A stretch of DNA of 64,000 nucleotides from an uncultured Acidobacteriota bacterium (GTDB taxonomy: Bacteria > Acidobacteriota > UBA6911). The DNA lies in contig CAWJKZ010000015.1 of the NCBI GenBank assembly GCA_963843575.1, positions 32,001 through 96,000 of the forward strand, given 5' to 3'. Of the stretch, positions 1-64,000 are shown in pieces; position 1 is the stretch's first letter; each line of letters begins with the position of its first letter. The notes under the pieces are model-generated. The model ran no database searches, was not told the DNA's origin, and saw only the letters and a program-made list of their open reading frames with translations. The position numbers and the translations under genes were made by a program.

Positions 1-1
1 C

Positions 2-616
2 AAGGGAACAAGGGACTTCACCCTGTCCGGCGAGAAAATCGCGGCGATAAGGAAGGCTGAATCGGAGAATGCCTGCGCAGAGATGGGGATAACGCCGCAA
101 AACTCTACTTTCATCTGGCTGGGATACGATGACGGAATGCTGGAATATGTTCCTGCCAAGGAGCTGACTGAAAAAGTCTGCAAGCTGGTAAGGCAATACC
201 GCCCGAATGCATTGTTCACCATGGATCCCGGTGACCAGTCAGTGAAATGGCATAAAACAGACCATCGGGCGTCAGCCTTGATCACCCTCGATGCCGCTCG
301 GGCGGCCGCCTACTGGCTGTATTTCCCAAGCCAGTATACCCATGAAGGCTTGCAACCCTTTACCGTAACCGACTTTTTCTTCACTTCCAGCAATGAGCCG
401 AATTACCGGGTGGACGTCACCGGCGTAAGCGACAAAAAGATCCGCGTTGGGGCTTCGTATCCGAGCCAGCACGGTGACGGGAATTTAAAGTACGCGGGCC
501 CGGCAATAGATCAGGAAAACCTCAATAAGCAGTTGAAAGCCAATGCTGATAGAATCGCCAAGAGCGAAAAGGTCTATGAGATATTCCGGAGGGTTACGGG
601 CTCAATGTCTTTCTAA
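2..616 (+). CDS. PIG-L/LmbE family deacetylase (5'-partial, runs off window start)
   Basis: Frame open from base 2 (KGTRDFTLSGEKIAAIRKAE...). Motifs LGYDDGMLEYVP, YRPNALFTMDPG, HKTDHRASA. Clear paralog of 57144..57986. Confidence 0.85.
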   Translation, partial: KGTRDFTLSGEKIAAIRKAESENACAEMGITPQNSTFIWLGYDDGMLEYVPAKELTEKVCKLVRQYRPNALFTMDPGDQSVKWHKTDHRASALITLDAARAAAYWLYFPSQYTHEGLQPFTVTDFFFTSSNEPNYRVDVTGVSDKKIRVGASYPSQHGDGNLKYAGPAIDQENLNKQLKANADRIAKSEKVYEIFRRVTGSMSF

Positions 617-1097
617 CGTGCTGCATTAAAGGGCCACGCTAGGATTGCCCGGGAGGTCCGGGCACCCTTGAAAAAAGTCTGATCGACAGGGCAGGTTTGA
701 TTTTCGTTTACCGGCTCAAACCTGCCCCCGATCCAGCAAATGTCCAGAGAGCGTCAGGCATCGCCGCGCATGAATGTATTGCTAACGAGAAAGCGTCAGT
801 GGATGGGCGACGCTTCGTCCTTCTCGACCTTGACCAACTCCAACTCGCTCACAATCCTCGCCAGCCGTCGCACCGTGTCGCAACCGCAGGGATGACCATG
901 CCGGAGTATCCCGTCATGATTCTCCCCAGCGGTGCTGCGTTGGCGGCGGAGCTTCTGGAAGAGGGGTACGGATCTGCGCGACGTCCCCGAGGACCGGCTG
1001 ACCCGCCCGATCCATCAGAAGGCATAGCGGGCAACGGTCAGCGGGAGGTACCTCCGCTATGAAGACCGTGACGCCATTGAGAAACTCCTGTCTGCGC

Positions 1098-1129
1098 TTG
1101 CCGATTGCTTGCCGATTTGTTTGCTGATT
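1098..1129 (+). repeat. Three short direct repeats TTGCYGATT, possible integrase arm-type sites
   Basis: TTGCCGATT at 1098 and 1109, TTGCTGATT at 1121, about 80 bp from the tRNA fragment. Confidence 0.45.
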
Positions 1130-1209
1130 CAGGTGGAAAACGGCGGCAAAATGCGGAAAATCGTGCCGGTAACCGCGTATCTTGTTGATTCTAAAGGTGC
1201 GAAAGGTAG

Positions 1210-1254
1210 TTCGTAATCAGTAGGTCGTCGGTTCAAGTCCGACCGCTGGCTCCA
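1210..1254 (+). mobile_element. 3' half of tRNA-Thr(CGT): att site of an integrative element
   Basis: TTCGTAATCAGTAGGTCGTCGGTTCAAGTCCGACCGCTGGCTCCA contains an anticodon loop with CGT, a T-arm (GGTTCAAGTCC), the 3' acceptor strand and CCA. No 5' half or D-arm upstream. Confidence 0.85.
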
Positions 1255-1288
1255 TTGAAAACGAAAGACTTATCGCCTTACCCTCCCC

Positions 1289-1504
1289 TCAAGACCAAGA
1301 GCTTGGCGATGGCGCCGTTGCCAGACCGGTACGTTGAGCCTGAACGTCTCGAAGACGTTGTCGTCCCACTCGACGCGAGCTGTTCCCGGTACCCGCCAGC
1401 TTGCAGTCGTCTATCGGACGGCCGCATGAGTCGCAGATCACCTTCGGGCAGTGCAGTCCGTCCTCCAGCTTCACCTGGATCCCCATCGTCCGGTCAGGAG
1501 GCAC
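1289..1504 (-). pseudogene. Small CxxC-containing protein or fragment, possibly from a mobile element
   Basis: MGIQVKLEDGLHCPKVICDSCGRPIDDC looks protein-like, then degenerates. Confidence 0.3.
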
Positions 1505-1655
1505 GTGTGCGAACCTGTGCGTTTTCTATAGAAAATGCCGCACAGGTCCTCGCAACCTGCGGGCGGACAGGTTGCCGCAGTTTGACGCGGCGTCGACAAG
1601 TCGTGCATCCATTTTATGAAACCCCGGTCACGATGGAGTTCCGGTTCCGGATTTG

Positions 1656-2648
1656 TCAGGTTTGGAGATCCGAATCCTGACTGCCTCGCCGGCTATACTC
1701 GCGAACATTCTGGGCTTTCCACAACAGGCCAGGGTGAGAACGAATAATCGCCTGCAAGTCGGGATCTTGCGTCAACAGCCCCGTTACGATTTCACCTTTG
1801 TCATTTAAGGTCGAAAGAAATTCCATTTCACAGCTGGTCAGCGGCAGGACTGCGGACAGGAGCCGGCGACACTCCATCACGAGATTCTCGCTCCATGGAC
1901 GGACATCGGCGCGTTTCGGGGCCTGCTCGGATTGAAGCATGGGCAGAAGCTGCTGCGCCACAGCATTGCCGTCAGCCCGGAGATCGTCGACCGATACCTT
2001 TCGCCAATCCCGGCGGCTTATCCCCCCATATACAACGAAAGCGAGTCGCAGCCGTGCTTTGTCGAGCTGAACCTCACGCAATAGGCGGCACGTATCGAAC
2101 AGATCTCGGGGAGCGCTCCTGTCGAAGAGGGCTGCGAGCTTGCCGGCAGCCAGTTCATGCACATCCAGCAGCGGCACTCTCATCGCGCGCAAGGAGCCGA
2201 TGGGATGCGAATCCATGAGTACGGGAGGCCAGAGCGGAGTGCGCAACAGGAAGTTGATATCGAGTTCAAGCGAACCCGGGTGCCCCCATGCGCTCACATA
2301 GGTCAGGAGCCATTTCCCGCCGGCATGCTCGCTCGGAGCTCGCCTGACTTGCATTCCGACTCGGCTGCAAACCGCCTGCACCGATTGCTCGACCTTCGGC
2401 CGCTCGCTGAGCATGGTCTCACGATCCTCGGACCCGATGTAATTGAGGTCGATATCAATGGACAAGCGGGGCACCTGAAGCACGAATAAATTGAGTGCCG
2501 TGCCGCCTTTCAGCGCAATCCGCTCCTTGAGGAAAGGATGGCTGCGCAGGGATTCGAGCAGCTCGAAGAGGGCGAGCGTCTTCTCCAGCGATTCGGCATG
2601 AAATCCTGATGCCGCAGCCTCGCCTAGCAGGTCATCTAAAGAGAGCAT
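1656..2648 (-). CDS. abiEii: AbiEii/AbiGii-family nucleotidyltransferase toxin (type IV TA)
   Basis: LKGGTALNLF...RLSIDIDL and KLAALFDRSAPRDLFD motifs. ATG at 2648 overlaps the antitoxin stop (ATGA). Confidence 0.9.
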   Translation of the reverse strand: MLSLDDLLGEAAASGFHAESLEKTLALFELLESLRSHPFLKERIALKGGTALNLFVLQVPRLSIDIDLNYIGSEDRETMLSERPKVEQSVQAVCSRVGMQVRRAPSEHAGGKWLLTYVSAWGHPGSLELDINFLLRTPLWPPVLMDSHPIGSLRAMRVPLLDVHELAAGKLAALFDRSAPRDLFDTCRLLREVQLDKARLRLAFVVYGGISRRDWRKVSVDDLRADGNAVAQQLLPMLQSEQAPKRADVRPWSENLVMECRRLLSAVLPLTSCEMEFLSTLNDKGEIVTGLLTQDPDLQAIIRSHPGLLWKAQNVREYSRRGSQDSDLQT

Positions 2649-3448
2649 CAGACGGTCTCCTCCCAACGGCGACTCAGCACATATTCTGGAATGATCAGAT
2701 TCCACGGCCGGACCAGTTTACCGGCTTTGCGGCTGCCATCGAGGTACCGCGGTTGTGTTGGAGCCAGCTCCCGGAGCGCTTCGAGATGCTTGTCCTCCAC
2801 CATTAGACTCTCGCGATGCCGCTCCAGAAAGAAACCGACGCGTGCCGCCGATATCGCGGAACCCAGCGCCCGGACATGTGAGATCACGGCATCGAGATCG
2901 AAGAATTCGACCATTTCAAGCGAACGCCAGAGTTCTTCCCAGCCGCCGCCCTTATCCGGTTCATCGAGAACATCGACAAGGGTCCGTTCCAGGGTGGTCA
3001 CCCGCACCCGGCCGCCCACGTGCCGTACCTCCCTAACTCCTTTGGCCTCGTCCGGAAGGGATTGGAGCGCCGACGAGACTTGGACCGGAACAAACTCGAG
3101 GTCACGAAATGAAAAGGGTCGCGCCCGCATGGCGGTAAGGTAGTGAAATCGTTTCCACACCGAGTAGGCCTTCCCGAAGAACTGAAGAGCGGCGTGGTAG
3201 GCGACCACCGCGTCATCCGTAACCTTCGAAGCCACCAGGTATGGATCCAGACTGGAGCCGATGCCCTCAGCACGACGTGGAACGGCGGCGTACAGACCCC
3301 GCCGCACCCTGAGAAGACGGCCCGATGCGAGGTGCCTGGCAAGCAGATTATTGCTGGTCCGCGGGCTCCTGCCCGAGGCCGTGTGTGCTGCCAGGTACTC
3401 GGCATGTCTGAATACCGGATGAGCCTCAAAGAAATCGACCGATCGCAT
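2648..3448 (-). CDS. abiEi: AbiEi-family antitoxin / transcriptional regulator
   Basis: wHTH-like LLRVRRGLY, then VVAYHAALQFFG and VTTLERTLVDVLD motifs. Coupled to the downstream toxin. Confidence 0.88.
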   Translation of the reverse strand: MRSVDFFEAHPVFRHAEYLAAHTASGRSPRTSNNLLARHLASGRLLRVRRGLYAAVPRRAEGIGSSLDPYLVASKVTDDAVVAYHAALQFFGKAYSVWKRFHYLTAMRARPFSFRDLEFVPVQVSSALQSLPDEAKGVREVRHVGGRVRVTTLERTLVDVLDEPDKGGGWEELWRSLEMVEFFDLDAVISHVRALGSAISAARVGFFLERHRESLMVEDKHLEALRELAPTQPRYLDGSRKAGKLVRPWNLIIPEYVLSRRWEETV

Positions 3449-3639
3449 GACTTGCTCCTATGCGCACTTGTGCTCACAAATAGTAGCAATAAGTGCACAA
3501 CTCGGCAAGTAAAACTAGCTATAATGAGCAATTGTACTCATTTATGGTGGGTACTTATGCGCCGATAGGACACTACCGATCCCGTGGATCACAATCCTTC
3601 TGCGGCTCGCACGGTACTGCCGAGACAACTCCTGATCGA

Positions 3640-3860
3640 TTTGTGATTTCGGGAACAGTGATGGATCCAACTCATGCATCAGTACCGGGAGCAAACCTGC
3701 TTCTGAGCAAGGGTACGAACGGGCCCGAACAATCGCTGGTGACTGATGAAACTGGTGTTTTCCGTTCTGCGCCGGTCGATCCTGGTCGCAATGAAATCGA
3801 GATCTCCCGAAATTCCTTCAGGACGCTAACCCGACGAGTTACGGTTCGGGATCGGGTCGG
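3640..3860 (+). pseudogene. Carboxypeptidase-regulatory-like domain fragment (TonB receptor N-terminus remnant)
   Basis: ISGTVMDPTHASVPGANLLL...VTDETGVFR...PGRNEIEISRNSF. No downstream receptor barrel. Confidence 0.55.
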
Positions 3861-3989
3861 AAGCCGACTCGAAGGCTCAAAAGCCTCAAAGAACGCGCCT
3901 GTTGTTTCCCACACGCTATTATAGACTTTCGAGAGGCAGACCCGTAACCCCAGAACCAGCGGAGGGCATCCATGCTCCAGCGAATCGCA

Positions 3990-4629
3990 GATGGGCGCAG
4001 CAGCGGCCGACGGCGTTGGGCGCCACCCAGACTGTGCCCCTGGTCTACGATTTCTACGGTTTTCCCGACCGGTACTATCGGACCGAGTACCCGGCCCCCG
4101 GGGCGCCCGAACTCGCCACCCGCGTCCGCGAGCTGCTCCGCCGGCGGGACATGGCGTTCACCGACGGACCGGAGCGCGGGCTCGACCACGGGGCGTATGT
4201 GCCTCTCGTCGCAATGTACCCCGGCGCCGACGTGCCCGTGCTCCAAATCTCCATGCCGCGCCTCGACCCCCAGGAGTTGTTCGCGCTCGGACAGGCGCTC
4301 GGGCCGCTGCGCGACGGAGGCGTGCTCGTGTTCGGCAGCGGCTTCCTCACCCACAACATGAGGTACGCGTTCCGATCCGACATCCCGGCATGGGCCAGGG
4401 AGTTCGATGCCTGGGCGGCGGACGCGTTGTCGCGTTTCGACGTCGACGCCCTGTTGGACTTCCGCCGCCGCGCCCCGGCGGCCCAGACGGCTTTGCCGAC
4501 CTGGGAGCACTTTGCCCCCGTGCTCGTCGCCGCGGGCGCGGTCGCGGCGCTCGCCCTGCGACGACGTTCCCGATTACCGGCTACTGGATGGAGGGGGCGT
4601 TCACGAAGCGATCGGTCCAGTTCGGCTGA
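3990..4629 (+). pseudogene. Class III extradiol dioxygenase (LigB/YgiD/DODA-like), 5'-truncated and frameshifted
   Basis: LVYDFYGFPDRYY..YPAPGAPELA, RGLDHGAYVPL, GSGFLTHN, PTWEHFAP. The C-terminus (TFPITGYWMEGAFTKRSVQFG) is in another frame after ~4550, and the N-terminal HG motif is absent. Confidence 0.8.
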
Positions 4630-5065
4630 TATCGGTCGTCCTAGTTCGCGAACGCACCGCGGCGCAGCCCACTGCCGCGGGCGGCGGGGATCGTTTCGCC
4701 CCTTGCATCGTCCTGACGCGGACAAACGCTGCGTTATGCATCGGCGGCGCTCGGGGAAGTGGGGTCGTAGACGATGCAGGGTCATACGCCCATGATCGGA
4801 AACCGCCTACTGCGGCACGTGGGATGGCAACATTTCGTCCGAGGGCTTCAATGCAGACTTGTGCCAAAACTCGATGTCGAACACCCATGCCGGCTTATAA
4901 TCGACCTCGACGACCCATGCGGGAGCCGCGGAATGACGCGCCGAAGTTGACATTTTGGAGGCCAGCCTTCGGAGCAGCTGCCGGTCAGGTTCCGAATGCA
5001 GCCCATTCCGATTATCCGCTCGCTCCAACGACTGAAACAGAGGTCCTCTCAAGGCTGGGGAGCAT

Positions 5066-7914
5066 ATGCTCGATCCGGTGACCGACCGCCCTCGACCGAA
5101 CGATCCGGTGGCACCAGCGCGCGGCAATGCCCTGGCCGACGCCTGGCGCCTGAGCGCGGACGACGTGCTGCGGCGCCTGGCGGTCGATCGGGTCGCGGGT
5201 CTTGGTGCGTCCGAAGCGGCGGCGCGTCTCGAGACGACCGGCGCCAACGAACTGACGGAACGGGCCGGGCGCGGCCGACTCGCCATCGTGCGCGAGCAGT
5301 TGATCAACGTCATGACCTTCATCCTCCTCGCCGCCGTGGTCCTCTCGGTCACGCTCGGAGACTGGATCGAAGCCGTCGTCATCCTCGCCATCGTGGTCCT
5401 CAACGCGATCCTTGGCTTCACGCAGGAGTACCGCGCCGAACAGTCGATGGCCGCGCTCAAGCGGATGTCGGTCCCGACGGTGCGGGTCCGGCGCGATGGC
5501 GCAGGTGCAGGAGATCTCATCGCGCGACCTCGTGCCCGGCGACATCGCGCTCCTGGAGACCGGAAACGTCGTACCGGCCGACGGCCGAGTCCTCGAGAGC
5601 GTCAACCTGCGCGCCCAGGAGTCGGCGCTCACGGGCGAATCGGAGGCGGTGGAGAAGGACGGGGCGCTCGTCTTCGAGGCGGAGAGGCCGCTGGCCGAGC
5701 GGCGCAACATGGTCTACGCCGGAACCATCGTCACTTACGGCCGCGGCGAGATCGTCGTGACCGCCACCGGCATGGGCACCGAGCTGGGGAAGATCGCGGG
5801 CCTGCTCCAGTCGGTGGAGGAGGAGAAGACCCCCCTCCAGGGGCGGCTCGATCGCCTGGGCAGGGGACTGGCCATAGCGGCGGGGGTGCTGGTCGCGGTC
5901 GTCTTCCTCCTGGGAATCCGGAAGGCAGAGTCGCGCGAACAGGTCCTGGAGGTGCTCCTGACCGCCGTGAGCCTCGCCGTCGCGGCAATACCGGAGGCGA
6001 TGACGGCGGTCGTCACCATCGCCCTCTCCCTGGGCGCGCAGCGCATGCTCAAGCGCAAGGCGCTGATCCGGAAACTGCCGGCGGTCGAGACGCTCGGCTC
6101 GGTCAGCGTCATCTGCTCGGACAAGACGGGAACCCTGACCCAGAACCGGATGACGGTGACGGCGATCGACGTCGCCAACCGGCGAATCGACCTCGTCCAG
6201 CGGGAGGATGGGGGGCGATTGACGCTGAGGCGCGCCGGCTCCGCCGAAGGGGGGGCGCTGGCCTCGACCCTCGACCTGCTCTTGGTGGGCGGCGCGCTCT
6301 GCAACGATGCCGTTCTCGTCCAGGAGGAGGCGCCGGCCGGCGGCTGCCACGCCGTGGGCGACCCGACCGAGGGAGCGCTGGTCCTGGCCGCGGCGGAGTA
6401 CGGCATCCGCAAGGACGACCTCGACAGGGCCCTGCCGCGGGTGGCCGAGCTCCAGTTCGACTCCGTGCGGAAACGGATGACGACGGTGCACCGCATGCCG
6501 GCCGAGGACGTGGAGGTCCCCGGTGCGTTGCGGTCGCTCTGGGCCCGGCGGAGCCAGGCCGTCGAGACGCCCGACTTCCTCGCAGTGACGAAGGGGGCCG
6601 TCGACGGGCTCCTGACGCAGACCCGGCACCTCTGGGTCGAGGGAGCGCTCGCGCCGCTCGACGAGGACGGGCGCCGCCGCGTGATGGCGGCGCACGACGA
6701 CCTCGCGGCGAAGGGGATGCGCGTCCTGGGCGTGGCGGTTCGCCCACTCGAGCATCCTCCGATCGGACCTGAGCTGGACGGACTGGAGACCGACCTGACG
6801 CTCGTCGGGCTCTTCGGCCTGCTCGACCCGGCCCGCCCCGAGGTCGCGGACGCGGTGGCCCGGTGCCGTGCGGCCGGCATCCGCCCCGTCATGATCACGG
6901 GCGACCACCCGCTGACGGCGCGTCACATCGCGAAGCAGGTCGGCATCACCGAGAGCGAGGAGTTCCTGACCGGGCAGGAGCTCGACCGGCTCACCGACGC
7001 CGAGCTGCGCGACCGGGTGAACGGCGTGTCGGTCTTCGCCCGCGTCTCGCCGGAGCACAAGATCCGGCTCGTCACGAGTCTCCAGGAGCAGGGCCTCGTC
7101 GTGGCGATGACCGGGGACGGCGTCAACGACGCGCCCGCGCTCCGCAAGGCGGACATCGGCGTGGCGATGGGCATCACGGGAACCGACGTCTCCAAGGACG
7201 CGGCCGACGATGGTCCTCCTCGACGACAACTTCGCCACGATCGTGGCGGCCGTCGAGGAAGGCCGGAAGATCTACGACAACATTCGGAAGTTCATCAAGT
7301 ACCTCCTGAGCTGCAACGCCAGCGAGATCGCCGTCATGCTGCTGGCGCCGCTCCTCGGCATGCCGCTACCCCTGCTTCCACTCCAGATCCTCTGGATGAA
7401 TCTGGTGACGGACGGCCTACCGGCCCTGGCCCTCGGCGTGGAGCCGGCCGAAGAGAACATCATGAAGCGCCCTCCCTACTCGTCGGAGGAGAGCATCTTC
7501 GGGCGAGGCCTCGTGGGGTTCGTCGTCGTGATGGGCATCGTGATGAGTCTGATCTCGCTCGGCATCGGCGCCTGGGCGTTCCGCAGCGGCGACCCGGCCT
7601 GGCAGACGCTCCTCTTCACGACCTTGATCTTCTCGCAGGTGATCCTGGCTCTCGAGGTGCGCTCCGAGCGGAGATCGATCTTCCGCATCGGGCTGTTCAC
7701 CAATCCGCTGATGGTCGTGGCGTTTCTCTCGACGGTCGGCCTGCAGGTGGCGGTCGTCTACCTGCCGTTCCTGCAGAAGGTCTTCTCGACCTCCCCGCTC
7801 GGTGCGCGCGACCTCTTGATCGCCTTCGGATCCGGCCTTGCCGTGCTGGCCGCCGTCGAACCCTGGAAGTGGGCGCTGCGCCGGACGACGACGGCCTCCC
7901 GCCGCACCGTGTGA
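5066..7914 (+). CDS. Cation-translocating P-type ATPase (Ca2+/type II-like), two frameshifts (~5500, ~7208)
   Basis: TGES, DKTGTLT, MITGDH and TGDGVNDAPAL motifs spread over three overlapping ORFs (5066, 5412, 7210). Confidence 0.92.
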
Positions 7915-8103
7915 GCGCAGTGAACAGGCTCGAAAGGCACTGCACCGAATGTGCCCGCGCCCAACGCTCGTGGCCGCATTCTGGAAACAAGCGACTCTCA
8001 GCGTCACTATATTATGCGGGACTCAATAATTCGCGGCACTTGCATCCATTTTCCCTTGTGTAGTATCCGTAGTTTTGATCTATGCTCGACATGTGGAAGG
8101 CCT

Positions 8104-8192
8104 GCGGGCGATGAAAGACAAAAGCCAAAAACAGAACGCAGATTCCGCGGATCCGCGCGCATCCGCGTCCTGAAAATACGTTGGCGTATTTG
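8104..8192 (+). repeat. Dispersed intergenic repeat (GGATCCGCGCGCATCCGCGTCC family), related to 53141..53283
   Basis: Both loci share GGGCGATGAAA.ACAAAAGCCAAAA(A)CAGAACGCAGATTCCGCGGATCC...GCGCGCATCCGCGTCCTGA.AAATAC.TTGGCGTA.TTG. Confidence 0.75.
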
Positions 8193-8285
8193 TGAACGAG
8201 GATCTCAAGAAGCCACTCTCTGGCACCCACTGGATTCTTCACAAAGATCAGCGAGTCCATTGCAGGATCGTCCCGTTAGATCCCT

Positions 8286-9842
8286 ATGCGCATACACTTC
8301 GTCAACCCGTCGGATATTTCGTTCGGCACTGCGGTCATCACGCCTCGCTGGCTGTACGTGCTTGCCGGGGCGACGCCTGGTCGCTACGGCACGCCGTCCA
8401 TCGTCGATGAAACGCTCGAGCCGTTCGACCCCGACCGCGTGGCTCCCGGCGACGTAGTGGGCATCGGCATCCACACCGGGAATGCGATTCGCGGCTATCA
8501 AGTCGGTCGACTGGCACGCGAACGCGGCGCAACGGTCGTCTTTGGTGGGGTCCATTCCAGCCTGTACCCCGACGAAGCTCTTGATTACGGCGCGGCTCAC
8601 GCCGTCGTAAGAGAGGATGGCGATCTCGTCTGGCCGACAGTGCTCGCCGACTGTACCGCCGGAACGCTCAAGGCTGTCTACGACGGCGGGCGCGTCGACG
8701 GCGACTCGTTCATTCCGGCGCGATGGGATCTGCTGCCGGCGGACCGCTACATGTGGGGTTCAGTCCAGACGGTGCGCGGCTGTCCGAAGCATTGCTCGTT
8801 CTGTTCCGTGTGGCGCACGGACGGCCAGAAGCCGCGACAGCGGGGCGTGGAGGATGTGGTGGCCGAGATCGTGGAGCTTCGACGCCGCGGCTTCCGGTTC
8901 ATTCTTCTCTCGGACGACAACTTCTACCCGGTCACGCTGGCCGATCTCGCCATGGCGGCCCGGCGTGCCGATCCGGCGCGACTCGAGAATCTCAAGACGT
9001 TGCGGCGGGAGCGCTTCGAGCTGATGTCGCGGTTGGAGCAGCTGCCCGACGATCTCGTGTTCTACACGCAGATCACGATGGAGGCTGCCGAGGATCCGGC
9101 GTTCCTCAAGGCGATGCGCAGAGCCAGGATTCGCGGGGCGCTCGTCGGCATCGAGTCGGTGACGCCTGAAGGCCTCAAGGCGGTCTACAAGGATTTCAAC
9201 CCGGCAGGGGACGCGCTTGTGACTCGTCTGCAGGCGTTTGGACATAACGGGGTGCACGTCCTCGGATCGTTCATTTTTGGTTTGCCGACCGACAGGGAGG
9301 GCACGTTCAAGGCGACAGCCGATCTGGCACAGCGGGCTGGCCTCTCCTTCGCGCAGTTTGTGATGCTGCAGCCGTTTCCCGGCACCGTAGATTTCGCCAA
9401 GTGGGAGAAGGGGGAGTCGGCCTCGATTCGTGTCGGGTCGACCCCTTTGTCTAGATACTGGCTCATCCCTTCATCCGAGCGGCCGAAGATCTACTTGTCG
9501 CACCCGGTGATGTCCGCCGACGAGATTCGCCGGCGGACGCAAGTGACGTGGGACGAGTTCTATAGTCTCCCGCTCATCTGGAAACGTTCGAAGGGATGCG
9601 TCAAGTCGCTGAAAGCCCGGGTCGCCTTCGTGTTGATCTCGAAGTTGTACCGCCAGATGTACGCGAACACGGGAATCGCCACCGACAGCGCTCGCGTCGC
9701 CCGGTCGGCGCGTCGCGCACGGGTGCTCGCCAGGCTGGCGAGGCGGCTCTTCGTCGGTGCGCCGATGCCGGAGCTCCAGGTCTCTCGTGGGGGACCGGCC
9801 GTTGGGACGACTATCCACCGCAAGCGACGGCGGCCATGCTGA
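8286..9842 (+). CDS. B12-binding domain radical SAM protein
   Basis: N-terminal cobalamin-binding-like region (VVGIGIHT, VFGGVHSSL), RGCPKHCSFC CxxxCxxC motif, DDNF, GIES, FIFGLP. Confidence 0.9.
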   Translation: MRIHFVNPSDISFGTAVITPRWLYVLAGATPGRYGTPSIVDETLEPFDPDRVAPGDVVGIGIHTGNAIRGYQVGRLARERGATVVFGGVHSSLYPDEALDYGAAHAVVREDGDLVWPTVLADCTAGTLKAVYDGGRVDGDSFIPARWDLLPADRYMWGSVQTVRGCPKHCSFCSVWRTDGQKPRQRGVEDVVAEIVELRRRGFRFILLSDDNFYPVTLADLAMAARRADPARLENLKTLRRERFELMSRLEQLPDDLVFYTQITMEAAEDPAFLKAMRRARIRGALVGIESVTPEGLKAVYKDFNPAGDALVTRLQAFGHNGVHVLGSFIFGLPTDREGTFKATADLAQRAGLSFAQFVMLQPFPGTVDFAKWEKGESASIRVGSTPLSRYWLIPSSERPKIYLSHPVMSADEIRRRTQVTWDEFYSLPLIWKRSKGCVKSLKARVAFVLISKLYRQMYANTGIATDSARVARSARRARVLARLARRLFVGAPMPELQVSRGGPAVGTTIHRKRRRPC

Positions 9843-10070
9843 ACCTCCTTGATTCGCACACGATGGCAATCGTGCGCTGTATGTGATGACCGAAGCGACC
9901 GACACCGGCCTGGTGCAGGCGAAGCAGCGGCTGGAACTGGCGGCGCTGTTTCAGTTCACCTACATGGGCGAATGATGGACGTCAACTACATTGACCGGTG
10001 ACGAAGTCGCAGTGAATTCGCCGTCGCCGGCCAATAGCGATAACGGCCCAATCGGTGATCCTTACACACC
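9806..10070 (+). pseudogene. GH13 alpha-amylase/amylopullulanase internal fragment
   Basis: Across frameshifts reads DDYPPQATAAMLNLLDSH..NRALYVMTEATDTGLVQAKQRLELAALFQFTYMG..GDEVAVNSPS..GPIGDPY, matching GH13 region IV and the xxYGDE segment. Confidence 0.65.
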
Positions 10071-10557
10071 TCGATACCCTGTCCGTTAATGGGACCGCGG
10101 TACCTTGGCGGCGCTCTTCCCGCTCTATGTCACGTATCCCGGGCGGCGCCGCTCGTCCTGACCCCCTGCACGGCCTGTTCAGCCCTCACCCGGCGGAGCT
10201 CGCCGGATAGCCTGGAGTGGTTGATGCCGGCTTCGAAGCGGTGCGCGCGCTCGATGGCGGGGTTCGCCGGGCCCAGCAGTCCCGGCCGAGCTCCTGCAGG
10301 AACGCGCGCGGGTAGCCGCTGTCCTTCGAGGTCGCGTTAACTCGTTTGGGCCGGGACGCATTGCATTGGCGTGCCCTGCACTGCTAGAATCGCCCCCTGT
10401 TATTGAGGGCGACCCGTGGATTGAACCACAATGAACTGGTTGCCGAACACGCTACACTTCCCCATGGGCACAGGGTTGCTGTGTCAGTACCTTCAAATGC
10501 AAATGTGCGTTAATGGCGCTAACTTGAGATCGCCTACTCAACCCTTTAGGAGTAGCT

Positions 10558-11172
10558 ATGAACACGGTAACGATGCGATTGAGTTTGGTTGTGGCCGTCT
10601 GCGTAGCGGTATCCCTATCTCTCTCAGGATGTGCATCTGCCCCCACGGCGGAAATCAATGCAGCCAAGGCGGCTATCACCGCAGCGCAGGCCGATGATGT
10701 CCGGACTTATGCTCCCGAGGCCCTGAAAGCTGCTGAAGACACCCTTGCCAAGGCGACCGGTGAAGTGCAGACCCAGGATGGCAAATTCGGACTTTCGCGC
10801 GACTACAAGGCTGCCTCCCAATTGCTGAAGCAGGTCAGCGACGCAGCAGCCCAAGCCCAAGCGGATGCCCAGGCTAACAAGGCCAAGACCAAATCCGAAG
10901 CCGAGGCTTTGATTGCTGGTTTGGCGACGCAGCTTGCCGATGCCAAGAAGGCTCTCGCCACCGCCCCAAAGGGGAAAGATACCAAGGCGGAGCTAGAAGC
11001 GCTTCAGAACGATCTGAAGAGCGCGGGCGAGGCTGCGACAGCGGCTTCCACGGCGATGACCCAGGAGAAGTTCATGGATGCCCTCGGCCAGGCCAAGACG
11101 GCGAAGGCGAAGGCCGATGGCGTTATCGAACAGGTTACAGCTGCGAAAGCGAAGATTAAGGGTCGCAGATAG
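10558..11172 (+). CDS. Ala/Lys-rich helical lipoprotein (DUF4398-like)
   Basis: AGGAG RBS, lipobox LSGC, YAPEAL..AE and RDYKAA motifs, coiled-coil composition. Confidence 0.8.
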   Translation: MNTVTMRLSLVVAVCVAVSLSLSGCASAPTAEINAAKAAITAAQADDVRTYAPEALKAAEDTLAKATGEVQTQDGKFGLSRDYKAASQLLKQVSDAAAQAQADAQANKAKTKSEAEALIAGLATQLADAKKALATAPKGKDTKAELEALQNDLKSAGEAATAASTAMTQEKFMDALGQAKTAKAKADGVIEQVTAAKAKIKGRR

Positions 11173-11197
11173 TTCCTTCGCAGTTTCGGGAAGGTAA

Positions 11198-12322
11198 ATG
11201 GCGTCTGAAATAAGGCGGGGAATCATCTGGGTATTCGTCGCCCTGATGGTCCTGATTCTTTGGGTGGCGGCGAATCGACTGTGGCTTTACACGGCACTGC
11301 GCAACCACCCCTGGCAGTTTGAGTCCTATGTCGACAACATGTCGGCGCGCTGTGCGGCAGATGCGGGAGCCTATGCATTTGCAGAGGAGTTGCGCGCTCT
11401 GGCCAGCCAGGCGCAAGAAGCAAGGCTTTGCCTGAACAGAGAAGACGAGAGATGGGTGGTTGGCCGCGATTACGCCCCCTGTTATCAGAAACTGGCAAGT
11501 TGCGCTTTGACTGCGCTCCAAGTCCGCCGAACCCAGGAGCAGCGGGCGCGAGACCAGAAAGCCCGTCTTAATGCCACGCTGAAACCACTTGAATCGGAAC
11601 TGGACAGCGATGCCCGCGCCAGGAGGGCAGGGATCAAGCTCGAGATCCGGAACCTCGCTCAGTCCCAGGCCAGGACTGAGATTGAGACAGCCCGCAACCT
11701 GATCGCGCTCGGCCAAACCGATTCTGCTCTCACTGCCGCCATGCGCGCCCGCGCCGCATGGGATCGGAGCGAAAACTCCATATCGGCTGATCTGGGTCGT
11801 TTTTATGATTCCGGGCATCGGGCCCAATGGGAAAACAGCGCGCAAGATCTGCTGCGCTGGACCAGGCGAACGGGGCGCGCGGCAATTCTCGTGGACAAGC
11901 TGGAGCATCGCTGCCTGCTGCTGGCCGCAGGACGCGTTGAGAGAGCTTATGTTGCCAACCTCGGCAGAAACTGGTATCGATCGAAGTTACAGGAGAACGA
12001 TGCTTCCACGCCCGAAGGGGAATACAGGATAAAGAGCAAGTTCCGCTCCGGCAGTTTTGGCTGGGCCTTGCTTCTGGACTATCCCAATGCCGCCGACCGG
12101 CAGCGTTTTAATGCGCTGAGAAAAATGGGGGTGATCTCGGCGCGCGCACGGATCGGAGGCAACATCGAGATTCACGGAGGCGGTCGGCGTAATTCGGACT
12201 GGACCGATGGCTGCGTCTCTCTGGAGAATCCCGAAATGGCCGGTCTGTACAGACGGGCGTATGTCGGCATGCCGGTAACGATCGTGGGTACAAGCAGTCT
12301 TGGAGCCTCGGTGAAAGAGTAG
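11198..12322 (+). CDS. L,D-transpeptidase (YkuD) family protein with N-terminal TM and helical domain
   Basis: ILVDKLEHR, TPEGEYRI, LDYPN, and IEIHGGG...WTDGCVSL catalytic His/Cys. Confidence 0.88.
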   Translation: MASEIRRGIIWVFVALMVLILWVAANRLWLYTALRNHPWQFESYVDNMSARCAADAGAYAFAEELRALASQAQEARLCLNREDERWVVGRDYAPCYQKLASCALTALQVRRTQEQRARDQKARLNATLKPLESELDSDARARRAGIKLEIRNLAQSQARTEIETARNLIALGQTDSALTAAMRARAAWDRSENSISADLGRFYDSGHRAQWENSAQDLLRWTRRTGRAAILVDKLEHRCLLLAAGRVERAYVANLGRNWYRSKLQENDASTPEGEYRIKSKFRSGSFGWALLLDYPNAADRQRFNALRKMGVISARARIGGNIEIHGGGRRNSDWTDGCVSLENPEMAGLYRRAYVGMPVTIVGTSSLGASVKE

Positions 12323-12329
12323 GGTTGTC

Positions 12330-13010
12330 ATGCCTGGTGCGGCACGGAAACTGGCGAGGATAAGTTGCGCATGCCTTGGATGCCTGGCTGCGATTGCCCT
12401 GCTGCAAGCCTGCTCGTCTTCAAATAGATCGGAGCAGACACAGGCCTCGCCAGCTGGCAAGGGTGGAACTGTAAGAGGGCACGGAGAGCGGGGTGCCCTG
12501 CGCGATCGAGCGCGAGCCCTGGAGAACAAAGTGCGCAAGCTGGAAGCCACCAGAGACCGTTTGTACCCCAGCGCGCCGGTTATCCTGGTCGATACCGCTC
12601 AAAGCCGCCTTAGCCTGGTGGCGGGATCCAGGGTGATTGCCGCGGGGACGTGCTCCACCGGTAACGGCATGGAATTGACCGACGGTGCCGGCAAACGCTC
12701 GTGGACTTTTGACACGCCCAGGGGATATTTCCGCGTTCTCGGCAAGGTGGCCAACCCGGTATGGTATCGGCCCGACTGGTCCTATGTTGAAGAAGGGGAG
12801 CCGATTCCTAAAGACCGTTCCAAGCGTGCCGAGGCGAATGTACTGGGGGATTATGCCCTTGCCTTCGGCAACGGCTTCTTTATACACGGCACTCTTTATA
12901 CCCGCCTGCTGGGCGCCAATGTGACCCACGGGTGCATTCGAATCGACGACGACCTGTTGAAGAAGGTCTTCCAGGTCGCGCAACCCGGGACCCCAATCTG
13001 GATCTACTGA
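12330..13010 (+). CDS. L,D-transpeptidase (YkuD) family lipoprotein
   Basis: Lipobox-like LQAC, FDTPRGYF, PVWYRPDW, IHGT...THGCIRI. Confidence 0.9.
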   Translation: MPGAARKLARISCACLGCLAAIALLQACSSSNRSEQTQASPAGKGGTVRGHGERGALRDRARALENKVRKLEATRDRLYPSAPVILVDTAQSRLSLVAGSRVIAAGTCSTGNGMELTDGAGKRSWTFDTPRGYFRVLGKVANPVWYRPDWSYVEEGEPIPKDRSKRAEANVLGDYALAFGNGFFIHGTLYTRLLGANVTHGCIRIDDDLLKKVFQVAQPGTPIWIY

Positions 13011-13011
13011 G

Positions 13012-13743
13012 ATGCCCCACACGGAAAACACGAAACCAGGAATCACGGCTTTCGTGCGGGTACGCGCATTGGCTCTGGCTGCGATTCTCGCAGGCTCGCT
13101 GGCGGTTTCCTGTCGTTCGCGCTCCGGGCAGCCATCCGAAAGTTCATCCGAAGACCAGAACATTCAGGAGCGGATCGCGACGCTGACCCGTCAAGAGCAG
13201 ATTCTATCGGCGGAAGTTTCAGTTGCGAAGGCCCCCACACCTTATCTCTCTGTTGACTTCCTGAGCGGGAAAATCGAATTGAGGGCTCAAGGCCGGACGT
13301 TGCGCAGCTTTCCCGTCGGCAAGATCAGCCGGTCGGGCGGGTCGCCGTCCGCGGCCCAGACTTGGGAGGAAACTGAAGCCAAGCCGCTGGAGCTTCCTGC
13401 GCGGGCCAAGGTGGTCCCGGGATCGGGAGAGGAGACCACATCATCCATCGCAAGCCAGAATCCCTGGGGACCGAAAAGGATGCCGTTGGACTATGATTTG
13501 GTCTGTAAAGAAAACCGCTTGGTTGGAGTCCGCTCGTTGCCGTCCGCGCAATCGCGCAGCCGTTTCACCCGCTGGATCATAGGCGGTTTTCGCCAGTTGC
13601 TCGACCGAGCCCGCAATGTACTTGGCGGAAGGAAATCGGCCTATCGGGAATCGCTCGAGATCTGGCTCTCCGAAGATCAGGCACAGCTGCTTTTCTGGTC
13701 TCTCCCCAAGCAGTTCAACATTCTGATCCTCAACGCCTCCTGA
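13012..13743 (+). CDS. Lipoprotein with degenerate YkuD-like fold
   Basis: Lipobox-like AVSC. YLSVDF..GKIELRAQGRTLRSFPV and C-terminal LSEDQAQLLFWSLP..FNILI parallel YkuD termini, but there is no HG..C motif. Confidence 0.6.
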   Translation: MPHTENTKPGITAFVRVRALALAAILAGSLAVSCRSRSGQPSESSSEDQNIQERIATLTRQEQILSAEVSVAKAPTPYLSVDFLSGKIELRAQGRTLRSFPVGKISRSGGSPSAAQTWEETEAKPLELPARAKVVPGSGEETTSSIASQNPWGPKRMPLDYDLVCKENRLVGVRSLPSAQSRSRFTRWIIGGFRQLLDRARNVLGGRKSAYRESLEIWLSEDQAQLLFWSLPKQFNILILNAS

Positions 13744-14206
13744 CTCTGAACGCCAGGAGCTCGAACACGGATTTGTCGTCGCCATGCTCGTTCATCTCGT
13801 GGGATTGCTCCTCACGGAGCCGCTTTACACGCCTCACTGCTGGCCGGAGGGACAGGAAGGGAAAACGGTGGCCTGAACGAGGTGCCGTTGGGAACGTGAT
13901 CTGTGCTGGAGCCTGTTCTCTCTTGTTTGTGGAACGACCCTACGCCCGCTCAAGAATGACTGTCAACGAAAAATGTAGTTGCCAGACAGCGCCCTGGGAG
14001 GGGGTGCTTCGCCCGGGGCGTAACCCGTGGCACCCCCGCCCCTGATCCAGCGCCAGCAAGGCAAATTAGTCGCGCAGGCGGCTCAGGTTGAATCATAGGA
14101 GAGCCTAGCGGGACGCGGTGATTGTGGTGGGTAAAGGAGGCGAATCATTGAGAAGAAAGGCGGGTGGTCGTTTGCTTCACATGAGACTATTCCCAGCACG
14201 TTTCGT

Positions 14207-15031
14207 TCAGGCCCGTCCCTTCCTGCTTATTATGGAGAGGGTGGAGGGGGTGGAGAGGGTTTCGAGCGGGGTGAAGCCGGCGGACGCGAGGATGTTCTGG
14301 AGATCGGTCGGGTAGAAATAGCGGATGCGCTCGCGGGTGACCACCGTACGCGAGCGCGAGCCGTTCGCGGCCATGACGGTGTAGGTGCGCTCCACGATAT
14401 TGACCTGTTTCGAGGGATTTTTCAGGATTTGTTTTTCTCTCTGAAGAACGGTGCCGTCGGCACGGGTCCTCCGGTAATCCAGATAGACGCAATCGTCGGA
14501 ACGCAGAAGCACGTCGGGATCAGGAAGAAACGTGTCCATCACGAACCTGCCCCCCGGCTTCAGATGCCTGGAGATACAGGCCAGAGCCGAGCGTTGCGCG
14601 CTTTCCTCCACCAGGTAGTTGAAGGCGGAAAAAGGGCAGATCACGAGCGAAAACACGGCACCGAGCTCGAATCCGCTCATGTCGGCGCAGTGCACCTGCA
14701 ACCGTGTCCTCTCCTGAGGATCCAGCACCGCATCGGCCTTCCTCCGCAGAGCTTCCAGCATGCGCGGCGAAACATCGAGGCCAACCACCCGGCATCCCGC
14801 CCTGACCAACGGCAGAGAGACCCGGCCCGTCCCGCATCCGAGTTCGAGCACGGGGCCCGAAGCCGCCAGGGCTTGGCTCGCGTAGAAGGCGATGTCGGCC
14901 CCTGGATTCGTCACCCCCATGTCGTCGTCGTAGAACTCTGAAATGGCGTCATAGACCCTGGCGGGGCTGTCGAAGGTTTGCTTCTCCCAGCAGCCTGTCA
15001 TATGCCTCCATAGATTTCCCGGCGGACGCAC
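14207..15031 (-). CDS. Class I SAM-dependent methyltransferase (start uncertain)
   Basis: VLELGCGTGRV, GLDVSPRML, HLKPGGRF. Confidence 0.88.
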   Translation of the reverse strand: MRPPGNLWRHMTGCWEKQTFDSPARVYDAISEFYDDDMGVTNPGADIAFYASQALAASGPVLELGCGTGRVSLPLVRAGCRVVGLDVSPRMLEALRRKADAVLDPQERTRLQVHCADMSGFELGAVFSLVICPFSAFNYLVEESAQRSALACISRHLKPGGRFVMDTFLPDPDVLLRSDDCVYLDYRRTRADGTVLQREKQILKNPSKQVNIVERTYTVMAANGSRSRTVVTRERIRYFYPTDLQNILASAGFTPLETLSTPSTLSIISRKGRA

Positions 15032-17156
15032 GCCACGAATGTCTCGCGAGATAGTCGGCGGGCGGCGGCTCTATCGACTTGCGGAGCGCGCCGTCCAGCA
15101 ATAGACGCTCGAGCGGCTCCAGGAAGTCGCGCGTGCCTTCGACGACGATCAGTGAAGGCGGACGGTCGGAGAGAAACCCGCGCGCCCCTTCCCTGGTCGA
15201 TACGCAGACGCGCCCCGCCGCCGCGGACTCCAGTAGTTTCACGCTCGAGCCCCGGATTCCCGAGACCGGGTTTATGGTCAGCGCACACCGCCTCAGGAAT
15301 GGCCGCGGATCCTCGCCGTAATCGTAAATGGTCACGCCCGGAACCCGAAATAAGTCGAGCTCCCGGTCTTCGCGTTCGGCCGCGCCGGCACCGGCCAGGA
15401 TCCACAACTCCGCCCCGGGGACGCGCCGCCGCAGTTGCGGGAACACGTCCCGCACGAACTCCGAGATTCCCTCGAAGTTCGGCATGTAACGAAAAGGCCC
15501 CGCAAAGAGAATCCCACGCCCGCCGTCCTCGGATGGAACGTATTCCATCTCCTCCATCCCGTTCGGCACCACCACGGGGCGCAGGCCCGGGACGAGCGCC
15601 GCATCCTCGTCCGAACACACAAACACACCGTCAAACCGCGACAGCTGATCCATCTCGCGCGCATCATCCGCATGCGAACCGTCCACCCCCAGGTTGACGT
15701 CGTGGAGGGTTATGGACCAGCTCCCACCGCCGCGCCTCATTGCGACCAGCCCGGCGAGCTCCGAGAACTCTATCTGCACGGCATCCGGCCGCACGGTGCC
15801 GATCAATCTCAGAAGCTCCTGCCGCAGCTGCGGGTGACAGTGCGCCTCACCCCGCGCGCTCCGCCCCGCCCCGGCGGGCACGGCCGCTCTCCCCCCAACC
15901 AGGTGAACAGCCGCCAGGTTCCCGAAGCGCTTCCCCGGCCCTCCCGCGAAGGCCTCGGCCTCGTCGCCGAGCAGGACCACGTTGTACCGTTCCGAAAGCG
16001 CCTCCACCAGACGGCACATTCGGACCGCGCCGCCGTGGGCCGGCGGATACATTGCGAACGGCGAGACCATCAGGACCACCGGACGCGCATTCAACGACGT
16101 CGCAGGCCGCAGGAAGTACTTCAGCTGTGCGAACCCGAGACACGAATCATCGAACGGCTGCAGGGCAGCGAACAATCGCGTCCGCAGGATCGCGGCCGCG
16201 TTCCGCTTGGATGTCAGCTGCAGCAAAGAAACGTCGTCCAGTTCTGCCGCGGCCGCATACACCCGTTCCATGGATCCCATCGTGTCCAGGTTGCGCAGGT
16301 GGAAAAGCAATCCATTGCGGCGGAACACCCGTTCGATCTCACGGTGGTCGTAATACCTCGAGATCGTTCCCCGCCGGGCATGCCATACCCTGGACGACGG
16401 GCAGAAGAGGGTCTCGTATCCCTGCCTCCATGCGAGAACACCCCACTCGACGTCCTCCCAGTAGAACGGCGCGTACGCGTCGCTCCACGCGACCAGGCGG
16501 CGCAAGAGGCGCGACTGAAACAGCGACGACCCGCCGCCCGCATAAACACCGCCGCGCACGCTGGTCTCGTCCTCCGGCGGCGTGTCGAGTATCTCGGCAA
16601 CTCCCTGAGGGCAGCGCAGCGCCGTCCACCCGGTTTCTTCGCGCCTGCGGGACGGATCCTGCGGCAGAATCTGCGAGGCGATGGAAAACACGTGCGGCGC
16701 CCGCCAGGGGAGAAGCTCGACGAGTGTCCGCCGCTCAACCACGACGTCGCTGTTGAGCAGATAGGCCCACGGGTGCCGCGCCGTGCTCATACCGCGGCGC
16801 ACGGCCTCGGAGAACGTCGCCGGGGCGGGATCAAAAATCCAGCGCACGTCCCCGAACCGTCGCGCCTCTTCCTGGTAGTCCTCCGGGTCCGAACCGTTGA
16901 CTACAACTATGGTCTCGAGCGGTTCCTCGATTTCCCTGGCAGCGCGTTCGAGCGATTCGAGGCAGGCACGCAAGAGCTTCGGGCTGCCGCGTTCCGGGAT
17001 GATCACCGAAACGCCCTGGCCGATCGATGACGGGAGCCTGATGCTTCGGGACCCGCGGCGCGACCGTATGTATGCGCCGACGCGATCGCAGAACGCCACT
17101 GCACCCTGCAACCGGAGCAACCTCGCCCTTTTCGTTGCTGCGGGCAGCGTGTTCAT
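14949..17156 (-). CDS. Fused GT2 + GT4 glycosyltransferase
   Basis: GT2: VSVIIP, LLNSDV, FYWEDVEWG. GT4: PPAHGGAVR, VVPNG, SGIRGSSVKLLESAAAG..VST. Start overlaps the upstream stop (ATGA). Confidence 0.88.
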   Translation of the reverse strand: MNTLPAATKRARLLRLQGAVAFCDRVGAYIRSRRGSRSIRLPSSIGQGVSVIIPERGSPKLLRACLESLERAAREIEEPLETIVVVNGSDPEDYQEEARRFGDVRWIFDPAPATFSEAVRRGMSTARHPWAYLLNSDVVVERRTLVELLPWRAPHVFSIASQILPQDPSRRREETGWTALRCPQGVAEILDTPPEDETSVRGGVYAGGGSSLFQSRLLRRLVAWSDAYAPFYWEDVEWGVLAWRQGYETLFCPSSRVWHARRGTISRYYDHREIERVFRRNGLLFHLRNLDTMGSMERVYAAAAELDDVSLLQLTSKRNAAAILRTRLFAALQPFDDSCLGFAQLKYFLRPATSLNARPVVLMVSPFAMYPPAHGGAVRMCRLVEALSERYNVVLLGDEAEAFAGGPGKRFGNLAAVHLVGGRAAVPAGAGRSARGEAHCHPQLRQELLRLIGTVRPDAVQIEFSELAGLVAMRRGGGSWSITLHDVNLGVDGSHADDAREMDQLSRFDGVFVCSDEDAALVPGLRPVVVPNGMEEMEYVPSEDGGRGILFAGPFRYMPNFEGISEFVRDVFPQLRRRVPGAELWILAGAGAAEREDRELDLFRVPGVTIYDYGEDPRPFLRRCALTINPVSGIRGSSVKLLESAAAGRVCVSTREGARGFLSDRPPSLIVVEGTRDFLEPLERLLLDGALRKSIEPPPADYLARHSWRASAGKSMEAYDRLLGEANLRQPRQGL

Positions 17157-18577
17157 CGGAGGACCTCGATCCCGAATAGCGCAAAGCCGAGTTCGCGGGC
17201 ATCGCCGCTCACGCCTGCGTGCGCCGGACGAAAGGTATCGTCGACCCTGAGACTCACGATCATCGGCCCGCTGCCCGCGTCGACCTCCACACACGTGTTG
17301 AATCGCAGCAGGCTGTCGGTCGGATTGACCACACGCCCGGCCGGTATGCCGTCGCAGCTGATTCCAAGTCCATTGGGCTGCTCATTGCCCGAAGGAGGCA
17401 AGGCTCCCCTGAGCACGAGACCGCCTCCGCGCGGGAGCAACAAGACACCCTCGCGCTTGCTCCAGAGTGTGCCCGCGCCATCCCTCGGGTGCCACCCGCG
17501 CAAGAACTGGGCGTTTTCCCAATCGGCAGCCGAGAGCTCGCGCGTCGACGCCGGGATCGGGCCCGGCACCTTCCACTCGCATGAGAGGCATGCCGGGTTC
17601 AGCCCCGAAACGAAAGCGCGCCTGAATTCGCGGTACGCGTCGCCCTGCCAGATAGAACGCAGGCTCTGGTCCCGCAGATTGCCCAGCACGAGCGCGTCCT
17701 GCACCTCGCACGGCACGACGTCGCCATTGGACAGGATGTGTACTGTGGTCCAGGGGTCCTGATCGCAGGTCCGTATCCGAGTGCCCGGCGTGACGGCGCC
17801 TGGAGCGGACGCGCCCGCACAGTCGATCTCGGGTCCGCACCGGATTTCGACAGACGGGAATGCCCCACGTGCCTTCGCCACCACCTCTCTCAGAGCCGTT
17901 CTGAATTCACCCCGCAGTACCCCGCGGTCGTCCCGTTCCGCCGCAAAGGCCGCGGGCGCCAGGCCGCGCCGGATGACCGGAAGCACCGTCACGAGCGTGA
18001 TCCCTTTGCGCCGTGCGAGGGAAACCACCGCCGGGAGGTCGCGCAGGTTGGCTTCCATTGCGACGAACGCGATTTCCAGCGCGGGCCGGCCAGTCCCGCA
18101 CTCTTCCCGCAGCGCGAGCAGCCGGTCGAGCCTGGAGAACAGCCGCTCGAGCGCCCCGCCGCCGTAAATCGCGGTCCACTCCCCCGCAGAAGCCGTGTGC
18201 AGCGAAATACCCAGGCGGTCCAATCCGGAGCGGACAACCGCCCGCAGCGTCTCCTCGTCGGCAGAGGCCAGCGAGGTCACGAGCTCCACGGGGGCACCCG
18301 TCTGCTTCGCCAGCCGGATCGCGTCAGCCAGCCGAGGGTAGTGGATCGACTCGCCCGAATAGTTCAGCCTGATACACTCCGGATGTTCCAGCGCGCCGAT
18401 CAATTCCTCCAGCAGCCCGAAATTCATGTGTTCGCCGTTTCCCCGGCGCGCGTGGCGGGAGCAGAACACGCAGGCGAACGGGCACTTCGACGTCAGTTCG
18501 ATCCAGAGCGTGATCGGCACCGAGGCGGCGGCGTAGTCGGCTTCCGGGCAGGCTGGATTCGGTTTCGCGGTCATCAT
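17153..18577 (-). CDS. Radical SAM protein with SPASM/Twitch domain and C-terminal beta domain
   Basis: ELTSKCPFACVFC, then C..PW....ILSNGDVVPC...LGNL..QSL..IW...CLSC. ATGA-coupled on both sides. Confidence 0.88.
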   Translation of the reverse strand: MMTAKPNPACPEADYAAASVPITLWIELTSKCPFACVFCSRHARRGNGEHMNFGLLEELIGALEHPECIRLNYSGESIHYPRLADAIRLAKQTGAPVELVTSLASADEETLRAVVRSGLDRLGISLHTASAGEWTAIYGGGALERLFSRLDRLLALREECGTGRPALEIAFVAMEANLRDLPAVVSLARRKGITLVTVLPVIRRGLAPAAFAAERDDRGVLRGEFRTALREVVAKARGAFPSVEIRCGPEIDCAGASAPGAVTPGTRIRTCDQDPWTTVHILSNGDVVPCEVQDALVLGNLRDQSLRSIWQGDAYREFRRAFVSGLNPACLSCEWKVPGPIPASTRELSAADWENAQFLRGWHPRDGAGTLWSKREGVLLLPRGGGLVLRGALPPSGNEQPNGLGISCDGIPAGRVVNPTDSLLRFNTCVEVDAGSGPMIVSLRVDDTFRPAHAGVSGDARELGFALFGIEVLR

Positions 18578-19599
18578 GCGAGGAACTCCATTTCTGCCCG
18601 CCCCGGGGTCTCCCCGCATTCGACCCGGTCCAGAAGTGTCAGCGCCTGATGGCTGAAGATCGCGCTCCACGTATTCCAGTGACGTGCTCCGCCGTATGGC
18701 ACTCTCCTGAACACGGGGGCGCCGTTTTCGTCCAGAAGGCCCAGGAGCGCTTCACGCGACCGGGTCATCGAGCGATGGCCGCCGGCTGGCAGGGGCACCA
18801 GGCAACCTGCCCGGAGCGTCTGCGCAAGGACGTCGGAACGCGCGCAATTCCCGACGCGCCGCAGGATCGCGGGGTACAGGGCGCCGGCGGCAGTCAGGCC
18901 GCCGTGATCGATTCCGCAGGCAAAACCCAGGACAAGTCCTTCGATGTGATACAGCAGAGGGTGGAGCTCATCGTCCGCAGGGTGTTCCCGGTAGTGATCG
19001 CGCCATCTGAAGTAAACGCGCGCCATCTCCTCGTGCAAGCGGGCGCCAGCGATCTCGCGCGGGATCCCCAGAATCGCCGCTGCGGGTTTCAGCTGGCAAG
19101 GGCCGGGCCGGGTCGACCATCGGGAGGGTAGGTCCCCAGTTTTTGCGTTACTGCGGGGGAGTACTGGCATCAGGGAGCCGTCGAAGGGGCAGAGCCGGGA
19201 ATACAGCCGCAACAACCGGTCGAGACACTCGTCGGCGAGCGCCCGCGGGATCCAGTCGCGGACGGCGGCAACGCCCCTGCACGCCATGGCCAAGTCGAAA
19301 GAAAAGAGTCCCCTGTTGCGCCAGTCCTGGGCTTTGCTGTTCAGATGATGGCGTGTCGTCAGCCCATCCCCGGCCTGGTACGAGAGCCAGGTCGCGGCAC
19401 GCAAAGCGCGCGTGGAAAGGTCAGGGGTGACGCCGCGCATCAAGCCCAGGAAAGCAAGCCACGTCAGGAAATAACCCGTCGCTTCGGGGTAGAGGTATTC
19501 CGGACCACAGACGCTGCTCGTGGAGCCGACCACGCCCCCGCAGTCGGGCCCTCGCTCGACCTGAACAGCGCTGAGAAGCCAATTCTCGAGCCTCTGCAT
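18574..19599 (-). CDS. Putative (alpha/alpha)-barrel protein (prenyltransferase / six-hairpin glycosidase-like)
   Basis: YPEATGYFLT, AATWL, FSFDLAMACRG, LHPLLYHIEGL, RSDVLAQ.LR, WSAIFSHQAL, resembling helical-toroid proteins in glycan loci. Fold is an inference. Confidence 0.6.
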   Translation of the reverse strand: MQRLENWLLSAVQVERGPDCGGVVGSTSSVCGPEYLYPEATGYFLTWLAFLGLMRGVTPDLSTRALRAATWLSYQAGDGLTTRHHLNSKAQDWRNRGLFSFDLAMACRGVAAVRDWIPRALADECLDRLLRLYSRLCPFDGSLMPVLPRSNAKTGDLPSRWSTRPGPCQLKPAAAILGIPREIAGARLHEEMARVYFRWRDHYREHPADDELHPLLYHIEGLVLGFACGIDHGGLTAAGALYPAILRRVGNCARSDVLAQTLRAGCLVPLPAGGHRSMTRSREALLGLLDENGAPVFRRVPYGGARHWNTWSAIFSHQALTLLDRVECGETPGRAEMEFLA

Positions 19600-19754
19600 C
19601 AAAACCCGGCGGCTCGGGGGAAACCGGGAGGGCGAGGCAGACAAACTTCCCCCCTCGGGCAAAGGGTTAGCGCCCTCATTCTATCGGATCTACAGGGTGT
19701 CGGATCCTGAAAATAGCAGAGCGTGATTTGTCTTTCCGGAAACCCCCTGCTCAT

Positions 19755-20110
19755 GTGATAGAAGGGAACGTGCGCACGCTCAACGACACGGCTGACTCTT
19801 ACCGCTTCTTCGACGCCACGCCGCACGCCGAGTTTCTCTATTCCTGCGTTCGGAGGACCATCGAGGAAGACCTGCCGCGCGAAACCGAATTGCTTGCCCG
19901 GTACGACCAATTTCGCGCGCGCATCGGGGCCATGGTCGACATGCCGGGGGGCGTACCTTGGAGCTTCTGTTTCGGTTTCTCCGGCAGAATGGCGGCCGTC
20001 TTTCCATGCGAGCCCGCGAGGGCGAACTGGCGGCAATGTCCGATAAAGAGGTTGCCTCCGCCGAACAGGCCTATGCCGACCTGTTTTCCCACCTGTCAAA
20101 CCGCTGGGAA
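19755..20110 (+). pseudogene. Fic-family protein C-terminal fragment
   Basis: GNVRTLNDTADSYRFFDATPHAEFLYSCV.RTIEEDLPRE..LL.RYDQFR..I..MVDMP, then a frameshift. No N-terminus. Confidence 0.65.
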
Positions 20111-20166
20111 TGACGGGATTTCTCCTTTGCCGCCCAGAGAGGTGCGGCGATTATTCCAGGTCTCAA

Positions 20167-21267
20167 TCATTTTGCGGGCATCTGCAGAAGGGTGCCCTCT
20201 CGAAGTTCATCCGTCGCTCGCCGGACGACCAGGTCGCCGGCCTTCAAGTCGCCAAGAACCTCCACAAGATCACCTTCGGCAGCCAATTTCCTGACATCTA
20301 CCCAATGAATTCGTCCGTTCTGGTTCCGTACCACAAACGTGCGTTCTGTGGTGGTAACTACGCTGGTCCTCGGGACAAAGAGCGCCGGCTGCGTGCGCCG
20401 GACGGGCCATTTGACCGTCGGATACATACCCGGGGCCAGTGAGCCGTCCTGGTTGACGATATCCATTTCAACTGGCATGGTGCGCGTCTTCTGATCCAGC
20501 ACTTGTGCTATTCGCGCCACCGTTCCCGCATAGGTACGTCCCGGGCGCGCGGGAACCGTGAAGTTCACCCTGGCGCCGTGCATGATTCCGCCGAGGTGTT
20601 CTTCGGGTATCGCGACAACGAGTCTGAGATGAGAAACCTGCTGGAGAACGAGCAAGACAGGATCGGCACCGGGACCGACCAGGGCCCCGGGGTGTACCAG
20701 GCGGTCCGTGACGACCCCGTCGAATGGGGCCGCTATTTTCAAGTAGGCCTGCATATCCATCAGGGAACGGACCGTCGCCTCGGCTGCCCTGATTGATTGT
20801 TGGCGCGCATTGAGGAGGGCTTTGGCTGCATCGACCTGTTTTTCGGCTTGAACAACTTCATTGCCTGCGATGGCTCCCGGAGTTTGGGCCGCCCTCTGCA
20901 TGCGATCCGCGGTGCTCTGCGCGGCTGCAAGTTGAGCTTCGGCCAGGAGGCGCTCAGATTCTGCCGCCTGCACCTTTGACTGGGCTTCGGCAATCTGGGC
21001 TGCCATTTCAGGAGCGGAGAGTTCGGCGAGGAGGTCCCCGTGTTTGACGACACTCCCCCTGTCCACGAGGATGCGATCGACGTATCCCGGCACTTTGGCG
21101 TGAAGCGAGACGCTCAGGTATGGCGCGATTTCGCCCGGCAGATCGATCGTTCGCGACACCGGCTTAGATACCACCGCTACGAGATCGCGACTTTGCGACC
21201 AGGCGATGCAGGCGATGGCAGAGAACGCCGAGATTGTCAAAACGAGAGAAGTGTCATGTCGCGTCAT
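20167..21267 (-). CDS. RND efflux periplasmic adaptor (MFP)
   Basis: [28 protein letters not shown] motifs. Confidence 0.92.
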
Positions 21268-24200
21268 AATATCGGCTCGCTGGATCCATGGGGTTGAGAG
21301 AAGAGGAAGCCGTGGATGCCCCGCCCTGAAGAATGGCGTAGATCGACGGCAGAACGGTCAGCGTCGCGAAGGTCGATGCGATAAGGCCGCCAATGACGGC
21401 TCGGCCAAGAGGCGCCGATTGTGATCCGCCTTCGCCGAACCCGATGGCCATCGGCACCATGCCGACAATCATCGCGGCCGCGGTCATGAGGATGGCACGC
21501 AGGCGGCTCGCGGCACCCTCGCGCGTGGCTTCGAATAAAGGCCTCCCCTCGTGCCGGAACCGTTCGGCGAAGGTGATCAGAAGAATCGAGTTCGCCGCTG
21601 CAATCCCGATCGACATGATCGCGCCCATGAACGATTGAATGTTCAAGGTCGTCCCGGTCAAATCGAGCATCAGCAGAACGCCGCAAAGCACCGCGGGAAC
21701 GGTCAGAATGACGGCCAGGGCCAGCCGCATGGATTGGAAGTTAGCCGCGAGCAGGAGAAAGATCACGGCGATCGCGAGCAGCAGTCCGGTTCGAAGGCCC
21801 GAAATCGTCTGTTCGAGCGGAGGAATCTGTCCCCGATACCTGACGCTGATGCCCCTGGGCGGCGTTCCGGCCCGGGCGAGCGCGGCATTCAGAGCGGGTG
21901 CCGCTTTACCGAGGGTGATGCCATTCAGATTTGCAGTCAGACTGATCACTCGCTGACCGTTGTTACGCTCGATCATCCCGGGCATGGTTCCGAGCTTCAG
22001 GTCCGCGATGTTCGTGAGTTCGGTATCGGTGCGGCCGTTTTGCATCACCGGGAGCTCGCCGAGATCCTCCAAGCTCTGCAGCCGGTTCTGAGGCAGCTGG
22101 ACCTGTATCTGAAAGGCGTTGCCTGAGTTCGGATCCCGCCAGTAGTTCGGCTGGGTAAATCGCGAAGAGGATGTGGCCGGTACGACGGAGCGCACGACAT
22201 CGGCCATGGTCAAGCCAAACTGCCCGGCCCGGTCACGGTTGACGTTGATGTCCAGCGTCGGATAGTTGAGTTCCTGGGCAAACTGGAGGTCACGCAGAAA
22301 AGGCAGTTTCGCAATCTCCGCCTGGACCTTCTGAGCGTATGCGTAATTGTCTTGCAGATTAGTCCCCTGAATGGCCACCTCGACCGGCGTTGGGGAACCG
22401 AAGCCCATGACTTGGCTCACTATATCGCCCGCCTCAAAGGAGAACCGGCAGGCCGGGAGTTCCCGGTGCAGGGCGGCACGCAACTCTTCCCGCAAGGCGT
22501 CTCCTCGTTGCGTCTTGGGGCTGACGGCCACCTGAATCACCGCTTCCTGAGGCCCGCTGGTAAACAGATGGATCAAATCCACCGGATAGCTGGAGGGCAC
22601 GACACCCACGAAGTCGCTGGTGATTAAAACGTTTTCCTGTCCGATTTCGCGGCGAATCACATCCAGTGCGCGCAGAACGATTCGCTCCGTTTCTTCTACC
22701 CGGGTGCCCGTCGGAGCGCGGAGGCGCAGCCGCAGCACCGGAGCATCGACATCGGGAAAGATCTCGGTCCCCATGCGCGGCAGGATGAGGTAGACGAGTC
22801 CAACGGAGACCATCAGATAAGTGAGAACGACCGGCCAGCGGAACCGCAACACAAGCCGGAGGTATCCCGAATAGAGTGCCCGAAGGCGCCCGAAGAGCGC
22901 TTCGCCGCGATGCGATTCCCGCATCAGCCACGTCGCAAACACCGGAACCAGACTGCTGGAAAGCAGGTAGGACGCGATCATCGCGAACCCGACCGACAGG
23001 GATAAAGGGACGAACAGCTGGCGGCTGACGCCGATCATGAAGAATGAGGGAACGAACACGGCCAGGATGCAGAGCATCGAGAGCAATCGCGCGACGGCTG
23101 TTTGGCTGGAGGCCTGAAGCACTGCGCGGGCCCGCGATACGCCCGGGAGCATCTGGGTATGAATATTTTCGATCGACACCGTGGCTTCGTCGACCAGAAC
23201 GCCGACGGCGAGCGCCAGACCTCCCAGCGTCATGATGTTGATCGTCTGGCCCGCGCCCCACAGCAGGATCACGGCACTGAGCAGGGCGAACGGGATGTTC
23301 AGGACGACGATGAGCGCGCTTCGCCAGTCGCGCAGGAAGATCAATACCATCAGACCGGTCAAAACGGCGCCAAGCGCCCCTTCCGTAATCAAGCCGCGGA
23401 TCGAGTTCGTGACGTAGGGAGACTGGTCGAATTCCAGCCTCACATCGACATCCTCGGGAACTGCCTTCCTGAAATCGGGAATGGCAGCCTTCACCTCGTC
23501 GATCACCGCCAGGGTGGAGGCGTCCGCTCGCTTCGTCACTGGGATGTAGACCGTCCGCTTCCCGTTTACGTGCGCATAAGCCGTAACGAGGTCGGTGCCG
23601 TTCTCGATGGTCCCGATGTCCCGGAGGAAAACGGTAGTTCCGGACACGGGACGGATCGGCGTGCTCATCAGCTCCGAGAGGTTGCCCCCCAGCGCGGCAT
23701 TGGTTCTCGCGATGCGATTGATGGATCCCGTCCACATGTTCCCGGACGGCATAACCAGGCTGGATTTGCTCACGGCCGAAATCGCTTCGTCCGGAGAGAT
23801 GTGATACTGCTTCAGCTTGCCCGGATCGAGGGTAATGACGATCGACCTTTGGTTTCCGCCGAACGGAGGCGGGGCGGAGACTCCCGGCAGCGTCGCGAAC
23901 AGAGGCCGTACTCGGTTCAAGGCATAATCCTGCAACTCGCCCTGTGTGCGGGTAGCGCTGCTGAAAACCAGCTGGCCCACGGCCACGCTCCCCGCGTCAA
24001 AACGGGTGATGAACGGCGGAACAGTCCCCGGCGGCATGAAGGCGCGGGCCCGGTTCACATATCCCACCGTCTCCGACATGGCCTGGCTCATGTTTGTTCC
24101 TTCATGAAACACCAGCTTCATGAGCGCTGCCCCCTGGATACTCTTGCTTTCGACGCGATCTATGCCGGTGATGTACAGGAAGTGGTACTCGTAGTAGTAG

Positions 24201-24391
24201 GTGAGGTATCCCTCCATCTGGGCCGGGTCCATGCCGCCATATGGCTGCGCCACGTAGATTGCCGGGTCCCCCACTTGCGGGAAGATATCGACCGGCATTC
24301 GCTCAATTGCGAGGACCGCGCAAAGCGCGACCGCAATCAAGGCAACAACGACCGTCATGGGCCTGTTGAGAGCGGCCAGAACGAGGCGCAT
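21254..24391 (-). CDS. RND efflux permease (AcrB/CusA-CzcA-like)
   Basis: About 1045 aa, with MPVDIFP, NIMTLGGLALAVGVLVDEA.V.IENI, RLRAILMT, PLGRAVIGGL. Confidence 0.95.
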   Translation of the reverse strand: MRLVLAALNRPMTVVVALIAVALCAVLAIERMPVDIFPQVGDPAIYVAQPYGGMDPAQMEGYLTYYYEYHFLYITGIDRVESKSIQGAALMKLVFHEGTNMSQAMSETVGYVNRARAFMPPGTVPPFITRFDAGSVAVGQLVFSSATRTQGELQDYALNRVRPLFATLPGVSAPPPFGGNQRSIVITLDPGKLKQYHISPDEAISAVSKSSLVMPSGNMWTGSINRIARTNAALGGNLSELMSTPIRPVSGTTVFLRDIGTIENGTDLVTAYAHVNGKRTVYIPVTKRADASTLAVIDEVKAAIPDFRKAVPEDVDVRLEFDQSPYVTNSIRGLITEGALGAVLTGLMVLIFLRDWRSALIVVLNIPFALLSAVILLWGAGQTINIMTLGGLALAVGVLVDEATVSIENIHTQMLPGVSRARAVLQASSQTAVARLLSMLCILAVFVPSFFMIGVSRQLFVPLSLSVGFAMIASYLLSSSLVPVFATWLMRESHRGEALFGRLRALYSGYLRLVLRFRWPVVLTYLMVSVGLVYLILPRMGTEIFPDVDAPVLRLRLRAPTGTRVEETERIVLRALDVIRREIGQENVLITSDFVGVVPSSYPVDLIHLFTSGPQEAVIQVAVSPKTQRGDALREELRAALHRELPACRFSFEAGDIVSQVMGFGSPTPVEVAIQGTNLQDNYAYAQKVQAEIAKLPFLRDLQFAQELNYPTLDINVNRDRAGQFGLTMADVVRSVVPATSSSRFTQPNYWRDPNSGNAFQIQVQLPQNRLQSLEDLGELPVMQNGRTDTELTNIADLKLGTMPGMIERNNGQRVISLTANLNGITLGKAAPALNAALARAGTPPRGISVRYRGQIPPLEQTISGLRTGLLLAIAVIFLLLAANFQSMRLALAVILTVPAVLCGVLLMLDLTGTTLNIQSFMGAIMSIGIAAANSILLITFAERFRHEGRPLFEATREGAASRLRAILMTAAAMIVGMVPMAIGFGEGGSQSAPLGRAVIGGLIASTFATLTVLPSIYAILQGGASTASSSLNPMDPASRYYDAT

Positions 24392-24408
24392 ATCTTCATC
24401 TCCTGAAC

Positions 24409-25857
24409 TTATTGGCTGACTTCGGCGAGAAACGGCTGAATGTCCCCCGCCGCGGCAGCGACTGCCAGGAGGCCGCGCCACACGTTCAGCCGGGCAAGGG
24501 CATCGTCAATCTCGGATTGTGCGAGCAGCCGCTCTGCTTCCGCCACGTCGTCGATATTCCCCAGCCCCGATTGATAGCGAGCCGTTGCCTGTTCGACGGT
24601 GGCCCGTGCGGCCGAGACCTGTATGGGCGTGTTGGCCGCCACCCTTCGGGCGCCCATCAGAGTGGCTGTGGCCGCATTCCACTGCGCTTTGAGGTCTGCG
24701 GCGATCTGCTGATATCGGGCGGTCTCCGCACGAATGGCCGCTTCTTGCCCGGCCTCTCGCGCATGTAACGAAAAGCGGTCGAACACGGGAAATGTAACGG
24801 TAAATCCCACGGCATAGTTCTGAGTGTCGGGAGCTAGGCCGTTCAACCCTCCGAGCCGATTTCCGTTCGTCTCGGCACCTGTCCCGCGCGCATATGCGGA
24901 ACCCTGCAGGAGGAACCGGGGAAAGTACGATCGCTCCAGGATCCTGAGTTGCGCTGTCAACTGTTCGATGGCGGCGCTCTGCTCCCGGGCCGAGGGATTT
25001 GCGGCTGTGTCGAGCGGCCTTATAGCCTGTTCCGGCGCCGGCTGGAGCAATCTCGGCGCAGCAGTCGAGATCTGGACTGGTTCCATTCCCACGAATTGCG
25101 AAAGGTGGGCGCGCGCAACCTCGACCGCCTGCTGAGCCTGTATCATCTGGGTCCTCGCAGCGGCAACCTCGGCCTGGGCCCGCGAGGCGTCTGCGCCGGG
25201 GCGCAGTTGCGCGTCTGCCAACGCATTGATCGTTCTGGCGATCACCTCTGTTCGATCCACGGCGGCTTGCGCCGCCCGGACCGTCTCCTGTGCCGCCATG
25301 AGCGTGACGTAGGCTTCCGCCGTTGTGACTGCGATGTCAAACCGCGTTCGCTCCAGCGTCGCCTCGGACCGTGCCCGCGCGGCCGCTGCAGCCGCAACAC
25401 CCGCCCGTCGATATCCGAAATCAAAAGGCTCCCAGCTGACGAGCGTTCCCACCGCGCTGCCCCATACCGTTCCGAAATTGTTCGTCCCGAGCACGGGGCC
25501 GGACAGGGAAGGGACGACGCCCTGGGGCAACAACTGGCCGAAGACGTTGTTTCTCGTGGCGCGATTCACCTGTACCAGCGCATCGACTCGCGGCAAATAC
25601 GCAGTCCGCGCGAGCTGAATTGCGGCAGCCGCCACATTGATCTGTTCCTGCGAGACCTGTACGGAAGGATAGTTGCGCAATGCGGTTTCGACCGCCTGCG
25701 CGAGCGTCAGGCCAGCCGATTGACCGGCCTGCTGGGCCGCAAGAGCAAAGCTGCCCATTAGACTCAGGACCAGAACTCTTACCGCGTAGCCACACCCGCG
25801 TTTAATTGTCTTGACCACGGCCGCTATTCCCCTTCGACAAATCAACCATGAATTCAC
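24409..25857 (-). CDS. TolC-family outer-membrane factor
   Basis: LTLAQAVETALRNYP, two OEP repeats, ARYQSGL. Confidence 0.9.
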   Translation of the reverse strand: MNSWLICRRGIAAVVKTIKRGCGYAVRVLVLSLMGSFALAAQQAGQSAGLTLAQAVETALRNYPSVQVSQEQINVAAAAIQLARTAYLPRVDALVQVNRATRNNVFGQLLPQGVVPSLSGPVLGTNNFGTVWGSAVGTLVSWEPFDFGYRRAGVAAAAAARARSEATLERTRFDIAVTTAEAYVTLMAAQETVRAAQAAVDRTEVIARTINALADAQLRPGADASRAQAEVAAARTQMIQAQQAVEVARAHLSQFVGMEPVQISTAAPRLLQPAPEQAIRPLDTAANPSAREQSAAIEQLTAQLRILERSYFPRFLLQGSAYARGTGAETNGNRLGGLNGLAPDTQNYAVGFTVTFPVFDRFSLHAREAGQEAAIRAETARYQQIAADLKAQWNAATATLMGARRVAANTPIQVSAARATVEQATARYQSGLGNIDDVAEAERLLAQSEIDDALARLNVWRGLLAVAAAAGDIQPFLAEVSQ

Positions 25858-26079
25858 GATCTCGATCCCTGGTTGGCGGGCGGCGCCAGGCTGACGCCGG
25901 CCAAATCATTCTTCAAAGCTGAGACAACCTTGCCGCCGATGTCCGGGCGCCGGGCATCGCCGCCGACGATCCGCAAAGACAACCCCGCCCAGCATGGCTG
26001 TCTGAAACAGCACCCGAAAACCGGCAGCCACGACGAGGGCCTGTGCGCCGTTAGGTCGGCTTAATGGGAGACGACTCAT

Positions 26080-26409
26080 TCATGACTCGCGATCGTCCTC
26101 ACCGAGGATCACTTCGCGATAAAGTTCCCCGACATTGGTGCGCAGCAGGCGGAGTACCTCACTGCCTTTCCTGGTAAGCGAGTACTCCTTGCGGGCGCGC
26201 AGACCGCCCCGCGGGTCGACTTTGCACTTCAGCCAGCCGCGATCGGACATGCGGGCGAGCATGGGATAGACTGTTCCGGGACTCACCTCATATCCGTGGT
26301 GTCGCAATTCCCGGATAATCCACTGGCCGACGACGGGCTTCTTCTCCGCGTGATGAAGGATATGGACCTTCCAGAAGGAAAGCAGGATCTCTCGCTCTAC
26401 GTCTTTCAT
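26080..26409 (-). CDS. PadR-family transcriptional regulator
   Basis: HILHHA...ELRHHGYEVSPGTVYPML..RKEYSLT.KG. Upstream of the efflux operon. Confidence 0.9.
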   Translation of the reverse strand: MKDVEREILLSFWKVHILHHAEKKPVVGQWIIRELRHHGYEVSPGTVYPMLARMSDRGWLKCKVDPRGGLRARKEYSLTRKGSEVLRLLRTNVGELYREVILGEDDRES

Positions 26410-26874
26410 GACTCCCGAGCCTGTTGTCGATTATCGTAGTCGAATACTGTAATGACTTCAATAGCAGGGCACTTACTCGGTTTCAACGCGGTTCCGGTGT
26501 GAGGGGTATTGCGCTCGACCTCGATACTTCATGAACAACCGAGCGGCAGGAGAGCGGTACGCGGATGAACGCGGAGAAACGCGGATCAGAACTGACGATT
26601 CGGTCTGCCAGCGTTTATCCGCGTGCGCGGCGCCGGCCTCACCACGGGGTTTGAACGGACGCGGCCTGACGCGCGGCGGGCGCCAGTTGCAGTAAAACAG
26701 CCGCATCAGCGCGCTGCGTTCGGCCGGGTCGGAAGGCCTTGAGTTGTTCATCCGTTCTGCCCTCCTTCAGTCGGGTGTTTTCCGGACGCGGCCAACCCTG
26801 CGGACGCAGATGGATGCCACGTTATATCCGATGCAGGTCATTTTGCCACCCGATCCTGCCGCTTTCACCAAGCG

Positions 26875-26960
26875 TCCGGGCTGAAGAGGCTGTCCAACGG
26901 TTGATCTGCCCGCCCTGCCCGTAAAACAAGTGGGTCCGGGCTTCAGCCCGGACGTCTTTT
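26875..26960. repeat. REP/REPIN-like module GTCCGGGCT(T/G)(C/A)A...GCCCGGAC
   Basis: GTGGGTCCGGGCTTCAGCCCGGAC palindrome preceded by AGGCTGTCCAACG..TGA. Similar to 59170-59245. Confidence 0.7.
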
Positions 26961-26991
26961 GATCGGATCTATGTGGCGAAGGGCGCACGAT

Positions 26992-27849
26992 CTAGCGACC
27001 GCAAAAAGCGTCCGGGCTGCTCTCCGTCGAACTCCGGCGGATCACCTGGCTCAACGGGGTGTACACGACGCGGAAGCCCAGCCGGTGTATGGGGCTGAGG
27101 GGGTCCCGGAGGCCGGCACGAACAAAAAAGGCGGGAAGGTCCCATCCGCCCCCGCGCACCGGGTGGTGGGTGGATCCGGTCCCTTCCCAGGCGCTCCCGT
27201 CCGTCGGCGCTCCCTTATAATCGGGATGCCAGGTGTCCTGGCACCACTCCGGCACGTTGCCCAGCATGTCATAGAGCCCGAAGGCATTGGGCTGCTTCAC
27301 ACCCACGGGGTGGGTGGTGCCGCCCGCGTTCTCCGCAGCCCACGCGATCGCGTCCACCGGGCCGTAGGTCTCCTCCTTGCCGCCTGCCCGGCAGCCATAC
27401 TCCCACTCGGCCTCGCTGGGAAGACGGTAGCGCCGGCCCGGTTCGAGGGCGTTCAGCTTCCGGATGAACGCCTGAGCTTCCTGCCAGCTGACCCCTTCCA
27501 CGGGAGCATCGGGGCCTGCCTGACGAAAGTGGGATGGGTTGCCGCCCATTAAGGCCTGCCACTGTGCCTGGGTAACCTCGGTCACTGCCATCCAGAAGCC
27601 CGGCACGTCCACGCGGTGGACCGGCTGCTCCGCTGCGCGAACGGTGGAACCCATTTCGAAGCTGCCTGCAGGGATCTCGACGAATCGCATCCCGATGCTG
27701 TTGCAGACCGGGGCGGCCGCGACCCTGTTTCCGGCTCCGACGCGCTGGTCTTCGTGCGGGCCGAAGGGCGAGCGGGCGAAAACGCGTGGCGGTTGAGTGC
27801 AGGCCAGTAGCATGACGAGGACGACGCGGGTGGTTCTCTTGGCAACCAT
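26992..27849 (-). CDS. Secreted formylglycine-generating enzyme (SUMF1/FGE-sulfatase) domain protein
   Basis: IPAGSFEMGS, TEVTQAQW, RLPSEAEWEY, NAFGLYDMLGNV.EW, RGGGW, LGFR. Confidence 0.9.
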   Translation of the reverse strand: MVAKRTTRVVLVMLLACTQPPRVFARSPFGPHEDQRVGAGNRVAAAPVCNSIGMRFVEIPAGSFEMGSTVRAAEQPVHRVDVPGFWMAVTEVTQAQWQALMGGNPSHFRQAGPDAPVEGVSWQEAQAFIRKLNALEPGRRYRLPSEAEWEYGCRAGGKEETYGPVDAIAWAAENAGGTTHPVGVKQPNAFGLYDMLGNVPEWCQDTWHPDYKGAPTDGSAWEGTGSTHHPVRGGGWDLPAFFVRAGLRDPLSPIHRLGFRVVYTPLSQVIRRSSTESSPDAFCGR

Positions 27850-28071
27850 CAGTGTCTCCCTTTCGGTCCCGGACGAGTCGCTGCCCTAGGCCCGGCGCGA
27901 TAGAAGTGAGGTTGTGAAGGTCCGTTTCCAAACCACGGGCCTCCTCCATCCCGCTAGACGAAGATCAGGCGCATGAAGTTCTGCTGATCTGCGTGGACCC
28001 GCGTCCATCAGCGTCCGATTTTGACCTGGTGGCCTCTGGACACCGGTCGCGCGGTCATCTATAACGACTGC

Positions 28072-29556
28072 ATGTCGCTCTCAGTCCTTGTCCTTTCCTT
28101 ACAGCTGGCGGCGGCCGGCGCCGGCCAGGCGCACCAACCTGCCGCAGCCCGGTTCGAGGGTGCGGCGTGCCCGGTCGAAGTTGCTGCGGACGAGCGTATC
28201 GACTGCGGCGTGCTGCTTGTGCCGGAGAACCGGCGCAGAGCGGGGAGCCGAACGGTGCGGCTGCCGGTGATGATATTCCGGAGCCGCTCGTCGGTGCCGG
28301 CACCGGACCCGATCCTGTTCCTGACCGGAGGCCCGGGCAACAGCGGCGTGGCCGGGCGGCGATCGGCCCGCGGGAATCCGTTCCTGGATGAGCGCGACTT
28401 CGTGGTGATGGAACAGCGTGGCACGCGGTATGCTCAACCGGCGCTCGAGTGCCCGGCCGTCAACGCTTTAAAGGGCGAGATCGCCGCGGGACGCTTGCGT
28501 GGAAACGCTGCGAACGCCGACCTGGTCAAGGCGGCGCGTGCTTGCCGCGACAAGCTGACGGCGGCGGGAACGGATCTGGACGGCTACTCGACGGAGGCCA
28601 GCTCCGACGACATCGAGGATCTGCGCAAGGCGCTGGGCTACCGGAACTGGAACCTCTACGGGATTTCGTATGGCACCCGTCTCGCCCTGACGGTGCTCCG
28701 CAGGCATCCGTCCGGGGTTCGCAGCGTGGTACTCGATTCGGTGCTGCCGCCCGAGGTGAATTTCGACGAAGTAGCCGCCAGCAACCTGCTGCGCGCCCTG
28801 AACGCGGTGTTCGACGGGTGTGCGAGTGATCGGGAGTGCGGCACCGCCTATCCGAACCTGAGACAGCGCTTCGCCGATCTCGTGGCCGGCGCCGACCGGC
28901 GGCCGCTCGGGTTACCGATCGATGCGGCGGACGCCGGCGGGCGTCCCGCCGAGATACGCGGCGCGCAGATCGTGGATGCAATCTACAACGCACTGCACAA
29001 GCCTCAGGCGATCCCGCGGATTCCGCGGATCATCAGCGCCGCCGCTGCCGGAGAGTACGCCGAGTTGCTGCCGCTGGTGAAGGAGAACCAGGGCCCCTCG
29101 TCTTCGAGTTGGGGGATGCGGTACTCGGTCTGGTGTTCGGAGGAATCGCCGTTCCAGAGCGCCGACAGGATCGCCGCCCAGCTCTCGCCCGCCCTGGGAC
29201 TGGGCGGCATCGACGAAACCACCGCGTCGCCGGAGGTGTGCCGGGCGTGGAACGTTTCCCCGGCCCCGGCGGTCGAGAACGAGCCGGTGAAAAGTGACGT
29301 TCCGGCCTTGGTTTTCGCCGGCGAGTTTGATCCCGACACGCCACCCGACTGGGGACGCCGACTCCTGGAGTCGATGCCCAACGCGCGCTACGTGGAGTTC
29401 CGCGGGCACAGCCACGGGGCGGGATTCAACGCGTGTGGCGCCGAACTCGTGACGGCCTTCCTGCGCGCCCCGGGCTCCCCGCTTCCCACGGACTGCGTGC
29501 TCAAACTCCGCGGCGCGGACTTCGGCTTGAGCGCGCGCCGACCCGTCAGCAAGTAA
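28072..29556 (+). CDS. Secreted alpha/beta hydrolase (TAP-like peptidase family)
   Basis: Signal peptide, FLTGGPG, GISYGT nucleophile, GEFDPDTP, GHSH. Confidence 0.9.
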   Translation: MSLSVLVLSLQLAAAGAGQAHQPAAARFEGAACPVEVAADERIDCGVLLVPENRRRAGSRTVRLPVMIFRSRSSVPAPDPILFLTGGPGNSGVAGRRSARGNPFLDERDFVVMEQRGTRYAQPALECPAVNALKGEIAAGRLRGNAANADLVKAARACRDKLTAAGTDLDGYSTEASSDDIEDLRKALGYRNWNLYGISYGTRLALTVLRRHPSGVRSVVLDSVLPPEVNFDEVAASNLLRALNAVFDGCASDRECGTAYPNLRQRFADLVAGADRRPLGLPIDAADAGGRPAEIRGAQIVDAIYNALHKPQAIPRIPRIISAAAAGEYAELLPLVKENQGPSSSSWGMRYSVWCSEESPFQSADRIAAQLSPALGLGGIDETTASPEVCRAWNVSPAPAVENEPVKSDVPALVFAGEFDPDTPPDWGRRLLESMPNARYVEFRGHSHGAGFNACGAELVTAFLRAPGSPLPTDCVLKLRGADFGLSARRPVSK

Positions 29557-29674
29557 AAATCTGCGTGGATCCGCGTATTGAAAATCTTAGCCGCTCAGTG
29601 ACCGGAGATTGGCGAAGGGCGGGATGCCGCGTGTTTTCGGGGCGGGGTTTTCGGGAGCGCAGCGCGTTCGCAGA

Positions 29675-30526
29675 TCAAACGTGTCCGGTGCCCGGGTCCC
29701 GGTAGACGAGCGGGTTTTTGTCGCCGGCCGCGAGCGCCCCGGGCTCAACGCCCGGCATGCAGATGCGCAGATCGTTCAGCCGGATCGGGGTCAGATCCCT
29801 CCAGACATACGTGCCGTCGGGGAAATAGGAGATTGCCGCCGCCTCCCTCGCTCGGTCCGTGGCGTTTCCCTGCGCCGAGTGGAGCGTCCATCCCGCGTGG
29901 AAACTGGCGTCCCCCGCCTTCATGGGGCAGGTGACGACCGGGAGCTGATGCTCTGCGATGAAGCGGTCGAAGTGGGCCATGGCCTCATCCGATATGCCGA
30001 GATCGTCCGTAAAGGGGAAGCGGTGCGAACCCGTCGCGAAGCGCAGCGCCCCCATTTCCGGTGTGACGTCGACAAGGGCGACCCAGCACGTGAGCATGTG
30101 GTCGGTATCCAGGGGCCAGTAGTAGTGATCCTGGTGCCACGGTGTCGGGCCTCCGCCCGGCTCCTTGAAGAAGACCTGGTTGTGATAGATGCGAACGGCG
30201 TCCGCGCCCGCGAGCCGCGCGGCCATCCTGGCGAAACGGTGCGCAAGGACAAAAGGGCGGGTCTCCTCGTCCGAGAGGAAAGTGTTGGTCAGCGCAAGGA
30301 ACGCGCGTCCGAAGATGTCCCGGTCCCCAAGAGCGGGAGGTGCGGGGAAATGTTTCCGGATGACACTTCGAAACACCTCCCGGTGCGCGGCTATCTCCTC
30401 CGGAGTGCACACCCCGGGCAGAAAGAGATGCCCGTTTTCCCTGAATTCCGCTACTTGTCGATCGGTAAGGGGGTAGTCGCTGGACAGGTTGGGCGTGGGC
30501 GGGAAATTTTCGATCGGGCTTCCCAT
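29675..30526 (-). CDS. Phytanoyl-CoA dioxygenase (PhyH) family Fe/2OG oxygenase
   Basis: FFKEPGGGPTPWHQD, FHAGWTLHSA..N...R. AGGAGGA RBS. Confidence 0.92.
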   Translation of the reverse strand: MGSPIENFPPTPNLSSDYPLTDRQVAEFRENGHLFLPGVCTPEEIAAHREVFRSVIRKHFPAPPALGDRDIFGRAFLALTNTFLSDEETRPFVLAHRFARMAARLAGADAVRIYHNQVFFKEPGGGPTPWHQDHYYWPLDTDHMLTCWVALVDVTPEMGALRFATGSHRFPFTDDLGISDEAMAHFDRFIAEHQLPVVTCPMKAGDASFHAGWTLHSAQGNATDRAREAAAISYFPDGTYVWRDLTPIRLNDLRICMPGVEPGALAAGDKNPLVYRDPGTGHV

Positions 30527-30615
30527 TACGAGTCCTCCTGGCATTGCTTTCGATAGGGGTGTGGCCTCGGCCTGCGCGCTCGTGGTCCCGCCCCTTGACC
30601 CTCGACAAGCATAGC

Positions 30616-31791
30616 TCAGCGGTCCCAGATCTTCTCGAAATCCTCGATGAACTTGCGAACTACAGGCGACCCCTGAACGAAGACGGCATTCCCGAAACTG
30701 TTCTCTTCGGCGTTTGCCGACCAGTTGTAGCTTCCCGTCAGGAGCACCCTTCCATCTATGATCATGTACTTGTTGTACATGTTACCGCTGAACGCCCCGG
30801 AAGAACGCTTGAGATTGAATCCATGAGACTCGAGGTAGCCTATCTCGCTGAACATGTCGTCCGCGCGACTGGAATCGGCAATGATGCGGATCGCCACGCC
30901 CCTGTACCTGGCTGCCACCAGGGCGTCGCGGATTTCTTCGGTGGTGAAATTGTAGATGGCGATGTCGAGGCTGGACTGAGCCTTGTCGATTTCCGAGATG
31001 ATCCTGGCGCGGACCGAGCCGTTCGGGGAGAACAGAGGAGCGATGCCGGAGAGGGCGTATCCCGGCTGCCCCACCGACACGGTGCTGAAGACCGATGACG
31101 TGTGGAAGCGCAAAGCCGAAAAGGACGCATACCCCGAGGAGAGGTCGATCTGCGCTCTCCCCGAAGACGCACCCGCAATCAGCTGGAAGAGGAATGCCGA
31201 CATCTGGTTGCCCGGAGGAAGAGAAATCGGGTACGCGCCGACCGTCTCGCCGCCGCTGTTCCTCAGCGTCAGAGTCCCGACTGCCGTGGTCGAACCGGGA
31301 TTGGCCAGGGCGACGGCCGTCGTGAACCCGCCCTCCTCGTCGGCATAGAAATCCGCCGAGGAAACCGGTAATGCTGCTGGGACTGAAGCTTCGGACATGA
31401 GGTCCGATCCTCTGAAGAGCTGGAAGACGGCGTTCCCGTTCAAGTCGACCGCCGGCGACGTGGCCACTCTGGCCCACCCGGTTGAGACTTCAGATCCCGT
31501 GCCGGAGGTCGTCAGCTTTGCGGAACCCAAGGCGAGGATAGGGAGCTGGAAGAAAGTGGAACTGTTACCCCCAACCGTCACGGTCAGCGGGACCCCGGTC
31601 TTCGAGAAGAACGAGATCGTTGCCGTGGTGGCTGTCCCGGTGGCGTTTGTCAGCAGCAGAACCGTCTTGTACCCCCCGCCGTCCGCAACGTGGGGGAACA
31701 CGACTTCCTGGGCAAAGGCGCGTGATGCTGTTGCGGAAACCACCGCCAGCGTCACTGCGATCGAGAACAAATTGACGAACCTTCGATACAT
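30616..31791 (-). CDS. Secreted protein with C-terminal phospholipase D-like (Nuc/PLDc_2) domain
   Basis: Signal peptide. N-terminal FPHVADGGGY.T.LLL.N beta domains. FSPNG, SLDIAIYNFT, YNKYMIID...TGSYNWS..A...N. Confidence 0.85.
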   Translation of the reverse strand: MYRRFVNLFSIAVTLAVVSATASRAFAQEVVFPHVADGGGYKTVLLLTNATGTATTATISFFSKTGVPLTVTVGGNSSTFFQLPILALGSAKLTTSGTGSEVSTGWARVATSPAVDLNGNAVFQLFRGSDLMSEASVPAALPVSSADFYADEEGGFTTAVALANPGSTTAVGTLTLRNSGGETVGAYPISLPPGNQMSAFLFQLIAGASSGRAQIDLSSGYASFSALRFHTSSVFSTVSVGQPGYALSGIAPLFSPNGSVRARIISEIDKAQSSLDIAIYNFTTEEIRDALVAARYRGVAIRIIADSSRADDMFSEIGYLESHGFNLKRSSGAFSGNMYNKYMIIDGRVLLTGSYNWSANAEENSFGNAVFVQGSPVVRKFIEDFEKIWDR

Positions 31792-32232
31792 GTCCTTGTG
31801 GTTCCTTTAAGAGAATGCAACTGAGGTGCGCACATCGGGCACAGTCCACAAAGAGCCTGAGTGTGCTCCAGACGATCCAAACTCGGCATCGCTTTTGGGA
31901 AATTTCGTGAACTCCCCGCCCACGTCAGCCGGTACCGAGAATCGTCGTCAGGGCGGCGCAACTTTGCTATTTCCTTTTCCGAACCCGAGAAAGCTAGTAA
32001 AAAATTATCTGACGGCTGCTGGGGGTGTCAAGGTGCATGCAAGTCCCCTCGGGACTGCGCGTGTCGGCAGGCGCGCGACTTGCCGGGTCTTCCCCGCTTA
32101 AATGAAGAAAACAGGGCCAAAAATCGCGATTAAGGGCGCTTTTCGAGGGTGTTTTAGACGTAAGTCACTGATTCAGTTGTTTTTGTGCTGGTCCGTCCCG
32201 TGTTAGTATCAGGCGATCCTGCGGAGGTTGCT

Positions 32233-33234
32233 GTGAAACGTCTCGCGACGTTTTTGCTGGCCACTTGTTGCTGTCTCGCTCAACAGAGGCAGGGAAGCCC
32301 TCTCGAGCACCTGCCTGGCAACGTGGAGGTGCTTACACATTTCGGCGAGCGCGCCGATTTCTCCCCGGACGGCACCGAGGTCGCCTTCATGGCGAAGAGT
32401 TTCGGCGACGCGTTCGTCGTAGACCTCAAGACCCGCGCAATCCGGTGCCTCACCTGCAACGTGCCGGGCGCGGCGTTCCTGCGTGTCATGCACCTCCGCA
32501 ACGGCGACTACCTGCTGATCGGCCCGGAGAAGTTCACGGACATCCAGACCAGCCGGGGGCGCGACAACGAGCTCTGGTACCTGAGCCGGGCCAGGGGCTC
32601 AAAGCCCGTGAAGCTCGCACAGAAGATGAGCGAGGGCGCCGCCGTGTCCAAGCAGTCGATGAGGATTGCCTTCTCCGTGACCAGCGGGCAGGACGCGGAA
32701 ATGCGTCCGGGTTCTTCGAAGCTCGTTGTCGCCCGGATCGACGCGGCCGGTCCGGCCATTACGGAGCGTGAGGTGCTGCTGGAGAGCCCGGACAGGGGTT
32801 GCGTGATCGAGGCGCAGGACTTCTTCGACCACGACCACTTCCTGACCTACAGCTGCTATGAACCGGAAGGCCTCGCCAGCGTGTGGACGATCAACCTCGA
32901 AACGCACCGAAGGTTGAACCATTCTGAAACGATCGGCAGCTATAACGAGGTGGAAGGAATCCTGCCGGGGGGCGAATACACCCTGGTCGAAAGCGACAGG
33001 CAGGCGGTGCTCCGGGGCAAAACGGAACTCTTTCGCGACATCGACATCTGGAAGCTGAAGCTCGACGGCTCCGGCAAGGATTTCACGCGGCTCACGTTTT
33101 TCAACGACTACGTCGGGGGCAAAGCGTCAAACCCGGTCGCGTCTGCCGACGGCAGGTACATGGCGTTCCAACTCGCCAACACATCCGATGAAGCCGGCGT
33201 CGGGTACGGGATCCTGCTGTACCGGTTCAAGTGA
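32233..33234 (+). CDS. Secreted TolB/WD40-like beta-propeller hypothetical protein
   Basis: GTG start after GGAGG. GERADFSPDG and NPVASADGRYMAF repeats. Confidence 0.7.
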   Translation: MKRLATFLLATCCCLAQQRQGSPLEHLPGNVEVLTHFGERADFSPDGTEVAFMAKSFGDAFVVDLKTRAIRCLTCNVPGAAFLRVMHLRNGDYLLIGPEKFTDIQTSRGRDNELWYLSRARGSKPVKLAQKMSEGAAVSKQSMRIAFSVTSGQDAEMRPGSSKLVVARIDAAGPAITEREVLLESPDRGCVIEAQDFFDHDHFLTYSCYEPEGLASVWTINLETHRRLNHSETIGSYNEVEGILPGGEYTLVESDRQAVLRGKTELFRDIDIWKLKLDGSGKDFTRLTFFNDYVGGKASNPVASADGRYMAFQLANTSDEAGVGYGILLYRFK

Positions 33235-33264
33235 ACCCCGGCGTGTGGTGACTCGAGGCACGAA

Positions 33265-34125
33265 ATGCGCTCATTCTGTTTGCTGGTGTTCTGTGCATCC
33301 CTCGCCTGGACACAGGAGAGGCCGATCGATCCGACTTTTCTGCACCGGTTCGTGCCCAGCCTGGCCCAGCGGGTGTCCGATGTGACCACTGCCGGGTGCG
33401 GATACACGCCGATCTTTGGCGCGGGCGACCCGGACGAAAAACTGCTTAAAGGAATTGCCCGCTTCGGCGAGATGGTCGTGCAACCCGGCGGCGCCAGCGC
33501 CAAGGTAAGCCGCCCGGACGAGGAGCAGGTCTATGTCGTTCTCGAGGGGGGCGGAGAACTGCTCTACGGGGCGGAGCGCCAGGCCATCCACAAGAACGAC
33601 TATTTCTATGTTTCCCCGGCCACGCCGCACGCGTTCAACAACACGACCGGTTCTCCCTGCCGTATCCTCGCCATGGGTTTTCGCGTGCCGCGCGACGGGC
33701 GGGCGTCCGCCCCGCCGCGCCTGCTCATCGCCAACGTCGGAGACGTGAAGAAGGAGACCGTCTCCGGACATCCGCCGTCGACCCTGTATCAGTTGCTGAT
33801 GGGAGATACGCGCAGCACCCGGGACAGGCTCGCGGCCGCGCAGATCCTGACCAGCCTGTTTACCATGGAGTTCGCCGCCGGCGGGACGAATCACCCGCAT
33901 CATCACGAAACCGAGGAGGAGATCTATCTCGTCCTGGACGGCCACGGTGAAATGGTTGCGGGCAGCGGCGCCGACGGCATCGAAGGTCGTTACCCTGCAA
34001 AGGTGGGGGACGCGTATTTCTTCCGCCTGAACTGCACGGTCGGGTTTTACGCGGGAAACAAGGAAGGCGAGCCCAGGGCCCGGATCCTCGCCGCCCGTTC
34101 CCTGTTCCCGTTCAGGGCCCGGTGA
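33265..34125 (+). CDS. Secreted bicupin protein
   Basis: EEQVYVVLEGGG and HPHHHETEEEIYLVLDGHG cupin motifs. Confidence 0.82.
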   Translation: MRSFCLLVFCASLAWTQERPIDPTFLHRFVPSLAQRVSDVTTAGCGYTPIFGAGDPDEKLLKGIARFGEMVVQPGGASAKVSRPDEEQVYVVLEGGGELLYGAERQAIHKNDYFYVSPATPHAFNNTTGSPCRILAMGFRVPRDGRASAPPRLLIANVGDVKKETVSGHPPSTLYQLLMGDTRSTRDRLAAAQILTSLFTMEFAAGGTNHPHHHETEEEIYLVLDGHGEMVAGSGADGIEGRYPAKVGDAYFFRLNCTVGFYAGNKEGEPRARILAARSLFPFRAR

Positions 34126-34148
34126 CCCAATCCCCGAAGGAGGAATGC

Positions 34149-35501
34149 ATGACTGCGAAAATCAGCAGGCGGAAGTGGCTCCACACGTCGGCAGGGATCG
34201 CCGGTCTCGGCGCGGGTCTGGCCGCCCCGGAAGTGACTCCACAGCCCCAGCGTGAGATCAACAGGTTGTCCGCGCCCAGCGGCTTGAAGATCACGGACAT
34301 GCGCGCATGCACCGTGGCGGCCAACTACGATTACCCGATCATCCGGATCGACACCAACGAGGGAGTGTACGGACTGGGTGAGGTGCGGGATGCGGGTGTA
34401 AAGGGGATTGCGCTGATCCTCAAGGCGCATGTCATGGGGAAAAACCCGCTCGAGATGGAATCGATCCTGGCAAACCTGCGCCAGTTCGCAGCGCACGGCC
34501 GGATGGGCGGAGGCTACAGCGCCGTCGACATGGCGCTTCACGACATCGCCGGCAAGGTCTATGGGGTTCCGGCCTGGCGCCTGGGAGGAACGAAGTACCG
34601 CGACCGGATCCGGGTTTACTGCGATACGACGGGGCACAAAGACCCGAAGGTCTACGGCGAGCGGATGCTGAAGCGAAAGAAACTGGGCTTCACCTTCTTC
34701 AAGATGGACCTCTACACGAGCCTCGTGGCGGATCGTCCGGGAGCCGTACACGAGAACGGCGCCGCGACCGACAAAGGGCTCAAGTACCTTTGCGAGCACA
34801 TCGAGGCCGTCCGCGAGGCCATCGGATGGGATGCTCCGCTCGGGGCCGATCACTTCGGCAGGCTTTCGGTCAAGGACAGCGTTCGCTATGCCCGGGCGTT
34901 CGAGCCGTATCAACTGGCCTGGGCCGAAGACTTCATTGCCTGGAACGACTGGCGCGGGTTCAAGACCATCACGGAGTCCACGACCACGCCGATCCTGACC
35001 GGAGAAGACATCTTCGGATACGAGGACGGTTTCCAGGACCTCATCGAAAACCGCGCCGTCGACCTCATCCAGCCCGATCCGGAGACATCGGGGGGGATCG
35101 CCGAGACCCGGCGCATCGCGGAGATGGCTGGTCTCAAGGGCATTCCGACCGTGCTCCACTTCGCGGGTTCGCCCGTAGGCTGCATGGCTTCGGTTCACCT
35201 CGCGGCGACGATCAAGAACTTCGTCGTGATGGAAAATCATGCCGTGGACATGCCCTGGTGGCAGGACCTTGTGACCGGCACGCCGAAACCGATCGTCCAG
35301 GACGGGTACATCCGGGTGCCCGATACGCCGGGGCTCGGAGTCGAGCTGAACGAAGCGGTGATCAAGGAGCACCTCAGGTACCCGGGGTATTTCGAGCCAA
35401 CCCCGTTTTTCGACGACTTCATCGTTTCCGGCTTTCGCAGGGTGGGGCCCTGGCCTCACTACGACGAGGACGGCAACTACGGGAACAAAGTCACCTACTG
35501 A
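34149..35501 (+). CDS. Mandelate racemase / muconate lactonizing enzyme family (Tat signal)
   Basis: SRRKWL Tat motif, SAVDMALHDIAGK, KMD, DH, WAED, TGE, ENH, PGLGVELN. Confidence 0.92.
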   Translation: MTAKISRRKWLHTSAGIAGLGAGLAAPEVTPQPQREINRLSAPSGLKITDMRACTVAANYDYPIIRIDTNEGVYGLGEVRDAGVKGIALILKAHVMGKNPLEMESILANLRQFAAHGRMGGGYSAVDMALHDIAGKVYGVPAWRLGGTKYRDRIRVYCDTTGHKDPKVYGERMLKRKKLGFTFFKMDLYTSLVADRPGAVHENGAATDKGLKYLCEHIEAVREAIGWDAPLGADHFGRLSVKDSVRYARAFEPYQLAWAEDFIAWNDWRGFKTITESTTTPILTGEDIFGYEDGFQDLIENRAVDLIQPDPETSGGIAETRRIAEMAGLKGIPTVLHFAGSPVGCMASVHLAATIKNFVVMENHAVDMPWWQDLVTGTPKPIVQDGYIRVPDTPGLGVELNEAVIKEHLRYPGYFEPTPFFDDFIVSGFRRVGPWPHYDEDGNYGNKVTY

Positions 35502-35623
35502 TCCGGAACGCCCCGGGTTGCTGAGACTTGATCTGTGCGTGTGGGTGCACGCGAATTGACGCGGATCCGCGTGAATCGATTAAATCGGCGGAAATCCGTG
35601 TTCTGCTTTTGTCTTTCTTGGCC

Positions 35624-36871
35624 CTAATCGAGGCTCCACAGCGCCAGGGTGTCGGAGTCCTTGACGAGTATCGTCCGGCCGACCACGACGGGATGGGCCC
35701 AGGTCGGGCTCCGGGCGACCGTGTAGCGGCGCATCGGTTCGAGTCGCGCCGGGGAAACGCGCGCTACCGTGAGTTCGGCCGAATCGCTCAGGAGCAGGAC
35801 CGTGTCGCCGAGCAGGACCACCGCTGCGTATTCGGCTGCGCGGCCGTCCCCCGTCCAGCCTACCTTTCCCGTGCGCACGTCGAGGGACACGAACTGGCCG
35901 CGTTTCCTGTGCGAGAGGCCGATCAGGGAGTCGCCGTGCAGGACGGGCGTGCTCATGTAGAACGACACCTCCCGATTTTCCCAGGCTCTCTCGGCCGTCC
36001 AGAGGGGCGAGGCACGCCTCACTCTGAGCGCGAGAACGCCCTGTTCGAGGCCGGAGAAGATGAGAAGACCGTCGTGGTGGAGAGGCGTCACCGCGTTCTG
36101 ATCCCAAGGGGTCGAATAGGGCAGTTTCCACAGGAGGGTGCCGTCGGCGGCTGCAACGCCGACGAGGTGCTTCTGGGATTGTGTCACCAGCTGGCGCACC
36201 CCCTCGATTTCGACGACGATGGGGGAAGCATAGGCGGGCCCGTCGCCCTTCCATGACCAGCGCGGGCGGCCTGTTTCCGCGTCGTAAGACACAAGGGCCC
36301 CGCTGTCTTGCCCGCCGACGTGCGCGATGACGGCGGCACCGTCGACGAGCGGCGACATCGCGGTCCCGTAGAGCGGGGAAGACGATTTGAACGTCGCTCC
36401 GGTTTCCCTGCGCCAGCGCACGCGGCCGCTCATGGCGTCGTAGCACGTGAGTGTGCCCGCAATCCCCAGCGTATAGAGCTTTCCACCGGAAAGCGCTGGG
36501 GTCGATTTGGGGCCTTTCCCGTGGGCGGTGGCGGCCGGGTTCATCGTGTACGGAGCCGGGTAGCGATCGGTCCACAGGATTCGCCCGGAGGTCAGGTCGA
36601 GGCTGGTCACCACTTCCTGTCCCCCCTGACGGGTGTGCAGGTACGCGCGGCCGCCGCCGACGACCGGGGAGGAATGGCCCGATCCCACCTGGATCTGCCA
36701 CCTCTTTCGCAGTTGCTCCGGCCAGCTTGCGGGGGCGCTGGGCGCAGCCACCACGCCATCGCGGCCAGGCCCGCGCCATTGCGGCCAATCCTGTGCGGGG
36801 CATTCCGGGAATGCCAGGACAGCCAGCCACAGGATCGTACAACTGAGCCGAAGCGTCTGTTTTCTATCCAT
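35624..36871 (-). CDS. PQQ-binding-like beta-propeller (BamB-like) protein
   Basis: DWPQWRGPGRDG, GHSSPVV, GPKSTP, YASP, TWAHPVV. Confidence 0.9.
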   Translation of the reverse strand: MDRKQTLRLSCTILWLAVLAFPECPAQDWPQWRGPGRDGVVAAPSAPASWPEQLRKRWQIQVGSGHSSPVVGGGRAYLHTRQGGQEVVTSLDLTSGRILWTDRYPAPYTMNPAATAHGKGPKSTPALSGGKLYTLGIAGTLTCYDAMSGRVRWRRETGATFKSSSPLYGTAMSPLVDGAAVIAHVGGQDSGALVSYDAETGRPRWSWKGDGPAYASPIVVEIEGVRQLVTQSQKHLVGVAAADGTLLWKLPYSTPWDQNAVTPLHHDGLLIFSGLEQGVLALRVRRASPLWTAERAWENREVSFYMSTPVLHGDSLIGLSHRKRGQFVSLDVRTGKVGWTGDGRAAEYAAVVLLGDTVLLLSDSAELTVARVSPARLEPMRRYTVARSPTWAHPVVVGRTILVKDSDTLALWSLD

Positions 36872-36986
36872 CCGGAGACTCCTTTTTCCCGGGCCTTCCC
36901 ACGACACCTTTGTTACCCCCGGTGGCCCGTGAGAGAACTCGAGAATGGGAGTAAACCATGATAATAAGGACTTTATGCTCCAGTAG

Positions 36987-37133
36987 GTCCGGGCTTCAGA
37001 GGCTGTCCAGCGGTCGATTGTGGAGTGCGGCGGCTCGACGCCGCTTTGGTGGCGGCGCCTAGGCGCCGCACTCCAGATTACTTCAGTTCGTCCGGATTGA
37101 AGGTCAACCGTTGGACAGCATCTGAAGCCCGGA
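36987..37133. repeat. Composite palindromic element (REPIN/MITE-like)
   Basis: GTCCGGGCTTCAGAGGCTGTCCA ... TGGACAGCATCTGAAGCCCGGAC inverted ends enclose a TGGAGTGCGGC...GCCGCACTCCA hairpin. Confidence 0.75.
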
Positions 37134-37219
37134 CCCACCTACTTGTCCTGTGTATGTTCGGGAAACAGGGCCGCGGCGGGGCCGCCGCGGCCCACTTCAC
37201 TCGTGGTGCGCTCCTAGCA

Positions 37220-37921
37220 TTAGCGCTTCGCCGGCTCTGTCGAGCCAAGCCAGCGGTACACGACCCCTGCGATGACGGCACCGATGAGCGGAGCGAGCCA
37301 GAAGAGCCACAACTGCGACAGGGCTTCGCCGCCGACGATCAACGCCGGTCCGGTGCTCCTGGCAGGGTTTACCGAGGTGTTTGTGACCGGGATGCTTATA
37401 AGGTGAATCAGGGTCAGACCAAGTCCGATGGCGATGGGGGCAAAGCCCTTCGGTGCACGCTCCTCCGTGGCGCCCAGAATGATCATCAAAAACATGAAGG
37501 TCATGACCACTTCGGTGGCGAACCCGGCGGCGAGCGAGTACCCGCCCGGAGAACGCCCGGCGTACCCGTTGGACGCGAGGCCGCCGCTCAGGTCGAAGCC
37601 CGCCTTGCCGCTCGCAATGAAATAGAGCAGCCCAGCGGCGACTATGGCCCCGAGAACCTGGGACAGCACATACGGGATGAGTTCGGAAGCCTTGAAGCGC
37701 CCGCCCGCCCAGAGACCGACAGACACTGCCGGGTTCAAGTGGCAGCCTGAAATGTGCCCGATCGCGTAGGCCATCGTAAGGACGGTCAATCCGAAAGCCA
37801 GGGCCACACCCAGCAGCCCGATTCCGACGTTCGGGAATGCCGCCGCAAGGACGGCGCTCCCGCAACCGCCGAGCACCAGCCAGAACGTCCCGATGAACTC
37901 CGCTGCGACTTTCTTCGTCAT
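37220..37921 (-). CDS. aqpZ: Aquaporin Z
   Basis: [37 protein letters not shown] (two NPA motifs). Confidence 0.97.
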
Positions 37922-38416
37922 TGTGCAACCCTCCTTCTCATGATTCCGGGCAAGAGGATCCCGCGTTGGTCAACTGCGGTTCGCGACGACATTTCTCCGG
38001 CAGCGCCGCACCAATTCTTCGAAAGCGCCCGTGTGTCAACCTCAAGCGCCGGCCGCGCGTTCCGCACCAGATCCTCGTCCGGTCAGATCAGTTCACGGCA
38101 TCTCCAGACAGACACGGATGGTCACATTTTCACACTTGCGGATTGCGGCTCCGATGCTACACCATGGGCTTCCCCCCCCACAACAGCTGGCTCCCCTGGC
38201 TCTGCGATTCAGACACTGGGAGCCGCCCGTTGGGTCCCGGCTCAGGTTTTGGCAGGTCCGGCTGGTGAGTTTTTCATCACAGGAGCGACTTGTCCTCTTT
38301 GGGAAATCGAAAGGACACGGCTTCTTGTGATGTTGACGGACACCTCGGCGAGATCCTGGGGTTCGTATCGGCGGGAAAAGTTGGCGGAGTTTCCTTGCGG
38401 ATAATTACGAGAGCAA

Positions 38417-38726
38417 TCAAGGTGCCCGGACAAGTTTGAGCTCTTGTTCGAGATCTCGTCTGAGCCTTCTGATCTTTTCGAGGATTTTCGTGCCGGCGTC
38501 TGCCGAGAGCGTCGGCAGAAGCTCGGTATGCTCCGCAGGGGTGAACAGAGCAAAGCGATTGCGGATCACGTACGGATACGCATGAAAACTGTGAACTCCG
38601 TGCAGTCGCATGGACAGATTGCTCGCCACGTACATCCATAGCGGCACCTCTTCCTTCTCGCGTGGCGAAGGATAGGTTTCGGCCAGCTTCCCCAGCACCT
38701 TCTTCGCTCCGATGTAACGGAAGAAC
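38417..38726 (-). pseudogene. Transposase remnant: N-terminal segment fused to a probable C-terminal tail
   Basis: 38561-38726 matches 41546-41711 (166 bp, 4 mismatches). It continues as NRFALFTPAEHTELL...RRDLEQELKLVRAP* toward the TIR. Confidence 0.7.
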
Positions 38727-38974
38727 GCTCCACTGGATTCCGAAGCCATATCGGGTTTTCGCGGACCACGACTTGCAAAAACCAGTCGAGCCTGCCGTGT
38801 TATAGTGGCGCGTGTTTCCTGCCGCAATTCCCCGGTGACAGGAGCATGCGATTGTTTTACCTCTTTGGTTTCGGGTTCATAAATTCGATCCGGCATGGCA
38901 CTGCGGCTTGTGTGATGCGCCGGCGCCGAATCCTCAGGTTCTATGTTAGATAGCGCAGGCACGGGAGCAACTCG

Positions 38975-41161
38975 ATGTACTGCATACACTGTGGCTCGGA
39001 AAATCCCGACGTAGGAAATTTCTGCTCCAAATGCGGAAAGACCATGACCTCCACGCCGAGCCGAGCGCAAGGCGCCTCGGCCATGGATTTTGCCGAAACC
39101 GAGCTGGGTCTCTCTGCCGGGTATACCCTTGCGGGCCGCTACCGTATCGCGAGGGAGATCGGCAGCGGTGGGATGGGGCGGGTGTACCTCGGCCAGGATG
39201 GAAAGCTGAACAATATGCCGGTGGCCATTAAGGTTTTGCGAGACATGCTTAGCCGCGACGGCGGCTCGGTAAAGCGGCTCATCGTCGAAGCGCAACTTTC
39301 CATGCAGCTTTCTCACCCGAACGTCATCCGGGTGCACAATTTCGAAGATGATGGATTCACGAAGTTTCTGGTGATGGAGTATGTCGAGGGGGAGACGCTC
39401 AAGGATCGGATCGATCGCGAGAGCCGGCTTGCGGAGAGCGAGACGCGGCGCCTGGGAGCTGAAATCTGCAAGGGACTCGAGCACGCGCACGCGAAGAAAG
39501 TGATCCACCGCGATTTGAAACCAGGCAACATCCTGCTTGGGAAAGACGGTTCGGTGAAAATCGCGGACTTCGGAATTGCGCGGGTCTGCCGGGACTCGAT
39601 GTCACGGCTGACTTCACAGATGGATTCCGGGACGCTGCTGTACATGTCGCCGGAGCAGCTGGACGGGGAGAGTACGGAGGCGAGCGACGTGTATTCGCTG
39701 GGGGTTGTGCTGTATGAAATGCTAAGCGGGGATCCGCCCTTTCGAACCGGTGACATAGCCGGTCAGATCCGCACGAAGCAGCCAAAGTCGTTGGAGAATG
39801 TATCCGAGGAATTCAATACCCTGGTATCACGCTGTCTTGCGAAAAATGCGGCAGACCGTTTTACGAATGTCCGTGACCTGATGGAAGAACTTTCGGGGAG
39901 AGGCGAAGAGCGGCGAAAGGAGGCCGCCCGGCTTGCCGCCAAAATCGATGAGTTCAAGCGTCGAGGCACTCGGGCCTTCGATGACGGCAACTACTCTGAA
40001 GCGATTACGCAGTGGGCGGCTGCACTGGCACTAAAGCCGGAAGACCGGACATTAAACGAAGCCATCGATCGGGCGCGAAGAAAGAAAGTCGATGCAGAAA
40101 GAGCGGAAGCCGAGAGCCGGCGGGTCGAAGCTGAAAAAGTTGCCACGCTCCAAGAGCTGGAGAATGAACGTCAGCAGCGGCTCGTGGCAGCCAAGGACCA
40201 AGGCGAAACAGCCTTTCAGCAGGGGCAGTATGAGGCGGCAATCCAGCACTGGAATGCGGCGCTGGAGATTTCTCCGGGCAATACATGGATCAGCGAGGCG
40301 ATTGAGCGAGCCGCTGGTCGATTAGCGCAGCAGCAGGAGGCGCCACGCCGCTCATCTCCGGCGCCAATACCGACTAAGGGCGGTGTTGGCAATCAGATTA
40401 TCTTTGTCGCCCTGGGTGTACTACTAACCGTCGCTGTTGTCTGGATTTACCAGAACGCGACCCGGGATAGCGCTGCGGTCAAATCGCCGAGCGGCACCAA
40501 CAGCCTTGGTATGGTCTTTGTTCAGATTCCGGCGGGCTCGTTTGAAATGGGTTCGAATTCTGGTGATTCGGATGAGAAGCCGGTCCATCGGGTAACGATA
40601 AGCCGGGACTTTCAGATGCAGGCAACGGAGGTAACGCAGGGGCAGTGGGAATCGGTGATGGGAAGCAACCCAAGTAATTTCAAGAACTGCGGGAAGGATT
40701 GCCCTGTGGAGAGCGTGAGCTGGAATGAGGTCAAGGAATACATACGGAGGCTGAACGGGCGCAATGACGGGTGGGAGTATCGGTTGCCGACGGAGGCAGA
40801 ATGGGAGTATGCCTGCCGGGCGGGGACGACGGGGGATTATGCAGGGAATCTGGACAGCATGGGATGGTATGGTCCTAATTCGGGGAACACTACCCATCCA
40901 GTGGGGAAGAAAGAGAAGAACCGCTGGGGTTTGTATGACACGCACGGGAATGTATGGGAATGGGTAGAGGATTGGTACGGTCCTTATACTTCAGGGTCGG
41001 CTACTGATCCCAAGGGGCCATCCTCAGGCTCGGGCCGGGTGGACCGCGGCGGCAGCTGGTACGGCGTCGCCGGGGGCTGCCGGTCGGCCGATCGTAGCTA
41101 CGACTCGCCCGGCGACCGCAACGGCAGCCTCGGCTTCCGCCTTGTGGGGACGGCCCGCTGA
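38975..41161 (+). CDS. Zn-ribbon - Ser/Thr kinase - TPR - TM - FGE-sulfatase (CLec-fold) protein; putative DGR target
   Basis: CIHCG..FCSKCG; IGSGGMGRVY, VAIK, HRDLKPGN, DFG, YMSPE; TPR-like helices; TM IIFVALGVLLTVAVVWIY; RLPTEAEWEYACRAG; C-terminal RVDRGGSW...CRSA.R....P..R...LGFRL. Confidence 0.93.
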   Translation: MYCIHCGSENPDVGNFCSKCGKTMTSTPSRAQGASAMDFAETELGLSAGYTLAGRYRIAREIGSGGMGRVYLGQDGKLNNMPVAIKVLRDMLSRDGGSVKRLIVEAQLSMQLSHPNVIRVHNFEDDGFTKFLVMEYVEGETLKDRIDRESRLAESETRRLGAEICKGLEHAHAKKVIHRDLKPGNILLGKDGSVKIADFGIARVCRDSMSRLTSQMDSGTLLYMSPEQLDGESTEASDVYSLGVVLYEMLSGDPPFRTGDIAGQIRTKQPKSLENVSEEFNTLVSRCLAKNAADRFTNVRDLMEELSGRGEERRKEAARLAAKIDEFKRRGTRAFDDGNYSEAITQWAAALALKPEDRTLNEAIDRARRKKVDAERAEAESRRVEAEKVATLQELENERQQRLVAAKDQGETAFQQGQYEAAIQHWNAALEISPGNTWISEAIERAAGRLAQQQEAPRRSSPAPIPTKGGVGNQIIFVALGVLLTVAVVWIYQNATRDSAAVKSPSGTNSLGMVFVQIPAGSFEMGSNSGDSDEKPVHRVTISRDFQMQATEVTQGQWESVMGSNPSNFKNCGKDCPVESVSWNEVKEYIRRLNGRNDGWEYRLPTEAEWEYACRAGTTGDYAGNLDSMGWYGPNSGNTTHPVGKKEKNRWGLYDTHGNVWEWVEDWYGPYTSGSATDPKGPSSGSGRVDRGGSWYGVAGGCRSADRSYDSPGDRNGSLGFRLVGTAR
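41027..41150 (+). other. Putative DGR variable region (VR) and IMH
   Basis: All 14 codons at positions that are Asn in typical FGE-type template repeats are NNC/NNT (GGC, GAC, TAC, GGC, GTC, GGC, GAT, AGC, TAC, GAC, GAC, AAC, GGC, AGC). Local shift to very high GC. Confidence 0.75.
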
Positions 41162-41202
41162 CGCTTTGCTCTTTTACCCTTTTACCCTTGGCATTTTCAA
41201 GG

Positions 41203-50560: not shown

Positions 50561-53023
50561 CTATTCGCAGCGCAGCGCGACGACGGGGTCGACCCGGCTC
50601 GCCCGTTGAGCCGGGAACCACACGGCGGCAAGGGCGACGGCCGCCAGCAGGATCGGGATTCCGACAAACACCGTGCGGTCCCACGCGCCGACGCCGAACA
50701 GGAAGCCGGACAGCAACCGGGTCAGCCCGAACGCCGAGGCGAGCCCGAGGGCGATCCCCGCCCCGGCCAGGATCATCCCCTGCCGAACGACCATCCTCCT
50801 GACGGTCGTCGAGCCCGCCCCCATGGCGATGCGGATCCCGATCTCGCGGGTCCGCTGCTGGACCGAGAACGCGATCAGTCCGTAGACCCCGATCGCGGCG
50901 AGCAGGAGAGCGGAACCGCCGAAGATCGACATGAGCAACATGTTGAACCGTTCGCGCGAGGTGGAGAGCGAGACGATCTCGCTCATGCTCTGGATGTCGG
51001 ACACCGGCAGCCCGGTAGCCTGGCGCAGCTGCTCCTGGACTTTGGCGCTGAGCGAGTAGGGATCCATTCGGGTGCGGACGACCCACGCCATCGGGGAGAT
51101 TCCGACGTTCAAGGCATTCGCGGCGTCGGGAACCTGCGCCTGCGGGATGAACATGGTCGGCGCGGGCTCGTTGTTGAGCCCGCCGTCGCGGCTGTCTGCG
51201 ACGACGCCGATGATCTGGCGCGGCTGCTCGTCGGCGAATTCCCTCATGACGCCTTTGCCGATCAGTAGCCGGTCGTTCAGCGGATCGCCGTCCTTCCAGT
51301 ACTGCCGGGCCATGGTCTCGTTGATGACGACGACCCGGGGCGCCAGGCTGTCGTCGCGCTCGGTGAACGCCCGGCCCCGTTTGACCGGGATCTTGAACAC
51401 GTCGAAGTAGCCCGGCGACGCGGTCGTCCAGCCGCCGCCGCCGTGGAAGGGCCCGTCCTGCAGCGGCCGGCCGACGATGACGAAGGGGAGTCCGTAGCCG
51501 CCCTGCAGCGGCACGCAGCACGTCGCGCTCGCCGCTTCCACGCCGGGCAGCGCCCTCATCCGCTCAACCCCGTCGCGGATGATCTGGTCCACCGCAGCCG
51601 ACTTGGCGAAACGCGGGCCGGTGAGCGACATGCGCATCGTCAGGACGTTTCGGGCGTCGAAGCCGGGATCGACCGAGCGCAGCGCGACGAAGGTCCGGAT
51701 CAGCAGCGCGGACCCGACCAGCAACACCAGCGCAAGGGCCACCTCAGCGACGACCAGGATGGAGCGCGTCTTGTTGTGCCGGAACCCGGTGCCCGAGCGC
51801 CCGCCCCCTTCCTTGAGCGTCGTGCTCAGGTCAGGGCGCGACCCCTGCAGCGCCGGGATCAGCCCGAACAGCAGCCCGGTCCCCACCGAGAGGAGGGCGG
51901 CGAAACCGGCCACCCGCCAGTCCAGCCCGACCAGGGAACCATCCGGGCCCAGCCGCGGGAGGTCAGCCGTGTTTATGGCCAGGAGAGCCTTGATGCCCGC
52001 CAGCCCGAGGATCAGGCCCAATGCGCCCCCCGCGACCGACAGCACCACGCTTTCGGCCAGCAGCTGGCGGACGATGGATGCCCGGCCGGCCCCGATGGCC
52101 GCCCGGATGGCGATCTCGTGGCTGCGTCGCGTGGCGCGCACGAGCAGCAGGTTGGCCACGTTCGCGCACGCGATCAGCAGCACGCACCCCACCGCCCCCG
52201 CCATCACCCACAACGTCGGGCGCACGTTGGCTACAACCGCCTCCTGCAACGGCGTAACGGTAAACCCGTTGTTCGCCCCGAGCCCGTTCGGGAACTTCTT
52301 CCGGTATGTCTCGGTCGAGACCTGTAGCAGCGCCCGGGCCTTCCCGAGCGCGATCCCGGGTTTCAACCGGCCAGCCACCCTGAAGTAATGTCCCTGGTCG
52401 GTGCTTTCGGGATCGAGCTGGAAGGGAAGCCACACCTCCGGCGACGGGCCGAACTCCTCCGCCTTGAATCCCGGCTCCACGACCCCGATCACGACGTACG
52501 GCTCGCCGCTCAGCAGGATCGTCCGGCCGAGCACTTCCGGATCGGCGGCGAAGCGCCGCACCCAGAGGCCGTGGCTGAGCACGATCGTCTTTTCCCCGCC
52601 AGGGCGGTCCTCCTCCGCGGAGAAGCTGCGACCCCGGAGGATCGACGCCCCGAAAAGACGGAAGTAGTCCGCGCTCACCTGACCGCTGCGGAGCTGTTCG
52701 GGGAACGTTCCACCCGTGTAGTTGACGATGCCGTCCCGAAACGCGGAGACGTACTCGAAGGCTGCCGACTGTTGACGCCAGTGAGCGAATTTCGCCGGCG
52801 AGGCGGCGGAAGACGTGCCGCGAGGCCCCGTGTTCATGAACATCACGAGGCTGTCGGGTTTGGGGAACGGGATCGGTTTGAGCAGCACCGCGTTCACGAC
52901 CGAAAAGATCGCCGTGTTCGCCCCGATGCCCAGGGCGAAGGCCGCCACCGCAGCGAAGGAAAAGCCGGGTGCCTTGCGGAATTGCCGTAGCGCGTGCCTG
53001 AGGTCCCTCAGCCAATTCTCCAT
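50561..53023 (-). CDS. ADOP-type ABC transporter permease (MacB/FtsX duplicated)
   Basis: DLRHALRQ..K.PGF...ALGIGANTAIFSVVNAVLL, LLIACANVANLLL, EIGIR.AMGA, PA.RASRVDP..ALR.E. Confidence 0.95.
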   Translation of the reverse strand: MENWLRDLRHALRQFRKAPGFSFAAVAAFALGIGANTAIFSVVNAVLLKPIPFPKPDSLVMFMNTGPRGTSSAASPAKFAHWRQQSAAFEYVSAFRDGIVNYTGGTFPEQLRSGQVSADYFRLFGASILRGRSFSAEEDRPGGEKTIVLSHGLWVRRFAADPEVLGRTILLSGEPYVVIGVVEPGFKAEEFGPSPEVWLPFQLDPESTDQGHYFRVAGRLKPGIALGKARALLQVSTETYRKKFPNGLGANNGFTVTPLQEAVVANVRPTLWVMAGAVGCVLLIACANVANLLLVRATRRSHEIAIRAAIGAGRASIVRQLLAESVVLSVAGGALGLILGLAGIKALLAINTADLPRLGPDGSLVGLDWRVAGFAALLSVGTGLLFGLIPALQGSRPDLSTTLKEGGGRSGTGFRHNKTRSILVVAEVALALVLLVGSALLIRTFVALRSVDPGFDARNVLTMRMSLTGPRFAKSAAVDQIIRDGVERMRALPGVEAASATCCVPLQGGYGLPFVIVGRPLQDGPFHGGGGWTTASPGYFDVFKIPVKRGRAFTERDDSLAPRVVVINETMARQYWKDGDPLNDRLLIGKGVMREFADEQPRQIIGVVADSRDGGLNNEPAPTMFIPQAQVPDAANALNVGISPMAWVVRTRMDPYSLSAKVQEQLRQATGLPVSDIQSMSEIVSLSTSRERFNMLLMSIFGGSALLLAAIGVYGLIAFSVQQRTREIGIRIAMGAGSTTVRRMVVRQGMILAGAGIALGLASAFGLTRLLSGFLFGVGAWDRTVFVGIPILLAAVALAAVWFPAQRASRVDPVVALRCE

Positions 53024-53140
53024 GTCCACCCCCGGATCTTTCTATTAAGACGATACCAGAAGCCGGAAAGCCCGGAAAAAATATGGAAAATTCCCGTGGG
53101 ACGGATTTGGCAGGCATATTTTTCAGGACGCAGAACAACA

Positions 53141-53327
53141 CGGGCGATGAAAAACAAAAGCCAAAACAGAACGCAGATTCCGCGGATCCAACGGATTCAC
53201 GCGGATCGACTGCCGCCTGTCGCCAGGTCGACCTGTGGGGATCCGCGCGCATCCGCGTCCTGACAAATACTTTGGCGTACTTGCGCCGCACTCCAGATTA
53301 GGACAGCCTCTGAAGCCCGGACCCACT
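53141..53327. repeat. Cluster of intergenic repeats (copy of the 8104-8192 family plus REP half-sites)
   Basis: See 8104. Followed by GCCGCACTCCA and GGACAGCCTCTGAAGCCCGGACCCAC, which overlaps the 3' end of the decarboxylase gene. Confidence 0.7.
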
Positions 53328-54761
53328 TGAGTCCACTTTGGCGAGGCCGGAGAGGTGATCCAGGATGGCTTCGCCGTCTTCGAGACGGGTGCGCGGATTC
53401 ATGACGGTCATCCGCAAAACCTGGCGTCCCTCGAGCCTCGCCGTCGTGATCCAGCCGTGGCCGGAATCGTTGAGCCGCCGGCGCAGCTCCGCGTTGAGGG
53501 CGTCGAGCCGGGCGTCGTCGAGGGAGCGGTCGCCGACATATCGGAAGCAGAGGATGTTGCATTCGGGCTCCGGGCCGGCCTCGAAGTCTCCCCGGCGGCG
53601 CACCGCGTCGTGGATGGCGGCGGCCGTCGCGCACAGGTGATCGTAGAGTACCCCGAACGCGGCGGTGCCGTAGCGCTCGAGCGCCACCCAGAGTTTCAGT
53701 ACATCGGCCCGGCGCGAACACTGGAAACTGCGGACCCCCTGGTCCCACACGCGCTCTCCGCCGCCGCCGTGAAACAGGTAGGGGGCCCGCTGGGCGAAGG
53801 CCGCCTCCAGGAGCCGCTCTTCGCGCACGAGGACTACGCCCGTGGAGAGCGGCAGCAGCATCATCTTATGCGGATCCCACGAGAGGGAGCTGGCGAGGTG
53901 GAGCCCCGCCAGGCGGTGTCGGTGACGTGCGGAAAGCAGGGCCGAGGCGCCGTGGCAGCCGTCGACGTGCAGCCAGATCCCGCGCTCGGCGCAGAGTCGG
54001 CCGACCCGCTCGAGGTCGTCGAAGCGCCCGGTCGCGGTGGACCCGGCCGTCGCCACGACCGCCACGACGGTGCGCCCTTCGACGGCCAGGCGGTCGAGTT
54101 CGCGGGCGAGCCGGCCGGTGTCCTCCCGGAAGGATGCCGGGGGGAGCGAAAGGCAGTTGCGCGCCCCGAGCCCCAACTCGGCCGCGGCGCGCGAGACGGA
54201 ATAGTGGGACTGCTCTCCCGCGATTACGACGGCTCCGGCAGTGACGCCGGATTCCCAGGAGTCGGGGAAGGCGGCGGCTCGCGCCGCCAGCAGCGCTGTA
54301 AAGGTGGCCTCGGTCCCCCCGGAGGTAAACACCCCTCCCGCTCCCTCGCCGAACCCGGCCAGGCCCGACATCCAGCGTACGAGCCGGGTCTCGAGCGCAG
54401 TCGCCAGCGGCGACATCTCCGCCACCGCCATGGACTGGTTCAACGCGCCGATCACTGGCTCGGCCCAGATCGCCGCCGGAAGCGGGGGCGAAACCTGATG
54501 TCCGAGACAGCGCGGGTGATAGAGCCAATTGCTGTTGGGCAGCAGGTCCCGCTCGAGCCGTTCGACGACCTCCGCGGACGGGCTCCCCTGCTCCGGCGGA
54601 GCCTGCGCCAGCGCCAGGAGGCTCCCCGGTGCCCCTGGCACCGGCTTTCCCCCGCCCCGGCTGGTCTGCAGGTATCGGACGGCCATCCGGACGTACGGCC
54701 CGGCGGCGCCGGGCTGCATGTCCTCTTCCAGCATAAGAAGAACTTCGTCGAGGGTTGGCAT
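53298..54761 (-). CDS. Group II PLP-dependent amino-acid decarboxylase
   Basis: HPRCLGHQ, FTSGGTEA, SHYSV, ATAGSTATG.FD, WLHVDGCHG, WDPHK. Confidence 0.93.
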   Translation of the reverse strand: MPTLDEVLLMLEEDMQPGAAGPYVRMAVRYLQTSRGGGKPVPGAPGSLLALAQAPPEQGSPSAEVVERLERDLLPNSNWLYHPRCLGHQVSPPLPAAIWAEPVIGALNQSMAVAEMSPLATALETRLVRWMSGLAGFGEGAGGVFTSGGTEATFTALLAARAAAFPDSWESGVTAGAVVIAGEQSHYSVSRAAAELGLGARNCLSLPPASFREDTGRLARELDRLAVEGRTVVAVVATAGSTATGRFDDLERVGRLCAERGIWLHVDGCHGASALLSARHRHRLAGLHLASSLSWDPHKMMLLPLSTGVVLVREERLLEAAFAQRAPYLFHGGGGERVWDQGVRSFQCSRRADVLKLWVALERYGTAAFGVLYDHLCATAAAIHDAVRRRGDFEAGPEPECNILCFRYVGDRSLDDARLDALNAELRRRLNDSGHGWITTARLEGRQVLRMTVMNPRTRLEDGEAILDHLSGLAKVDSSGSGLQRLS

Positions 54762-54982
54762 GGGGGACTCTTGTACCGCAGCCTGATCCCGAATTACAGT
54801 CCAAGTTGGGTTGCGTTGTGCGGGACGGGAAAATTTCCCTGAAAAGGGCCGAGACACGATCCCGCCGGCGAGTTTCGGCTCAACGCCGGCGACACTCCGC
54901 GCTGTGGTCAGGATATTGCCTGTACCAGGAAGCCGTCTCCTGTGAGGGAGGGGGCCCGAAACTCACACAGGAGACCACGCGC

Positions 54983-55549
54983 GTGAAACTCTCCCGACTT
55001 TACCTCTTAGCGATCTCCGCCGCCCTGCTGGTCGGTTGCGCCCGCCAACAGGGCAAGCCCGGCGCAGACGGCGCTTCCAGACGGGGCGCGGCCGCCCGCA
55101 TCGATACCGTTCAGGATTCGGTTGACACACCCCGCCGCCTCGAATCGTTCTCGTGGAACCCGGTAAAACACCGGCTGACCTGGGATATTTCCCGGGGCGA
55201 GCACAAAACCGGGGAAAAGGAATACCACCCGGTCTCGACGGACCACTACGAGATCTACATGGACGACGCCACCATGACGTACAACGGTGAGACGCGTCGC
55301 TTCAACGAAAACGAGGCAACGAAGGTGCGGGTCGTCATGGACGTGATTTCACGGTACGCGGCCGATTCCACGGTATGGTGGGAGGAAGGCCAGGGGGACC
55401 CGGTCGACGGCAAGGGCAACACCCCGGCCACCCCGCGCACCAGGCGGAAGCCCCTAACGGTTGCGGCGCCCGCCCAGATAGTGAGCGTGCCGGGAGCGCT
55501 CTTTCATGTGGAGTGCGGCGCCTCGGCGCCGCTTTCCCGTACGTTCTAG
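54983..55549 (+). CDS. Hypothetical lipoprotein
   Basis: GTG after AGGAG, lipobox LVGC, coding-like composition. The 3' end runs into a REP. Confidence 0.65.
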   Translation: MKLSRLYLLAISAALLVGCARQQGKPGADGASRRGAAARIDTVQDSVDTPRRLESFSWNPVKHRLTWDISRGEHKTGEKEYHPVSTDHYEIYMDDATMTYNGETRRFNENEATKVRVVMDVISRYAADSTVWWEEGQGDPVDGKGNTPATPRTRRKPLTVAAPAQIVSVPGALFHVECGASAPLSRTF

Positions 55550-55660
55550 GGCCAAAATACCCGGCGCCTCGGAGCCATGCCGGATCCCGACATTGCGGTG
55601 AGCATGAAGGGGCGGCGCCCAGGCGCCGCCTGGAAAGCGGCGTCGAGCCGCCGCACTCCA
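55509..55660. repeat. REP pair TGGAGTGCGGCG...CGCCGCACTCCA
   Basis: Inverted pair of the same family as 37021, 58972 and 62250. Confidence 0.75.
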
Positions 55661-55680
55661 GGTGCTATACTCATTTAAAT

Positions 55681-56970
55681 ATGCGCAAGATCGTGGCCGT
55701 GCTGCTGGCGGTTTGCGCTCTGGGACCGTTCGCGGTTGGGCAGGAGCGCAAGGACCGATCCTGGGTGCTGCAGCCGGCGCGTGTTTTTGACGCCACGGAC
55801 GGCAAGACGCGAGACGGGTGGATCGTGGTAGTCACGGGCAACCGTATCGCCGCCGTCGGACCCTCCCGCGAGACGCCCGTGCCGCCGGACGCCGAGAGGA
55901 TCGAGCTCCCCGGCATGACACTCCTGCCCGGGCTGATCGACGCACACTCGCACATCTTCCTCCACCCCTACAACGAAACGCTCTGGAACGACCAAGTCCT
56001 GAAGGAGGCGCCGGCATACCGGACCGTCAGGGCCGTCCAGCACGTGCGGGAAACGCTAATGGCAGGGTTCACGACCCTGCGCGATCTCGGCACCGAAGGG
56101 GCGGGCTATGCCGATCTCTCGATGCGGCAGGCCATCGAGGAGGGATTGATCCCGGGGCCGCGTCTGTCGGTGGCGACCCTGGCGATCGTCGCCACGGCGA
56201 GCTACGGGCCGGGGCCGCGCGGGTTCGCACCGGACTTGGTCCTGCCGCAGGGCGCGCAGCCCGCGAGCGGGGCCGCGGAGATCCTGAAAGCCGTGCGCGA
56301 ACAGGCAGGACACGGCGCCGACTGGATAAAAGTCTACGCCGATTACCGGCGCGGCCCCGGCGGCGTCGCCGCCCCGACTTTCAGCCTGGAAGAGCTGCGC
56401 GTCCTGGTCGACGAGGCCCACTCGTCGGGCAGGCCCGTGTCGGCTCACGCGACCACGCCCGAAGGGATGCGCCGCGCCGCACTCGCCGGGGTCGACTCGA
56501 TCGAACACGGTTACGGCGGCACCGACGAGGTGTTCCAGTTGATGGCCAAACAGGGGATCGCGTACCTCCCTACCCTGGCCGCGGACGAAGCCTACGCCGA
56601 GTACTTCGACGGCTACAGGCAGGGGCAGCCGCCGACACCGGCCATGAAGGACGCGATCGCCGCCTTCGGCCGCGCCCTGAAGGCGGGCGTGACGATCGGG
56701 CTCGGGAGCGACGTCGGCGTGTTTGCGCACGGCACCAACTGCCGGGAACTCGAGCTGATGGTGCGCTACGGGATGACTGCGACCCAGGGGCTGATGGCGG
56801 CTACCGCGGTAAACGCGAAAATCCTCCGCATGCAGGACCGCATCGGCCAGATCCGCCCCGGGATGCTCGCCGACGTCATCGCCGTCGCCGGGGACCCGTC
56901 CGCGCGCATCGAGGCGGCACGCGACGTGCGCCTCGTCATGAAGAACGGTGTCCTCTACCGGCGCCCGTGA
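55681..56970 (+). CDS. Secreted amidohydrolase (Xaa-Pro dipeptidase-like)
   Basis: PGLIDAHSH, GFTTLRDLG, WIK, AHA, SIEHG, GSD, PG.LAD.IAV.GDP. Confidence 0.93.
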   Translation: MRKIVAVLLAVCALGPFAVGQERKDRSWVLQPARVFDATDGKTRDGWIVVVTGNRIAAVGPSRETPVPPDAERIELPGMTLLPGLIDAHSHIFLHPYNETLWNDQVLKEAPAYRTVRAVQHVRETLMAGFTTLRDLGTEGAGYADLSMRQAIEEGLIPGPRLSVATLAIVATASYGPGPRGFAPDLVLPQGAQPASGAAEILKAVREQAGHGADWIKVYADYRRGPGGVAAPTFSLEELRVLVDEAHSSGRPVSAHATTPEGMRRAALAGVDSIEHGYGGTDEVFQLMAKQGIAYLPTLAADEAYAEYFDGYRQGQPPTPAMKDAIAAFGRALKAGVTIGLGSDVGVFAHGTNCRELELMVRYGMTATQGLMAATAVNAKILRMQDRIGQIRPGMLADVIAVAGDPSARIEAARDVRLVMKNGVLYRRP

Positions 56971-57143
56971 CGCCGGCGTCATTCCGGTTTTTTCCTTTTC
57001 ATTATCTTTTCTTTTGTGTTAAAGAGGTCGCGGGGGCAGCAACCCTCGGTTGCAGGCCCCGGCGGACGCGCGCCTTCCGGCAACGGCCGGCGGAGGCGCC
57101 AAAAAGGCGTCCAGTGCCGGATTATTGATGGAGGTCAAAATAC

Positions 57144-57986
57144 ATGCTTAATCGGTACAGAATCGCTCTGTGTGTCATTCTGACGCTGGTTGCCGTGATG
57201 GTGGTCTGGGCACAGGCCCCGCGGGGAACCCCCGCGAACCCCGAAGACATCACGACCTGGCGCGGCAAGACGATTATTATGTTCGCCCCGCACGAGGACG
57301 ACGATCTGGCGTCTGCGGGCACGATGGCCATATTGAGGAAGAACGGGAACACCGTCTACATCGTCATGTACACCAGCGGTAACAAGGGCTCCCGCGACCT
57401 GGACATGACCGCCGAGCGGCTCGCCCAGATCCGCAGGCAGGAAGACCTGGCCGCGAACAAGGTCGTGGGGATTCCGCCGGAAAACATCTTTTACCTGGGC
57501 TACGACGACGGGATGCTCGAATATGTCCCTCAGAAGGAGATCGTGGAAAAGGTCTGCTGGTTCATCCGCAAGTACCGGCCCGACGCACTGTTCAGCATGG
57601 ACCCGGGCGACAAGTGGGTGAAGTGGTACAAGACCGACCACCGCGCCTCCGCCCTGCTGACGGCCGACGGCGCCCGCGCCGCGGCCTACCACCTCTATTT
57701 CCCGCAACACCGGATCAACGACGGGCTCCAGCCCTTCACGGTCCGCGACTGGTTCTTCTGGAGCTCCCACGAGCCGAACTTCAAGGTCGACATCTCCAGC
57801 GTGGCCGAACTGAAGTGGGAAGCCGCCACCAAGCACACCAGCCAGTTCGGGAAAGGGAACCTGAAGTACACCGGCCCCGAGATGGATCCGGAAACCAAGG
57901 AACAAATGCGTAACCGGGTGCGCAAGGACCCCGACGGCAAGGTGTACGAGCGCTTCCGCAGGCTGCAGGAATCCCTGTCGTTCTGA
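57144..57986 (+). CDS. Secreted PIG-L/LmbE family deacetylase
   Basis: APHEDDD, TSGNKGS, R..ED, LGYDDG, DHR. Confidence 0.92.
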   Translation: MLNRYRIALCVILTLVAVMVVWAQAPRGTPANPEDITTWRGKTIIMFAPHEDDDLASAGTMAILRKNGNTVYIVMYTSGNKGSRDLDMTAERLAQIRRQEDLAANKVVGIPPENIFYLGYDDGMLEYVPQKEIVEKVCWFIRKYRPDALFSMDPGDKWVKWYKTDHRASALLTADGARAAAYHLYFPQHRINDGLQPFTVRDWFFWSSHEPNFKVDISSVAELKWEAATKHTSQFGKGNLKYTGPEMDPETKEQMRNRVRKDPDGKVYERFRRLQESLSF

Positions 57987-58012
57987 TCGGGTTTTTCCGG
58001 CTGGCAGCAAAC

Positions 58013-58042
58013 GGGGCCCGGTACGCCGGGCCCCTCCCTTTT
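58013..58042 (+). terminator. Possible intrinsic terminator
   Basis: GGGGCCCGG-TACG-CCGGGCCCC stem-loop followed by TCCCTTTT. Confidence 0.5.
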
Positions 58043-58062
58043 GATGACGAGGTGGCACCGAG

Positions 58063-58971
58063 ATGAGCAATCCCAAGGTTGATGAGAGCAGGAAAGATCC
58101 CGCACCCGCCACGTTCAAGAGGCTCTGGCTCGTCTTCGCCGTGGTCACCACGGTTTTCTGGGGCATCTGGGGCGCCTTCATCGAGATACCCGAGAAGGCC
58201 GGATTCCCGGCGACGCTGGGCTACACCGTCTGGGCGCTCGTAATGATCCCGCCGGCACTCGTCGCCCTGGCCGTCATCCGTTTCAAGCTGGAGTACAACC
58301 TGCGCGCCGTGGCGCTCGGATCCGCCGTCGGCCTGCTCGGCGCCGGCGGTCAGCTGATCCTGTTCGAAGCGTTGCGCACCGGCCCGGCCTACCTCGTGTT
58401 TCCCATCATCTCGATGTACCCCGTCATCACCGTCCTGATGTCGACGACCCTGCTGCACGAGCGCGCGTCGCGCCGCTCCTGGATCGGGATCGGGCTGGCG
58501 CTGCCGGCCGTCGTAATGCTTTCCTACGTCCCCCCGGGGAACACCGCCGTCCACGGCTACGGCTGGCTCGCGCTCGCGGCCCTCGTCTCGCTGGCCTGGG
58601 GGCTGCAGGCCTACGTGATGAAGTTCGCGACCAACACGATCAGGGCGGAAAGCGTCTTCTTCTACATGATGCTGACCGCCGTCCTGCTCATCCCCTTCGC
58701 CATCGCGATGACCGATTTCTCGCGCCCGATCGAGTGGGGATTCCGCGGCCCTTACCTGGCCGCCCTGATCCAGGCGCTGAACTCCATCGGGGCCCTGACG
58801 CTCGTTTACGCCCTGCGCTACGGCAAGGCGATCATCGTGGTGCCGATGACGGCGCTCGCCCCCGTCCTGACCGTCGTCCTCTCGCTCATCCTCTACCAGG
58901 TCGTGCCGACCCCCGTCGTCGCCGCCGGCATCGTCTTCGCATCCATCGCCATGGTCCTGATGGCCGAGTAA
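58063..58971 (+). CDS. DMT/EamA family transporter
   Basis: About 10 hydrophobic segments in two repeats (FWGIWG / AWGLQA). Confidence 0.9.
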   Translation: MSNPKVDESRKDPAPATFKRLWLVFAVVTTVFWGIWGAFIEIPEKAGFPATLGYTVWALVMIPPALVALAVIRFKLEYNLRAVALGSAVGLLGAGGQLILFEALRTGPAYLVFPIISMYPVITVLMSTTLLHERASRRSWIGIGLALPAVVMLSYVPPGNTAVHGYGWLALAALVSLAWGLQAYVMKFATNTIRAESVFFYMMLTAVLLIPFAIAMTDFSRPIEWGFRGPYLAALIQALNSIGALTLVYALRYGKAIIVVPMTALAPVLTVVLSLILYQVVPTPVVAAGIVFASIAMVLMAE

Positions 58972-59325
58972 TGGAGTGCGGCGCCTCGGCCTGCCTCGGC
59001 GCCGATGCGCCCACCCCAAAGCGGCGTCGAGCCGCCGCACTCCACAGGCTGTCCAACGTTTGAACCACCGGCCCTACCCGCAGAACAAGTCTGCATTCAG
59101 TAGCGACAGCAAACTCGAAGCGGTGGGCGCCGATGCGCCCACCCCAAAGCGGCGTCGAGCCGCCGCGCTCCACAGGCTGTCCAACGATTGAACCACCGGC
59201 CCTACCCGCAGAACAAGTGGGTCCGGGCTTCAGCCCGGACGTCTTTGGGTCCGCCCTGTTTGGCGATAGTTGCGTTCAACAGCGACAGCAAACTGCGTCC
59301 GGGCTGAAGCCCGGACCCACTTGTC
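58972..59325. repeat. BIME-like mosaic with a 93-bp tandem duplication
   Basis: 58998-59090 repeats at 59126-59218 (2 mismatches). Inverted GTGGGTCCGGGCTTCAGCCCGGAC pair at ~59217 and ~59298. Confidence 0.85.
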
Positions 59326-59678
59326 TTTGCCGTCACACAAACAAACGAAATTGGGAAGATCTGCGTTACGCACGATTGTGGCTTGTTATTGTTTATTTAT
59401 CTTTGCTGTTGCTTTGCCATTGTGCTATAAACGGCGGCGTTAGGTTGGCCCCGCCCGGGGAGCGGCATAGTGCGCGGGACGTCGGCGGAAAAGATCGCCC
59501 CCGGGTCGGGTCCGGCCCGATGCTTGGATCGCGGGATCTTTGCGAGTTTTCCATCGGGACGCGACCGTGGATGCGGGAATCGTCGGGGTGCTCTCAAGCG
59601 GAGCGCCGCATTGCGCATCGCGTTCCGGCCCTTCGAGGGGCAGGCCCAGCCTGCCCCTCTTTCTTTTTTCTTTCCCTT

Positions 59679-64000: not shown

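Follow-up and report, generated by a model that had tools for sequence, protein, structure and literature searches.

Can the 3′ end of a gene be recognized as the variable region (VR) of a diversity-generating retroelement (DGR) when no template repeat (TR) and no DGR reverse transcriptase (RT) accompany it? This question is raised by a gene for a receptor-like Ser/Thr kinase at positions 38975–41161 (+) of the 64,000-nucleotide stretch of DNA analysed here (the window). Its last 44 codons and the stop codon, 41027–41161 (+), were delimited as a DGR-type VR by a composition break, by homology to other VRs and by mismatches at TR adenines. In sequence and context, the segment looks like a true DGR variable region, and it belongs to a Ser/Thr kinase that spans the membrane and ends in an FGE/CLec-fold domain. 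We give a probability of about 80% to the reading that this VR is genuine, was orphaned from its cassette by transposon capture, and is now frozen unless a DGR acts on it in trans.

The architecture of the 728-aa product was assigned from Pfam, hydropathy and motif inspection. The N-terminal part contains a Zn-ribbon, the Ser/Thr kinase domain covers residues 56–299 (nt 39140–39871; Pfam Pkinase, 5.6e-56), a TPR region is also present, and an FGE-sulfatase/CLec-fold domain occupies residues 515–724 (nt 40517–41146; Pfam FGE-sulfatase, 5.7e-44), all encoded on the plus strand. The Hanks-type motifs GSGGMG, AIK, HRDLKPGN, DFG and SPE are all in place (residues 63, 84, 178, 198 and 225), which identifies the product as a Hanks-type Ser/Thr protein kinase with intact motifs. 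The single transmembrane (TM) helix that had been read from the sequence was recovered by hydropathy as one hydrophobic segment, residues 475–492 (nt 40397–40450), between the kinase and the FGE domain.

The nearest solved structure is TvpA of Treponema denticola (PDB 2Y3C, E 1.6e-35), and this alignment spans the whole VR, while true FGEs score far lower as structure matches (about 6e-21). True formylglycine-generating enzymes, human and bacterial, carry a catalytic cysteine pair in the active site; in the aligned tail of the kinase–FGE protein, the part inspected, there is a single Cys (GGCRSA). The C-terminal domain is predicted to adopt a TvpA-like fold, for which the sequence match was judged sufficient. 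Both the Pfam domain and the TvpA match place the VR where DGR targets carry it, at the 3′ end of the gene within a CLec/FGE-type fold. In a set of 5.8 billion proteins, the best relative of the FGE domain shows 62% identity, the cluster of the full protein is a singleton, and no close orthologue was found whose C-terminus could be compared. A promoter and terminator scan of 38600–41600 gave nothing beyond shuffled expectation.

The segment encodes GSGRVDRGGSWYGVAGGCRSADRSYDSPGDRNGSLGFRLVGTAR followed by the stop, at the 3′ terminus of the ORF, and the sequence and coordinates first given for it are correct. Its scaffold closes at CTTGTG (41146). The GC content of the last 44 codons is 0.78 compared with 0.56 in the remainder of the gene, and C at the third position rises from 0.20 to 0.68; GC3 reaches 0.93 and A falls to 0.09. 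For the 184 FGE codons directly upstream, the values are 0.556 (GC), 0.20 (C3) and 0.246 (A), so that the higher GC claimed for the segment relative to the neighbouring FGE sequence holds (0.78 against 0.556) and is a stronger signal than the codon endings. No other 44-codon window of the gene is as extreme in composition, and the break lies exactly at 41027. Synonymous usage changes as well, glycine being written as GGC in 9 of 11 cases in the last 44 codons compared with 2 of 22 upstream (Fisher p 6.7e-5).

The sequence-only reading had also derived a hypothetical TR with 13 AAC/AAT sites at codons 3, 6, 12–14, 17, 22, 24–26 and 32–34, counted from GGC TCG; codon 30, in an elided stretch, was taken as the 14th site. 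The codons found at these sites are GGC, GAC, TAC, GGC, GTC, GGC, GAT, AGC, TAC, GAC, GAC, AAC, GGC and AGC. All 14 end in C or T, as had been claimed, with a chance of 2.8e-5 (0.473^14) at the gene-wide frequency of 0.473. The accompanying caveat, that C-ending codons are common anyway, is partly justified because the other codons of the segment end in C or T in 18 of 28 cases; at the segment's own rate the chance of 14/14 is 0.002. Many C/T-ending codons and few adenines are likewise seen at the C-terminus of a non-DGR FGE gene at 26992–27849 (−), with Y3 0.72 and A 0.10.

Genome contigs were then scanned with a pattern of the 31 fixed scaffold bases of the segment, and four loci were obtained, three in one Sumerlaeia MAG and the fourth in Nitrospinota L004. 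The three Sumerlaeia loci encode different FGE proteins (Big_12–FGE, FGE alone and KAP NTPase–FGE) with a common 3′ end of about 150 nt, in which 28 of 135 columns are variable, every one at codon position 1 or 2. The kinase segment has the same length to the stop as these VRs, 44 codons, and is homologous to them codon for codon. Where the three VRs differ, at 16 codons, the segment has a codon ending in C or T in 15 cases; at the invariant scaffold positions outside the 31 fixed bases it is identical at 42 of 58, the search pattern itself having imposed part of the overall match. The sites of the hypothetical TR also fit those that vary among the three Sumerlaeia VRs. The Sumerlaeia targets sit on three contigs, where neither an RT nor a TR lies close to them, and the Nitrospinota locus has no RT on its own 5-kb contig. 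A phage collection (blastn, distant setting) gave no match.

The sole match of the segment in the plasmid database is the VR of an annotated DGR on pPAES01 of Prosthecochloris aestuarii DSM 271 (NC_011061.1), where the gene order is FGE target, HRDC, avd, RT, TR and second FGE target. The segment is homologous codon for codon to the VRs of both targets. Compared with the pPAES01 TR, it is identical at 60 of 76 non-A sites and at only 7 of 23 A sites (Fisher p 3e-5), with the limitation that this TR is heterologous and that positions varying freely in the fold would pass the test too. As controls, VR1 and VR2 of pPAES01 match their own TR at 76/76 and 75/76 non-A sites and at 13/23 and 9/23 A sites, respectively. 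The AAC/AAT/AGG sites of the hypothetical TR coincide with the pPAES01 TR at codons 3, 6, 12, 13, 16, 17, 22 and 32–34, in support of that earlier derivation.

The similarity to a DGR cassette continues beyond the stop codon. The motif TTTTACCCTTTTACCCTTG at 41172–41190 (+) is common, by alignment, to the sequence right after both pPAES01 VRs, and it matches once in the 64-kb window against 0.01 expected; its role is a putative one. Further downstream, DNA folding of 41130–41340 (−52.6 kcal/mol, z −3.7) predicts a long, GC-rich, imperfect hairpin at 41204–41279 (+), which may serve in target recognition or as a terminator; the matching pPAES01 flank folds less convincingly (z −1.8). Rfam applied to 38000–42600 returned two miRNA-precursor hits only, both far below the gathering score, which reflect the hairpin shape and were rejected as spurious.

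At 41365–41515 (+), about 200 nt 3′ of the VR as in the pPAES01 gene order, begins a 5′ stub of an HRDC-type DGR accessory gene with a TTG start and about 51 codons. It was identified through the HRDC protein of pPAES01, with which it shares 53% identity over 36 aa (E 2e-12) and of which residues 4–42 alone match; the HRDC domain itself is absent from the stub. An exhaustive phmmer search yielded 97 relatives, all aligned via their N-termini to stub residues ~3–51, and Pfam HRDC was detected at ~82–152 in 15 of the 38 scanned. Searched against the longer proteins of the 5.8-billion set, the stub had no match at E 0.001, which counts for little, as an alignment of 36 aa is too short to attain this threshold. 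NCBIfam and Pfam at lax thresholds detected nothing in the stub and the insertion sequence (IS) fragments.

In contrast to the target side, the DGR machinery is missing from the window. With the pPAES01 proteins as tblastn queries over the 64 kb, the best E values were only 0.051 for the RT and 0.19 for Avd. Pfam gave no Avd match, and no RVT match in 44 greedy ORFs and another 72 of 170 aa or more (116 ORFs in the 64 kb); the scanned ORFs and the kinase ORF together comprise all 109 six-frame ORFs of at least 170 aa. The BLASTN check for a template that the sequence-only reading had suggested found no TR in the window: at word size 7 no match exceeded 34 nt, and in an adenine-tolerant sliding scan the best non-self placement left 41 of 120 mismatches unexplained by adenines. 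A 34-nt match of 82% at 51411–51444, inside a MacB-type permease gene, was judged to be chance. With no cognate TR or RT seen in the 64 kb, the locus is without the two defining parts of a DGR, and its accessory gene is a 51-codon stub. The ligand site had been described as diversifiable; given an absent TR, RT and Avd, a cut accessory gene and a target gene that is transposon cargo, it is not demonstrably so now.

The kinase gene lies within a 4170-bp element, whose neighbours are genes for an aquaporin and a DUF937 protein. The same 10 nt, TCCCCTGGCT, form the left (38192–38201) and right (42372–42381) target-site duplications and directly flank both 28-bp terminal inverted repeats (38202–38229 and 42344–42371). 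With repeats complementary at 28/28 positions and a duplication identical at 10/10, this is an IS-type mobile element. On its left side, 38420–38725 (−) holds a transposase remnant in which residues 36–90 are fused to residues 513–559 of an approximately 556-aa DDE_Tnp_1 transposase, a family bearing PF01609; tblastn of P0220 placed these parts at 38725→38561 (98%) and 38560→38420 (83%), respectively. The remnant thus has an internal deletion and a 5′ truncation. Transposase homology stops at 38725 and 41516, which delimits the captured segment at 38727–41515, consisting of the kinase–FGE gene with its VR, the spacer and the HRDC 5′ stub. The GC content of this segment is 0.58 (element, 0.55–0.58) compared with 0.63 in the flanking genome.

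To the right, the stub is joined to codon 100 of the DDE transposase, whose N-terminal fragment (residues 1–100; 98% identity to the same residues of P0220) occupies 41516–41815 (−). Within it, 41546–41711 is a 166-nt direct repeat of 38561–38726, identical at 162/166 positions, and the DUF6788 gene of the IS follows at 41821–42252 (−; PF20586, E 7.1e-14). The element has no intact transposase, as residues 101–512 are missing and residues 36–90 occur twice, and a full-length copy acting in trans would be required for it to move. We take it to be akin to a decayed composite transposon or a mobile insertion cassette (MIC). The IS family is very abundant, is often assembled as separate contigs of 2.3–2.7 kb, and has relatives labelled Acidobacteria. 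An IS ORF scored 0.86–0.89 in the ESM Atlas, values which serve as leads only. The IS right arm and the DUF6788 protein had no match among plasmids, and a 21-nt inverted match of 81% between 38544–38564 and the kinase stop region was judged to be chance.

Combined, these observations suggest the following history. The kinase gene would owe its last 44 codons to past mutagenic retrohoming: TR adenines, mostly in AAC/AAT codons, would have been miscopied by the DGR reverse transcriptase, and the error-bearing cDNA would have taken the place of the 3′ end of the gene. The product would be a single-pass receptor with the kinase in the cytoplasm and the TvpA-like FGE/CLec-fold domain outside, of which the ligand-binding face is probably the diversified part. 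The ancestral order was presumably target, spacer, HRDC accessory gene and then Avd, RT and TR, like that of pPAES01; of these, the window would retain only target, spacer and ~51 initial HRDC codons, fused to DDE transposase fragments. The most economical rearrangement would be a composite transposon (IS–cargo–IS) whose inner IS halves were deleted, and which then inserted, or already sat, between the aquaporin and DUF937 genes. The VR would be stranded without its retroelement because the gene was captured in a transposon that has since decayed.

Could the tail instead be the C-terminus of an ordinary FGE domain with no DGR past, its pattern explained by Gly/Arg/Pro/Ser content and GC-rich codon bias? 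The scaffold RGGSW...CRSA.R...P..R...GFR belongs to the fold itself, and the tail of the non-DGR FGE gene of the window is comparable in Y3 and A. However, synonymous usage flips at the boundary, the relatives at the nucleotide level are DGR VRs, an accessory-gene stub follows directly in canonical order, and the mismatches to a real TR cluster at adenines, so that this explanation, already disfavoured, is hardly credible. An assembly chimera, in which the 166-nt repeat led to a false join between kinase segment and IS fragments, is very improbable, and even if true it would leave the VR status of the tail unaffected. The abundance of the IS family and its frequent assembly as separate contigs would favour such a misjoin, and two other window genes are split across reading frames, which suggests imperfect sequence. 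Nevertheless, the repeat copies are distinguishable because they differ at 4 of 166 positions, both cargo junctions lie inside transposase coding sequence and not at repeat edges (the right one, 41515/41516, is 30 nt past the repeat), and the inverted repeats and the 10-bp duplication at the outer ends are without a mismatch.

It is also conceivable, though unlikely, that the VR is an active remote target, on which a complete DGR located outside the 64 kb of its genome shown here acts in trans through a matching TR, the transposon having only moved the target. Non-phage DGRs are documented to have targets that lie over 100 kb away from their RT, and action in trans is described for avd, TR and RT (PMC5758913). 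The three Sumerlaeia targets, spread over three contigs and with neither RT nor TR close by, are in line with this, as is the intact state of the VR scaffold, 3′ end, post-VR motif and hairpin in the kinase locus; the composition break has kept its sharpness, which speaks against a long period of decay. On the other hand, the captured segment was cut within the accessory gene and brought to the site as cargo, so that the source DGR need not be in the host genome, and both the lower GC of the element relative to its flanks and 64 kb without TR, RT or Avd speak against a resident system. A more speculative and rather doubtful proposal is that the 4.2-kb element is a portable DGR target, with its own VR, boundary and recognition sequences and no machinery, which a resident DGR with a compatible template could diversify in trans. 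If so, insertion sequences would spread "plug-in" hypervariable sensors between genomes.

The orphaned-VR reading has practical implications. A single sequence can reveal a DGR VR without its template through the codon break at the boundary, kinship to proven VRs and a leftover accessory stub, while tools that depend on RT and TR will miss orphan targets of this kind. In PMC7517822, transposon spread of kinase–CLec variable proteins was proposed solely from transposase proximity; the present locus shows concretely, down to the junctions, a DGR target that was torn from its cassette and became transposon cargo.

Among known systems, pPAES01 has in common with the kinase locus an FGE-family gene that ends in the VR, an identical VR end (GGCTTCCGCCTTGTG), the TTTTACC motif after the stop (present behind both of its VRs) and an HRDC-type accessory gene that begins about 200–250 nt downstream of the VR on the same strand. 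Its second target and the FGE domain of the kinase protein are 58% identical across 230 aa, a value near that of the best match in the 5.8 billion proteins (62%). However, Avd, RT and TR are present there and all absent from the window, its targets are short and FGE-only, whereas the kinase locus adds a kinase–TPR–TM N-terminal part, and its accessory gene is not reduced to the first ~51 codons. The present element resembles cargo-carrying derivatives of an IS with DDE_Tnp_1 (PF01609) and DUF6788 in its perfect 28-bp inverted ends, its 10-bp duplication and its passenger DNA between IS-derived ends, but it has no intact transposase gene.

TvpA, the best solved-structure match and aligned across the entire VR, is a lipoprotein not known to carry a kinase domain; the solved chain is a 294-residue FGE-fold protein with moderate sequence identity to the window protein. 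The Treponema DGR employs an HRDC accessory gene (architecture C of Wu et al. 2018, PMC5758913), and Treponema target genes persisting in isolates without RT and TR are described as remnants in PMC4891356. Ser/Thr kinase–CLec variable proteins of cyanobacterial DGRs have already been published (Vallota-Eastman et al. 2020, PMC7517822), as have other kinase-bearing targets (Wu et al. 2018, composition b12; Dore et al. 2024, PMC10907252). These three papers describe the same combination of an N-terminal Hanks-type kinase and a C-terminal VR-bearing CLec/FGE domain, in genome-dispersed paralogues with varying VR/TR homology, for which nearby transposases were proposed as the means of spread. The cyanobacterial proteins are mostly predicted to be cytosolic (PMC7517822), whereas the window protein has a TM helix between the kinase and FGE domains; the window gene, moreover, lies in a GC-rich genome with IS relatives labelled Acidobacteria, and its capture by a transposon is documented by inverted repeats, target duplication and junctions. 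Kinase receptors whose CLec face was once diversified have already been described, and this locus is a stranded example of a known system.

The kinase-FGE gene at 38975–41161 on the plus strand encodes a 728-aa protein with an N-terminal zinc ribbon, a Hanks-type protein kinase domain (residues 56–299, E 5.6e-56) with a complete set of kinase motifs (GSGGMG, AIK, HRDLKPGN, DFG and SPE), TPR repeats and a C-terminal FGE-sulfatase domain (residues 515–724, E 5.7e-44). Since residues 475–492 form the only strongly hydrophobic segment, the kinase is predicted to be cytoplasmic, while the FGE domain should lie on the outside of the membrane. The nearest solved structure to this domain is TvpA, a variable protein of a Treponema diversity-generating retroelement (DGR), with an E-value of 1.6e-35 compared with about 6e-21 for true FGEs, and the TvpA alignment runs through the entire putative variable region (VR). 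No close orthologue of the protein was found, the top identity being 62% among 7996 scored FGE-domain relatives, and its own cluster is a singleton.

The VR had been proposed by the sequence-only reading to occupy 41027–41161, which corresponds to the last 44 codons and the stop, and both the peptide and the coordinates match the sequence exactly. This segment has a GC of 0.78, GC3 of 0.93, C3 of 0.68 and A of 0.09, compared with a GC of 0.556, C3 of 0.20 and A of 0.246 in the 184 FGE codons directly upstream, and is the most extreme 44-codon stretch of the gene in composition. Synonymous codon usage flips at its boundary, as GGC accounts for 9/11 glycine codons in the segment versus 2/22 upstream (Fisher p 6.7e-5). 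As had been claimed, all 14 putative variable codons (13 spelled out in the template inferred by that reading, with codon 30 taken as the fourteenth) end in C or T. The chance of this is 2.8e-5 at the gene-wide C/T-ending frequency of 0.473, but a modestly unlikely 0.002 against the other codons of the segment, where 18 of 28 end in C or T. A second FGE-sulfatase gene at 26992–27849 on the minus strand, encoding a 285-aa protein with a hydrophobic N-terminus, was used as a within-genome negative control; its tail is likewise C/T-rich and A-poor without any link to a DGR. Therefore, the caveat that such endings are common in a GC-rich genome holds for the codon statistic. It does not extend to the composition break, and the control tail (RGGGW...) has neither such a break nor nucleotide similarity to the VR.

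In blastn searches, the segment gave no match in the phage collection and a single match in the plasmid collection, namely the 3′ end of an FGE-family gene on the Prosthecochloris aestuarii plasmid pPAES01. The genes annotated after this match encode an HRDC domain protein, the DGR protein Avd, an RNA-directed DNA polymerase and a second FGE-family protein. The template repeat (TR) was located directly behind the reverse transcriptase (RT) gene (L005, 8204–8305), and two VRs within 5970–6180 and 9597–9813 of L005. As controls, VR1 and VR2 were compared with their own TR: VR1 is identical at 76/76 non-adenine and 13/23 adenine sites, VR2 at 75/76 and 9/23. Against this foreign TR, a heterologous reference as in all our adenine-site comparisons, the window segment is identical at 60/76 non-adenine but only 7/23 adenine sites (Fisher p 3e-5). 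The AAC, AAT and AGG codons of the plasmid TR sit where the sequence-only reading had placed them. Furthermore, the VR end GGCTTCCGCCTTGTG is common to the window and pPAES01, and the motif TTTTACCCTTTTACCCTTG, which occurs once in the window versus 0.01 expected, lies right behind the stop, as it does behind both plasmid VRs. A long hairpin follows downstream at 41204–41279 (z -3.7), while the fold of the pPAES01 VR flank is less convincing (z -1.8). The plasmid TR itself lacks 24–30 nt found in both its VRs between AATCGC and AACAACAAT; a full VR may now be beyond what the annotated DGR can rewrite.

A scan of the genome contig collection for 31 scaffold bases of the segment, used as a fixed pattern, matched four loci. 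Three of these come from a single Sumerlaeia MAG, each on a separate contig and at the 3′ end of a gene for an otherwise unrelated protein: Big_12-FGE (463 aa; L001, 8726–10117), FGE (309 aa; L002, 5901–6830) and KAP NTPase-FGE (776 aa; L003, 7787–10117). In the last, FGE is fused to a KAP-family P-loop NTPase, and the VR scaffold is identical across the three contigs. The loci share a 3′ end of about 150 nt that reaches beyond the stop codon and varies at 28/135 columns, all of them at the first (15) or second (13) codon position and none at the third. Such a distribution is the one shown by multiple targets of a single DGR, although no TR or RT was found on the fetched stretches of the three contigs. 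The window segment and the Sumerlaeia VRs are equal in length (44 codons to the stop), and 42/58 invariant scaffold positions outside the search-fixed bases are identical in the window. At the 16 Sumerlaeia-variable sites, 15 window codons end in C or T, compared with 18/28 elsewhere in the segment. The fourth locus is a Nitrospinota FGE gene (281 aa; L004, 2477–3322) sharing the 31 scaffold bases. As no RT is present on this 5-kb contig, its tail may represent a further VR, orphan or remote. GC in this gene also jumps on entering the tail, from 0.49 to 0.64.

Within the window, neither a TR nor, by Pfam on 116 ORFs and by tblastn, an RT or Avd was found. An HRDC-type stub ORF starts with TTG at 41365, 204 nt past the kinase stop, and over its first ~40 residues shares 53% identity with the N-terminal end of the pPAES01 HRDC protein (E 2e-12). 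In tblastn, only residues 4–42 of the latter match the window, and its HRDC domain (residues 85–149) has no counterpart there. Searched exhaustively with phmmer, the 60-aa stub returned 97 proteins at E ≤0.001, nearly all small and all but a few aligning through their N-termini (residues ~2–50), with the matches stopping at or before stub residue 51. Pfam HRDC was found at about residues 82–152 in 15 of the 38 longest relatives, one 1403-aa protein being left out. HRDC accessory genes are described as a minority DGR architecture (14/372 DGRs; PMC5758913), typified by Treponema (PMC5758913, PMC4891356).

The stub ends at a transposase fragment. The ORF at 41480–41815 on the minus strand contains residues 1–100 of a ~556-aa DDE_Tnp_1 transposase and is 98% identical to the transposase P0220. 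In all, 390 relatives were found, many on 2.3–2.7 kb contigs and one labelled Acidobacteria. By tblastn, P0220 residues 1–100 map to 41815–41516, a second copy of residues 36–90 to 38725–38561 and residues 513–559 to 38560–38420 (coordinates descending). These positions place the right junction at 41515/41516, where HRDC codon ~51 is joined to transposase codon 100, and the left junction of the cargo at 38726/38727. Transposase codons 36–90 are thus present on either side of the cargo, with codons 91–512 absent from the left fragment. The portion kept by both fragments is a 166-nt direct repeat (38561–38726 and 41546–41711; 162/166 identical). Perfect 28-bp inverted repeats (38202–38229 and 42344–42371) form the outer ends of the element, both flanked by the perfect 10-bp duplication TCCCCTGGCT. 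The element includes a DUF6788 gene of the IS (41821–42252, minus strand), has a GC of 0.55–0.58 versus 0.63 on either flank, and lies between an aquaporin gene and a DUF937 gene.

We read this arrangement, in a probable order of events, as a decayed composite transposon: an IS-cargo-IS unit would have lost its inner IS halves by deletion, leaving the non-autonomous element that now sits between these two neighbours. Such decay explains the duplicated transposase codons 36–90, though recombination with a circular intermediate or some other route may also have produced them. Capture of the segment in the transposon with a cut inside the HRDC gene would account for the missing TR, RT and Avd.

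Elsewhere in the window, a P-type cation ATPase (5066–8063, plus strand) is spread over three frames, with Cation_ATPase_N in ORF 5066–6769, the E1-E2/hydrolase core in 5412–8063 and Cation_ATPase_C in 7210–7911. It therefore carries two frameshifts, reflecting either a pseudogene or assembly indel errors. A Glu/Leu/Phe/Val dehydrogenase (45804–47079, minus strand) is split into two overlapping ORFs in different frames (N-terminal domain 46534–47079; catalytic domain 45804–46754). An AbiEii nucleotidyltransferase toxin and an AbiEi-like antitoxin at 1656–3448 (minus strand) constitute a type IV toxin-antitoxin or abortive-infection pair.

Kinase-CLec DGR targets have already been published, and the window gene is another case. 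They are described as the commonest multidomain DGR variable proteins in cyanobacteria, with dispersed paralogues and transposases nearby (PMC7517822); a GenBank DGR survey lists a kinase composition among its targets (PMC5758913), and a Pkinase target is reported in Thiohalocapsa (PMC10907252). Leftover target genes are likewise described in T. denticola isolates without RT and TR (PMC4891356). Two points are particular to the window gene, its predicted TM topology and a transposon capture recorded down to the junctions.
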